The position numbers and the translations under genes were made by a program. Positions 1 through 64,000 of a stretch of DNA of 64,000 nt are shown piece after piece. Below the pieces are notes generated by a model. The model made no database searches. It saw nothing but the letters and a program-made list of their open reading frames with translations, and was not told the DNA's origin. The DNA comes from Trypanosoma brucei. Lineage: Eukaryota. The DNA is taken from positions 2,592,001 through 2,656,000 of the forward strand of contig CH464491.1 in assembly GCA_000002445.1 (NCBI GenBank). Reading direction: 5' to 3'. How positions within the stretch are numbered: position 1 is the first letter of the stretch; every line of letters starts with the position of its first letter.

Positions 1-1345
1 GTCCTAGCAGGGGAGCCAACGTCTCTGCTGGCACGCCAGCTAAGTTAGCTCCAACAAGGGCCTCCATTCCACGTCTTCCCCCCAGTTTTAGCAGCGAGGA
101 AAAGATTTCATCGTGGGGGTTACCAAGTTTCAAGAGATTTGCTGTGACGAGTCCAATCGGTAGTGCACCAATGCGGCACTGAATTCCACTTCCTCCGTAC
201 ACAACAAAAGACGTGCCGAACCTCACAGACTCACTGACGTAACCAATACCCGTGATTGGCCCGTCCAACTGAAAAGTTGACACTAGTTCCATCTCGTCAT
301 ACACACCCTCGTATACGGCGCAGTTTGTAGTGATTAAGATTAGAAGATGAGTTAGTGCGTCATAAAGTAGAGTGGTGCCATTTGTGTCCCGACAGGCAAA
401 CCGGATATCTTCAACATGGAGACCCGAGGGTAGAGGACGGGAAGAAGCTAGACGGACATTAACACATGCAGTACCACCTCCAGCTGCAGGGGCTTCGTCG
501 AGAAGCACAGGCTGCCGACCCCCATCGGCGGCAATCAGGACAGCGTGATGAGACGTCTCAAAGCTGGCAAGCACTGTGACTGTATTTCTCAGAACAGCCA
601 CAGAACCGGCCACCACAAACTCGCCTGTTAGAGTGCGCTTCCACACAGCCAGATCGGTATTCGACAATACAAAGAGGTTCCCCCGGTAAGGATCGTACGC
701 ACTATCTTGGTAACGTTTCGTGTCCCATAGAGAAATCACAGCATCGTAAATTCGTCGCGGGCGCTGGTTCAATGACAAAACCATTTCTGACACTTTATCA
801 CCTCTGAAAACTAAACGACAGCTTTCCACTTGCGCGTTGCCATAGCATAGTGTTAACTTGCCATTCTCAAACGAAACAATTTTTTCAACCGACCGTCCTG
901 TTTCAATGAAAATATCGTCCAGTACTACAGGTGGTGATTCTTCTTGCAACAGAGCGGCGTGAATCCCGTTTGCAAGTCCGACAATAATAAGTGATCTCTT
1001 GTCCGCGCCGCATCGTTGGATGTACGCGTCTTGAATAAGACTACCCCACGGGGGGAAATAGAAGTGGTTATCTTGTCGAACAACTAGAAGTCTGTTACCG
1101 CTCGACACGAGGTGGGCGCCATTTCGGTAATGAACCTTGCAACGGCCCCCGCCGTTGAGTAAGTTAGAGGAGGGCCATGCATGCTCTGTTTCTACCTGCA
1201 CATCAAAGAAGGGGGTCTTTGACACCGGACGGGAAAATGTTCGAAGAAGCGGCAGGACGCCATCCGCGGCGCATGTGTCAGACTTTGCTATGCATTGCAA
1301 CAACGCCTCTTTCACATTTTCACTTCCCTCCATCAACCGTTCCAT
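1..1345 (-). CDS. Conserved hypothetical protein, N-terminal ~448 aa (partial; continues past window start)
   Basis: Manual minus-strand translation from ATG (revcomp of 1343-1345) gives an uninterrupted ~448-codon frame to position 1 (MERLMEGSENVKEALLQCIA...FVVYGGSGIQCRIGALPIGLVTANLLKLGNPHDE...). It is absent from the ORF track only because it is truncated by the window edge. Family not recognised; the true start codon is uncertain. Confidence 0.6.
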   Translation of the reverse strand, partial: MERLMEGSENVKEALLQCIAKSDTCAADGVLPLLRTFSRPVSKTPFFDVQVETEHAWPSSNLLNGGGRCKVHYRNGAHLVSSGNRLLVVRQDNHFYFPPWGSLIQDAYIQRCGADKRSLIIVGLANGIHAALLQEESPPVVLDDIFIETGRSVEKIVSFENGKLTLCYGNAQVESCRLVFRGDKVSEMVLSLNQRPRRIYDAVISLWDTKRYQDSAYDPYRGNLFVLSNTDLAVWKRTLTGEFVVAGSVAVLRNTVTVLASFETSHHAVLIAADGGRQPVLLDEAPAAGGGTACVNVRLASSRPLPSGLHVEDIRFACRDTNGTTLLYDALTHLLILITTNCAVYEGVYDEMELVSTFQLDGPITGIGYVSESVRFGTSFVVYGGSGIQCRIGALPIGLVTANLLKLGNPHDEIFSSLLKLGGRRGMEALVGANLAGVPAETLAPLLG

Positions 1346-1696
1346 GCTAAATTCTAACCGATCCCCCGCACCAACTAAATAAAAAAAATGAGAAAAGATA
1401 TGCAAGGTAATTAAACAACAAAAGGGAGATAAAGCAAACACATGCACACTTGCTCATACAAATAACGGTCAGAATAACAATAGTGACACAATAATTCATT
1501 TGCCTAACAGAAATATGCATAAAGGTATATATAACATCTGTTTTAACATAGGAAGGTTGCACCCATGCTACATAGTAGTGAAAAAGGCGCGAGTAACGAA
1601 AAATGAAACTCTCTGGGGACTCTCGTATCCAGTCGCACTTTCAACTCTACATGTATACCCTGTTCCTCTATAGCAAAAACAATCTTCGCTACCCAA

Positions 1697-2194
1697 TTAA
1701 TCGGTTGAAAACGCTTCCTTCTTCGGTATGGATCCACTATCTTCGACCATAACTCGTCTGAACTCCTCGTAACTTAGTCGACCATCTCCGTCTAAATCCG
1801 CTTCATTTATCATCTCGAACGCCTTTTCCGGAGTAAGGTAACAACCTAGTCGCTCCATCACGATTCTCAAGTCGGTTGTAGTTATGAAACCAGTGTTACC
1901 AAGATCGTAAAGTTCGAATGCCCGACGCAATTTGAGCTCTTTTTCCTCCGGGTCATTTAGTTTCGTAGCGACAAGGGTAAGAAACTCCGGGAAATCAATC
2001 ACGCCATTTGAGTCTAAGTCTGCTTCGTTCATCATCATCTGCAGTTTTTCCCGGGAAACTTTCTGTCCAATTGCCGCGAAAACATTAGAAAGATCATCAA
2101 CAGTAATGTTGCCATCGCAATCTGTGTCGAAAACAGCGAATGCTTCCTTCAGTTCGGTGATTTGCTCTACCGTTAAGAGGTCCGCCATCACCAC
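1697..2194 (-). CDS. Calmodulin-like EF-hand calcium-binding protein (4 EF-hands)
   Basis: 165-aa ORF with four canonical EF-hand loops (DTDCDGNITVDDL, DLDSNGVIDFPEF, DLGNTGFITTTDL, DLDGDGRLSYEEF) and calmodulin/centrin-like spacing. Confidence 0.8.
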   Translation of the reverse strand: MVMADLLTVEQITELKEAFAVFDTDCDGNITVDDLSNVFAAIGQKVSREKLQMMMNEADLDSNGVIDFPEFLTLVATKLNDPEEKELKLRRAFELYDLGNTGFITTTDLRIVMERLGCYLTPEKAFEMINEADLDGDGRLSYEEFRRVMVEDSGSIPKKEAFSTD

Positions 2195-2493
2195 TACAAA
2201 AAAGAAAACGCAGCTCTTTCCCTTTATATATAGCTGCCACGGTTTGCCCTATTTGCATATTTAAAGATTTTTTTTTAAAGGCCAATTGGAATAAATAATC
2301 TTTTGCTCAAATTTCTCTCAAACTCCCACAGTGGTGCACAAAAAAGCAGAGAGTGACACTAAAATGAGAAACAGTGAGTCAAACACATCATAACAAAAAA
2401 ACGACTATGTTATGCGTCAAATGCACGCATGCAAGTGCAAGCCGCACTGAAGGCCAAACCCTTACCTTAGTTATTGAAATACTAACATAAAAC

Positions 2494-3519
2494 TCAAGAA
2501 CGGTCATCACCATCGTCTTCATCTTCGAATCCATACAGCTCAGCTTCATCTCTTGCGAGTTTGTTGTGAACACGCGAGCGGAGCACAGGGTTCCACAGTT
2601 TGTCGTCCTCAATGCTGGACATCAGAGCACTACTGATGTCTTCTTCATGCAATGACATCTTCACGTCGGCTTCAAAAGGAGCCGGCAAATCGTGCGCGTG
2701 TACAGGAGTACCTCCTTGCATACCCGTCTGCAAATTCTTCACAGACCCATACGTTACCTCTCGTCGATCCATAATGTGAGCACCAAATACTAAATTATCA
2801 TCTTCCCTTTGGAGGGCCTGAAGATCTTTCATTTGATGTGATCTTCGGTGTGCCCAAACACGCTCCTCGTGAGTCGTTTCCTCCCAGAAGTTATTATAGG
2901 GTTTTGGAATAAGACCTTCATCAATTTTGATACCGTATTTCTTAAGAATCCATTTCCCCTTCCGGTATCCATCCACAACCATCATGAAGCAATCCCACGT
3001 CTGGTTAACATAACGAGCCGCTCTAACTTCCTGGTAGAGCATGCGACGATAGTATTCTCTGGCGTCTGGTGGAAGATCCCAAAGCCGACGAAACGCCCAG
3101 TACACGAACCGCTTCGAGGGACTAACGGCTCCACGTTCGTACCACGACACACGATAGGGAGTTGAAGCAGTTGTGTTTTGAAGGCCTTTCGCGAGAGGTT
3201 CGTCGCATACCGCCCTTTCTCTGAGAGTACTACTTCGTGTGTTACAGTCGCTCGAAGCGCCACATTCATATGGCAGATCGTCCTCGCTTATTGGGTTGTC
3301 ACAATTGGATGATGAATAAGGACGATGCACTTTGAAAACTGGCTCCATTTCCACTGGCTGTAGAGTAAACTCTCTGCCCATTGACGCTCTTCCGTCAGTA
3401 AACAAGCATTCATCTGAACCTGTTGAAACGTGGCGGTACGAGTTACAGCCTTTTGGGCACGTTACAGCCTGCCTCCCACATGACGAAAATAACTTTGAGT
3501 ACGACAATATGTTTAACAT
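2494..3519 (-). CDS. Hypothetical protein with acidic C-terminus
   Basis: 341-aa ORF on the same strand as its neighbours. Non-repetitive, protein-like composition ending in a DEDDGDD acidic tail. No recognisable domain. Confidence 0.5.
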   Translation of the reverse strand: MLNILSYSKLFSSCGRQAVTCPKGCNSYRHVSTGSDECLFTDGRASMGREFTLQPVEMEPVFKVHRPYSSSNCDNPISEDDLPYECGASSDCNTRSSTLRERAVCDEPLAKGLQNTTASTPYRVSWYERGAVSPSKRFVYWAFRRLWDLPPDAREYYRRMLYQEVRAARYVNQTWDCFMMVVDGYRKGKWILKKYGIKIDEGLIPKPYNNFWEETTHEERVWAHRRSHQMKDLQALQREDDNLVFGAHIMDRREVTYGSVKNLQTGMQGGTPVHAHDLPAPFEADVKMSLHEEDISSALMSSIEDDKLWNPVLRSRVHNKLARDEAELYGFEDEDDGDDRS

Positions 3520-3772
3520 TTCTGGCTACTCGTCCTGTTGACGAATTATTCACCTAACATACTGATAAACCACCAGAAGAGGGTGGTGAAACAAAACTAT
3601 ACAATGGCGAAAAAGAGGGAACTTGTCAGAGGAACTGTGGGTAAATGAAAATACGGCGGTATGCTGTGTGTCACTTCTTTTAAACCGTTTCTTGTATGAG
3701 CTGCTTCATAGCGGTAAGTGAAAAGATTCTACTACGAGCAAAAAAAAAAAGATACAAATTTGAGTGCAGTGG

Positions 3773-4513
3773 TCAGAGAGTTGCTATTTTCAGACTCGTA
3801 TGCTTAAAGAAAGAAAGGCCCTCCAAAAACATATACAGTCGCGCATCGACTATCGTACGATTATTCATTCCTTCCTTTTGGGCAACCAGGCGCTTCAACA
3901 TCTTAGTGGGTGTAACATCGCTTTCGACATTTTTCCCTAACTTTAGTGGGAGCAAAATGACATCGATGTCCTCCCCGTCGTCTAGCTGAGGTTGTGGTTT
4001 ACAGTTGATTTTTGAATCTCCGTCCACACGTATTTTAACAAACTGGCAGCAAGAGTCCGATAAACCTGGTTCAAGACAAACAGCATCAGAGACATCAAAG
4101 ACATCTTCCACACAGGCGGAATATCCTGTTTCTTCTTTAAGCTCCCTCAAGGCCGCCACTTTCGCATCTTCCCCGGGGTCAATTAACCCTGCGGGGAACT
4201 CGATGACAACAGCATCGAGGGGTGGGCGATATTGCGCAACAAGGATCAGAAAACTTTCATTGCCGCGAGAAAGAAAAGCACAGATTTCAGTGCTATCAAC
4301 AGCCAGAGGTGCGGGCGTTCTCTGGTACCTATCCAACGGAACTTGTCTGGTGGTCCTCTGAACTAACTCCCATTTACTTGCAGAAATATCACCCACTTCT
4401 CGGGCTCCTTCTGGCGTTCCATTCTTCTCCGCAGTGTAAGTGATTTCACAAAGTCTCAGGTACTTCCGTTCCTGTAAAACATTCAACCCAACTCTGATAT
4501 AGCGGTCCCTCAT
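3773..4513 (-). CDS. NUDIX hydrolase (ADP-sugar pyrophosphatase-like)
   Basis: Exact match to the Nudix box G-x5-E-x7-R-E-U-x-E-E-x-G-U in GLIDPGEDAKVAALRELKEETGY. 246 aa. It is the first gene of the minus-strand array, bordering the strand-switch region. Confidence 0.8.
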   Translation of the reverse strand: MRDRYIRVGLNVLQERKYLRLCEITYTAEKNGTPEGAREVGDISASKWELVQRTTRQVPLDRYQRTPAPLAVDSTEICAFLSRGNESFLILVAQYRPPLDAVVIEFPAGLIDPGEDAKVAALRELKEETGYSACVEDVFDVSDAVCLEPGLSDSCCQFVKIRVDGDSKINCKPQPQLDDGEDIDVILLPLKLGKNVESDVTPTKMLKRLVAQKEGMNNRTIVDARLYMFLEGLSFFKHTSLKIATL

Positions 4514-4849
4514 GCGTTATATGGCTCTATGTAACACGCATCTAAAGAGGAGAATACAAGTAAATAAGTTATTGAAAAATAAGGTGGAAAAAAGTTAAAT
4601 CATGTAAACTCAGTATCAGAACGAAGATTCGGTACACAAAAAAGGACAAAAAATTGTCATGTAACCTATCGGTAGTAAAAGAACAAATTTTCGAGCACAG
4701 TATCTTTTGCAGAGCCCCCCCCCACCATCCTCCTTCCCCAGGGGTTTTATGCAGCGACTGTTCGTTAAGCTTCTTCAACATCCCACATACTCAATGCTAC
4801 ATATTTAATCAATAAAGAAAACTTCGTCCTGCAAAAAAAAAAAACGAAT

Positions 4850-6790
4850 TACCTTCCCCAATCCTTGGGTGCCCAGTCATCATGCAGTACAAATCCTGCC
4901 TTTTGTGTATAACACCCCAGAAAGACACAACAGGACGCTGGATTTAAAAAAAAAAGGAAGATGTTTGCCTTGGTACCATGAACTGCAGCTACAAACACGA
5001 AAGAAGAATAATCGGTGCAGCGGTCTCAACTTACGTAACAGCAACAAAGGGTGACACCCAGAAAAGAAAATATGGGGAAATGGATATCTTTTTCTTATCA
5101 AATATCCATAATAAGTACTTATATTACAAATTATATATCTGACTTGAAGCAACGTGTCCCAGCACTAAACCCCTCCCTGCAAAACGCAGGGCAATAATAA
5201 TTCACAATAAATGGGAGGGGTATGAAATATCCACGGGTTGATACTAACTCATAGGTAACGACGGTAACTATATTTATGTGAATCAAATGAAAACGATATA
5301 TTACAAGAGTATATATATTTAATTATTTATCAAGTGACATCTCTGGCGAGGAAAGTACTCCACAAGGCAAGACAACAGAACCCTATAAGCACGTAACTAC
5401 ACGTAGAAGCAACTAAATGAAAGTCCACTACCAGTAAAAAGCAGCTAAATTGGTCCCTGACGCGGCAGTATATACAACCGTCTGAACACCTACCCCACCA
5501 TCAAACACAAAGCACAGGCCAAAATGGATTATGCAAACACTACTACTTGGACGTACCACGTCAGCCTAATAAGACGGTAACTTACAAGAACAAACAAACG
5601 GCACCTCTATCATTAGGGAAGGGGGATTTAAAAAACGAAAGAAAAAACATTTCATCTACTTTTAAAAAGTTTCAACAAAAAAATATATAAAATGTCCAAC
5701 CATACGGAAAAGTTGAGATGTCCCAAGCCTTTCACATCCAGCATCGGCAACAAGTCTAACAGCAAGTAAAAAAAGTACCCGAACACCTCCCCTATTGGAC
5801 GACAACGACGACGGTGTACACCGCATGTCCGCAAGGGATGACAAAACAATTGAAAATAAAAAGCGAAACAAACTAAGCGAACCAGATGTCACCCCCGTAT
5901 AAACTTACGTGTATATGTATAGTGATAGTAAGAGTCGGGCGAGAACAACCACCTGCAAAACACTTGGAGCTTTTCTAAATTATTCTTATCCCTCTGCATC
6001 CCTAACTTTTAAAAATGTAGAATCGCGAATCTATAAGTGCAGGCCCAGTGGCATAATAATTAAGCCGTAAAACCGTTAGACCGGCCACTTGTAACGCGCA
6101 CGCGCCAGCTATACTAAAACCAAAGCAAACTCCTTTTGCAAGCTTCCGCCATCAGAGAGGTCCTGTAGAAGAGATAAACATCTAAAGGGGTGATAACCCA
6201 TGTCACCCTCAGGGTTCGTTAACGTGAGAACATCACGCAACGCCCCGCAGGTCAGTTGCGGTAGGGGTCTTGTAACGAACAAAAAACATTAAAAACACGA
6301 GGACAACCATCAGTGAAGAGTGCGAAATACGGAAGGGTACTGTTAACAAACATTAACCCCGCAGACGTGTCACGCATTGCCTTAATAGACACTTGATGCG
6401 CTACGCAAAGCTGCCGATGGGAGTTCACCGGAACTTTGAGACACCTGAACATAGCCGAGCTGCACAAAGGACAAAAAGGAATGCTCAAAAGCGTTTATTT
6501 GTGTTGACACAAAAGCCTATGCGGCAACCATCACGATAACTTTTTAAAAAAGATCAAGCAGTAATGCAACAGAAACGCCCAGTGGGCCCCACGCCCCACG
6601 CCCCACGCCCCACGCCCCACGCCGCTCCACGGGGAGGGGGTGACAGCCAACGCAACAGCACAAGCAGCACCGCTCAGCCACAGCCCCGCCGTGCGAACAC
6701 CGAAGCCGCGACAACACCCACCAGGGGGGCGGCTCGCTCGCACCGCCGGTATCTTGAGCCCGCACCGGCGTCGAGGTAATTGGGACCGTC
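4850..6790 (-). promoter_or_regulatory. CA/A-rich on + (GT-rich on the minus, transcribed strand) zone; putative initiation region for the minus-strand unit
   Basis: Plus strand is CA/A-rich (e.g. 5341-5640 and 6540-6780), i.e. G/T-rich on the minus strand, mirroring the GT-rich block at 10.8-11.5 kb. Trypanosome Pol II start regions at divergent strand-switch regions are GT-rich on the sense strand. Confidence 0.35.
6587..6642 (-). repeat. (CCCCACG)5 microsatellite plus adjacent G-runs; G-quadruplex motif on minus strand
   Basis: ccccacg x5 at 6587-6621, followed by ccgctccacggggagggggtg. The minus strand reads GGGGCGTGGGGCGTGGGGCGTGGGG, which fits G4N3G4N3G4N3G4. Confidence 0.85.
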
Positions 6791-9700
6791 GGTAGGTGAT
6801 GCCGCGCAAGCGACGCCACAGTTTTCTACTCGCCCGAGAGATATCGTTCAGGACAAGGGGCCATGGCTGCAACTTTTTCGCAGAGGCGGTGCCGGATTTC
6901 CCCACATTCACCTGGAACGCCGCATCCGAGGCCCCGCTACGATCGCGTGTTTTCAACGAGCGGAAGCGTGCCTCTCGAGATGAACGAAGAAATGAGGAAC
7001 ACTATCCTCCAACAGTAGTGTCTATTGTGTTCCCGAGATTACCAAACTCACGAAACCAAATCAGATTCGGACAAACGGCGCACCCTCCGCAAATCCCGCC
7101 GGGCTTCCTTTCCACAACACAAAGCAGGTGCCGGAAGGTGAATAAAAAAGAGGGAAAAGTGGTAATCGAACCTTCAGCATCAATGGTAAAGCCACTCCAC
7201 CATAACAACGGGACCGCGACGTAAATAAATAATCTAGCAATTAACCTTTTAATCAGCTAGAACCCCTTTGAATAGGAACCCGTGGAAAGCCATACGCCCG
7301 GGGCGGGCGCAAGGATTTCGGATACTTCTGCATAGCAAACAGCAAAGGGGCGTAGCTGTCGCCGAGGGAGGGCACCGACGCCTTCCCCCCACCCCGTGGC
7401 CCTCGGCCGCACTGGACGCAAGTCCACCCCCTGTCCGAAGCCGCAATCGCCCTTTTCGCACGACGACTCGCATCAACATTGCGTTTCAGTGTGCATTTAT
7501 CTTTCCCCTTCATTCCTCAGCACACCGCTTGAAGGGGATACCGCAGCTGGATTCATCGTGGGAGTTCCCCCGAGTCTTTCGAAAGGAGCTCCATTACCGG
7601 CGCCGAAATCTCATCCGTAGACATTTTCCCCACCCCGTGAATAGACCACTCTGTGCATGCGCCTTCACCATTCTTCACAGCTACACATGTGGTTGTACCC
7701 AACGATATCTCAGCATCAGCTGGTGCGAGCACTAGCTTCCCACCAGGCGGGTTTGCACACATGGCGAGAACGGTGAGGCCATTTGTGCACCGATGTGAAA
7801 ACCACTCTTTGTTGCTGAGTTAGCACCCAAAGCGCGTTAGACTCTACTACAGAAGTAGAGTTGCTGTGGCATTATTCACTCTGCACCCCACACGGTGTAC
7901 CACCAGCGTTTGGGACCATCGAAGCCTGGCAGAAAAAAAGTTAGCGGTCAACCTTACGTCGCCCGTCATGTTGCGTCAAAATCGTTAGCCAATGCTTATA
8001 CTGTGCTCGACTGGAGAGGGCGTTTATATCTCCACGCGATTCGCTGAGCAGCGTGAGTGTTTGGGGGCCACACAACCAAGTTCGCTGACGAATATTCTGC
8101 ATTGTCCATGACTATCTTCACCTTTCATTTGTCCATTTTTTTATACCTGATATACGGGGCGGGTTCCGGTGCATGGACTTACCGCGTGCAGTGCCAACCG
8201 TATTTTGCATGGTTTTCCCTTCTCTTCGGTCACCACTCTTTACTTAGCCACCCCCAATGCTTCAGGTGGCGGAGCTTTTCCCCTCATTTATCCTCCATCC
8301 CTTCCGCCCTTTCCTTTTCCCCTCGGCGTCAACCACCGGATAAGTTGGTTCGCTTTCTGTGACTACCCCCTTTTCGCCTGATCTACAACTGCTTTTATTT
8401 TCGGATGCTCAGAAGGTGTGTCTCTCTCATGTTATCCGGCATCGAACCAGGGGGATGTTGTTTCTGGCATGGAGTTCTCGAAATTTTGGTTTCGTCGCGC
8501 CATCACCTCACTGTTAGATTGGCTGTTTTCTTGCTTCGTAGACTTTTGCTTTCCAAGTTCCCTTTGCTTTCGATTGTTTTCGAGTAGATTTTGCACTTTC
8601 ACCCTTCTGCGGTTACTTGCGTCACTGCTGGTGGGAAGTCTCCTTCCCCCTCCCTGCAACGGCGTTTTGCACAAAGCAGGCACAAGTCCGCAATATTTCT
8701 TTGCTGCTTTTGCTTCTGGCGGTGCTCGCCGCGCACCACCACTAGGGCGCTCAGCGGCCTTGGCGCATGCACAGCATTTACTAAGCTCTGAGCTCAAAAC
8801 TCTTCCACCCTTAGCTTCGCTGCTTTTTCCTTCCATTTTCTTATGGCCATTTCTCCAAGCACTCCCTGCATCTTGCATATACGATCTAGTTTTCCCTTTC
8901 GCACGACAACATTTCCTCGCCTCATTTTGCAGGTTTGCCACCTCCCACATCCAAAGACGTGGCAACAGTCCATTCACACCCTTCAGAATTGCCTTTTCTC
9001 TGCTGCACCTCCAATAGCAAAGGGTGTGGCCTCACTCATTTTATCCCGCCATCGGAGGGAACGCTTAGATATTTTCTTTCGCCTATGGAAGTATTTTTGT
9101 TGGTGAGCTGTCCTGTCAAGTTTATTCCTTGCACGTGGTGTAGGGGGAACACGGCGATAGACCCTTTCAGCATCTGTGCCGATGCTTACTTCGGATTCGA
9201 CTTAATGCCGATCACTTGTGAGACACAGTATCGAGATCCAGTTTGGCATATTGAATTCCTCGTAGAGGGTCGTTCTTGCCGCTGAGAACCACTTGAAACT
9301 CGGAAAGTTTCTCGGGTGTTCCCTGTACCGGCGGGTATGAAGTACGCCTCCAGGCAAAATTGCGCAATACACTCGCCCACATTGTCAGGAAGTGTGACTG
9401 GACCCAGTTCCGAACTCAGCGAGATTATGTACGCACCCACTGCTACTGCGCGTCTCCTCTAGTGGTACGTGTTCGGTGCCAATTTCGTGGCTGCCGCGGG
9501 TTATACCAAATACTTTCACGCAAACGTGTGTTTGTGGCATTTTTCTGGTGCTAGCCTAACCGATGCTCTTCCATACACTCCATTTTGTTGCGAGTCCTGT
9601 ACTACACCTGCGCCATTCTTCAGCAGTGTCGTCACTCGCGAACCTTTAAAGGACTGTGCCGCTCTAATGTTCTTGTGCCAAGGAATCATTGTACATTGTG

Positions 9701-10238
9701 CCTCTTTATCCCGCATATGTGTTTTCCGCCAAATGAAGGACCTACCATTTTTTTTCACGGAGGCTTGTTTTTTACTCAAGTCCTTCCACTCGGGAGAGGA
9801 CTCGAGTATTCCACCGTGATCCACGTAAAATGGGACCTGTGTTCTTTCCGGCATTCCCACTTGGTATCAACGGCGCTCTGAAGGTACTGAAAAAGGCACG
9901 CTTTCTCCTGAAGGGGAGGATGTAGATACTCCTAGCTGCCCCTGAGGCTGGAGGGTCTTGTTGACTTTCCTTTTCCAGAAACTGGCAACCACCCGACTTT
10001 TTTATTCACAGAAGATCAAGACACATACGGGTGCTTGACTTCCCCATCGACAGGGAGCGAGTTACCAAAACCAAAGAAAGATTTACACAAGAGCCGTTTT
10101 TTACACGTGGAACAGATTCGCATCAGCGGGGAGTATGGGGTACATTTGCACCTTTTTTTCTTTCGCGCGGGTAATGATCCGCGGCGATGCCTCACAGTAC
10201 GGTATAAACTCACTTGATGTGCTTGTACGGCGCGCGAA

Positions 10239-10278
10239 CCCCCCCCCCCCAAAAAAAAAATAAAATAAAATAAAATAT
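10239..10278. repeat. C12-A10-(TAAAA)3 homopolymer/microsatellite junction
   Basis: cccccccccccc aaaaaaaaaa taaaataaaataaaat read directly in the sequence. Confidence 0.9.
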
Positions 10279-10799
10279 TATTTTTAACGAGTTTTTATGT
10301 TGTTCCCCCCCTTGGGACTTGGCTGTGTTCTTGCGGACTTTGACCTGCGTAGCGTGACCCGCGCAATCATACTAAGAAAGATTCTTCTTTGAGGGGTTCT
10401 CCCTAGCACCGACCCAAGGTAGTGTAAATGGGCTCCTGCAGCTTCAGCTTACCCGTAGGGTTCAAGCACGTCCTGGAAGCAGACTCTGCTTTGCTAGAGC
10501 TGAAGGCCGTCTGCCGCACCTCGAAAACAAAAAGAATACCAAGGGGAAGAAGATGGAAGGCGGCCCGCAATTACACAGATATCGAAAATTGAACGAAGTT
10601 AAGGCTACCCGATGGTGTCGCGCTGCTTGATCCTGTGGGTCGTGGTGCCCAAGTCGTTGCTACGGTGAATTCCCTCCTGCGTTGCCACCGTTCGGCGTGG
10701 CGTCGCTAGAAAGTTGTTTTCTGCGCGCAGCCGTAGCCGCTGAGATTAGAATGGAATATGGCATCTAGATTTCAGTTTATAGGGCAGTCGCCGTGTTTT

Positions 10800-21279: not shown

Positions 21280-22635
21280 ATGCGCTACGAGAGTGTCTTA
21301 CTTCGTCTAAGTGACGAAGAGCGTGAGGAGTTACAACTTCTCATTGCTGCGTTAAATGTTAGCGAGTACACCGACGACGTCGACGATATACGTCGACTGA
21401 GTGCCCGCGATGACCGAATGTGCCGCTGCATCCGCGAGCTCTTCGATACAGTATTGGGTCTGTACGTTGCCTCCGGCAGAGTTCCACGTGAGATGAAGGA
21501 GGGAATTGCAAGTGGCAGAGCCTCCACGCAGATGACGCTGAAGATACTTCCCTCACTCTTCGAGATATTTCGGCGCCACAAGCGGCTAAACCCCTTCAGC
21601 AATAGAAGTGAATTCGGGAAGTTAACCATGCTCCTCCAGGACCTGCGGAAGCCAACGGTCCAACAGCGGCTAGAGATATGCCACAGTCTCATAATTCCTG
21701 TGAAGACGGTTGGAGGGGAATTGCAACGTGTTGGAGCCGAAGCGATGCTGAGAGATCCTGACCTTGGGGAATATTTGAATTCTTTCGATAAGAACAAGGT
21801 CACCGCCTTTGACCGACTCCTGGGACGTTATGGAGGTGCCGAGAGCTCAACTGTTGAGCGTTGTCTGCGTTCCATTGACGATGTTCATCAGTTCCTCGAA
21901 AGTAATATTCGGCCCCTAGTGTGGATGCGTAATATAATTAGTGAAGAGTTTTGTCCATTAGACAAAAACTGTAAATACAATCTGGCTATTCAGCAAGGCG
22001 TTGATGGATCGTTGCTTACACACGAACACAGTGTTCAATGTGCCTACGTAATCGAGTCTCTTTCCCTGTGGATAAAGGTGCAGCAGAGCATCTTTGAGTT
22101 TTGGCAGGTATCAGAGGACGATATGCTCATCGACGGGAGTGGGCAATACTCCCTCGTGAATACTGGGCAGGGGTATCATCGGTTGTGTCATGCGCGTAAA
22201 AGTTACGCTCGTATGTCAAGGGTTGTGAATGAGACAGAACATCAGCTGGGTCGTTGGATTGGGATTAAGGTTATTCACCTAGGAGATCGGGATGTCCCTA
22301 ACCCCCTGGTGTTTATCGACAAGTATACCGTGATTCCCCGTATAGTGCAGCCTATAATGCATGTCATGATGGCGCTTGAGAAAATATTTTCCCCCGATGC
22401 CAAAGAGGAACATCCGGGTGTCCGTAACTTTCTGCGTTCTAAGTACAGCTCCTTCCCTGAACTTCGAATGACGATACTATCAGATTTTTTCCGGCACGCT
22501 TTTGACGGCTCGGGCGACGATGGAGGGAACTGCATCGATGGGAGACTAACCTCAGCATGGAATTGGTGTCACCAACTGCATAAAAAGTCGTTCTATGACG
22601 CGTTTGTCTTAACAGGCTTCAATGGATTTGACTAA
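21280..22635 (+). CDS. Hypothetical protein
   Basis: 451-aa non-repetitive ORF in the array. No recognisable motif. Confidence 0.5.
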   Translation: MRYESVLLRLSDEEREELQLLIAALNVSEYTDDVDDIRRLSARDDRMCRCIRELFDTVLGLYVASGRVPREMKEGIASGRASTQMTLKILPSLFEIFRRHKRLNPFSNRSEFGKLTMLLQDLRKPTVQQRLEICHSLIIPVKTVGGELQRVGAEAMLRDPDLGEYLNSFDKNKVTAFDRLLGRYGGAESSTVERCLRSIDDVHQFLESNIRPLVWMRNIISEEFCPLDKNCKYNLAIQQGVDGSLLTHEHSVQCAYVIESLSLWIKVQQSIFEFWQVSEDDMLIDGSGQYSLVNTGQGYHRLCHARKSYARMSRVVNETEHQLGRWIGIKVIHLGDRDVPNPLVFIDKYTVIPRIVQPIMHVMMALEKIFSPDAKEEHPGVRNFLRSKYSSFPELRMTILSDFFRHAFDGSGDDGGNCIDGRLTSAWNWCHQLHKKSFYDAFVLTGFNGFD

Positions 22636-22940
22636 ATCAGCACGCGTGGTCTGTGGATCCGCTGTTCCAGCAAAAAATATATTCCTTTTTTTGAAGAAGG
22701 GGATGTGCTGACAGTGGGGAGCCAATGCTTGGACCGGGTGGAAGTAGAGGGAACTCCTTCATGCAACTCAAGCATAAGTGCACAAAGGGTTTTACAGATC
22801 TTGATGTTGGCATGTGGTCTTTACGGTTCGTTTATTCTTCATATTTACCCTTTTCCACCCCTTTTACTGGTTGGTTGCCCTTCGTTTGATCGAAGTTCTT
22901 GGTTTTGAGAAGCGCTTTTATCAATATTTCTAGGTAGGGG

Positions 22941-24689
22941 ATGATCGACACGCTTTCGATAGTTAGTAATGGGGGGATTGTGCTGTGGGAGCGAAGTTCA
23001 GATGTTTCTAGAAAATGCTCAATAATTAATCAGGTCATCCAGGAGTTTCTTCTTGAGGATCGCGCTGGTATGCACGAGACCGTAATTGGTGATTACAAAG
23101 TTCATTGGATGTTGGAAAACGATGCACATTTCTTTGTTGTGGCAATACACCCGAAGTTTGTTTCGTACCCGCAGATGTGTGCCTTTCTACGGACCATTGC
23201 TAGGTGTTTTGTCAAGAAGTACGGACGGGTGCGAGACAATGTGCTTGTGGAATACGACTTTTCAGCTGAATACGCGGAGACTCTTTCGATGCTTGATGCC
23301 GGTGTTCCTGGTGTTGATGCATTGGGTGGCGGCGATCAAATTAGTAACGGTGACACCGAGGGGGAAGAGGAGGATGAGGATTTGTTGGAAGATGCAGCAG
23401 ACAGGGAGCCGCAAGGTGAAGGTGAGTGCAGTGCTGCCGGTGCCGCCTCAGGGGCCTATCAAGGGCCTGATACATTCGTTACCAAAAGCGGCCATGTTAT
23501 TGGTCGAAAAGGTAAGAAACTAGCTGGATCCAAGTCTACAACTGCAACCTCCCAGAAACGAAGCAAGCAGGTGAAGCGCGCCACCCGCTGGGATGAACCA
23601 TCGGCCGACAGCGCTGTGGAAGAGCAGCGGGGGCAGGGAACCAGACCAACCGAAGAAGAACTTGAAGTACAGACTGCGTTGCAGAGAGCGGCCTTTATCA
23701 AACGGTTACCTAATGGCAGTGTGGCTCCGGTACGGGAGAAGGAGTGGGAGGGTCAGCAAAGGGGTCTCCTGGCCAATTGGCTTCGTTCTTATGTTGGTCG
23801 ACGTGAATTGGACAGTCAAGACTTTAACAATGTCATACCCGGCCTACGTGAGAAACTTATTACCAAAAATGTTGCTGTGGAGGTGGCTGAGCACGTATGC
23901 AAGTCTGTAGAAGCGTCGCTGACCGGAAAGGTTCTTGGAACCTTTGAGTCCCTGCATCAATGCATTGAAGCCGCCATGATCTCTGCACTCCGTCGCATAC
24001 TTCAGCCAAAACATGAGATAAACATCCTGCGTGCGGTAGCATCATCGAGGGGGCGAAATAAGCCATACTCCATTGTGCTCTGCGGTGTAAATGGCGTCGG
24101 TAAGTCAACAACCCTTGCCAAGATAACATACTGGCTCCAGCAGAATGGCCACACTGTCATGATCGCTGCAGGTGACACGTTTCGCCACGGTGCAGTGGAG
24201 CAATTGGAGGTACATGGGCGCTGCCTGGGCGTGGACGTCTTCCAAATGGGGTATGGGACTGACCCATCTGCAGTTGCAGCGGCGGCTATATCACGAGCTA
24301 CTCGTGATGGCTGCGATGTGGTGATGATCGACACCGCGGGAAGGATGCAAGATCACGAGTCTCGCATGCGTGCTCTTGCGAAACTCATTCATGATAACCA
24401 GCCTGATCTGGTTCTGTTTGTTGGCGAGGCTCTGGTGGGAAACACTGGTGTGGACCAGCTTCGGCGCTTTAATCAGTGTCTTGTTGATTTTGTGCCTGTT
24501 GGAAGCGTGCCACGTGGCATTGATGGGATTGTACTTACAAAGTTTGACACCATCGACGATAAGGTGGGTGCCGCCGTCTCGATGGTATACGAACTGGGTC
24601 AGCCGATTGTTTTCGTTGGGGCAGGGCAAACTTACCAGGATTTGAAAGTAATGGAGCCAGATGTTGTTGTCAGCGCTTTAATGGCGTAG
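22941..24689 (+). CDS. Signal recognition particle receptor alpha subunit (SR-alpha, FtsY-type GTPase)
   Basis: N-terminal SRX-like region (MIDTLSIVSNGGIVLWER), then an acidic/basic linker. The NG domain carries GI (GVNGVGKSTT), DTAGR (GIV) and TKFD (GIV) motifs typical of SRP GTPases. Confidence 0.9.
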   Translation: MIDTLSIVSNGGIVLWERSSDVSRKCSIINQVIQEFLLEDRAGMHETVIGDYKVHWMLENDAHFFVVAIHPKFVSYPQMCAFLRTIARCFVKKYGRVRDNVLVEYDFSAEYAETLSMLDAGVPGVDALGGGDQISNGDTEGEEEDEDLLEDAADREPQGEGECSAAGAASGAYQGPDTFVTKSGHVIGRKGKKLAGSKSTTATSQKRSKQVKRATRWDEPSADSAVEEQRGQGTRPTEEELEVQTALQRAAFIKRLPNGSVAPVREKEWEGQQRGLLANWLRSYVGRRELDSQDFNNVIPGLREKLITKNVAVEVAEHVCKSVEASLTGKVLGTFESLHQCIEAAMISALRRILQPKHEINILRAVASSRGRNKPYSIVLCGVNGVGKSTTLAKITYWLQQNGHTVMIAAGDTFRHGAVEQLEVHGRCLGVDVFQMGYGTDPSAVAAAAISRATRDGCDVVMIDTAGRMQDHESRMRALAKLIHDNQPDLVLFVGEALVGNTGVDQLRRFNQCLVDFVPVGSVPRGIDGIVLTKFDTIDDKVGAAVSMVYELGQPIVFVGAGQTYQDLKVMEPDVVVSALMA

Positions 24690-24960
24690 AGAAAGCCGGT
24701 CGGCACACAACTCCGAGCAGCTACAACTATGTATGCGCACTACGGATCTATTGACAACACAGAGGCCTGGAAGGGGGAAGCAGCATGAACTCGTACGGTT
24801 GCTAACCCAGTCATATCCGTTTAATAACCTTGGTTTGGGTAAATTTTTGTGGTTTCCACTCTGAATCGTACTGCTGGTTGTTCCTTCTACAACAATTCTA
24901 TCTTACCGTGTTTCTTCCGGTTTTCCCCTTGTTGTAATCATCGACAAGGGGAGGGTAATT

Positions 24961-24982
24961 GTGTGTGTGTGTGTGTGTGTGG
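24961..24982. repeat. (GT)10 microsatellite
   Basis: gtgtgtgtgtgtgtgtgtgtgg in the SR-alpha 3' intergenic region. Confidence 0.9.
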
Positions 24983-25737
24983 GTACTGAATGGCTCTAAA
25001 TCCCACCCGTATAGAGTTACTTCCCACGACCCGCTCCTGTCCGCAGAGGCGACGTATCTTGCATCTTCGAAAGCCGAGCGAACTACCCGTACGGAATAAC
25101 TCCCTGGATGGTAGACGAAGGTAAGCAAGTCGTGGTTGCCCCAGGAGTCCCAACCCCCGAAATCGTCGGAAGGCGCCACCAACTGGCGCAAAACGCAGCG
25201 GGAACGCATCAAACCGTTACAGGTATATGGAAGCAACTGATACGTGCCATTTCCTTAGTGGGTGAAGTGGATATTCCGTTAATGTGCACTTAATGTTGCT
25301 CCACCGTTCTGGGGCAGAGGAGTGGCCTCGTAAATTCTCTTTTGAATTGGTGTGTGTAGGCTTAGCTGGACAACTTACCCCACGGTGGCGCCTGGTTCTG
25401 TGGCCGACCCCCTCGGCGATGTTGGCTACTCCACTGGGCACGCTCTATGAGTATATGAGGTCGATAAAGGCCACCAGCTGTTCGTGGGATGGCTTTCTCG
25501 GGCCTCGCGTGTGCTTACGTCCATTACGATAGGAAGCAAGGTATGAAAATCCTGTGCTGGCTATATGAAAGTGTCAAGTAACTGTGTACCTAAACAGGCT
25601 GTCTGCTTCACCTCCGTCTCCGGTTTGCTTTCTAGGTGTTTCATGTTTTCTCTTCCCCCCCCCCGCATTTTACGTTCCAATTATTCACTGGTGAATGCTT
25701 GGCTGGGAATTAGGTAATTGTCCGGTGCCGCTGCGGT

Positions 25738-27414
25738 TTGTCACTGCTCTTGATGTTGCGCCGTTCTTTCTTGCTTGGGCGTGGAGTGGCTCTGAGGTCA
25801 ACCGCAAGGTTGTTTGGTGGTGGTGGTGGTGGCATCCGCCTGCCGGACGATGATGGCATCAGTGCAGAGTTGCGGGGCTTTGGCGAGTATGGCGGGTCTA
25901 TTTCCGCGTTTGTTAAAGCAGGGGGTGAGGACCAAGGGAAACGTGTGGGCGGCTCCAAAGTGTTTCCTTGTGGTGAGGCAGATCCCACTATCCAGGCTGT
26001 GAAAGCGCAGCACATGGCCGAGATTGCCAAAACCGGGAAACTTCCGTCGCCACGGAATGTTGTATCGACATCGGGATCATCGGCAACGCCGAAAGGTGGA
26101 CATGACGGCGTTGGCCATGCGACTGCAGGGATGGCCTCTTCATCGTCACTCCCCCGTAGGGTCGCTTCGTTGCCACGGGAGGCGGCCGCGAACTACCCGG
26201 CAACCCTTGCTCGGAATGAGACGACGAATTCTGCACGCGATCTTGGAGGTCCCGAGGGGCAATCGCGTGCGAAGGAGGCCGAAGACTACTATCGTGCCGT
26301 CCCCCGAAATGCCCTTTCAAAGGAGGAGATGTGGAGGCGCATCACCACAGCCACATCAGACAAAGCGGAGCGGGCTTCTTCGACCCTCCACGCATCTGAG
26401 GAAGATTATTTGAAGATGGAAGAAGAGCTGCAGGAGCACGACCTCTACCATTTTCGTATTGGCGAGTTGGCTTTCCCAGAGCAGAGATTACGGCGCAATT
26501 ACTACGCTATGTGGCTTCTGGCGATGTACTTAAACAAGGCTCGTTGGACAATGCTCGACGTACATTCTCAGCGAGGTGTGAAAACGACGGGCGCCGGGAT
26601 GAAACTTTTGTTTTGGAAGGAGTCGGTTAGTCAAATCATGGAAAAGCGGAGTATGCCTGCTGGTCAGTTCACTGACTCCCATCCCGTGCTGCGCCCGTTC
26701 GCAGCTGTTGTGGAGCAAAACCCGCACATGACAAAGGCATTTGTACGCGGTTTCAGTGAAGCAAGGTTGCGCGTCATCCAGCAGCCAGGAAATGTCAAAC
26801 AACTTTTTGACCACTTTGATCGTTATTATGGCTATTTCTTTAACTCGCTTCTGGAAGTTGCGCAAGTAAAGGACGAAAACGCAGGGCACTTAATGCAGCA
26901 TATTGGACGGGCCATTGGTCTTACACAACACTGTGTGATGTTCTGGAAGAAGTATGCGCGTATTGGTTTCACTATGCTCCCTGCTGATCTTTGTGCGGAC
27001 AATCATGTGAACCTCGCTCTTCTGCGAAACATATCGCTGGCGGCAAGGGATCGTGCTGTCCGGAGACTTCTGTACGATGTTATGTGCATTGTTAAGACGG
27101 AGATGCTGCATGCTCAGCAACTAGCGCCACACTGCAGTCCCGCGGCGTGGCCCATCGTTATGGAGTGCACGTACGCTAACTATTATTTGGGCTTCTTGCA
27201 GCGCCGTGATTTCAATGTTAGCGCTATGTTTGCCGACAATAACGTCGAAAACGCGGGGTTTGCATGGTACCGAGTTAAAAAGCGCTGGGAGTGGGAAAAG
27301 CATCAAAGCATCGAACGCCTTGTGGCTGAAAGCGCGCCGCTGCCTTTCATAGGAACGTCGTGGGGCCATCGCGGTTCTGACTACAAGATAGCTTCTGGAT
27401 TCGGGCGGAAGTGA
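25738..27414 (+). CDS. NDUFAF6-like (squalene/phytoene-synthase fold) putative complex I assembly factor, mitochondrial
   Basis: 558 aa with a presequence-like N-terminus ([20 protein letters not shown]). Collinear similarity to NDUFAF6 as recalled from memory: LLFWKESV~[45 protein letters not shown]~[45 protein letters not shown]~NVRDVIYDI. Confidence 0.6.
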   Translation: [558 protein letters not shown]

Positions 27415-28219
27415 TGGGAGAAGGAGGGAAATGATTGAGTTAAGAAAAGTGTCACTGCTGAGGTTATTCTGTGTTTTCAATCAGTTGGTTTAATGCTGGT
27501 TTTGAGCACGTTTTCTTGTTTGAGTGAACTTCATGTTTTGTTATAGGCTTCACTCGTTATACGGTGGATGTGTCGTCTTTTCCATTCTCCTTCGCACCTG
27601 GTTTCACCGCAGATTGGGAGGAATTTTCGGCTGCCAGTAAGCAAGAGTGCACGTACCCGTTGCTCACTTACCTCGGGACCTTTGCGGTGCACAGGTATTT
27701 GTGCCAAATGAACGCGAAGCGTAGCGAAATTGATGCGTGCGGCTTCCTTAGTGCCCAGATACCTTTTTTGTGGTATGTTCCTCGGTGCTTCAGTTTGTTC
27801 GGACTGACTTCGAAGTTATAACTGAGGGAAGTTTTTCGTGAAGTGACTTACGTTCATAACGGGGCCAAGTGGGGGTGCTTTTCAGAGTTCCTTTTTGTGT
27901 TTGTGCGCGTGCTAACCCGAACCGTTGTGGAGAGAGTATCTTTGAATCGCCGAGTGTATCTTTTTCGACGCGAGAACTCCATCTTGATTTATCAGGCCGC
28001 AGTAAGTTCTTTTGGAGGCTTATGGTGTTCGCGGCGTGGTGTCTGCACGTGTGCCTCCCCTTTAACTTGCGTCTAGGAGCAGGCAACACGACGATATACG
28101 AGGCGTTGGGACTGGTAGAACGTTGCCTCCTTACTCACATGGTCCTGCTGATCCTTTTATTTTCCATATTTTTGCTCAAAAATTTTACTAACCCTAGCCT
28201 GTAGTGTCCCTTTTGGTAA

Positions 28220-29323
28220 GTGATGTCTACCGGTGAGAGCGCGGAGCTTCATGAACCAACCATGGGCCCTATTAAGTACGTTTTCATTCCCGTTGAGGAG
28301 ACTAGAGAGCCAAAGGAGTTGCTGTTTGCGGGAGGGAGCGATGAAGAGTTCCGTGGGTCCATCACACAGTATTTTCGTCAAAAATTGCTTTCACAGGAGC
28401 AAAAGAATGAGATGACCAAACATCTCGTACAGAAGGCAAGTGAGAGTGGGAATCGCGGAGATGATACCGCCCCGCCTCAAGTAAGTGCGCAGCAACAAAA
28501 CGAACTCATCTCCGAGTACCTCGAGCAAACATCATTTGAGATTGTCCCGATAGTAATGCCGGCGAGGGACAACAAGTTCGTCGGGACATCACTTTACATT
28601 GATGACAGTGGGAGGTTCAAAGATCTGCCACTGAACTGTCGTGCCAGTAAAATCGCCCAGAGGGATATCCGAGGCGACGCATTTCTCCTATCCAACCATG
28701 ATGACCCAGCTCTTGATGAGTGGGGCCGTGTTGACTGTTCACTTTCGACATACAACGAACTTCTCGCCAACCCACCTACCACAAAGTACGATGCCTCCGA
28801 CAGGGCTCAGATGGCTTCTCTGACCATGCAACGTGAAAGCGAAACAAAATGCATAAGTGAAGTAGATGTTTCCAAAGCTAAGGAAGCTAAAGAGGCAGGC
28901 AACAAATTTTTTACTGAAGGAGATATAAAGGCGGCTGTTCAGGCCTACAGCGAATGTGCAGACCTCACTGAAGGCAGAAGAGATTTGCTCCCCAACGAAG
29001 CTGAGGTAACTTCTCTCCGTGTGAGCGCCCTACTGAACCGAAGCCTTTGTCTATATCGCCTGGGAAAGAATGATGATGCTGCCCACGATGCCCGAGCAGT
29101 GCTACAAATCGATGCAAAGAATTTAAAAGCCCATCACCATCTAACGAAAGCCCTTTGTGGGAGCCGTGACTACGATGAAGCAGCGAAATCACTCGAAGCC
29201 TATGAAAAGCTGGGCGGACAACCACAAGATATAGCACAAATCCGTCAGTCTATCGTTGAGGGAAAGAAAAGGTTAATGCAAGAGGAAAAGAATAAATATG
29301 CCAAGATGTTCGCCTCAACTTAA
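28220..29323 (+). CDS. TPR-repeat protein
   Basis: 367 aa. The C-terminal half has TPR-like helical repeats (AKEAGNKFFTEGDIKAAVQAYSECADL; LNRSLCLYRLGKNDDAAHDARAVLQID; AHHHLTKALCGSRDYDEAAKSLEAYEKLG). Confidence 0.6.
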   Translation: MMSTGESAELHEPTMGPIKYVFIPVEETREPKELLFAGGSDEEFRGSITQYFRQKLLSQEQKNEMTKHLVQKASESGNRGDDTAPPQVSAQQQNELISEYLEQTSFEIVPIVMPARDNKFVGTSLYIDDSGRFKDLPLNCRASKIAQRDIRGDAFLLSNHDDPALDEWGRVDCSLSTYNELLANPPTTKYDASDRAQMASLTMQRESETKCISEVDVSKAKEAKEAGNKFFTEGDIKAAVQAYSECADLTEGRRDLLPNEAEVTSLRVSALLNRSLCLYRLGKNDDAAHDARAVLQIDAKNLKAHHHLTKALCGSRDYDEAAKSLEAYEKLGGQPQDIAQIRQSIVEGKKRLMQEEKNKYAKMFAST

Positions 29324-29451
29324 TCACAAAAAGAAATAACGTATTATGATACTATACATTTAACAAAAAAAAATACTACAAAAACTGGAAAAAACTGCAC
29401 CACAAACATTCTTTATTATGCACCTTTAACACAAAAAACCATGTCCGCTAA

Positions 29452-31572
<2,121 letters not shown>

Positions 31573-32771
31573 TGATTTTTTCTTTGCTGTTTTTTTTATA
31601 TTTTTTTATTTTTAGATATATGTGTGGGTTTTTACATTTACATGTATAATATAAATATATATATATATATATATAGTACATGTTTTTTTTCCTTTTTTTT
31701 CTTGTTACACTTCTCTCATTTTCTTTTTTTTTTTGTAGGAAGTTAGTGGTTTAGGTAATTGCTGATGGGAATTGATAATGTTCTTGTGTTTATAGTGTTG
31801 ATGCATTTATGTTGTGAATTACTTATACTGTATGTAAGTATTTAGTGTGATTTCTGCCTATGTTCGGTGTTTAAGCTGTCCGTTTTTTGTAATGCGTAGT
31901 CCTTTTTGCTTTATGTGCCGTTTTGTCCGTAGGCGTATTTACCATTCCTTTTATGTGTCGATTCTGCTGTTTGATATATATATATATATATTTGATGGAC
32001 ATGATGCCGAACTCTTATTGTTTTGTGATTGGGTATTATAAATTGTGGGGAAATTCTTTGTGGGTGAGCTAAGCTCACCGTCGGTAGTTGCATTGTCTTG
32101 TTGCTGTTGTGGTTAGTGTTTTTGTTTAGTGTTGGTTGCCGCATTTTGAGTTGTTGCTCTTTTTGTTTTGTTTTGGAACATTATTCTGAATTGGGTGACG
32201 CATGTTAGTGGTGTTTATGCTTGTGTGCGGAGAACCCCTTGTAAAAGAAGAACGAAATTGAACTTTTGTGCTATCTCCAAGCCTTTCCATATAACTGTGA
32301 GAGGTGGGGTGGTGCGCATCAATCTTTATTTGCTTTGGGTGGCTCCAGTTTTGCTGTAATGCACTGAAGCTTCCAATACCTTTGGTACTGGTGCTCTGTG
32401 GTTGGGCGTGTTTTTGTGTTGCCTGATTTTTTTTCTTTTGTTAACGGAGTGTCGGTGCTGTAGACGGTTGCGGTAATGATGTTTAAACTTGTTTTTTCGT
32501 TTGTTTACGGGTTATGTAACACATTGCTTTACTTCCGGCGTTGGTGGGACCGCTGTTGACACGTGTGTTCTGGTTTCAGTGTGTTTTATCTGTGTCCAAC
32601 GGTAGCATTGACATCTTACGCCTTTGTTGTCCTCGTTGCCTTGTCACACTTACTTATGGGTATGTGCACTTACCATTTGGAGAGTTTTAGGTGTCGTTTT
32701 CTGGCTTTTGCGGGGAGCGCTGTTGCTAGGACGAGTGACGGTTACTTGTTCCCCATTATCACGTTGGGCGC

Positions 32772-33563
32772 GTGTGTCAGTCCGTTGAAGTGATGACCGT
32801 CGCGCGCGACCATGACATCGATGACCATGACACCTCTTTTACGTCATTCGGCGGTGAGCGCCCTCCGTTTGAGCGCATTCCGGTGCCGTCAATGGCGTCA
32901 AAGGAGTACACGGAAAACCTCCCCGCTTTTGACAGCGACAGGCCGATGCCCCCTCCACGTAGTGTATTTGAACGTTTTTCGCGTGTGATGCAGCTGCAAT
33001 TTGGACAGGACCCGGACATGCCGCTTTTAGGGAGTCGTGCGGAGCGAAAATACAGGAGCTGGTTGGACTATGTGACAAGCCCCCCGTCACCACTGCTTCC
33101 TCGTAACTACGTAGACGCATATACTCGCCCAAATCCTTGTCCCGAGGAATACTGGTGGGCCTCATGGAGGTGGCCGCGGATTAAATACGTGAACGCCAAG
33201 GTTCCACCTCCCGTAGACGGGAAATACAACGACTACTATCATTACCTGGCCTACAAGAACTGGATGGAACGTGAGCGCGATGTGTACGTGGCGCACGCGA
33301 ACTTGGTTAACGAAATGGCTATGCGGTGTCTAGTGAAGGAAGGACAGTACAACGCCGCCAAGAATTGTCGCCATCTTTATCATAAGGGATTTGCCATGTC
33401 TCGGATGGAGGAGCTTAATCAGACTCTGCTGTACATGGCGCTCACGGGGAACGCGGCTATCCGTGAGACACCATATCCAGAGAACTTTGTGGAAGAAAAG
33501 CGGAAGATCTATGACGATTGGCTGTTCCGCACACGCATGAAGAAACCTGGGGATGTCGCATAG
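32772..33563 (+). CDS. Hypothetical protein (Trp/Tyr-rich)
   Basis: 263-aa ORF. The start may instead be Met8 at 32793. No recognisable domain. Confidence 0.5.
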   Translation: MCQSVEVMTVARDHDIDDHDTSFTSFGGERPPFERIPVPSMASKEYTENLPAFDSDRPMPPPRSVFERFSRVMQLQFGQDPDMPLLGSRAERKYRSWLDYVTSPPSPLLPRNYVDAYTRPNPCPEEYWWASWRWPRIKYVNAKVPPPVDGKYNDYYHYLAYKNWMERERDVYVAHANLVNEMAMRCLVKEGQYNAAKNCRHLYHKGFAMSRMEELNQTLLYMALTGNAAIRETPYPENFVEEKRKIYDDWLFRTRMKKPGDVA

Positions 33564-34172
33564 TAGTAGTTAGGAGTGCGACAGTGTTTGCCGAAAGGTG
33601 AATGCTAACGGCGGAAATAGCGTATGAAATTGGACGTTTATTCGCTTATTCTTCACCTCACCAAGCTTTTGTCCTCACCTGTCGAATGTGAACGTATTCA
33701 TAAAGATGAAATGTCGCCCATATGGATACACATGAGCGTAAACATGGATTCATATGTACGTGAGCATGTGTTCCCGCGTAGGATATTACTTCTTGTTCAT
33801 TGTTTCGAGACCAATGTATTAGGGTTGTTGGTAGGAATGTCGCCTAGGGGTATGGTGGTTGCCCGTGGTGGGGCGTTACCACTTCAGTGGTGACGTAGTC
33901 TAATGCAACGCAGTCAAGATAGGTTCTGAATTCGTGTTTGGCTTCTGAGCTTGTTTGTCAGATGCGAACTGTACCTTGTCTGGGGTTCTGGGCATGTGCT
34001 GTGCTGTGCTGGGATGGGAATGAAAATATTCCATTCCTAACTTTGTTCATTTTCGTTGTTGTTTTCCCTTATTTGTGTTTAGTAAGCCCCCGTGGTCGAG
34101 TGTCCCCCCCCCCCCACCCCCTGGGGAAAATTGGTATCATATCAGAGTGGTGTCGCAGTGTGAACACGGAGA

Positions 34173-34757
34173 GTGGATAACCAGAGGCGCATCACCATGA
34201 CGGAGGGTGTTGGGCAGGACGGGAACGTAGCTAAAATGATGGACAATATTCGCATCCAGAAACTCATCCGAGCTGTAGATGAGCTCGTCGCGTGGAGCTT
34301 TGTTATGGACGAAAAGGATGTGATCCTTTCAGAGTTGGAGAAGTGTGTGGATGAAGCCGAGAAGGAATTGTTGCGGGCGAGTGACGCCGTTGAGGATCAA
34401 CAACGGCGCTGTGCTCTCGTTCAAGTCCATCGAAGCACGAAGCAGGAAAGAAAAATTCCACAGTCGGCGAGGGGCAGCGATCACAAACTTGAAGAACTGT
34501 GGAAGTCAAAAGGTGAGGCGTTTAAGCGACAGTATGAGTTACACCTGACTACTTATAAACGACTCTTTGATGAGCTGTTGGAGGAGGAACTCCAGCGACT
34601 CAACGGCACCACCACTTCTGCGGGTGACCTCAGACGGCCTCCAGAAGATGTGTGTGGGTCCAGCAGCATGACTGAAATCAGCATCTCTGCGTCCCCTGCT
34701 GCGGGAGGTAACTGTAGTGACGGTGCCGATAGTGATGCTGCGGGTGCCATAGCCTAG
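34173..34757 (+). CDS. Hypothetical protein (coiled-coil, Ser/Ala-rich C-terminus)
   Basis: 194-aa ORF in the array. Contains the helical segment ELEKCVDEAEKELLRASDAVEDQQRR. Confidence 0.4.
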   Translation: MDNQRRITMTEGVGQDGNVAKMMDNIRIQKLIRAVDELVAWSFVMDEKDVILSELEKCVDEAEKELLRASDAVEDQQRRCALVQVHRSTKQERKIPQSARGSDHKLEELWKSKGEAFKRQYELHLTTYKRLFDELLEEELQRLNGTTTSAGDLRRPPEDVCGSSSMTEISISASPAAGGNCSDGADSDAAGAIA

Positions 34758-34888
34758 CTTTCTGTGCTTTGCTCACAAGGGTGCTGAGTTGGCACTTGAC
34801 GAGCAGTATAGTAGTTTCACAGTTGCCCTTTATACCCCCCTTTTAACTTCGTTTGTGCCTATGTCCTTAACACAGACACATTAAGCAG

Positions 34889-37357
34889 TTGTCATGCTCC
34901 GACTTTCAATACGCTTTTAAACTTGTCTTCTTCATATTCCACGTTTTCTCACCTTACGTTGAGGCAAGGACGTTCAAGGGAGGTAAAACCTCCGGAACAA
35001 GTGAGGGAGAGTACGTTATTACTGCCCATAAAGAGGACATGGACCCCCTTTTACTTTCCAGGGAAGAGTTGGAGGAGGCACAACGCGCAATAAAGCGGAG
35101 AAGGGATACGATTCGGACTGCCACAACGGAACGTATCCAGACTGAGCTTCAGCCTACCGGAAGCGGTAGTTTAGCAAAAAGAACCGTCCCAAACTCTATT
35201 CCAGATAAGGAAAAGGCGGAGAGCAACTCGGGTGTTGTGAAAAAATTGAAGGAAGAGCTACGTCGGCGTACGGAAGAGTTAGAAAACTCAGTAAATGAGC
35301 AGCGACGGGCAAGGGAGGAGTACAAGCGTCTGAAGTCCGTCTTTGAGTCATTTGTTGTTGAGGTTTGCGAGCGTGAAGAGGCGTACAAAATTGTTTTTTC
35401 CAAGGCTTATGAAGAAGTTGAAAAGCACAAGAAGCATTGTGAAGGTTTGCAACGCCAGCTTGAGGAGCGGTCATCTACTACCACAGTAGCTGCTACCGTG
35501 CAAGTGCCTGTAGCCGACACCACCACTCCACCCGTTGCCGTTGGTTCAAGGACTTTGCACGAGATCATTGATCAATTCCGCACCATGATCGATGAACTCG
35601 AATGCCGGGTGGGGTGCCATGGAAGTGATGACAACCAAAGCCGTGTGGCTGCCACAGACATTAGCAATCCCGACAAACATAGGCGTAGTGCTGCCACGGG
35701 TACACGTAACCGAGCCGAGCAAAAGCAAAAGCAGCAGGTCAGTGAGGGTAAACACCAGCTACAACCACATGGCCAGAATGATCAGCCGAAGGAGGAAGTG
35801 GTTGGGGTCGTTTCCGGCTCGGTGGTTCCCGCCCGAGGCGCAGCGGTGTTGAGCAGACCGCAAGCCCCGGTGGCGCGAAGTGCCGTTTCTGCCCCCAAGA
35901 AACGAAGAGCGGCGAAAAGTGAATCAGCGGCTGCTGTTAAGCGTGCCGCTGCGGAGAAGTGTAATCAAGCAAGTACCTCCTCACTTTTCACAAGCTTTTC
36001 AACTTTGTCGGAGCGACCGAAGAAGTCAGAGGTGAATTTTGGCAGTGAGCCCATTGAGGATTACTTGGCTCTACTAAAGAAAACAGACTTGAGCAAAGTT
36101 GATGTTCTTCGTCGGGAATTGATGAACTTTTGCAACTCGGATGTTAATGTTGTTGCGACTTATGTGGTGGAACACTTTCTAAGAAAGGCTCTGTTAACCC
36201 CCCCTATGACCGCGCTGTGGAATGAAACTGTTGAAGCCATGCACATTGATGTCGACGTTTTTCCCGCATTTGTTCGGCTCGTTGTTCGCAAGCTCGTCCA
36301 CCTTCTAGGGCCAGACACCGCGGTGTCGGCGGGAAATACTTTGGATCACAGCCCACAGCTCCAACGCTTGTCGCTTGTGCTGCGTCTAGCTTGTGTCGTC
36401 CGGCTGCGTGAGACCGAGAGCGGTGGAGATGCACTCTTTTTTGCCTTTTACGAGTCCACGATAAGCGCCTTACGGAGCTGGCGTCTCTCAAGCACCGCGG
36501 AGGGTCAGCGAGACGTGCTGAAATTATGGATGATTGCGGTGCGACACCTCTATGGATTTGTAGAGGACTTCCACATGTTGACGCGGTACTACGCTAATAC
36601 CGATGGTGTGATGGAGGCGTTGACTCTTCCGAAGTTGCTTACCTGCTACGCAGTGCGGGCTGTTATGGGTAACTGCTACTTCATTCCGTCTGCGCAGCCG
36701 TCACTGGTGGAGGTAGAAGCCGATGTGCAGCTTTGGACTACCTTTTGTGACGCTATGGATTGGAGCGGGAGTGAGCTGCCCATTGACGGTATCGGCGCTG
36801 CTGCCGTTAACATTCTTTCGCATAGCACTGACGAACGCAGTCGCGGTGAGGCGCTCCTCTCCTTGCGCCTGCTAGTTCTCCAGAAGGGCTTTGGGTTCTT
36901 GCAATCTCTAACAGAGCGGTTGCGTGTTGCTAGTGGTGATGTAGACGTCGACGAGGCTTTCGCAGAACTGTTTAGCCTCGCTGTTGTTGATCTACAGTTA
37001 GAAGACCCTCTGGACGATCAATGGGATCGAGCGATGTCGTTTTTCATGGATTACCTGTACAACTGCTCTGTTGAGCAAGTGAACTCCGTGGAAGAGTTGC
37101 TCACTGGCTGCAAGGAAGCCCACCTGCTTGTGCTGCGCGCCGTGTTCCAGTTGTGCAGTGGTACTGGAGCGCTGGCAGAGCAACGGGTTGAGCATGCAAC
37201 CAGAGCTCTGCGGTGGCTGAAGGCGCTTCGAGTTGGTCTTGACCGCTCCGCGCGTGGAGTTGCTTCATCACCGTTGACTTCTGTGTCTAAAGGTCATCTA
37301 CTTGACCGGACGTCGCTCGGGAAAGATCTAGTTTATCTTTGCCGACATGACTTGTAG
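34889..37357 (+). CDS. Large hypothetical protein (N-terminal coiled-coil/charged region, basic low-complexity middle, alpha-helical C-terminal domain)
   Basis: 822-aa ORF. The first ~50 codons look like 5'UTR read-through (hydrophobic FFIFHVFS), so the probable start is Met at 35039 (MDPLLLSREELEEAQ). Confidence 0.6.
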   Translation: MSCSDFQYAFKLVFFIFHVFSPYVEARTFKGGKTSGTSEGEYVITAHKEDMDPLLLSREELEEAQRAIKRRRDTIRTATTERIQTELQPTGSGSLAKRTVPNSIPDKEKAESNSGVVKKLKEELRRRTEELENSVNEQRRAREEYKRLKSVFESFVVEVCEREEAYKIVFSKAYEEVEKHKKHCEGLQRQLEERSSTTTVAATVQVPVADTTTPPVAVGSRTLHEIIDQFRTMIDELECRVGCHGSDDNQSRVAATDISNPDKHRRSAATGTRNRAEQKQKQQVSEGKHQLQPHGQNDQPKEEVVGVVSGSVVPARGAAVLSRPQAPVARSAVSAPKKRRAAKSESAAAVKRAAAEKCNQASTSSLFTSFSTLSERPKKSEVNFGSEPIEDYLALLKKTDLSKVDVLRRELMNFCNSDVNVVATYVVEHFLRKALLTPPMTALWNETVEAMHIDVDVFPAFVRLVVRKLVHLLGPDTAVSAGNTLDHSPQLQRLSLVLRLACVVRLRETESGGDALFFAFYESTISALRSWRLSSTAEGQRDVLKLWMIAVRHLYGFVEDFHMLTRYYANTDGVMEALTLPKLLTCYAVRAVMGNCYFIPSAQPSLVEVEADVQLWTTFCDAMDWSGSELPIDGIGAAAVNILSHSTDERSRGEALLSLRLLVLQKGFGFLQSLTERLRVASGDVDVDEAFAELFSLAVVDLQLEDPLDDQWDRAMSFFMDYLYNCSVEQVNSVEELLTGCKEAHLLVLRAVFQLCSGTGALAEQRVEHATRALRWLKALRVGLDRSARGVASSPLTSVSKGHLLDRTSLGKDLVYLCRHDL

Positions 37358-37572
37358 TGTTTGCCTGTCTTTCAGTTCTGTAACAATAATGCACTATTCC
37401 CCCTGCACACACTACGATTTAACTCTGCATTTACAGCACTGCAAGCATTTCGTTGTGTGTTGTTTTGATTCTCTACCAGCGTGGAGCGTTCAGTTATACT
37501 TGTGGTATCTGTGCACGATGTTTTTTTTTTCCACCTTCGTTCATTGTGCTCGTTTAGGGACACGATAAATAG

Positions 37573-38457
37573 ATGGTCTTACTGAGTGTTAAGGGTACGA
37601 CATTTCCCGATGAGTTTGTCTACGAATGCACAGCTGCTACAGCCATTTACCCTGATTTAGCTAGGAACCTTTGCCACATTCAAAATAGCCGTCACCTAGT
37701 GAAGTTGATACTACTTTCTGCTCGTGAGTTGCTCGACGAGGCTAGGTGCAAGAAACGGGTGGAGGTAGTTGATGAGGGTCCTGGGGATGGTGGTGCCAAT
37801 AGCTACTCTGCACTTTTAACGGAGTACGGCGCCATAATCGAGTCAACCAGTGCGCGGCTAAAGGACAGGGTCGTGCCCGTCAGTTTAGAGGAATTTGATC
37901 AATATGCCGACCGTTTGCGCGAGCTGACCGAACGGCTGTACCCCGAGGAGTGCTGTGTTCCAGAGGGTGGGCGGAGTGCCGCAGTGGATCGGCTCTATCA
38001 ATTGCATGATGACCCCAACCTTGATGAGGACCGCCGCCTCGCTGTTTACCACTGCCGTGCCATTCTGGACCCCCAGTGGAAGTCACATGAGCAGCAGAAG
38101 GAAGACAAGGCAGGTCTGTGGTTCTGTGGGAAGTTGATGGAGGACACTATCGCAAGATACTCTGGCAAAAATGAGAAGAGCCGGCTGACGGTTAAAGTGC
38201 ATCCAAAGGACAGTGTTCCCCCAAGCACGGAGCCGAGGATAAGTTACGATGACCAGAGAGCGTTGTATGAACGGATGCGCACAAGGCGTGAAGAGTACAA
38301 GGGACTTGAGGAGTCGGAGTTGCGTGATCGTGTGGTGGCTCAGGCGAGGGGGAAGGTAGCATTAACCGCTCCGGCCGCCGCCTCTCCCGCTATGTCAATG
38401 GATTTGTCGCGGCTTCGACCGATCTGTCCCAAGCGAGAGGAACATGAGGTGAATTGA
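37573..38457 (+). CDS. Hypothetical protein
   Basis: 294-aa non-repetitive ORF in the array. Confidence 0.5.
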   Translation: MVLLSVKGTTFPDEFVYECTAATAIYPDLARNLCHIQNSRHLVKLILLSARELLDEARCKKRVEVVDEGPGDGGANSYSALLTEYGAIIESTSARLKDRVVPVSLEEFDQYADRLRELTERLYPEECCVPEGGRSAAVDRLYQLHDDPNLDEDRRLAVYHCRAILDPQWKSHEQQKEDKAGLWFCGKLMEDTIARYSGKNEKSRLTVKVHPKDSVPPSTEPRISYDDQRALYERMRTRREEYKGLEESELRDRVVAQARGKVALTAPAAASPAMSMDLSRLRPICPKREEHEVN

Positions 38458-38880
38458 GGCACCCGGAGGCGCTTCGGTTTGTATGTTTATGTGCGGCCGT
38501 CGTTGGCTGATAGCTGTGCCACATTCTCCGATGTGCTATGGCTCCTTGTTCATCATGTGCATCCAGAGTTGAGGGGTGGTGTGTGTATGGGGAGTGTCCG
38601 AGATCACAGTTAGAATAACGCCCCACCGCCTCTTCTGCGCAGGGGTGGCTGTTCGCGTGCTTTCCCGGGTAGGTGATGTTCTCGAGGAAGGGGCCTCCAG
38701 GTAATTGGGTGCTTGAAGCGGCTTATTTGCCCTTTCTCTATTTTTAGTTCTACTTTCCCTCTTTTTTGTTTTTATTCGATGCGTCACGTGATCTTCTTTA
38801 TGGAAACAGCAGCAAGTGGAGGAGGGATATAGAGGAAAGGTCTAGGGCTCTGGGGTGCGCCTTCGAGTTTTTTCACGTAC

Positions 38881-39453
38881 TTGCAGTTCATGAGCTCCCT
38901 TAAGTCGGTAGCAAGAGAGCTGCGCGAGTTCGCTGCTGGGCTCGCCGATTCGCGCGGGGTGCAGTCTGAAGAGCTCACCTCACGGCAGGACGCCCTTCTG
39001 CTTTTAGCTTTGAGTGCCTTGAAGGAATTGGAGACATCCGGTTCACCTGCGGATTTGGCACAAGCCGCCAAGAGTGCTAGGCGACTGCTGCGGGTGTTTC
39101 TTCCCCACCCCGTAGTTGAGAAAGGCCAGAGTTTGGAATATGAACAACAGGATTCGGAAAGGCCTAGTCGGAAACGGGAACGAGAGAGCAAGGACGACAC
39201 GGGAAAGGCTGAAAAGGAGGAGTCTGATAACGTCAGCGTGGATCTCGGCCAGTACGCAAAGGCGCATGTCTTCGATGACAATGCGAAGAAACGCGACAAA
39301 TTTGCGCGACTCATGGGTGGACGGAGGAATGAAGGGTCCCATCACAACACATTTGCACCTGACAAAACCACTATAAAGCGGATCAACGGCGAACTGGAGG
39401 AGCAGTTTAACAACGCTCTTGTAAGATCTGGTAGGAAGGGTCTTGGCGCGTGA
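38881..39453 (+). CDS. Hypothetical acidic nuclear-type protein (C-terminal KFARLMGG motif resembling small-acidic-protein/SMAP-like tails)
   Basis: 190 aa with a charged low-complexity middle (SERPSRKRERESKDDTGKAEKEESD) and the C-terminal motif DKFARLMGGRRNEG. Confidence 0.4.
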   Translation: MQFMSSLKSVARELREFAAGLADSRGVQSEELTSRQDALLLLALSALKELETSGSPADLAQAAKSARRLLRVFLPHPVVEKGQSLEYEQQDSERPSRKRERESKDDTGKAEKEESDNVSVDLGQYAKAHVFDDNAKKRDKFARLMGGRRNEGSHHNTFAPDKTTIKRINGELEEQFNNALVRSGRKGLGA

Positions 39454-39872
39454 GTCGCAACTTACACATGTAAGAATGTTACTCTGCATTGTGAGATGCA
39501 CCGGGAGTAACATTGCCTGGAAGGTGGTACTGATGCCACCCCCCCCCCACACACACACACAATTTTCCCCCCTAGTCCTAGGTTTTTACTTGTCGGAACT
39601 TTTTGTGACGTCGAGCTGTTCGTAGGGACAGCTTTAACAACTCCGTGTAAGGGTACACAATTAACCCCCGTCCCTCAGGCGAAGGAAGGGGCCGACCGAA
39701 GGGCCTTTTGAGCTGCACCTGGACATAAGATTATTGATTGTCTTCTCTAAGGTAGCTTTCCGTTTGTGCTAGTCTCCCTTGTAGTATTCAAAATTTTAAA
39801 TTTCCGCTTCGCTTCCCTTTCCTCGTTCTGTTGTTCAGCATGTTACCGCGAACCATGCAGTGTAATCATATG

Positions 39873-39915
39873 TCTTCATTTAACCCCCTCTCCTCGTTTT
39901 CTTCTTTTCCACTAG
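39873..39915 (+). promoter_or_regulatory. Polypyrimidine tract plus AG: candidate spliced-leader acceptor for the OGDH E1 mRNA
   Basis: tcttcatttaaccccctctcctcgttttcttcttttccactag, ending in AG ~195 nt upstream of the 40110 ATG. No coding potential lies between it and the ATG. Confidence 0.45.
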
Positions 39916-40109
39916 GAAGTTAACCTACGCAAAACTTTTGTTGACGCCGACCACGGATCTTGCGATCGCACAAACGAGCAGACACGGATTCGCACTGCAC
40001 TTGGGTATTAGCATTGATAACGGAACAACTGTCAGTGTGGGGACAGTTAGAAAAAATTAATTAAGGAAGCGAAAAAGAAAGAAGAGACGAGGTGACTGAA
40101 TTCTGAACG

Positions 40110-43100
40110 ATGATGCGAAGGCTCAGTCCTGTGAACGGTTCGGTGGTTTCGCCCAATGTCGTAGCAGCGGTGTCATCGGTGCTTCAGCGGCAGCAACGCC
40201 ATCAGTCCGACGCCCCACTCAGGCGACTGTTGTATGAAAACGACAGTTTTCTCAGCGGCACCTCGGCTAGGTACATCGAATCGATGTACGAAAATTGGAA
40301 GGCAGATAAAAGTTCCGTGAACGAATCGTGGAATGAGGTATTCTCCTCAAGGGACCTGCAGTCATTTGAGAGACCACTCCTAACTTCACCCATCCGTGTT
40401 GTACCAGCTTCAGCTGAGGACAAGATGGAGGTGGCACAATCGCAGGATATCTGCGCGCGACTGACGTTAATGATCCAAGCGTTTGAGGACTACGGGCATC
40501 TTGCAGCTCGAACTGACCCTCTGGATGCTGAGGATGACTCTCTTCACCGTTCCCCGCAGGTTAAACCCAGAGAGAGGGTACACCTTGGTCTTGAAAGCTT
40601 TGGTTTTTCGAAGGAAGATCATGACCGTGTCGTACGTGTGGGTTTCATGGATCAATTGGGAGGCGCGATGAGCTCGAGCAGCAGGGCCATGACTATCAAG
40701 GAGCTGCACGACCATTTGACGAAGTGTTTCTGTGGGCGCGTGGGATGCGAATTAGGACACGTTGATGATGCAAATGTCGTCTGTTTCGTCCGTGAAGTTG
40801 TGGAGGGTTATAACACTGAGCACAATCCACTGCGGCGCCCGTTGTCCAAGGAGGAGAAACTGTGGGTGTGGGACCTTGTTGCCTCCGCCGTGCACTTTGA
40901 AGATTTCTTCAAGCGTAAGTATACCACACAGAAGAGGTTCGGTTGCGATGGCGCAGAGTCACTTATTGTTGGTTTGCGTTCACTCATGGAGTCAGCCTCT
41001 GATCACGGTGTTGAGAAGGTTAATTTCGGTATGGCACATCGTGGTCGTTTGAATACACTGTATAACGTTATCGGTAAGTCATTCCCAGTGATATTAAAAG
41101 AGTTTGTAGGTATCACGGCCCCTGAACTGGAACCATTTAAGGTACAATCCGATGTGAAGTACCATCTTGGGGCCAAATCTACGGTGAAGATGCGCAATGG
41201 AAAGTTGATGTTTACAGAATTGCTCGCCAACCCATCACATCTGGAGGCAGTCAACCCGGTCTTGCAAGGGTACACCAGGGCAGCACAACTCAAGCACGGA
41301 GACGCTGGGCAGTCGAAGGTACTCCCCGTGGAGATACACGGCGATGCTGCTTTTGCTGGGCAAGGTGTCACATTCGAGACGATGTGCATCAGTGAGGTTC
41401 CCAAGTTTACGACAGGTGGTACTATTCACGTTGTGGTTAACAACCAGATTGGCTTCACTACGGACCCCCGGTGCTCCCGAAGCAGTCCGTACTGCTCTGA
41501 CCTGGGCCGTGCCTTTCAGTGTCCCATTTTCCATGTAAATGGTGATTGTCCTGAGGATGTCGCTCGTGTGTTTGCGTTCGCTGTGGACCTCCGTTCAAGG
41601 TTCAACAAGTCTGTTGTTATTGATCTGGTGTGCTATCGCCGGTATGGACACAACGAAAATGACGATCCCACTATCACGCAGCCCCTCTTATACAAGCGAG
41701 TTCACGCGACACCCGATGTGTTTGCCCGCTACTCAGAAAAGCTTGTTGAAGAGGGAGTCGTGACCAAAGAGCAACAGACGGCCAAGGCCAAGGAGCAGAA
41801 GGATCACTACGGAAAATATCAGAGTGAGGTCGGGAATATACGGTACAGCGATTACCTCAAGTCCGGCATACCTGAGCTGTGGAGAGGCATGAAGTACTCA
41901 GATGAACTCGGAGAAGTGACATTGGAGCCCACCGCTGTTGCGCGGGAAAGTCTCCAACCGGTGATTGATTCGCTTAAAAAGGTGCCGGAGGGGTTTGTGG
42001 TTAATTCCAAACTCAAGGCGGTGCTCGAGCAGCGAGTCCAGTCTCTGGAGAAGGGTGAAAAGATTGATTGGGGCGCTGCTGAAGCGCTTGCCTTTGGTTC
42101 ACTATTACTGGAGGGCACTCATGTACGGGTGATGGGTCAGGACGTGGAGCGCGGCACATTTTCGCACAGACACGCAGTTTTACATGACCAGAACAAAGTT
42201 GACACGTACACGCCGCTCGCCCATATAAGGAAGGACCAGGCACCGTTCATAATCACTAACAGCCCTCTCAATGAGTATGGGGTACTGGGTTATGCCAGCG
42301 GTTACGCCATTTACGACCCCAATGCGCTTGTTTTGTGGGAAGCACAATTCGGTGACTTTGCTAACGGAGCCGCCATTATTTTTGATCAATTCCTTTCCAG
42401 TGGAGAAACCAAATGGAATCAGCAGCAGGCGGTCGTCGTTTCTCTTCCCCATGGATTCGATGGGCGCGGAGCGGAACACAGCAGCGGCCGCATTGAGAGG
42501 TTCTTGCAAGCCGTCGCAGAAGACGTGGACACTCCGGCGTACTCCCCTGAGGAGCGCGCCCACCGTGTAAATATGGAGGTTGTGTTCCCCAGCACACCGG
42601 CGCAGTACTTCCACTTGTTGCGCCGGCACGTCCGTCGCAATTTCCGCAAGCCGCTTATGTTATTCTTTTCGAAACAGTTCTTGCGCACACCGAACGAGTC
42701 ATCCATGGAACAAATAACCAGTGGCGGTTTCCAACCTGTTATCGGTGACCCATCCGTTCCACCCGAGAAGGCGCGTCGCCTCGTGATGTGCACTGGGCAA
42801 ATATACCACATCCTCAATAGGTACCGTGAATCCAACAACTGTGGACGGGACGTGGCGCTTGTGCGGATCGAGGAGCTCTCACCATTCCCAGTTGCTGAGG
42901 TGCAGAAGTTGTTGGCGGATTACAGTGGTGTCGAGCTGATGTGGGCACAGGAAGAGCCACGCAATCAAGGCGCCTTTTATCACGTTGAATCGCGTGTGGA
43001 GTACTACACGGGAGGAGCCCGAGAGCTGCGATATGCTGGGCGTGCGATCAGTGCTGCCCCTTCTACGGCCTACAAGAGCACTCACGACGCCGAGGAGAGG

Positions 43101-43127
43101 TACATTTGCGAATGCGTATTTTCATAA
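40110..43127 (+). CDS. 2-oxoglutarate dehydrogenase E1 component (mitochondrial)
   Basis: 1005 aa. The N-terminus FLSGTSARYIESMYENWKADKSSVNESWNEVF is the canonical OGDH E1 signature. Transketolase-like thiamine diphosphate regions follow (GMAHRGRLNTL, HGDAAFAGQG, FGDFANGA). A mitochondrial presequence is present. Confidence 0.95.
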   Translation: MMRRLSPVNGSVVSPNVVAAVSSVLQRQQRHQSDAPLRRLLYENDSFLSGTSARYIESMYENWKADKSSVNESWNEVFSSRDLQSFERPLLTSPIRVVPASAEDKMEVAQSQDICARLTLMIQAFEDYGHLAARTDPLDAEDDSLHRSPQVKPRERVHLGLESFGFSKEDHDRVVRVGFMDQLGGAMSSSSRAMTIKELHDHLTKCFCGRVGCELGHVDDANVVCFVREVVEGYNTEHNPLRRPLSKEEKLWVWDLVASAVHFEDFFKRKYTTQKRFGCDGAESLIVGLRSLMESASDHGVEKVNFGMAHRGRLNTLYNVIGKSFPVILKEFVGITAPELEPFKVQSDVKYHLGAKSTVKMRNGKLMFTELLANPSHLEAVNPVLQGYTRAAQLKHGDAGQSKVLPVEIHGDAAFAGQGVTFETMCISEVPKFTTGGTIHVVVNNQIGFTTDPRCSRSSPYCSDLGRAFQCPIFHVNGDCPEDVARVFAFAVDLRSRFNKSVVIDLVCYRRYGHNENDDPTITQPLLYKRVHATPDVFARYSEKLVEEGVVTKEQQTAKAKEQKDHYGKYQSEVGNIRYSDYLKSGIPELWRGMKYSDELGEVTLEPTAVARESLQPVIDSLKKVPEGFVVNSKLKAVLEQRVQSLEKGEKIDWGAAEALAFGSLLLEGTHVRVMGQDVERGTFSHRHAVLHDQNKVDTYTPLAHIRKDQAPFIITNSPLNEYGVLGYASGYAIYDPNALVLWEAQFGDFANGAAIIFDQFLSSGETKWNQQQAVVVSLPHGFDGRGAEHSSGRIERFLQAVAEDVDTPAYSPEERAHRVNMEVVFPSTPAQYFHLLRRHVRRNFRKPLMLFFSKQFLRTPNESSMEQITSGGFQPVIGDPSVPPEKARRLVMCTGQIYHILNRYRESNNCGRDVALVRIEELSPFPVAEVQKLLADYSGVELMWAQEEPRNQGAFYHVESRVEYYTGGARELRYAGRAISAAPSTAYKSTHDAEERYICECVFS

Positions 43128-44919
43128 ACTCCGAACGGCTGATGCGAATGCGCCGTGGAAAAGAAAATGGGCAGATGACTATAGGCGGAGCAAGATGAAA
43201 GACTAAGTAAAGTGAATGTCGGTTGATGAGAGGGGAATGGTTGCGAGCACAGTATACAGAAAAGGAGGCAATAGGAAGAAAATGACAGCTTCGAGGTGGC
43301 AAATTACGAGGTTGAAGACACGTGGCGAGGCGAGGTGTATTAACATTTCGGCTGAGTGGGGGTTTCAGTTAAAGTGGCGCGTTACTGCGACGGGTTCCCT
43401 TGTGCTTGTTGTAGACGTCTAAGATAGATGAATTGATACAAGGAGAATTTCTATTCATAAAACTGTCGTGTGTGCACGCGAACGAATGGAAGCAACTGCG
43501 TAATCCAAGCACAAGCACAGATGCACCTAAAAACACGACATCATTAGCCGAGTGAAAAAGCTGCACAAACCCCTGTGGGTATGTAAAAGAGCGCTTGTAA
43601 ATGAAAAAAAAATGAGCGAGATAAAACCCATAGGTAAATAAGAGTATACAAAGGACATAATATCGTTTTTTCCCCTTTTGGAGCGCAGTAGCGTGACAAA
43701 TATAGCTGAGGAGAGTAGCTGATGCTCGTGCTGCATTATACCACATGCAGTACTTTCACACTCCTCTTCCTCTTCTTATTTTCATCCTCCTTTATTTTTC
43801 TTCCCGTCAATGTGTGAGGATGGCTAATTTTTTTCTTTTTTCGTTACGTAAAATTTTCTTTCTTTGTTCCGTGGGTTTTCCCCCCTTTTATGCTTTTATT
43901 TGTTGTTCACATGTTAGCGTTCGATCGGAGCGGCGATTGATAATGAGAGGGAGGGGGATGATGTGGGTCTACCAGTTTGGTAGCCGGTTGCCGTTGATTT
44001 CGTTTTTGTTTTTGTTTTTTTTATTTCTTACGTTTTGGTATGAACATATGCCGCTCCACCTCATTTCCTTTCCAATTGAGCACCTGGTGGGAAGCCGAAA
44101 AAATAGGGATGGTTTGAGTAAAAGAAAGGGAATGAGGCGGAGCGGCATGTGATCTTCATAGGTGAGTGAACGTGGGGAGTAACTCCCCTTTTTTTTTTCC
44201 TAAAAAAAGGCACCAAGTACAACAAAGCGAATATAACGCACTTCAACTATAATGAACGAACGCTTCGAGTTTCTTTTTGTTTTTCTCTCTTATTTGTAAA
44301 AGCGATGTGTGCATATACGTGGTTAAGGAATTGACCTAGTGAAGCAGTGTTGAAAGGGTTTAATCCCTAAGAAAAAGGGGTAATAGGTGATGGAGGGGAA
44401 AGTCACAAAAAGGAAATTAAAGCAAAAGAGCTGGAGGAGGGGGGGGGGTAAAGCAATGTTAGGTGTACCTGTGGGAGAAAATTATTGCGAAAGAAGTGAA
44501 TGCACGCAATGAGTTTGTTTTCCCCCTTTTCTATTCTTTATTACTTTTTTTCAAGAGTGTAACGTACGCCGTGGTTGGGGTTAAAATGTCGCCACACGCC
44601 ACTTCGGCGCTTGTGTGCTCTGCCACACTGTGAGTGTACTGATGTTGGGTGCTCGCCCCTGCAGAGCTTGTGTGACTACTCCCAAATATATTATGGATAA
44701 GTGATTATTTTTCATTTGCGTTTTTATTTTTCCATCCGTTTCTCCTCTTGGTAGTTTTTTTTTTTTTGCGCAAGCTGAAAGGTCACGCATTGATATGTGT
44801 GCCCAAGGATATCGAACCTAGGTGAATTAGGTGTGTTTGAAGTTGAATAGGCGTAGAAGGATATTGCACTTGTTGTGGTTCCGTCACCGTTTTTTTTTAT
44901 TTCTCCCTCCACGCCTTAC

Positions 44920-44940
44920 GGGGGTGGGGGGGGGTGGGGG
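44920..44940 (+). repeat. G-rich run gggggtgggggggggtggggg (G-quadruplex motif on sense strand) in a long intergenic/UTR region
   Basis: Read directly. A second G12 run lies at 44437-44448. Confidence 0.85.
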
Positions 44941-45685
44941 AAAGGTATCCGCTTAGTTGAATGCGGTGGCAGCCACAAGCACTCGGCTGTACTGCAGCCT
45001 CCGACTTTACACAAAAGTGAGTAGATGTGTTATACCCTCATTTTTTGTCTTTCTTTTTTTTTTTTAGCGTGTAACCAACTGGTTGATCATTTGTTTCTCT
45101 TTAGGCTTGCCCCCGATGACGGGGGAGGGGAGCATCAAAATATGTATCCGGCGAGTTGTTACCTAATCAAGAAAAGAAGAGGAGCAGCGAGACGCGTTGT
45201 CTGTGTGCACACGTGTGTAAATATGGTTGTTTGATGAAGGGATAAAACTCAATGCTCGCGAAGTGACTTTGCAAACCAGTTTATTTACTAGTACTATTGC
45301 CATGTCAGTAGCTGTTTCTGTGCTGTTTTGTCAAAAGTTGGGTGGAGGGAAGAGGAAGAGGGAAAGTGTGTGTTGCAGTGGCTACGTCCCCGCTTCTATT
45401 TAACTATCCCTTTTATTTTACTGTGGTTTCTGCCACTATTTTGCATACTTCAAAAAAAAAAATAAATAAATAATAAAAACAAGAAAAAAACTCATCGTCA
45501 CGCTGCCATTCTTATTACTCCATTTTGTAGGGTGCCTTGTTTAATAGTAGGTGGGGCCTTGAAGTGTTGGTGTAGTGTCGCTCGACTATTGAAACGTGTG
45601 TGGCTCCAGTCCTGAATGCTGACTTGCATACGGGACAGGAAATAGCAAGGGCCCCCCTCCAAAACGGCGACAACAGCAACGAAAT

Positions 45686-46609
45686 ATGTCACTACCAAGA
45701 AGAATGTGCATGTTTGCTACCTGTCAAAGCAACAGGAAGAGTTGCAGTATGCGCCAAAGCTCAGTGACTTCTGAGGGCTACCGGTATTCTTCTACATTTG
45801 CTGCGGGTCGGTTGTTTGATGCCGTGTACGTCATTAACCTTGACCGACGTCCAGACCGCTGGGAGTTTGCGACGCAGCAGTTGAGCCGCGCAGGTTTCCT
45901 TCATGAGGAATACGTTCGGTTTCCGGCAGTAGATGGCAGGAATGTTGATCTTCAGAAGGCACACGCATGCGGTTTGATTTCGCGGCTCGGGTTACTTCGT
46001 CTGCAGGAACCTGAGCATCGCCGTATTTGGGGGATGGACTTGAATCCCGGGGCTGTGGGATGCGCGTTAAGCCACGCATTGTTGTGGGCGCAGATCGCTG
46101 CGAGTCGTCATCGATCTGTTCTTGTTGTGGAAGACGATTCTTTGTTCCCGCAAGACTTTCATCACAAATACGAGGCTCGTGCAAAGCAAGTTCCAAGCGA
46201 CTGGGAGCTGCTATATGTTAGCGGTCTTGACACGGCGGGGCAGGCTCCGCAGTTGCGAGTGGCTGAGGGTGTGTGTCGAGTGCCACAAATGCATCGTACA
46301 ACAAATTGTTACGTGGTTTCGCACAGGGGTGCCCGCCTCTTGTTGGATGCTTGCTTCCCTGTAACTTACCAATTGGATACAATGATGACGCTGAGGACTG
46401 CGGGTGACGGCGCTGGTGGTGTACCTTACGTAACGGTGCCCAACTGTTATACACTGCAGCCTCCGCTGGTGGTGCAAGCGACCCGAATGGGTTCAGACAT
46501 TCAAAGTGCGAGCGGTGGCGTATGTGATAGGGATGAGGTGGAAGAGGAAAGGGCAAGGTGTAGGGCCGCAGGGTGGGAAGTTCAGGAGACTGGAACCCTT
46601 GTACCGTAG
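45686..46609 (+). CDS. Glycosyltransferase family 25-like protein
   Basis: DAVYVINLDRRPDRWEF...LSRAGF...RFPAVDG matches the N-terminal signature of GT25 (LPS-biosynthesis/procollagen galactosyltransferase-like) enzymes. 307 aa. Confidence 0.55.
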   Translation: MSLPRRMCMFATCQSNRKSCSMRQSSVTSEGYRYSSTFAAGRLFDAVYVINLDRRPDRWEFATQQLSRAGFLHEEYVRFPAVDGRNVDLQKAHACGLISRLGLLRLQEPEHRRIWGMDLNPGAVGCALSHALLWAQIAASRHRSVLVVEDDSLFPQDFHHKYEARAKQVPSDWELLYVSGLDTAGQAPQLRVAEGVCRVPQMHRTTNCYVVSHRGARLLLDACFPVTYQLDTMMTLRTAGDGAGGVPYVTVPNCYTLQPPLVVQATRMGSDIQSASGGVCDRDEVEEERARCRAAGWEVQETGTLVP

Positions 46610-47036
46610 TGGGTAACCCTGAAGGCATGCAGATATGGTTGATATAACCGTGCTCTATCCACGTAAACTGGTCTAAATGAAATGTTAAGTGTGCACTTTA
46701 CAACGTACTATTTCCATTGTTTATGTGTTGATTGCTTGCAGCATCGTGTGTAGGCGGAAACTATTGGGATACTGTTTCTGTAGCTGGTTTATTTTTGGTC
46801 ACCAAAGTGGTGTTAAACTTGCGCTGTTCTCATACTACCCTCTCTGTTTATCGTCGGTTTTATATCCTTGTTGTGTCGGAATGTGCGGCACAGGGCTGTT
46901 GCCGACGGTCAAGCGTTTGTTGATTACTTTCTAGTAGGTACACACGTGTTTCCGGTCAAAGCAACGCGTCCGTCGACGGCAACCGGTTTGCTTTCTGTTT
47001 CGCTCTGATCCTTTTTTTTTAGCTGCTTCCAGGTGG

Positions 47037-47696
47037 ATGTTTTCCGGGTGGTTCAAAAGGGTGCCCCCCGAGGAAAAGGCCAAAGAGTGGCGGCGACAGT
47101 TGAACTCAGAAATGCGGAAGCTCGATCTTCAAATTAGAAAAATTCAACGAGAGGAAATGAAGGTGAAACAAACCGCCAGGCAGGCTGCAAAGAAAGGTGA
47201 CACTGTGGTTCTGCGGATGTTGGCGAAGGAGATTATTCATTCTCGCAAAGCCGTGAGGCGCCTCCATACCGCACGCACTCAAATGAACTCCGTTTCTATG
47301 CAGCTGCAGCAACAGGTGTCGCAGATTAAGCTTGCTGGGCGCATCGAGGCAAGCGCTGTTGTTATGACACAGATGAATCAATTGATGCACATACGCGAGG
47401 TGCGCGAGTCGATACAGTCACTAGGCAGAGAGATGACCAAAGCCGGGTTGATTGAAGAAATGATGAACGACACGATTGACGATGTATTGGACGGGGACAT
47501 CAGTGATACGGAACTGGAGGATGAAGTTGAGAAGGTTGTGGTGGAGGTTACGCAGGGGAAAATGGAGGGCACAGTGGTTGGTACATCGAGGCTCCCAGAA
47601 GTGCAACAGGAGCAAGAAGTGGAGAACGAAGGGGAGTTGGAGAGTGATGACGAGTTAGTGGCAAGGTTGAATATGCTTCGTGGGACTGTTAGTTGA
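47037..47696 (+). CDS. ESCRT-III subunit, Vps24/CHMP3-like (Snf7 family)
   Basis: Collinear similarity along the whole length to CHMP3: EWRRQLNSEMRKLDLQIRKIQREEMKVKQTARQAAKKGD~EWSLKIRKEMRVVDRQIRDIQREEEKVKRSVKDAAKKGQ; LAKEIIHSRKAV~LAKEMIRSRKAV; EMTKAGLIEEMMNDT~EMMKAGIIEEMLEDT. The C-terminal tail is acidic. Confidence 0.85.
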   Translation: MFSGWFKRVPPEEKAKEWRRQLNSEMRKLDLQIRKIQREEMKVKQTARQAAKKGDTVVLRMLAKEIIHSRKAVRRLHTARTQMNSVSMQLQQQVSQIKLAGRIEASAVVMTQMNQLMHIREVRESIQSLGREMTKAGLIEEMMNDTIDDVLDGDISDTELEDEVEKVVVEVTQGKMEGTVVGTSRLPEVQQEQEVENEGELESDDELVARLNMLRGTVS

Positions 47697-48739
47697 CTAT
47701 TTCACTTTCTCTACTTCCTCAGGTGTGGAAGGACTGCCGGGTGTGAATGCGTCTGTGTCCGTGTGCAGAGAGGAGGGACTGTCGGTGGGAATACGATTAT
47801 ATTGTAGTCTGTGATTTCCCACCCTTTTTCTTTTTATTGAGTGCTTTTGCCTTTTTGCCTCTCAATAATCTTAGCGCTTCGCAACATGCGCCTCCCCTAC
47901 ATCCCTTGCTGATGGCGCGGCGGAAGTGTGAAGCATCTCGAAGAAGTTTTACGACGCGTCAACAGCAACGAGTCGACTAGAGGAAGTATGTGGAGATTTC
48001 GCTGCGGCACTTGGTTACACAAACGAGCGTAGGGAAGTGTTTTTACCACCTTTTTCGTGCCCTCTTCATTTATGATTTTCTTGCATACCTTCTCCACTTT
48101 CATTGGTGAATACTATTGCAAAGACGATGGGGGGGGGGTTTCATATAACGGCTTATCGCCTGCATCGCCAACCCAACACACGAAGTGGTCAGTTCAGGGC
48201 CAGTCTGATGGGGGCCGTTGCTCTTAGGCATTTCTTACGGTGTTGTGTGGAGTTGCTTTCCACACGGGTATGTGTGGGAACAACCTCTGTTGGCTCATGA
48301 TGCCGTGTGTTCTGGCTGCCGCTGGGAACAGAGCTGAGCGGCAGGGTGCAATAAGGGCCGCGGCAACTACTACAAAATTCGTCTCTTTTTCCTTTTCCTC
48401 CCTCTTTTCTCTCTTTCCACTTCCCCACCACTGGTGGAGGTGACGGTTCGCTCAGCGGTACATGCATATGTATGTGTGTCGGCGCATGTATGCATCTGTT
48501 TGTGAACGTTTTGCGAGTTTTCTAGTTTCTCTCTTTTTTTCGCTACGTTTTGGACGTTTCTTTTCTTTCCCCCCTCAATTTTGTGTGCGGTTCGCCTCAA
48601 CGACTGAAAAGCGGAGTACTAGTTGCTGCCTTACGCTCCATTCCTATTATCAGTTCCTTTACCTCGTGGACTGGTTTACACTCCAGTTCCCCACCGCCAC
48701 CTCCGCATCGTGGACGAAGTTTTATTTTAACCACTAGTT

Positions 48740-49813
48740 ATGTTGGAGCGGGAGCGGCCCCAAGAAAAGGAGCGGGGCGCTGGGCTTTTCAGCCGCTTCT
48801 TCCGCAAGATGGATGGCTGTGATGTGAAGATAATTCTGGATGGCAAAAGCGAATCTGATGTGGTGCGGGTTCACGACCCTCGCGACAACACAAGTGAGCG
48901 GCTCTACCGCTATTCTTGCGAAGAGCCAGTTAACGGCCGCGTAATGTTGAATCCCAAGGGCTCCTACCGCCACAACGGTGTCGATGTGATGCTTTTGGCC
49001 TACGCCGTGCTCCCTCAAGCAAGCGACCACAAAGTTGAATTTATCACACAAGTGAAGCGGTTTGAACCCGACACACTGCAGGGTGCCACTCCTTTGGAGT
49101 TCTCATTCACTGTGCTCAAGGAACACGAGTCTTACCGGGGTATAAATGCACGGGTGATGTACGTTCTCCGTGTGGTCGTCCATCGCCCGCTGAAGAATGT
49201 CACGGAACAAATGGAGTTTTGGGTGACTCGCGTGGACACCGTATTGAGCGATACTCAGCCGGACGCTCTACGGCATAGGAGCTACTTCCGTGAGACCGTT
49301 TTTGGTCCGAATTCCACTACCATGGACGTGGGTGTCACTAACATGCTACACATTGAGTTTATGTACGATAAAAGGTTCTTTCATCTCCAGGAACGAGTTT
49401 TGGGGAAGGTGACCTTTAAAGTGACCCACATGGATATTCGCTACGGCGAAGTGGGTGTGGTAAGGAAGGAAACTGTCGTTCCCCCACTCAGTGAATCGGA
49501 GGCGGTGAACATGGAGACATTGCAAAAGTTTGAGATAATGGATGGCACGCCTATTGTGGGCGAGGTAGTTCCCATACGGTTGTATCTGAATTGCATTCCC
49601 AACCTTACGCCAACTTACAAAAATGTGCAAGATTGCGTTAATGTACAGTACTTCCTAAATCTTGTGCTGATAACTGCTGACGGCAAACGGTTCTTCAAGC
49701 AACAGGAAATTGAATTGTACCGTAGACGTGGTCAGGAGGCATTGACATGGACGGCGTGGAGGCAAGATGATCCGGGTAAAGGGGACGGAGAGGCGGGTGA
49801 AACATCTCATTAA
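48740..49813 (+). CDS. Retromer subunit VPS26
   Basis: KFEIMDGTPIVGEVVPIRLYL~KYEIMDGAPVKGESIPIRLFL; VQYFLNLVLITADGKRFFKQQEIELYRR~[28 protein letters not shown]. Arrestin-like VPS26 fold over 357 aa. Confidence 0.9.
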   Translation: MLERERPQEKERGAGLFSRFFRKMDGCDVKIILDGKSESDVVRVHDPRDNTSERLYRYSCEEPVNGRVMLNPKGSYRHNGVDVMLLAYAVLPQASDHKVEFITQVKRFEPDTLQGATPLEFSFTVLKEHESYRGINARVMYVLRVVVHRPLKNVTEQMEFWVTRVDTVLSDTQPDALRHRSYFRETVFGPNSTTMDVGVTNMLHIEFMYDKRFFHLQERVLGKVTFKVTHMDIRYGEVGVVRKETVVPPLSESEAVNMETLQKFEIMDGTPIVGEVVPIRLYLNCIPNLTPTYKNVQDCVNVQYFLNLVLITADGKRFFKQQEIELYRRRGQEALTWTAWRQDDPGKGDGEAGETSH

Positions 49814-50883
49814 ATAGGTTGGAGGGGCGTCGGTGTGTAACGAAGAACATAAGACAAGTGTGGTGAATTGTGAGTGCATAGAACCAAAGTGGAAGAGTGT
49901 GAGAGATACGCCACCGTGTGAGGCTCCTGTGCTCACTTTTTTTTCTTTTGTGGTGGCGCATGAATGGGTGTCTGTTCCTTGCAAGTGGTGCCGACACGCA
50001 GAGGAAGGGCCAGTTGTGAAGGAAAGCAGGGGAACTGAGGGAAGTGGGGTGAGTTGAGCCAAAATCGCAAACAGTTGCTTTTTGTGTGGACCATGAACAG
50101 TATCCGGAGGGCTTCGGGCCGGTTTGTGTGAAGTCGCTACCGTTCCAGAGGTGTATCGAACTTTGAAGCATTCCGCTCGTACCTTTCCTCCTTTTTTGTT
50201 CGGTTCCTTTACCTTTACCTTTTCTAAACCTTTTCCTTACCTGCAGCTTAATTGTCATTTATTGCTTGTTTGACGTACGCTCGTTCTTTTGAAAGAGACA
50301 GTGCTTCTTCAGTGAAGAGACCGACACTTTTTTATCTTTGCTATTGGTATGCTTTCTTTTTTTTTTTTGCCGCAGCCTTCATGTCCCTTCATCATGGAGC
50401 TGGCGGTTGGGCTGGGGTGAAGGAGGCCAACAACGGTGGTGTGTGGTTGGTGATCGTTTAGCAGCCCGCTTATGCGTGTGTCTTTGTGTATTCATGAGAA
50501 AGGTGATCTCAAGTGATTATTTCCCCCTTTTGCGTGTGTCCGTCTGGGGTTTCTTCTGGCTCTATGTCCACGCGGTGCCCTGACGCCCATGAGTGCATTT
50601 ACCCCTTCGTGCTTTCACTCCTCACATGCATACGCCAATGTGTGTTGTCATTGTTATTTGTTTTATCGCGTCGTGTGGGATCCGGGGTGCCGTTAGTGAC
50701 ACAGAGATAGAGGGGGGGGGGGAGGCCGCTGCAGAGCTTCACATAAGTGCAGCGACAAAATATTGAAGATTACACAGCCCCTAAAACTTTGTTTGTGGTA
50801 ATTCAGGTGACGAGTAACTACCGATTGCCAAGTTAAACGACTCTAATTTGTTAAAATAATAATAAAAGAACAAAGGAATAAAC

Positions 50884-51825
50884 ATGCAACTCTTATCGTG
50901 GTCTAGCGCTGCCAAAGCACTTTTTGGTTTAACGGTTGCCAGATTGCTGCTTGCCTTCCTGTATCGGCGGCTTTACCGCCACTTATACTACCACCCACTC
51001 GTCCCTGGCAGTGTGGCACTGATTACTGGTGGAGGGTCTGGAATGGGGTTGGAATTTGCTCGGTACTTCGCCCGTGCTAGATGCCACGTCGTACTGGTGG
51101 GGCGAGATGCCGATGCACTTCGATCGGCGTTAGCGTCATGCGTGGAATTGGGTTCGCCAAGCGCAGAAATGGTAGTTGCTGACTTGAACACGATAGAGGG
51201 AACAAATTTAGTTTGCTTTGGGCTGAGAGATATTATAGAGCAGAAAAGGCTCCATGGACAGTTTAGGTATCTTGTGCTCAACGCTGGACTCGGTGCGATT
51301 CTTCCCTTTTCCAGCGGCGTACACTTCTACGAGACGTGCGAGTCTGTAATGCAGATTAATTACTTTGCTAACGTGCGGCTACTGCAGGGACTTCTCTCAT
51401 TGTTGGAGGAAACGCATTCGGCGGCCAACCCCTCGCGTGTTATTGTTGTGTCATCACTGGCAGGCGTTTTACCCTCGGTCCTGCGTAGTGCTTACACTGC
51501 TTCCAAACACGCCATACAAGGCTTTGCAAACGCGTTGCGTGGGGAGACGGAAGTGGCAATAACTCTCTTTTGTCCCGGGTACGTCGACACCGATTTCCAC
51601 AGCAAGGCAACACTCATCAAAGGCGATGGTGCACCCGTGACATCTCATCGTCGTGGCATGGCTCCGGATGTAGCTGTTGGGAAGTGTATGGAAGGCGTGT
51701 TGAGCGGTCGATCAGAGGTGCTAACTCCCTTCGTAGGCAAGTTGGGCTACATCCTGCGTCCCTTATTTACCCGTTTGGTAGATTCTAGGGCAAAAAAGAT
51801 GAGTCATCGCTCTCTCCAGAAATGA
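50884..51825 (+). CDS. Short-chain dehydrogenase/reductase (SDR) with N-terminal membrane anchor
   Basis: The cofactor motif TGGGSGMG (TGxxxGxG) and the catalytic YTASK (YxxxK) are present. The hydrophobic N-terminus reads LFGLTVARLLLAFLY. 313 aa. Confidence 0.8.
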   Translation: MQLLSWSSAAKALFGLTVARLLLAFLYRRLYRHLYYHPLVPGSVALITGGGSGMGLEFARYFARARCHVVLVGRDADALRSALASCVELGSPSAEMVVADLNTIEGTNLVCFGLRDIIEQKRLHGQFRYLVLNAGLGAILPFSSGVHFYETCESVMQINYFANVRLLQGLLSLLEETHSAANPSRVIVVSSLAGVLPSVLRSAYTASKHAIQGFANALRGETEVAITLFCPGYVDTDFHSKATLIKGDGAPVTSHRRGMAPDVAVGKCMEGVLSGRSEVLTPFVGKLGYILRPLFTRLVDSRAKKMSHRSLQK

Positions 51826-52056
51826 AAGTACCCGGTACCACGACAGAGGGGGGTTAAGTAGGGGGTTTTCACTTTTTTCGGTTTACTTTATCTTATAACT
51901 TTTGCCTTGCGGTGGGGATTTGATGCGTGTGGTGCGCATCAGTCAACACTCCTGCGCAACCCCTTCTTATAACTACCATTTTTCTGTCTCCAGTTTACTT
52001 AGTCACCTATTCTCTCTTCTCTTTTTCTTTTTTTCCTTCTACGAAGGGGCCAAACC

Positions 52057-52272
52057 ATGGCGAAGTCGAAGAACCACACCAATCACAACCAGTCGCGGAA
52101 GAACCACCGCAATGGGATTAAACCCCCGCTGCCGTTGTACATGTACAACTCGAAGCGCGGTGGGTGGCTGCCGGCCCTCGTTAACACCCGACGTGTGAGG
52201 AAGAACAATCAGAAGGCTGCGCTGAAGGCGCGCCGTGAGCGACTCGCCGCCCATCAGGCCGCACAGAAATAA
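52057..52272 (+). CDS. RPL29: 60S ribosomal protein L29 (eL29), copy 1
   Basis: MAKSKNHTNHNQSRKNHRNGIKPP... is the conserved eL29 N-terminus. 71 aa, very basic. Confidence 0.9.
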   Translation: MAKSKNHTNHNQSRKNHRNGIKPPLPLYMYNSKRGGWLPALVNTRRVRKNNQKAALKARRERLAAHQAAQK

Positions 52273-52673
52273 GGAGTCTGTCTTATCGCTGCATGGTTAA
52301 GCGCGTTGTGACGTTCTTGATGGCCCCATTGTCTATTTTGCTGCTGTATTGCTGTGATTTTCTCTTTCATACGCCCCTTTCAGTTCTCTTGGGTTGTTTT
52401 TGCGTGCCGTCACAGTCGTATTTCTGTGGCCGGGCTGCATTAGCTACATTTAGTTGTAAACATGCATTCGTGCCTCATCTTGTTGCTAGTGTACCTGTTG
52501 TTGTTATTCCTCCCAACTTCCTCTCCTTTCTCACTTGTTTTTCTTTTTTTGCTCGCACGCTGTTTGTCACAATCTGGCATTTATCACGTGTGCGCCACCA
52601 AACAAAACGTCGGCACCTGCCTCCTTTTGTTTAACTGCGCCGCTTCTTTAGGAAGGTTATTTGATACTCGAAC

Positions 52674-52889
52674 ATGGCGAAGTCGAAGAACCACACCAAT
52701 CACAACCAGTCGCGGAAGAACCACCGCAATGGGATTAAACCCCCGCTGCCGTTGTACATGTACAACTCGAAGCGCGGTGGGTGGCTGCCGGCCCTCGTTA
52801 ACACCCGACGTGTGAGGAAGAACAATCAGAAGGCTGCGCTGAAGGCGCGCCGTGAGCGACTCGCCGCCCATCAGGCCGCACAGAAATAA
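52674..52889 (+). CDS. RPL29: 60S ribosomal protein L29 (eL29), copy 2 (identical)
   Basis: 100% identical CDS 617 bp downstream of copy 1. Confidence 0.9.
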   Translation: MAKSKNHTNHNQSRKNHRNGIKPPLPLYMYNSKRGGWLPALVNTRRVRKNNQKAALKARRERLAAHQAAQK

Positions 52890-53214
52890 GGAGTCTGTCT
52901 TATCGCTGCATGGTGATTGGGGAAAAGCAGTGTCGATACTTTCCGCTTTTATTTTTCACTTCCTTTTGACATTTTCTTTTCTTCTATTTCCCTGTTACAT
53001 GATCTCGTTCATGTTATGGGTGCTTTTCTTCCAGTAACGAGGGATGGGAGTCTATAACACTTTTCTCCTCTATTTTCTCCCCTCATGTTTTTTTGATATC
53101 CTCTACAAATCCCTCCGTGGTCTCCCCCTTGTCACTGCAGCTGAAGTTCCCACTAGGATTTCTTAGGCGCACGTGTAGACGAAATATATATATATATATA
53201 TTTCACTTAATTCA

Positions 53215-53610
53215 TTGGCCCAACCTTCCTTTCTTTGGAAGATGATGCGCCGAACGCCGCCGGTCGCGCGTGTGGTCGTGAGTTCTTTCCTTCGTGAGCC
53301 ATCAGAGCGGAAGTCATTTAAGGAGACATTGGCGGAGTGCGACGCCAATGGTATCGACATGGCGAGTAGCTTAACCTCTGACTTTGCGCTTTTGCAATCA
53401 AAACTATTCAAATATCGTGTTGTTCGCCTAGGTGACGAGCTGCAGTACGTGTGTCGACACCCGCTGGGCAGTTTGCCGTCACTCCCGGCACTTGTAGTAC
53501 ACATCATTTTACTCACAACTGTTTTCTTCCTGTTTCGTAACTTGGGTCGGTTTTCCTCCACGGCATTGGTGAAGCCACCGGTGGCACTCCCTGGCGAAGG
53601 AGATAGTTAA
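53215..53610 (+). CDS. Hypothetical tail-anchored membrane protein
   Basis: 131 aa with a single C-terminal hydrophobic segment (LPALVVHIILLTTVFFLF). Located in the array and preceded by an (AT)n/pyrimidine-rich region. Confidence 0.35.
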   Translation: MAQPSFLWKMMRRTPPVARVVVSSFLREPSERKSFKETLAECDANGIDMASSLTSDFALLQSKLFKYRVVRLGDELQYVCRHPLGSLPSLPALVVHIILLTTVFFLFRNLGRFSSTALVKPPVALPGEGDS

Positions 53611-54236
53611 CAACACCTACGCACTTGACTTGGGAGCGGGCGGGCGTTGCCAAGTGAACGTGCCGTTGAGTCGTACTGTGCTTTGGTTGTTTTGGAGGTA
53701 GCAGACACTGGTGAGATTCCCCTTTTATCATTACTACTATTATTATTATCATTATAATAATACATATATTATTGGTATTGACCTTTCTGACTCTTTGTTA
53801 AATACTGGTTCATTCGGGTTGATGTTCACTTGTTGGTTATTGATTGTGTTTAGTGGCGTTTGAATGCTTTGACCCCCACGGAGGGGTAGTTGTAGTGTTG
53901 TTGTGCGTCTCATGCACGAAGCAAGTTTCTCCATTAACAGAATTTGAAGAGTTTAAATGGTGTAAGTGGACACTGCAAGCACCGAATTGTTCTCTGCGAG
54001 TAGTGCTATTGTTACTATATTATTCCTGTTGATTCTCTGTCCCCCCTTTTCCTCGTTGGGACGTCGCATGCCTCCGTTCACTTTTTTTAAGTTCGATTTT
54101 CTCTTCCTTTCGCTTTTCCCCCTTTCTGTTTCTTCTTGTGCCTCATAATATTTCCAACTGTGGGCGAGGTGTTTTACTTCCTTTGAAGGTCTTACAGGAG
54201 GTGTAGAAGAGAAGGGGAGGGAGCCTTCGGTGCAGA

Positions 54237-54554
54237 TTGGAAGCGATGGCATTTCGCCGCTTGGTCAAACGGCACAAGATCACAAACAACCAAATGCTTT
54301 TAATGCGTCGCCGTGAGCCGTATAAACCAACCATGAAGGACCGTCAAGAAATTGCTGACCGCGCGAAGTTGGAGGAGTTTGAGCGTAAGAACGCGGACGG
54401 ACTGATGTTCGTCCCCGAAAAGGCCCTGCCACCGTGGCAGAAGTCACTCGCGCATAACGCGAAGGCTCTCGGCTCTCGCATTAACTTCAGAGGTTTCCGC
54501 GTCCGCGTGGCTGATGGGCAGGATGAGCCGGGATTCCCTACACCATTTCGTTAG
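54237..54554 (+). CDS. Small basic hypothetical protein
   Basis: 105-aa Lys/Arg-rich ORF in the array (possible organellar or ribosome-associated protein). No recognisable motif. Confidence 0.35.
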   Translation: MEAMAFRRLVKRHKITNNQMLLMRRREPYKPTMKDRQEIADRAKLEEFERKNADGLMFVPEKALPPWQKSLAHNAKALGSRINFRGFRVRVADGQDEPGFPTPFR

Positions 54555-55099
54555 CAGGACTTCTCGTCCCCTCCCTAACATTTATCTCTACTCGGGACTG
54601 GCGCGTCGTTGCATTCGCTTACGCCATTTTGTTTTTGTAGCTCATTATTTGGCAAGTATCCGGTAATGAAGGGAGGGGGGTATGTTTCGTGTGTATTGTT
54701 GGTCGCAGTAAACTTATTCCGTTACGGGTTCTTCTGCACCGTGGTGGAGTCAGTGATGATAGGGTTGTCGTTGCAAGGCGGTGTCTGTTGGCCTGCTTTT
54801 TCCCTACACAAATGTGGCAACGGTTTAGTCCATACGAGGGACTTTTCGTTGGTTATCGTAAGGGCATATTTGAGCAGGCGAAGAAAGGTAGAAGGAGACT
54901 CTGGACTTGTATTCTCGCGTATCATACAGCATTAGCGTTCACTTTTTTTTTTACTATTTAGTCGTGGCATCAAAGAATCGTTTAAGTGTTTTACCGCTAC
55001 CACTTCTTACCGACACCGTGTATCAACAAACGTGGAGGAGTGGTGGGAGTAATCTAAACAAAGCAAGAAGAATTCAAGATTAAGCGTTTTGGCGGAAAC

Positions 55100-55843
55100 A
55101 TGTCAGCCTTTTTAACACCCAAGATTCATCTTGTTGGTGATGTTTCGTCGACGATGGATGTTGTGCGAGAGATGCTGGCTGCCTCTCCATCGGACACCGA
55201 ACCTTTTGCAGTGTTAGCTGAGTCCCAATCCTCAGGCCGTGGCACTACAGGCAGGCAATGGTCGTCGCCACGGGGAAACATGTATTTTTCGTTGTGTCTT
55301 CCCACTACATTGGTTGCAGCAGAATTCCTCCCTGTTTTGCCGCTTGCCACGGGCCTTGCTTGCCGCGCTGCTATTATGGAGTTGGTCGAAGGCGCTGTTG
55401 TACACGTAAAATGGCCAAATGACATCATTTACGATGGAAAGAAAATCGGTGGGAGCATTGCGGAGTGCGAGGGAGAACACTTAATTGTTGGGATTGGGAT
55501 AAACATCGAAGTGGCTCCGCCTGTACCTGATGGAGGCCGGCCGTCATATGCTGTTAATTCGATTGCCTCGGTACTCGGAAAGGGGGCTGTGACACCGCAG
55601 TTGTTGGCGGAAGCCGTATGGCGTAACTTTTTCTCTGCTGTTGCAGATCAGGGATTCAAACGGCCTGAACTAATTAAGCAATTTGAGGCGGCAATGGACA
55701 AGAGCCTCGTGCTTCACAAGCGAACACCCACGGGACGTGACCCCATGCCTTTGCACGCCTTGAAGTTGAATGAGTGGGGCCACCTCGTCGTGGGGCGACC
55801 GGACGGCTCCGAAGAGGTGCTTGTGGCGGAGTACCTTTTTTAA
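55100..55843 (+). CDS. Biotin--protein ligase (BirA-like catalytic domain)
   Basis: SSGRGTTGRQWSSPRGNMYFS matches the BirA biotin-binding loop GRGRxGRxW followed by the G-N-x-Y/F segment. 247 aa, single catalytic domain. Confidence 0.65.
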   Translation: MSAFLTPKIHLVGDVSSTMDVVREMLAASPSDTEPFAVLAESQSSGRGTTGRQWSSPRGNMYFSLCLPTTLVAAEFLPVLPLATGLACRAAIMELVEGAVVHVKWPNDIIYDGKKIGGSIAECEGEHLIVGIGINIEVAPPVPDGGRPSYAVNSIASVLGKGAVTPQLLAEAVWRNFFSAVADQGFKRPELIKQFEAAMDKSLVLHKRTPTGRDPMPLHALKLNEWGHLVVGRPDGSEEVLVAEYLF

Positions 55844-56566
55844 ACCATCACAGGAGATATTTCAAAGCTTCAAATGCGGTGCTATCGAGTGTGTGCCGAT
55901 GTCCATCGGTGCGTAAGGGTTTAAATGAGGTATCAGTTACATATATATATATATATATATGTTGCAGGATATTATGAGTGAAAAGTCCGCGTGTATTTGC
56001 GGTGAAGGGACACTGACGTGAAGGGGGGGGGGCACGTTTTCACTTCGTTCTGTCATGTGCAGCTATCGTTATCGTTATTATCATTTTTTATACTTCAAAT
56101 TGTACTTCAGCAATCCATCTTGCTGTTATTGGCTACGCACTTGTTTTCTTCTAAAATGCATCTCTTAAGGGGTAGACAGCGATGCCGACAGCAGCCAATA
56201 CGTACCATTGATGTGTGCTTGTCTGCTTGTGTGCAAACGCTTCATATTGGTGGTATCAAATAAGCCGCATTTTTTCTTAGCTTGTGCGTAAATAAACACC
56301 TTCGGTATGTGACACGGTATGTACCACTCAACATCTTGGTGAATGTTGTCACTTCTGCAGGAGCCGTGTATTCAAGAGTTAAATCTTACATCGTAAGTAG
56401 CTGGCTGTTTAAATTTGTATTTGCGTACGCTGTTTTTGCGCTCCAACAATAAAATCAACTTTTTTCATACCGTTGCCTTGGGGGGGGGGGGACGAAGTGA
56501 GAGCAAAAAAAGAAATTGTGTTACCGAAGTCACACATTGAGAGAACCTAGTGGCAACCAGTAAGTA

Positions 56567-57244
56567 TTGCGCGCATCGATGGTCCTCACAGGGGTCAAAC
56601 TTGCTGAAGATATAAACTATTGGATCAGGTACATCGACTGCGCACTCAGCCATCCACTACCGCTTCCAAAGAACAAGCACGTATTCCATAGTGACCAGAG
56701 GCTGGCACCAGAGATTCGCGACTTGTACGACTGCTTATACAAACTTTATGCAGAGGAGAGCGCCTCGGAATATTTCAGGGAACCTGTCGATGCACTGAGG
56801 GTGGGGGCGTGGAACTATTACAGTGTCATCACGGAACCAATGTCGCTGCGCACGGTGCTTGACTACATTGTCCAGGGCGGGCGCTACTCTCAAGTCGAAC
56901 AAATAATGAATGACGTCGAACTGATTTGGAAAAACTGTGAGAGGTATAACGGGGCCGAATCGCATCTTGCCGCCGACGCACGCAGGTGTAGGGCGATACT
57001 TGAGAAGCACCGGGAACGGCTTGCTGACGAGCAAACTGCACCCGCTGCAGAGGTGGATGAGCTGATTGAAGCGTTGGAATCGATGGATGACTCTGTCCTT
57101 AAGGCAGTGGAGGCGTACTTCCTCCGCGAAGACCCAACACTCATCCTTAGCAGCGGAGATGTGGATATTCCATCACTGCGAGTGAAGCACCTGAGAGCAA
57201 TGAAGGAGATTGTTCAGCGGGCGGCAAACGGGCAGTTGGAGTGA
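56567..57244 (+). CDS. Bromodomain factor
   Basis: YFREPVDALRVGAWNYYSVITEPMSLRTVLDYIVQGGRYSQVEQIMNDVELIWKNCERYNG is a complete bromodomain (PVD...YY..I..PM.L..YN with conserved N). 225 aa. It may correspond to T. brucei BDF3, but this is not verified. Confidence 0.8.
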   Translation: MRASMVLTGVKLAEDINYWIRYIDCALSHPLPLPKNKHVFHSDQRLAPEIRDLYDCLYKLYAEESASEYFREPVDALRVGAWNYYSVITEPMSLRTVLDYIVQGGRYSQVEQIMNDVELIWKNCERYNGAESHLAADARRCRAILEKHRERLADEQTAPAAEVDELIEALESMDDSVLKAVEAYFLREDPTLILSSGDVDIPSLRVKHLRAMKEIVQRAANGQLE

Positions 57245-57941
57245 CTTGTGGACAGCGGCATGGTTGGTGGCACGGTCATATTTTTTTGTTTTCTTTCCCC
57301 CCTTTTGTGTTGCATTTCACTCGCTCTCTCCGCCTCCTTTCCATTTGTGGCGTTGAGCCCACCAGGTTGCCGTCGTTGTTTTCCCCTGGGTTTCAATGGA
57401 ATGTTGCAGCTGCTTACTCGAGCCGTGGAATGTGAGGAAAGGAGACAATGAGCGGCACAGGAGGACATTTTTGGCAGCCGTTGCGCTGCCCTTGTCGGCG
57501 CCTCCCAATTTCGCGGTGTCCCCGGCGTCTCTACGATGAGAGAAGAGGGAACGGGTTAGCTGCAGTGGTGCCTTATGCGTGCGGTGCGTTGTCGGGTGTT
57601 TTGTAGGATCCTTCTGTTGGGTAATGGAGCCTCAAAGGTGGTGACAAATGATTGTAGAAGTGTGAATATTTGTGTTATGCGGAGGCTAAAACGAGAGAAT
57701 GGATGGAAGTGTGCTATTTTTACTACTAACCAACCACTTGTATAAAGTCACATTCCTTGCTCCCCTCCATTCATCACTTTGCGGTTTGTATTTGCCGCTA
57801 TTTCATTGTTTTTTTTTTTTGTAACCCCCCCTTTCTGACTTATCTGCATTTCCCTCCTTCCAGTTCTCACATAGCCTATCGTAAGATCTATTGATCGTAG
57901 GTTCACAATAGGCTGTCACGGTTCGCTTGGAGTAGCAAGAG

Positions 57942-58238
57942 TTGCCAAGGTGTGGGGCAGAGTTAGGCCCCTGCCAAAACTTTATTAGAGATTGCATCAT
58001 GACTGACGTTAACAGATATCTTCAAAGTGATGTTGCGACGGCTCTGAACCGGCTCGCGTCCGCCATGGCTCGTGATCTCGACGCGGACAAGCAGCAGGCT
58101 GCTGCGGCATTTGCTGTTGGGCGAAATACTTCTCCTGAGGCCTTCATGCGCGTTGGAGAGGAAGTGCCGCTGCCGCCGCGCGTAGCGGAGCTTCGCAGGA
58201 GTCAAGGGCGGCTGTCGTGTGGTTTGCCCTTTCAGTAA
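57942..58238 (+). CDS. Small hypothetical protein (possibly starts at Met 58000, MTDVNRYL...)
   Basis: 98-aa ORF. Weak support from array position only. Confidence 0.25.
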   Translation: MPRCGAELGPCQNFIRDCIMTDVNRYLQSDVATALNRLASAMARDLDADKQQAAAAFAVGRNTSPEAFMRVGEEVPLPPRVAELRRSQGRLSCGLPFQ

Positions 58239-58732
58239 AGTCGGCTTTTGCAGACGCAGAGGGTGTTGAGTAAGCTGTCGTCGCTGCTGAACTTTGTATG
58301 AAAAACACGGCATGGTGAAGTTTTTTTTCCCCTTCAGTCCTACTGTTATTGTTGGTTCACCCAGTTATTTTCTTCTTTTGTGCAGGGTGTGTGAAAGAGG
58401 GACCACTTACCGCCCTTGTGATGTGGAATTTGTACAACCGCAGCCAAACCCGCTGGTCAGAGGCATTTTTAGTACCACATTTGGGGAACGAAGCTCTTCA
58501 TTTATCCTTCCACGTTGCTATTCTTGAAGTCAACGGTGATTACCGAGGGGGGCTTGTCTCCACTTCGATTTACTTACTGGAAGCACTCACTCACTATTTC
58601 TTTTTTACCGTTTCTCATTACTTTTTTTTTTTTAAATGATTAACGCCCAATTATTGCAACAGTGCCACTAGCAAAGGGGGCGAAGGAGACCGAAGAGGAA
58701 GGGGTTAATAATTTGTGTAACTATTACCTGTA

Positions 58733-59302
58733 ATGTTGCGTCTCTGCCGTGTGTCACTGCGTGTCCAGTCACACCAGAAGAAGCGCGCACAGCACCCCAA
58801 CGCCGGCACACGGTTTGGACGTGTGTACAATCGCGGTTTCATTCGGTACGGCTTCGGTGGTTTCGGCATGAGCGTCTACACGCCCAAAAAGGACCGCCGA
58901 TTTCGCGTTCAGCCACTTCCTTCTTTACATGCAAATTCATTGGCTGATGATACTCCTCTAGTGACAACGACGCGAACGTTGTCTCCAAACTTCCGTGCCT
59001 TTGCATTGCAGGATGGCGGGGTTTTCTTTACCCACCCGTCACATGAGCAAGTGATGCGCGTGGGGCAAAACATACTGGCGGAAGAGACGAAGGCCACCGG
59101 TATGACGTCCATGGACACTTACGTAAACTCACGTATTCAATCCATCATAGCGGAAAACACTGTCGAGAATGTTGCTCTGAGTCACTGGCGGAGGCGGCAC
59201 ATGTGGAATCTAGTAAGGACGCACGGCAAGTTACAGCGGCACTGGGGTGTGTCGGATGCGACTAAAGGGGCGCGGTCGAATATATACGGAAGGCCCTCAT
59301 AG
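58733..59302 (+). CDS. Hypothetical protein with presequence-like basic N-terminus
   Basis: 189 aa; MLRLCRVSLRVQSHQKKRAQ... No recognisable motif. Confidence 0.45.
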   Translation: MLRLCRVSLRVQSHQKKRAQHPNAGTRFGRVYNRGFIRYGFGGFGMSVYTPKKDRRFRVQPLPSLHANSLADDTPLVTTTRTLSPNFRAFALQDGGVFFTHPSHEQVMRVGQNILAEETKATGMTSMDTYVNSRIQSIIAENTVENVALSHWRRRHMWNLVRTHGKLQRHWGVSDATKGARSNIYGRPS

Positions 59303-59868
59303 AAGGCTCCGTGGGTTTGTGTTATGTGTTTCTGTGCTTTCTTATCGTCGAGACAACTGTGCGCTTGTATGTTTAGGTATATGTTTTCCGTGGCGTCTGC
59401 TAGTACACTTACACGCGTTCGTACGTTGTTTTTAACGAGAGATGCGTTTATGGATGGGGTTGATGTTTAATTCCCTGGTTGAATTGACGGAAGGAAAAGA
59501 CGTTGACTCAGACGGCAATGCTTTTTACGTGCTCTTTTTTCTTAAAATTTTCCCGCATCGACACTCAACTCCCGGTACCCCCTTCACTTTTTTTTTTGTA
59601 CCACAGAAACGGACTCTTTTTCCTTTCTTTTGTCCTTATCTCGTCTATTTTGCGGTTCGCGAAGGTGCGAAGAGGTGTTTCTCTCGTATACATTTCTTTA
59701 GGGAACGACATCACATTAGATAAGAGGTTAATTATCTAGAAAAAACGGCTGGAATTACGCCACGGAGGGAAGGAATTTAAATACAATATATCAAAGGGAA
59801 AGAGAGGGAAGATACGATACGACACGTGTGGGAAAACCGAAAATTTCGGTTGTAGAAATTTAAATATC

Positions 59869-61116
59869 ATGTCATCACCCATGTGTTCAGTCCATTCTAA
59901 CCCTCTTGGAGGATCCCGCTCACGCCTCCACATTGCGCCGCAGATCATACCAGCAGGAAGACAGGGCAGTAGAGATGGTACCACGGTGAGGGAACTCACT
60001 TCCAATCATTACTCTTCGGGACGCGTAACGCCAGAGTTGCAGCGCACTTACCATCGCTTCGGGGAGGTCGGGTGCACACGCCGTCACTACGGCCGAGCCC
60101 GGGACCCACCTATCGACGAAACGTTTCGCCACGGTATAAGAACGGAGGCCGGTGAAGGGGCGCGGGGATGCCTGCAACCCGAGACGGGTGGTCGAATGAT
60201 GGCGTTGATGGAGCAACAGTTGGAACGTGCGTATTTGTCAAACGTTCGCCGACCACTCGGCAAGGTCCCTGCTGCAATGTATGATGTCCAAGTGCCTCAC
60301 AGCGGGTTTGGTATTCCATCGGAGAAATCTGAGAGTGTCAAGACGCTGTTGTACGCGGGGAGGGATTCCGGCACTGTCCACCCGGTGGGGGAGTGCAAAA
60401 ATCGAGGTTACGATTGGGAACGTGCGGGCATTAACCCCATGCATCACCGTTTTGGCTGGTGTGAACAGCGCGGCGAGGCGACAGCTGGGGAAGTGATGTG
60501 CGAGACGAAGCTGGTGACTAGGTTGCTGCCGAAGGTGGTGACGGATGTGCGGAAATTGACAAAGCAAGAGGTGGGGAAGGGGCTGCCGCCTCCGTGGGAC
60601 ACCAAGTACTTTGATGACACACTTGAGAGTCGCACGATACGTCGTAATGGCAGGGGTGAGGGTGATGCGGTGCGCCAGTTGCTTAGCTCCTGGATGCACC
60701 ATCCCTTCCCACCGAAACGGCAATTGGTGGCGGAGGAAGAGGATGCATCGCTTAAGGGGACTGGATCGCTGGAGGGCAGCAGAAAGGAGGGTCTAGAAAA
60801 GGATGCCTTGCGCTCGCGGTTCCTGTGCACATACAGGAGAGGGGGCCGCTACAACTCGGCAGACCACACAAGGCTCGACGATGATGTACGCGCACCTCAT
60901 GTTTTGTATCCCTGCCATTACGTCCAGATGGGTGTGAACTCTTCTCGCTTTGCCGGTGGCTGCACACTGGAAAATGTACGGGATCTATGTAAAAGTGTTG
61001 GTATGGATCTCGCCGAGAATCAGATGCAGGAAGTGTTCAACCATGTTGCCGTCGACGGTGTTTGCGGTATTGAGCAATTCAAGAACAAAGCCGTAGAAAT
61101 GGGGTACCTATCTTAG
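59869..61116 (+). CDS. Hypothetical protein
   Basis: 415-aa ORF in the array. Gly/Arg-rich, no recognised domain. Confidence 0.5.
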   Translation: MSSPMCSVHSNPLGGSRSRLHIAPQIIPAGRQGSRDGTTVRELTSNHYSSGRVTPELQRTYHRFGEVGCTRRHYGRARDPPIDETFRHGIRTEAGEGARGCLQPETGGRMMALMEQQLERAYLSNVRRPLGKVPAAMYDVQVPHSGFGIPSEKSESVKTLLYAGRDSGTVHPVGECKNRGYDWERAGINPMHHRFGWCEQRGEATAGEVMCETKLVTRLLPKVVTDVRKLTKQEVGKGLPPPWDTKYFDDTLESRTIRRNGRGEGDAVRQLLSSWMHHPFPPKRQLVAEEEDASLKGTGSLEGSRKEGLEKDALRSRFLCTYRRGGRYNSADHTRLDDDVRAPHVLYPCHYVQMGVNSSRFAGGCTLENVRDLCKSVGMDLAENQMQEVFNHVAVDGVCGIEQFKNKAVEMGYLS

Positions 61117-61881
61117 TTGCACACAACGGAGGCGTTTGGACTCCATCGCGTTGGATGGGTGACCATTTAGAAAACCCGATCTACAGGAAGGGGTGATGTG
61201 TGAGCGATGGATGAATGTATATATGCACTTTCTTTTCCCCCTTTCAGAAAGCGTCGGTGTCTGTGTGCTGCGGCGGAGGGGATGGAGGATGTAAGATTTT
61301 AAAAGAAAGTTAGACCGGCAGAGTGGCTTGCTGACATTGGCTTCACCCGCTTCAACCATTTATGGGGAGGAAAGCAAGGTGGATGAGACGGGAGTGGGTG
61401 TGGGTACACGCCCTCGTTTATAACGAAGTTCAGGGGTGCGGCGCAAAGTCTATGAGGCCCCACGTTTATATCATCAAAAATGCTAAATTTTTAAACTCAC
61501 ATTTCCCCTTTTCTGTGTGTACAAGTGTGGATCCTTTTTTTTTCTTATCTCACTTCTGAATCATTTACGTCGCCTGTAATTTTCCTCGTTTTCTTCAGGT
61601 TCATTCGACGGTTGGTGTATGGTACTTGAGCTTTTGCATCCTCCTTTCTCCTTGTTGTTTGTTTCCTACTGCCGCACCTCTTCACCACACTCTTGTAAAC
61701 TTGATAAAGCAATATCGTACTCGCGAATAGTAGCACACTTTTTTACCTTCTGTAGGAAGCAAATTGATTTGTTTACAAGTGTAGGGATCCGCGTGAAGAA
61801 AGCAGCGACAACAACGCCAGTAAGCGAACGTTAAAGCGAACGAAGCAGTAAGGGTAAAAAGGTTATTAAAAGAGGATCGTC

Positions 61882-62364
61882 ATGCTTCGACGCACTTCAC
61901 TGAGGGCGATAAAGCCGTATTTACACGCCTTTTCCCCCGGGGCCCGTGCCTCCGAGAAGGGGATGTTGTACCGCAACAGTAACATGAATGCCCACGCGCG
62001 CGTCGCTTCCATTCAACAAGCGCAGCGGACGCATCGCGAAGGTAAAATTTTCCTTATGTTGTTAGTTCCAGATCAAGTTTTTCTATCGGTAGTGCTTGTT
62101 GGCGTTTCCCTTGTTGCTGTCCTCCTTTACTTTCGTCAGCAGCCATTCAGCTTCAACACCCACAAACAGCGGTGGATCTTAGGTGCCATAAATGAGCACG
62201 AGTTTTATCAGCGCAATCGGGAGATGAGCAACGTTTTGGCGGCTCACAGGGAGGCAATTGAGGGGACCAGGGACGTCATTGGCGATTGTCCCAAAGTATT
62301 CGAACCGCCAGTGGGGTCGCATTACATTAGTCGTTCCGGTGACTTTGCACCGCGGAGTGATTAA
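61882..62364 (+). CDS. Hypothetical single-pass membrane protein with presequence-like N-terminus (possible mitochondrial inner-membrane protein)
   Basis: 160 aa. Basic N-terminus MLRRTSLRAIKPY, then a transmembrane segment IFLMLLVPDQVFLSVVLVGVSLVAVLLYF. Confidence 0.45.
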   Translation: MLRRTSLRAIKPYLHAFSPGARASEKGMLYRNSNMNAHARVASIQQAQRTHREGKIFLMLLVPDQVFLSVVLVGVSLVAVLLYFRQQPFSFNTHKQRWILGAINEHEFYQRNREMSNVLAAHREAIEGTRDVIGDCPKVFEPPVGSHYISRSGDFAPRSD

Positions 62365-63025
62365 AGGCCGTTGGAAGTACGGTCCCGGGGTTCAGTTACC
62401 GTAGGTTCCACCTTTTCGCCAGTGTTGTTTTATTCCTCTAACTCATAGCTGTGACCCTTCCACTGCTGATCCCATGATCTGAACCGTACGTATGGTGTTC
62501 TGTTGCTTGTGTAAGTAGAGGTAGTGGTAGCTGAAGTTTCTGCGTTTGTGTATTGTCATTGTTTAGAATCGTCACGACTCCCACACATTTGGCGATTTGC
62601 TCCATACTTCGAAGAGGATGAAGAGAGGGGATAGCAGAGGGGGGGGGGGAAAGCGTGGAAGAAGTCCAAAATCGCATCCGTATGTTTGCTGCGTAGTGAG
62701 AAGATCCGCCATTTAACCTGAGGTTCGCACAAGGGTGCATTCGTGTATTAATGGTTGAGCTCAAATTGTGCACGACACTCCTCATCAGAGTCGTAGTTTC
62801 AGAATCGTCAATGGAAGCCGTTCGTTTGCTTGAACGAGAGGAAACATATCCTTCTTGTGCTGGTGCCATCACGTCATTTGCCGGTAGCTGTTTTTCCTGT
62901 CTTCTTTATCCCTTTCCTGTCTCTCTTTTCGTTGTTATCCTGTTTCCCGCCCTGTTTGCTTCAGTCTTTGGGGACGTGGCGGCAGCTTATCCCCAGTCTC
63001 ATTCATTGATACATATTAGAGAAAG

Positions 63026-64000
63026 ATGGTACAACAACAGCCCGTTGTTGTATTTGATATGGGATCTAACAAGACGCGCGTTGGCTTCGCGGGTGAGGAG
63101 GCCCCGCGTGTCATCTCGAGCACAGTCGTGGGCGTGCCGCGACAACGCGGTCTTGTTGGGTCCCTTATGCAACATTACAGTGACGACTACGCAGGAGATG
63201 CCGCATGCGCGCAGGAGGGTATGCTCAACCTTAGCTACCCCGTACGGAACCGCCGCATCACAAGCATGCCCGAGGTGGAACACTTTTTGCAAGATGTTTT
63301 CTATAGTCGGCTTCCACTTGTACCGAGTAACACGATGATGTTGTGGGTGGAATCTGTGCGCACTTCACGTGAAGACCGAGAGAGGCTCTGTGAAATGATG
63401 TTTGAGAGCTTTGGTCTTCCTCAGTTGGGCCTCGTTGCCGCCTCCGCGACGACAGTCTTCTCCACGGGAAGAACGACAGGTCTTGTGGTTGATAGTGGCG
63501 AGGGATGCACGAACTTCAATGCCGTATGGGAGGGTTACAACTTGCAGTACGCCACGCACACATCTGACGTAGCCGGCCGCGTGCTAACTGATAGACTTCT
63601 GGCGTTCCTGCGCGCGAAGGGATACCCGCTCTCCACTCCGAATGACCGCCGAGTTGTGGAGGACGTCAAGCACACCCTTTGTTACGTTGCAGCCGATGTA
63701 CAGGAGGAGGTGAAGAAGATGCACAAAAAGTTACAGAAAGAGTATTATGGCCTACCAGACGAGCAACGGATTTATGTTGAGGAGAGCCAGTTTATGGTGC
63801 CCGAGCTCCTCTTCAATCCATCAGCAGAGGGTGACATTGGGTGTTGTGGTAGGAATAATGCAGAAGTGAATGTAGATGCTAGCGGGGTTGGTGCTGGAGG
63901 TTGGACAGATGCGATAGCAAAAGTTGTGGAGTCCGCCCCACACTTCACTCGACCTCACCTTCTGAAGAGCATTGTGTTGGGTGGTGGCAACACCATGTTC
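63026..64000 (+). CDS. Actin-like/actin-related protein, N-terminal 325 aa (truncated by window end)
   Basis: Manual translation from ATG 63026 in frame to 64000: VVFDMGSNKTRVGFAGEEAPRVI, LVVDSGEGCTNFNAVWEGY and IVLGGGNTMF correspond to the actin phosphate-1, phosphate-2/connect and adenosine motifs. Not in the ORF track because the window ends before any stop codon. Confidence 0.8.
   Translation, partial: MVQQQPVVVFDMGSNKTRVGFAGEEAPRVISSTVVGVPRQRGLVGSLMQHYSDDYAGDAACAQEGMLNLSYPVRNRRITSMPEVEHFLQDVFYSRLPLVPSNTMMLWVESVRTSREDRERLCEMMFESFGLPQLGLVAASATTVFSTGRTTGLVVDSGEGCTNFNAVWEGYNLQYATHTSDVAGRVLTDRLLAFLRAKGYPLSTPNDRRVVEDVKHTLCYVAADVQEEVKKMHKKLQKEYYGLPDEQRIYVEESQFMVPELLFNPSAEGDIGCCGRNNAEVNVDASGVGAGGWTDAIAKVVESAPHFTRPHLLKSIVLGGGNTMF

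What the first reader, a model, noticed from the sequence alone, without database searches (positions are those of the whole stretch)
6550..7800. GC-rich island with a (CCCCACG)5 G-quadruplex microsatellite embedded in the strand-switch region
A ~1.2-kb stretch has markedly higher GC than its surroundings and opens with five perfect CCCCACG heptamers followed by ggggaggggg. The minus strand (the sense strand for the leftward unit) therefore carries GGGGCGTGGGGCGTGGGGCGTGGGG, a textbook G4 motif. This sits at the inner edge of the putative leftward initiation zone. G4 or R-loop structure here could act as a boundary or origin-like element, and the island spawns overlapping spurious ORFs in several frames.
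Basis: seen in the sequence. Interest (0 to 1): 0.55.

Follow-up and report, generated by a model that had tools for sequence, protein, structure and literature searches.

The report
Polymorphic G4 repeat in trypanosome promoter zone
A variable-length G-rich seven-base repeat opens the most GC-rich stretch of a Trypanosoma brucei region where two gene arrays start in opposite directions; it fits features already described for such start regions, so it is a clear but ordinary example.

Summary
(CCCCACG)x5 is perfect at 6587-6621 and GGGGAGGGGG follows at 6631-6640. The tract opens the most GC-rich part of the 64-kb window: 74.5% GC at 6576-6775 against a mean of 48.7%. On the minus strand it is one of only four canonical G4 motifs in the window (G4Hunter 2.56).

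The window is T. brucei TREU927 chromosome 11, 2,592,001-2,656,000. The finding lies in the 7.1-kb divergent strand-switch region between TbNH3 (Tb927.11.9810, minus strand) and a DUF1619 gene (plus strand). Kolev et al. 2010 list both flanking units as divergent Pol II units. Their first leftward trans-spliced transcript starts at 6181, 406 bp downstream of the tract.

The island is single-copy and non-coding, with no RNA-family, tRNA or retroelement signal. Its G-runs and G+T richness sit on the leftward sense strand, and a mirror island lies at 10800-11540 on the plus strand. Two 10-mers of the repeat appear in Wedel et al. 2017's list of coding-strand 10-mers specific to the 5' end of start regions.

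The tract has 5 copies here and 3 in three other T. brucei-group genomes.

Best reading: promoter-proximal part of a GT-rich dispersed Pol II start region, carrying a slippage-expanded G4-prone microsatellite. Boundary or origin roles are untested, and an R-loop sequence rule is not met.

The parts
6587..6621 (-). (CGTGGGG)5 heptamer microsatellite (CCCCACG on the plus strand). It is the core of a canonical G4 motif spanning 6578-6621. Genomic position: Tb927_11_01_v4 2,598,587-2,598,621.
   Evidence: copy number is 5 here and 3 in three other genomes
6631..6640 (+). GGGGAGGGGG immediately after the tract. It is part of CACGGGGAGGGG, a 1-mismatch inverted copy of the CCCCACCCCGTG motif.
6576..6975 (.). 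GC-rich core of the island: 67% GC over 400 bp, and 74.5% over 6576-6775, the maximum of the window.
6580..6735 (-). Sense-strand GT-rich tract of the leftward unit: G 46%, T 22%, G+T 68%.
7275..7474 (.). Second GC peak (66% GC). It contains CCCCACCCCGTG at 7387-7398.
7628..7639 (+). Second exact copy of CCCCACCCCGTG (CACGGGGTGGGG on the sense strand). This copy is not exact in the other three genomes.
4656..6181 (-). Published low-abundance trans-spliced, polyadenylated transcript Tb11.NT.113. It is the first processed RNA of the leftward unit. The AG acceptor is at 6183-6182.
   Evidence: Kolev 2010 novel-transcript table; AG verified
3773..4513 (-). TbNH3 / Tb927.11.9810 / Tb11.01.1570 NUDIX hydrolase, the first coding gene of the leftward unit.
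10800..11540 (+). Mirror-image GC-rich, GT-rich island on the sense strand of the rightward unit: G 35%, T 30%, GC peak 66% at 11183-11382. It contains GGGGCGCTGGGGCC at 11079-11092. The only R-loop-forming sequence predicted in the window is here, at 11080-11435.
10407..11474 (+). Published transcript Tb11.NT.114, the first processed RNA of the rightward unit. The AG acceptor is at 10405-10406.
11645..13396 (+). DUF1619-domain protein, the first coding gene of the rightward unit. I infer it is the Tb11.01.1590 that heads Kolev's rightward unit; this identifier was not checked.
10239..10250 (-). G12 run on the minus strand (C12 on the plus strand), followed on the plus strand by A10 and (TAAAA)3. 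Its length varies among strains. It matches the top coding-strand 10-mer of Wedel's list.

Best explanation
The interval is the promoter-proximal, non-coding 5' part of the leftward Pol II transcription start region. It lies in the divergent strand-switch region between Tb927.11.9810 (TbNH3) and the DUF1619 gene on T. brucei chromosome 11.

Its sense (minus) strand is loaded with G-runs and G+T-rich sequence. This is the composition shown to drive directional Pol II initiation and H2A.Z deposition in T. brucei. The (CGTGGGG)n tract is a replication-slippage expansion of a start-region-type G-rich motif (GGGGCGTGGGG). It lies at the downstream edge of the island, about 400 bp before the first spliced-leader acceptor.

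Proposed working:
1. The G-rich and GT-rich sense strand disfavours stable canonical nucleosomes and marks the 5' end of the H2A.Z domain.
2. Pol II initiates dispersedly in or just upstream of the island and runs leftward.
3. When the duplex opens, the displaced non-template strand can fold the tract into a G4. This may help keep the region open or pause Pol II.

Shown here or in cited papers: position, strand, composition, motif identity, polymorphism, non-coding status, and published transcript ends. Inferred: that initiation occurs in the island, and that the G4 forms and matters in vivo.
For: Position:
- Leftward genes lie before 4513 and rightward genes start at 11645.
- The window maps to Tb927_11_01_v4 2,592,001-2,656,000. 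Two published poly(A) sites fit the offset, and AG dinucleotides precede both published novel-transcript 5' ends.
- Kolev 2010 Table S14 lists Tb11.01.1570->1160 (-) and Tb11.01.1590->2840 (+) as divergent units. The paper reports 5'-triphosphate RNA enrichment at every divergent unit.
- The first leftward spliced-leader site is at 6181. The primary transcript must therefore start to its right, where the island lies.

Composition:
- The highest GC of the window is here, and the top three GC windows all lie in the strand-switch region.
- Runs of four or more G: 12.8 per kb on the minus strand against 5.6 per kb on the plus strand in the island. In the right-hand island the values are mirrored, 7.9 per kb plus and 2.6 per kb minus. 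Background in the rightward unit is 3.3 (plus) and 2.6 (minus) per kb.
- G+T is 68% on the minus strand at 6580-6735 and 66% on the plus strand at 10800-11540.

Literature match:
- GGGCGTGGGG and TGGGGCGTGG, both phases of the repeat, are in Wedel 2017 Dataset EV1. Each occurs 6 times on the coding strand in region 1 of start regions and 0 times elsewhere on that strand.
- EV1 10-mers hit only the minus strand between 1 and 7 kb: 37 against 0.
- GT-rich elements drive directional transcription and H2A.Z deposition.
- G4 ChIP-seq and G4-seq peaks are 2- to 5-fold enriched at T. brucei start sites.

Non-coding, single copy:
- No Pfam hit.
- The only protein homolog is a DAL972 'hypothetical protein, unlikely' at the same locus.
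- Codon usage is non-coding.
- No Rfam or tRNA match.
Against: - No chromatin, nascent-RNA or G4 mapping data for this locus could be read, so the exact start sites are not known.
- GC skew changes sign only at about 10,540, and a G12 run lies on the minus strand at 10239-10250. The leftward start region could therefore begin up to 3.6 kb further right. The island would then be transcribed leader rather than promoter.
- The tract varies from 5 to 3 copies, and only the window allele has four or more GGGG runs. A specific requirement for this G4 is therefore unlikely.
- Nothing alignable exists in T. vivax, T. cruzi or T. theileri.
- The six counts in Wedel's list may come partly from this very locus, in which case they are not independent evidence that the motif recurs. 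They would then instead place this locus in region 1 of an H2A.Z-defined start region.
Confidence: 0.6

Rival explanations
1. Neutral by-product. The GC-rich and G-skewed composition and the microsatellite result from mutation or repair bias at a permanently open, transcribed region, plus replication slippage. They have no promoter or structural function of their own.
For: - The two largest indels of the whole 7.1-kb region (13 and 10 nt) both fall in the tract. T. equiperdum OVI is 99.7% identical to the window across the region yet differs there.
- G4Hunter drops from 2.56 to 1.8 among strains.
- The second CCCCACCCCGTG copy is not conserved.
- No sequence conservation beyond T. brucei.
- Canonical G4 motifs also occur inside the rightward unit.
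Against: - The mirror-symmetric, strand-specific arrangement of two islands matches elements shown experimentally to drive directional initiation.
- The repeat's 10-mers are specific to the coding strand and to region 1 genome-wide.
Confidence: 0.22
2. The tract acts through G4 or R-loop structure as a boundary between the divergent units, or as a replication-origin or ORC-recruiting element.
For: - ORC1/CDC6 binds centrally in divergent strand-switch regions, and 19 of 42 early origins lie at such regions.
- G4s lie near some origins mapped by short-nascent-strand sequencing.
- R-loops map to start-site strand-switch regions.
- G-rich sequences able to form G4s lie near base-J entry sites in Leishmania.
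Against: - No R-loop-forming sequence is predicted at the tract.
- R-loops show no preference for origins in T. brucei, and GC skew does not predict them.
- In the origin model, G4s sit on the poly(dA)-rich strand. Here the G4 strand is T-rich, not A-rich.
- About 80% of the grouped ORC1/CDC6 sites do not coincide with early origins.
- The tract is length-variable.
Confidence: 0.1
3. The island is the decayed remnant of a gene or retroelement, of the kind found upstream of the orthologous NUDIX gene in T. vivax and T. cruzi.
For: - In T. vivax and T. cruzi the GC-rich block just upstream of the AT-rich NUDIX leader is a relic of a dispersed retroelement family carrying an RNase H-like motif; my guess is VIPER/DIRS-like. 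T. cruzi additionally has an L1Tc element there.
- The abrupt switch from GC-rich to AT-rich sequence 2-3 kb upstream of NUDIX occurs in all four species.
Against: - A profile of that family finds nothing in the six-frame translation of the T. brucei region; the best E-value is 2.3.
- L1Tc and VIPER-like proteins give only one weak hit (E = 0.04, 15 of 55 identities), which disappears with low-complexity masking.
- No Pfam hits, no paralogs, non-coding codon usage.
Confidence: 0.05

Closest known systems
GT-rich dispersed Pol II promoters / transcription start regions of T. brucei (Wedel et al. 2017, PMC5579346; start-site maps of Kolev et al. 2010, PMC2936537)
   Same: - Lies at the 5' end of a polycistronic unit in a divergent strand-switch region.
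- G-runs and G+T richness are confined to the coding strand, with a mirror element for the opposite unit.
- Contains 10-mers from the published coding-strand, region-1 list, including two that are phases of the heptamer itself.
   Different: - Here the G-rich motif is expanded into a perfect 5-copy heptamer array, and the island is unusually GC-rich (up to 74.5%).
- Most published 10-mers are G10, (GT)n or T-rich.
- Promoter activity and H2A.Z at this locus were not tested.
G-quadruplexes at T. brucei transcription start and termination sites (BG4 ChIP-seq, Monti et al. 2026, PMC13316426; re-annotated G4-seq of Marsico et al. 2019)
   Same: A high-scoring G4 motif (G4Hunter 2.56, above the 1.2-1.57 thresholds used in those studies) within a start region.
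   Different: - Whether this particular site is a G4-seq or ChIP peak could not be looked up.
- In those data most peaks lie in coding sequences, and start-site enrichment is only 2- to 5-fold.
G4-forming GC-rich minisatellites such as human CEB1 and CEB25 (from my own knowledge, not checked here)
   Same: A tandem array whose G-rich strand forms a G4 and whose copy number is unstable.
   Different: This array is far shorter (35 nt, 3-5 units of 7 nt). No evidence of helicase-dependent instability was obtained.
G-rich, G4-capable 'entry' sequences for base J insertion in Leishmania strand-switch regions (Genest et al. 2015, PMC4344527)
   Same: Runs of 3-4 G on one strand within a transcription-boundary region of a kinetoplastid.
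   Different: - Those sites are mainly at convergent (termination) regions in Leishmania, and J is inserted at T pairs 12 nucleotides apart.
- No J data are available for this locus.
Mammalian CpG-island promoters with non-template-strand G4s and R-loops (from my own knowledge; comparison also made in Briggs et al. 2018, PMC6294496)
   Same: A GC-rich island at a dispersed, constitutive promoter, with a G-rich non-template strand.
   Different: - CpG observed/expected is about 1 across the whole window, so the island is not a CpG island in the methylation sense.
- The R-loop elongation-zone criterion is not met at the tract.

Membership tests
T. brucei Pol II transcription start region / GT-rich dispersed promoter | Lies at the 5' end of a polycistronic unit, here within a divergent strand-switch region | tested here: met
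   Gene orientation. Kolev 2010 Table S14 lists both flanking units as 'Divergent'. Compositional switch at 7446-7964.
T. brucei Pol II transcription start region / GT-rich dispersed promoter | G- and T-rich on the coding strand, with strand asymmetry | tested here: met
   G+T is 68% on the minus strand at 6580-6735. Runs of four or more G: 12.8 per kb on minus against 5.6 on plus. The right-hand island is mirrored.
T. brucei Pol II transcription start region / GT-rich dispersed promoter | [quoted passage not shown] | tested here: met
   13 hits on the minus strand and 0 on the plus strand in 6001-7000. Eight are GGGCGTGGGG or TGGGGCGTGG from the heptamer. Caveat: some of the published counts may derive from this locus.
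T. brucei Pol II transcription start region / GT-rich dispersed promoter | Enrichment of H2A.Z, H2B.V, H4K10ac, RPB9 and 5'-triphosphate RNA | not testable with these tools
   No locus-level tracks were available. Kolev 2010 states enrichment at every divergent unit.
T. brucei Pol II transcription start region / GT-rich dispersed promoter | Drives orientation-dependent transcription in a reporter assay | not testable with these tools
   Requires an experiment.
Canonical intramolecular G-quadruplex motif | At least four runs of three or more G separated by loops of 1-7 nt | tested here: met
   Five GGGG runs with CGT loops. Regex hit at 6578-6618 on the minus strand.
Canonical intramolecular G-quadruplex motif | G4Hunter score above the thresholds in use (1.2-1.57) | tested here: met
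   2.56 in the window allele; 2.08, 2.08 and 1.8 in the other three genomes.
Canonical intramolecular G-quadruplex motif | Folds in vitro (G4-seq, CD) or in chromatin (BG4 ChIP) | not testable with these tools
   The supplements of PMC13316426 are not held. A Watson-Crick hairpin is not an unusually strong competitor, with z = +1.0 and +0.4.
Microsatellite | Perfect head-to-tail copies of a short unit, with copy-number polymorphism between strains | tested here: met
   5.4 copies at 100% identity. Five copies versus three in DAL972, GCA_003543875.1 and T. equiperdum OVI, with a further 10-nt deletion in OVI.
R-loop-forming sequence (QmRLFS-type rule; approximate re-implementation) | A G-cluster initiation zone followed within 50 nt by an elongation zone of at least 100 nt with at least 40% G | tested here: not met
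   The initiation zone is present, but no elongation zone follows it leftward. The only hit in 64 kb is on the plus strand at 11080-11435.
Replication origin (ORC1/CDC6 site, MFA-seq or SNS-seq origin) | Located at a boundary of a transcription unit | tested here: met
   Divergent strand-switch region. ORC1/CDC6 binds centrally in such regions in general.
Replication origin (ORC1/CDC6 site, MFA-seq or SNS-seq origin) | [quoted passage not shown] | tested here: inconclusive
   The plus strand is A-rich to the left and T-rich to the right of about 7450, as in the model. However, the G4 lies on the T-rich minus strand, opposite to the model. The origin centre is unknown.
Replication origin (ORC1/CDC6 site, MFA-seq or SNS-seq origin) | Measured origin activity or ORC binding at the locus | not testable with these tools
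   No coordinates for chromosome 11 near 2.6 Mb appear in the held texts.
Retroelement or gene relic | Detectable homology to reverse transcriptase, RNase H, endonuclease or any protein family | tested here: not met
Structured RNA gene (tRNA, snRNA, snoRNA and others) | Match to a covariance model, or a tRNA cloverleaf | tested here: not met
   ARAGORN found none. Rfam at gathering threshold found none. At E<=10 there were only chance-level hits. The A/B-box-like strings at 7162-7215 are at chance frequency and do not fold.

The most novel reading that the evidence does not exclude
The length-variable (CGTGGGG)n tract is a cis-acting tuner. Its copy number (3 versus 5) would set the G4-forming capacity of the non-template strand at the 5' edge of the leftward start region. 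That in turn would alter H2A.Z or base-J deposition, Pol II initiation or pausing, or ORC recruitment for the whole Tb927.11.9810 polycistron. The result would be strain- or allele-specific transcription of a unit usually thought to be unregulated.
Probability: 0.06. Interest if true: 0.6.

Novelty: new member of a known kind. Interest (0 to 1): 0.22.

Why it matters
If the reading is right, this locus is a well-delimited natural example of a T. brucei Pol II start region. Three things are all defined within about 1.5 kb:
- the sense-strand G-rich island;
- a G4-prone microsatellite with natural length alleles (3 and 5 copies);
- the first spliced-leader site.

That makes it a convenient test bed for asking whether G4s at trypanosome start sites do anything. 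It does not change current understanding. GT-rich and G-run promoters, G4 enrichment at start sites, and ORC and R-loops at strand-switch regions are all already described.

Tried and rejected
1. tRNA relic. Strings on the minus strand at 7162-7215 resemble tRNA A and B boxes (TGGTGGAGTGG ... GGTTCGATTAC). ARAGORN and Rfam find nothing. B-box-like matches occur at chance frequency, 53 observed against 52.6 expected. The stretch does not fold better than shuffles, z = +1.1. Rejected.

2. Hidden protein gene. No Pfam hits for nine ORFs of the region. The 141-aa sense-strand ORF hits only DAL972's 'hypothetical protein, unlikely' at the same locus. Codon usage is non-coding.

3. Retroelement relic. 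This was prompted by protein-level similarity between the T. vivax and T. cruzi upstream regions. That similarity proved to be a dispersed family with an RNase H-like motif. A profile of the family and the L1Tc and VIPER-like proteins find nothing credible in T. brucei.

4. Cross-species conservation. Neither blastn nor tblastx gives any hit between the T. brucei region and T. vivax, T. cruzi or T. theileri.

5. Hairpin or cruciform at the tract. DNA folding is no better than shuffles.

6. CpG-island character. CpG observed/expected is about 1 everywhere in the window.

7. Locus-level overlays. The G4 ChIP supplements are not held. The SNS-seq supplements carry no coordinates. Tiengwe 2012 names no origin near chromosome 11 at 2.6 Mb in the text I read. 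Cordon-Obras 2022 is not held, so its core-promoter motifs could not be compared.

8. More strains. Exact-protein look-ups returned only four T. brucei-group genomes.

9. Literature search for the repeat sequence itself: no paper found.

Full report
OBSERVATION. The sequence reads ...CAGTGGG(CCCCACG)5CCGCTCCACGGGGAGGGGGTGAC..., with the five perfect heptamers at 6587-6621 and GGGGAGGGGG at 6631-6640. Tandem Repeats Finder reports 6586-6623, period 7, 5.4 copies, 100% matches. Apart from the polyubiquitin array, this is the best-scoring repeat in the window. The double unit occurs nowhere else in 64 kb even with two mismatches; 0.32 matches are expected by chance.

GC content supports the 'island'. 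The 200-bp window 6576-6775 is 74.5% GC, the maximum of the whole window (mean 48.7%, sd 6%). The interval 6550-7800 is 57.2% GC, the 99.9th percentile. The island is really two peaks, 6576-6975 and 7275-7474, around a 45.5% trough at 7100-7299.

WHERE THIS IS. The NUDIX gene at 3773-4513 (minus strand) is 100% identical to T. b. brucei TREU927 XP_829045. This is TbNH3 = Tb927.11.9810. Published poly(A) sites and 3'UTR lengths for Tb11.01.1570 and Tb11.01.1690 fix the window as Tb927_11_01_v4 2,592,001-2,656,000. Both published novel-transcript 5' ends then fall exactly after AG dinucleotides.

Genes left of 4513 are on the minus strand, and genes from 11645 onward are on the plus strand. So 4514-11644 is a 7.1-kb divergent strand-switch region. 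Kolev et al. 2010 list the two flanking units (Tb11.01.1570->1160, minus; Tb11.01.1590->2840, plus) as 'Divergent' Pol II units. They report 5'-triphosphate RNA enrichment at every such unit.

ANATOMY. Cumulative A-T peaks at 7446, and cumulative (G+T)-(A+C) reaches its minimum at 7964. The finding's interval is therefore the first ~1.4 kb of the leftward compositional domain. Cumulative G-C reaches its minimum only at 10540.

Kolev's novel trans-spliced, polyadenylated transcripts map as follows:
- Tb11.NT.113 maps to window 6181->4656 on the minus strand.
- Tb11.NT.114 maps to 10407->11474 on the plus strand.

The leftward primary transcript must therefore start to the right of about 6300. 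The heptamer tract is 406 bp upstream of the first leftward spliced-leader site.

The island's sense (minus) strand is G-rich. Runs of four or more G number 12.8 per kb there, against 5.6 per kb on the plus strand; in the rightward unit the values are 3.3 (plus) and 2.6 (minus) per kb. G+T is 68% at 6580-6735. A mirror island lies at 10800-11540 on the plus strand: G+T 66%, GC peak 66%, G-run density 7.9 per kb plus against 2.6 minus. It contains a related GGGGCGCTGGGGCC. The three highest-GC 200-bp windows of the 64 kb are all in this strand-switch region. The motif CCCCACCCCGTG occurs twice exactly in the island (7387, 7628) and once inverted with one mismatch next to the tract; 0.29 matches are expected by chance.

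G4. On the minus strand the tract gives five GGGG runs with CGT loops. It is one of four canonical G3+N1-7 motifs in the window, with a G4Hunter extreme of 2.56. The other three (20910, 34104, 44920) lie inside the rightward unit. Watson-Crick folding of either strand is no better than shuffles. My approximate re-implementation of the QmRLFS rule finds no R-loop-forming sequence at the tract, because the sequence downstream of it (leftward) is not G-rich. The only hit in 64 kb is on the plus strand at 11080-11435.

POLYMORPHISM. Across the 7.1-kb region the window is 98.5% identical to T. b. gambiense DAL972, 98.7% to GCA_003543875.1, and 99.7% to T. equiperdum OVI. All three have 3 heptamers instead of 5, and OVI has lost a further 10 nt. 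These 13-nt and 10-nt events are the two largest indels in the whole region. Only the window allele has four or more GGGG runs. The others keep a weaker motif, with G4Hunter 2.08, 2.08 and 1.8.

WHAT IT IS NOT.
- Not an RNA gene. There is no tRNA and no Rfam match.
- Not a tRNA relic. A tRNA-like A/B-box resemblance at 7162-7215 is at chance level.
- Not coding. The overlapping ORFs have no Pfam hit. They have no homolog other than DAL972's 'hypothetical protein, unlikely' at the same place. Their codon usage is non-coding.
- Not conserved beyond T. brucei. The orthologous upstream regions of T. vivax, T. cruzi and T. theileri share no DNA or translated similarity with it.

All four species do show an AT-rich 2-3 kb leader preceded by an abrupt GC-rich block. 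In T. vivax and T. cruzi that block is a relic of a dispersed retroelement family with an RNase H-like motif, and T. cruzi also carries an L1Tc there. A profile of that family and the element proteins find nothing credible in T. brucei.

COMPARISON WITH WHAT IS KNOWN. Wedel et al. 2017 showed several relevant things:
- Pol II initiates at the 5' end of H2A.Z domains.
- 10-mers enriched on the coding strand there are G- and T-rich.
- Synthetic GT-rich sequences drive directional transcription and H2A.Z deposition.

Their Dataset EV1 contains GGGCGTGGGG and TGGGGCGTGG. Each occurs 6 times on the coding strand in region 1, 0 times in regions 2-5, and 0-1 times on the non-coding strand. Both are phases of this heptamer.

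In the window, EV1 10-mers hit only the minus strand between 1 and 7 kb (37 against 0). Thirteen fall in 6001-7000, and eight of those come from the tract. Either these counts come from this locus, which would place it in region 1 of an H2A.Z-defined start region, or the motif recurs at other start regions. Both readings favour membership.

Other relevant findings:
- G4 ChIP-seq and re-annotated G4-seq show 2- to 5-fold enrichment at T. brucei start and termination sites.
- R-loops map to start-site strand-switch regions but not preferentially to origins, and GC skew does not predict them.
- ORC1/CDC6 binds centrally in divergent strand-switch regions, but about 80% of the grouped binding sites do not coincide with early origins.
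- Origins mapped by short-nascent-strand sequencing have G4s on the poly(dA)-rich strand. Here the G4 strand is T-rich.

MECHANISM (best reading, confidence 0.6). The island is the promoter-proximal part of the leftward GT-rich dispersed start region. The heptamer array is a slippage expansion of a start-region-type G-rich motif. Its G4 potential on the non-template strand is real in sequence terms, but probably not individually required, given the 3-copy alleles.

Shown: position, strand, composition, motif match, polymorphism, non-coding status, and transcript ends. Inferred: that initiation occurs in the island, and that the G4 forms or matters in vivo.

The main uncertainty is where the start region begins. 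GC skew flips only at about 10.5 kb, and a minus-strand G12 lies at 10239-10250. The leftward start region could therefore begin further right, which would make the island a transcribed leader rather than a promoter.

VERDICT. The feature is a new, well-resolved instance of known kinds, namely a GT-rich start region and start-site-associated G4s. Interest is low to moderate.

Noticed in passing
window 4723-4738 (-) and 11003-11018 (+): A perfect 16-nt inverted repeat. GGGAAGGAGGATGGTG is present in sense orientation in both divergent units, inside the published transcripts Tb11.NT.113 and Tb11.NT.114. It is conserved in all four T. brucei-group genomes. By my own rough estimate, about 0.01 such pairs are expected in 7.2 kb before allowing for the G-rich composition. 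Function unknown.
   Followed up: partly
window 10239-10275: C12-A10-(TAAAA)3 on the plus strand, which reads as a T-run followed by G12 on the minus strand. Its length varies among the four genomes (C10-C13, variable A-run). It matches the most enriched coding-strand 10-mer of Wedel's list, but on the minus strand. It lies 130-170 bp upstream of the first rightward spliced-leader site, so it may mark the far edge of the leftward start region.
   Followed up: partly
window 43100-45700, especially 44920-44940 (+): The strongest G4 motif of the window (GGGGGTGGGGGGGGGTGGGGG, G4Hunter 3.12), together with a G10 run at about 44440 and 19 Wedel coding-strand 10-mers on the plus strand in 44-45 kb. 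All lie in a 2.5-kb gene-free gap that overlaps the published transcript Tb11.NT.116 (44754-45415). Kolev 2010 does not list an internal initiation site here.
   Followed up: no
L003 5823-7045 (T. vivax) and L004 6928-8200 (T. cruzi), upstream of the NUDIX ortholog: Both species carry, in the same orientation and just before the AT-rich NUDIX leader, a frame-shifted relic of a dispersed retroelement family with an RNase H-like TDAS..GWG motif (VIPER/DIRS-like is my guess). T. cruzi also has a near-intact L1Tc immediately upstream. Strand-switch regions seem to act as retroelement sinks. No counterpart is detectable in T. brucei.
   Followed up: partly
window 52056-52297 and 52673-52914: A perfect 242-nt direct repeat, 617 bp apart. 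It encodes two identical 71-aa ORFs (MAKSKNHTNHNQSRKNHRNGIKPP...). From my own knowledge these are ribosomal protein eL29. The first copy overlaps the abundant published transcript Tb11.NT.118.
   Followed up: partly
window 29515-31566: A polyubiquitin array: nine 228-bp units at 99% identity. A spurious 708-aa antisense ORF overlaps it.
   Followed up: no
window 10793-11098 (+): A 101-aa ORF inside the right-hand GT-rich island and Tb11.NT.114. Its codon-usage score (+0.087) falls in the range of real genes, and DAL972 has a called gene of 114 residues at about the same place. The score may simply reflect GT-rich composition. Not examined further.
   Followed up: no
window 8000-9100: The centre of the strand-switch region is strongly pyrimidine-rich on the plus strand (purine 34-41%; both AT and GC skew negative). 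By skew it therefore belongs clearly to neither unit. It carries long overlapping ORFs on both strands (199 aa and 181 aa) with non-coding codon usage.
   Followed up: partly
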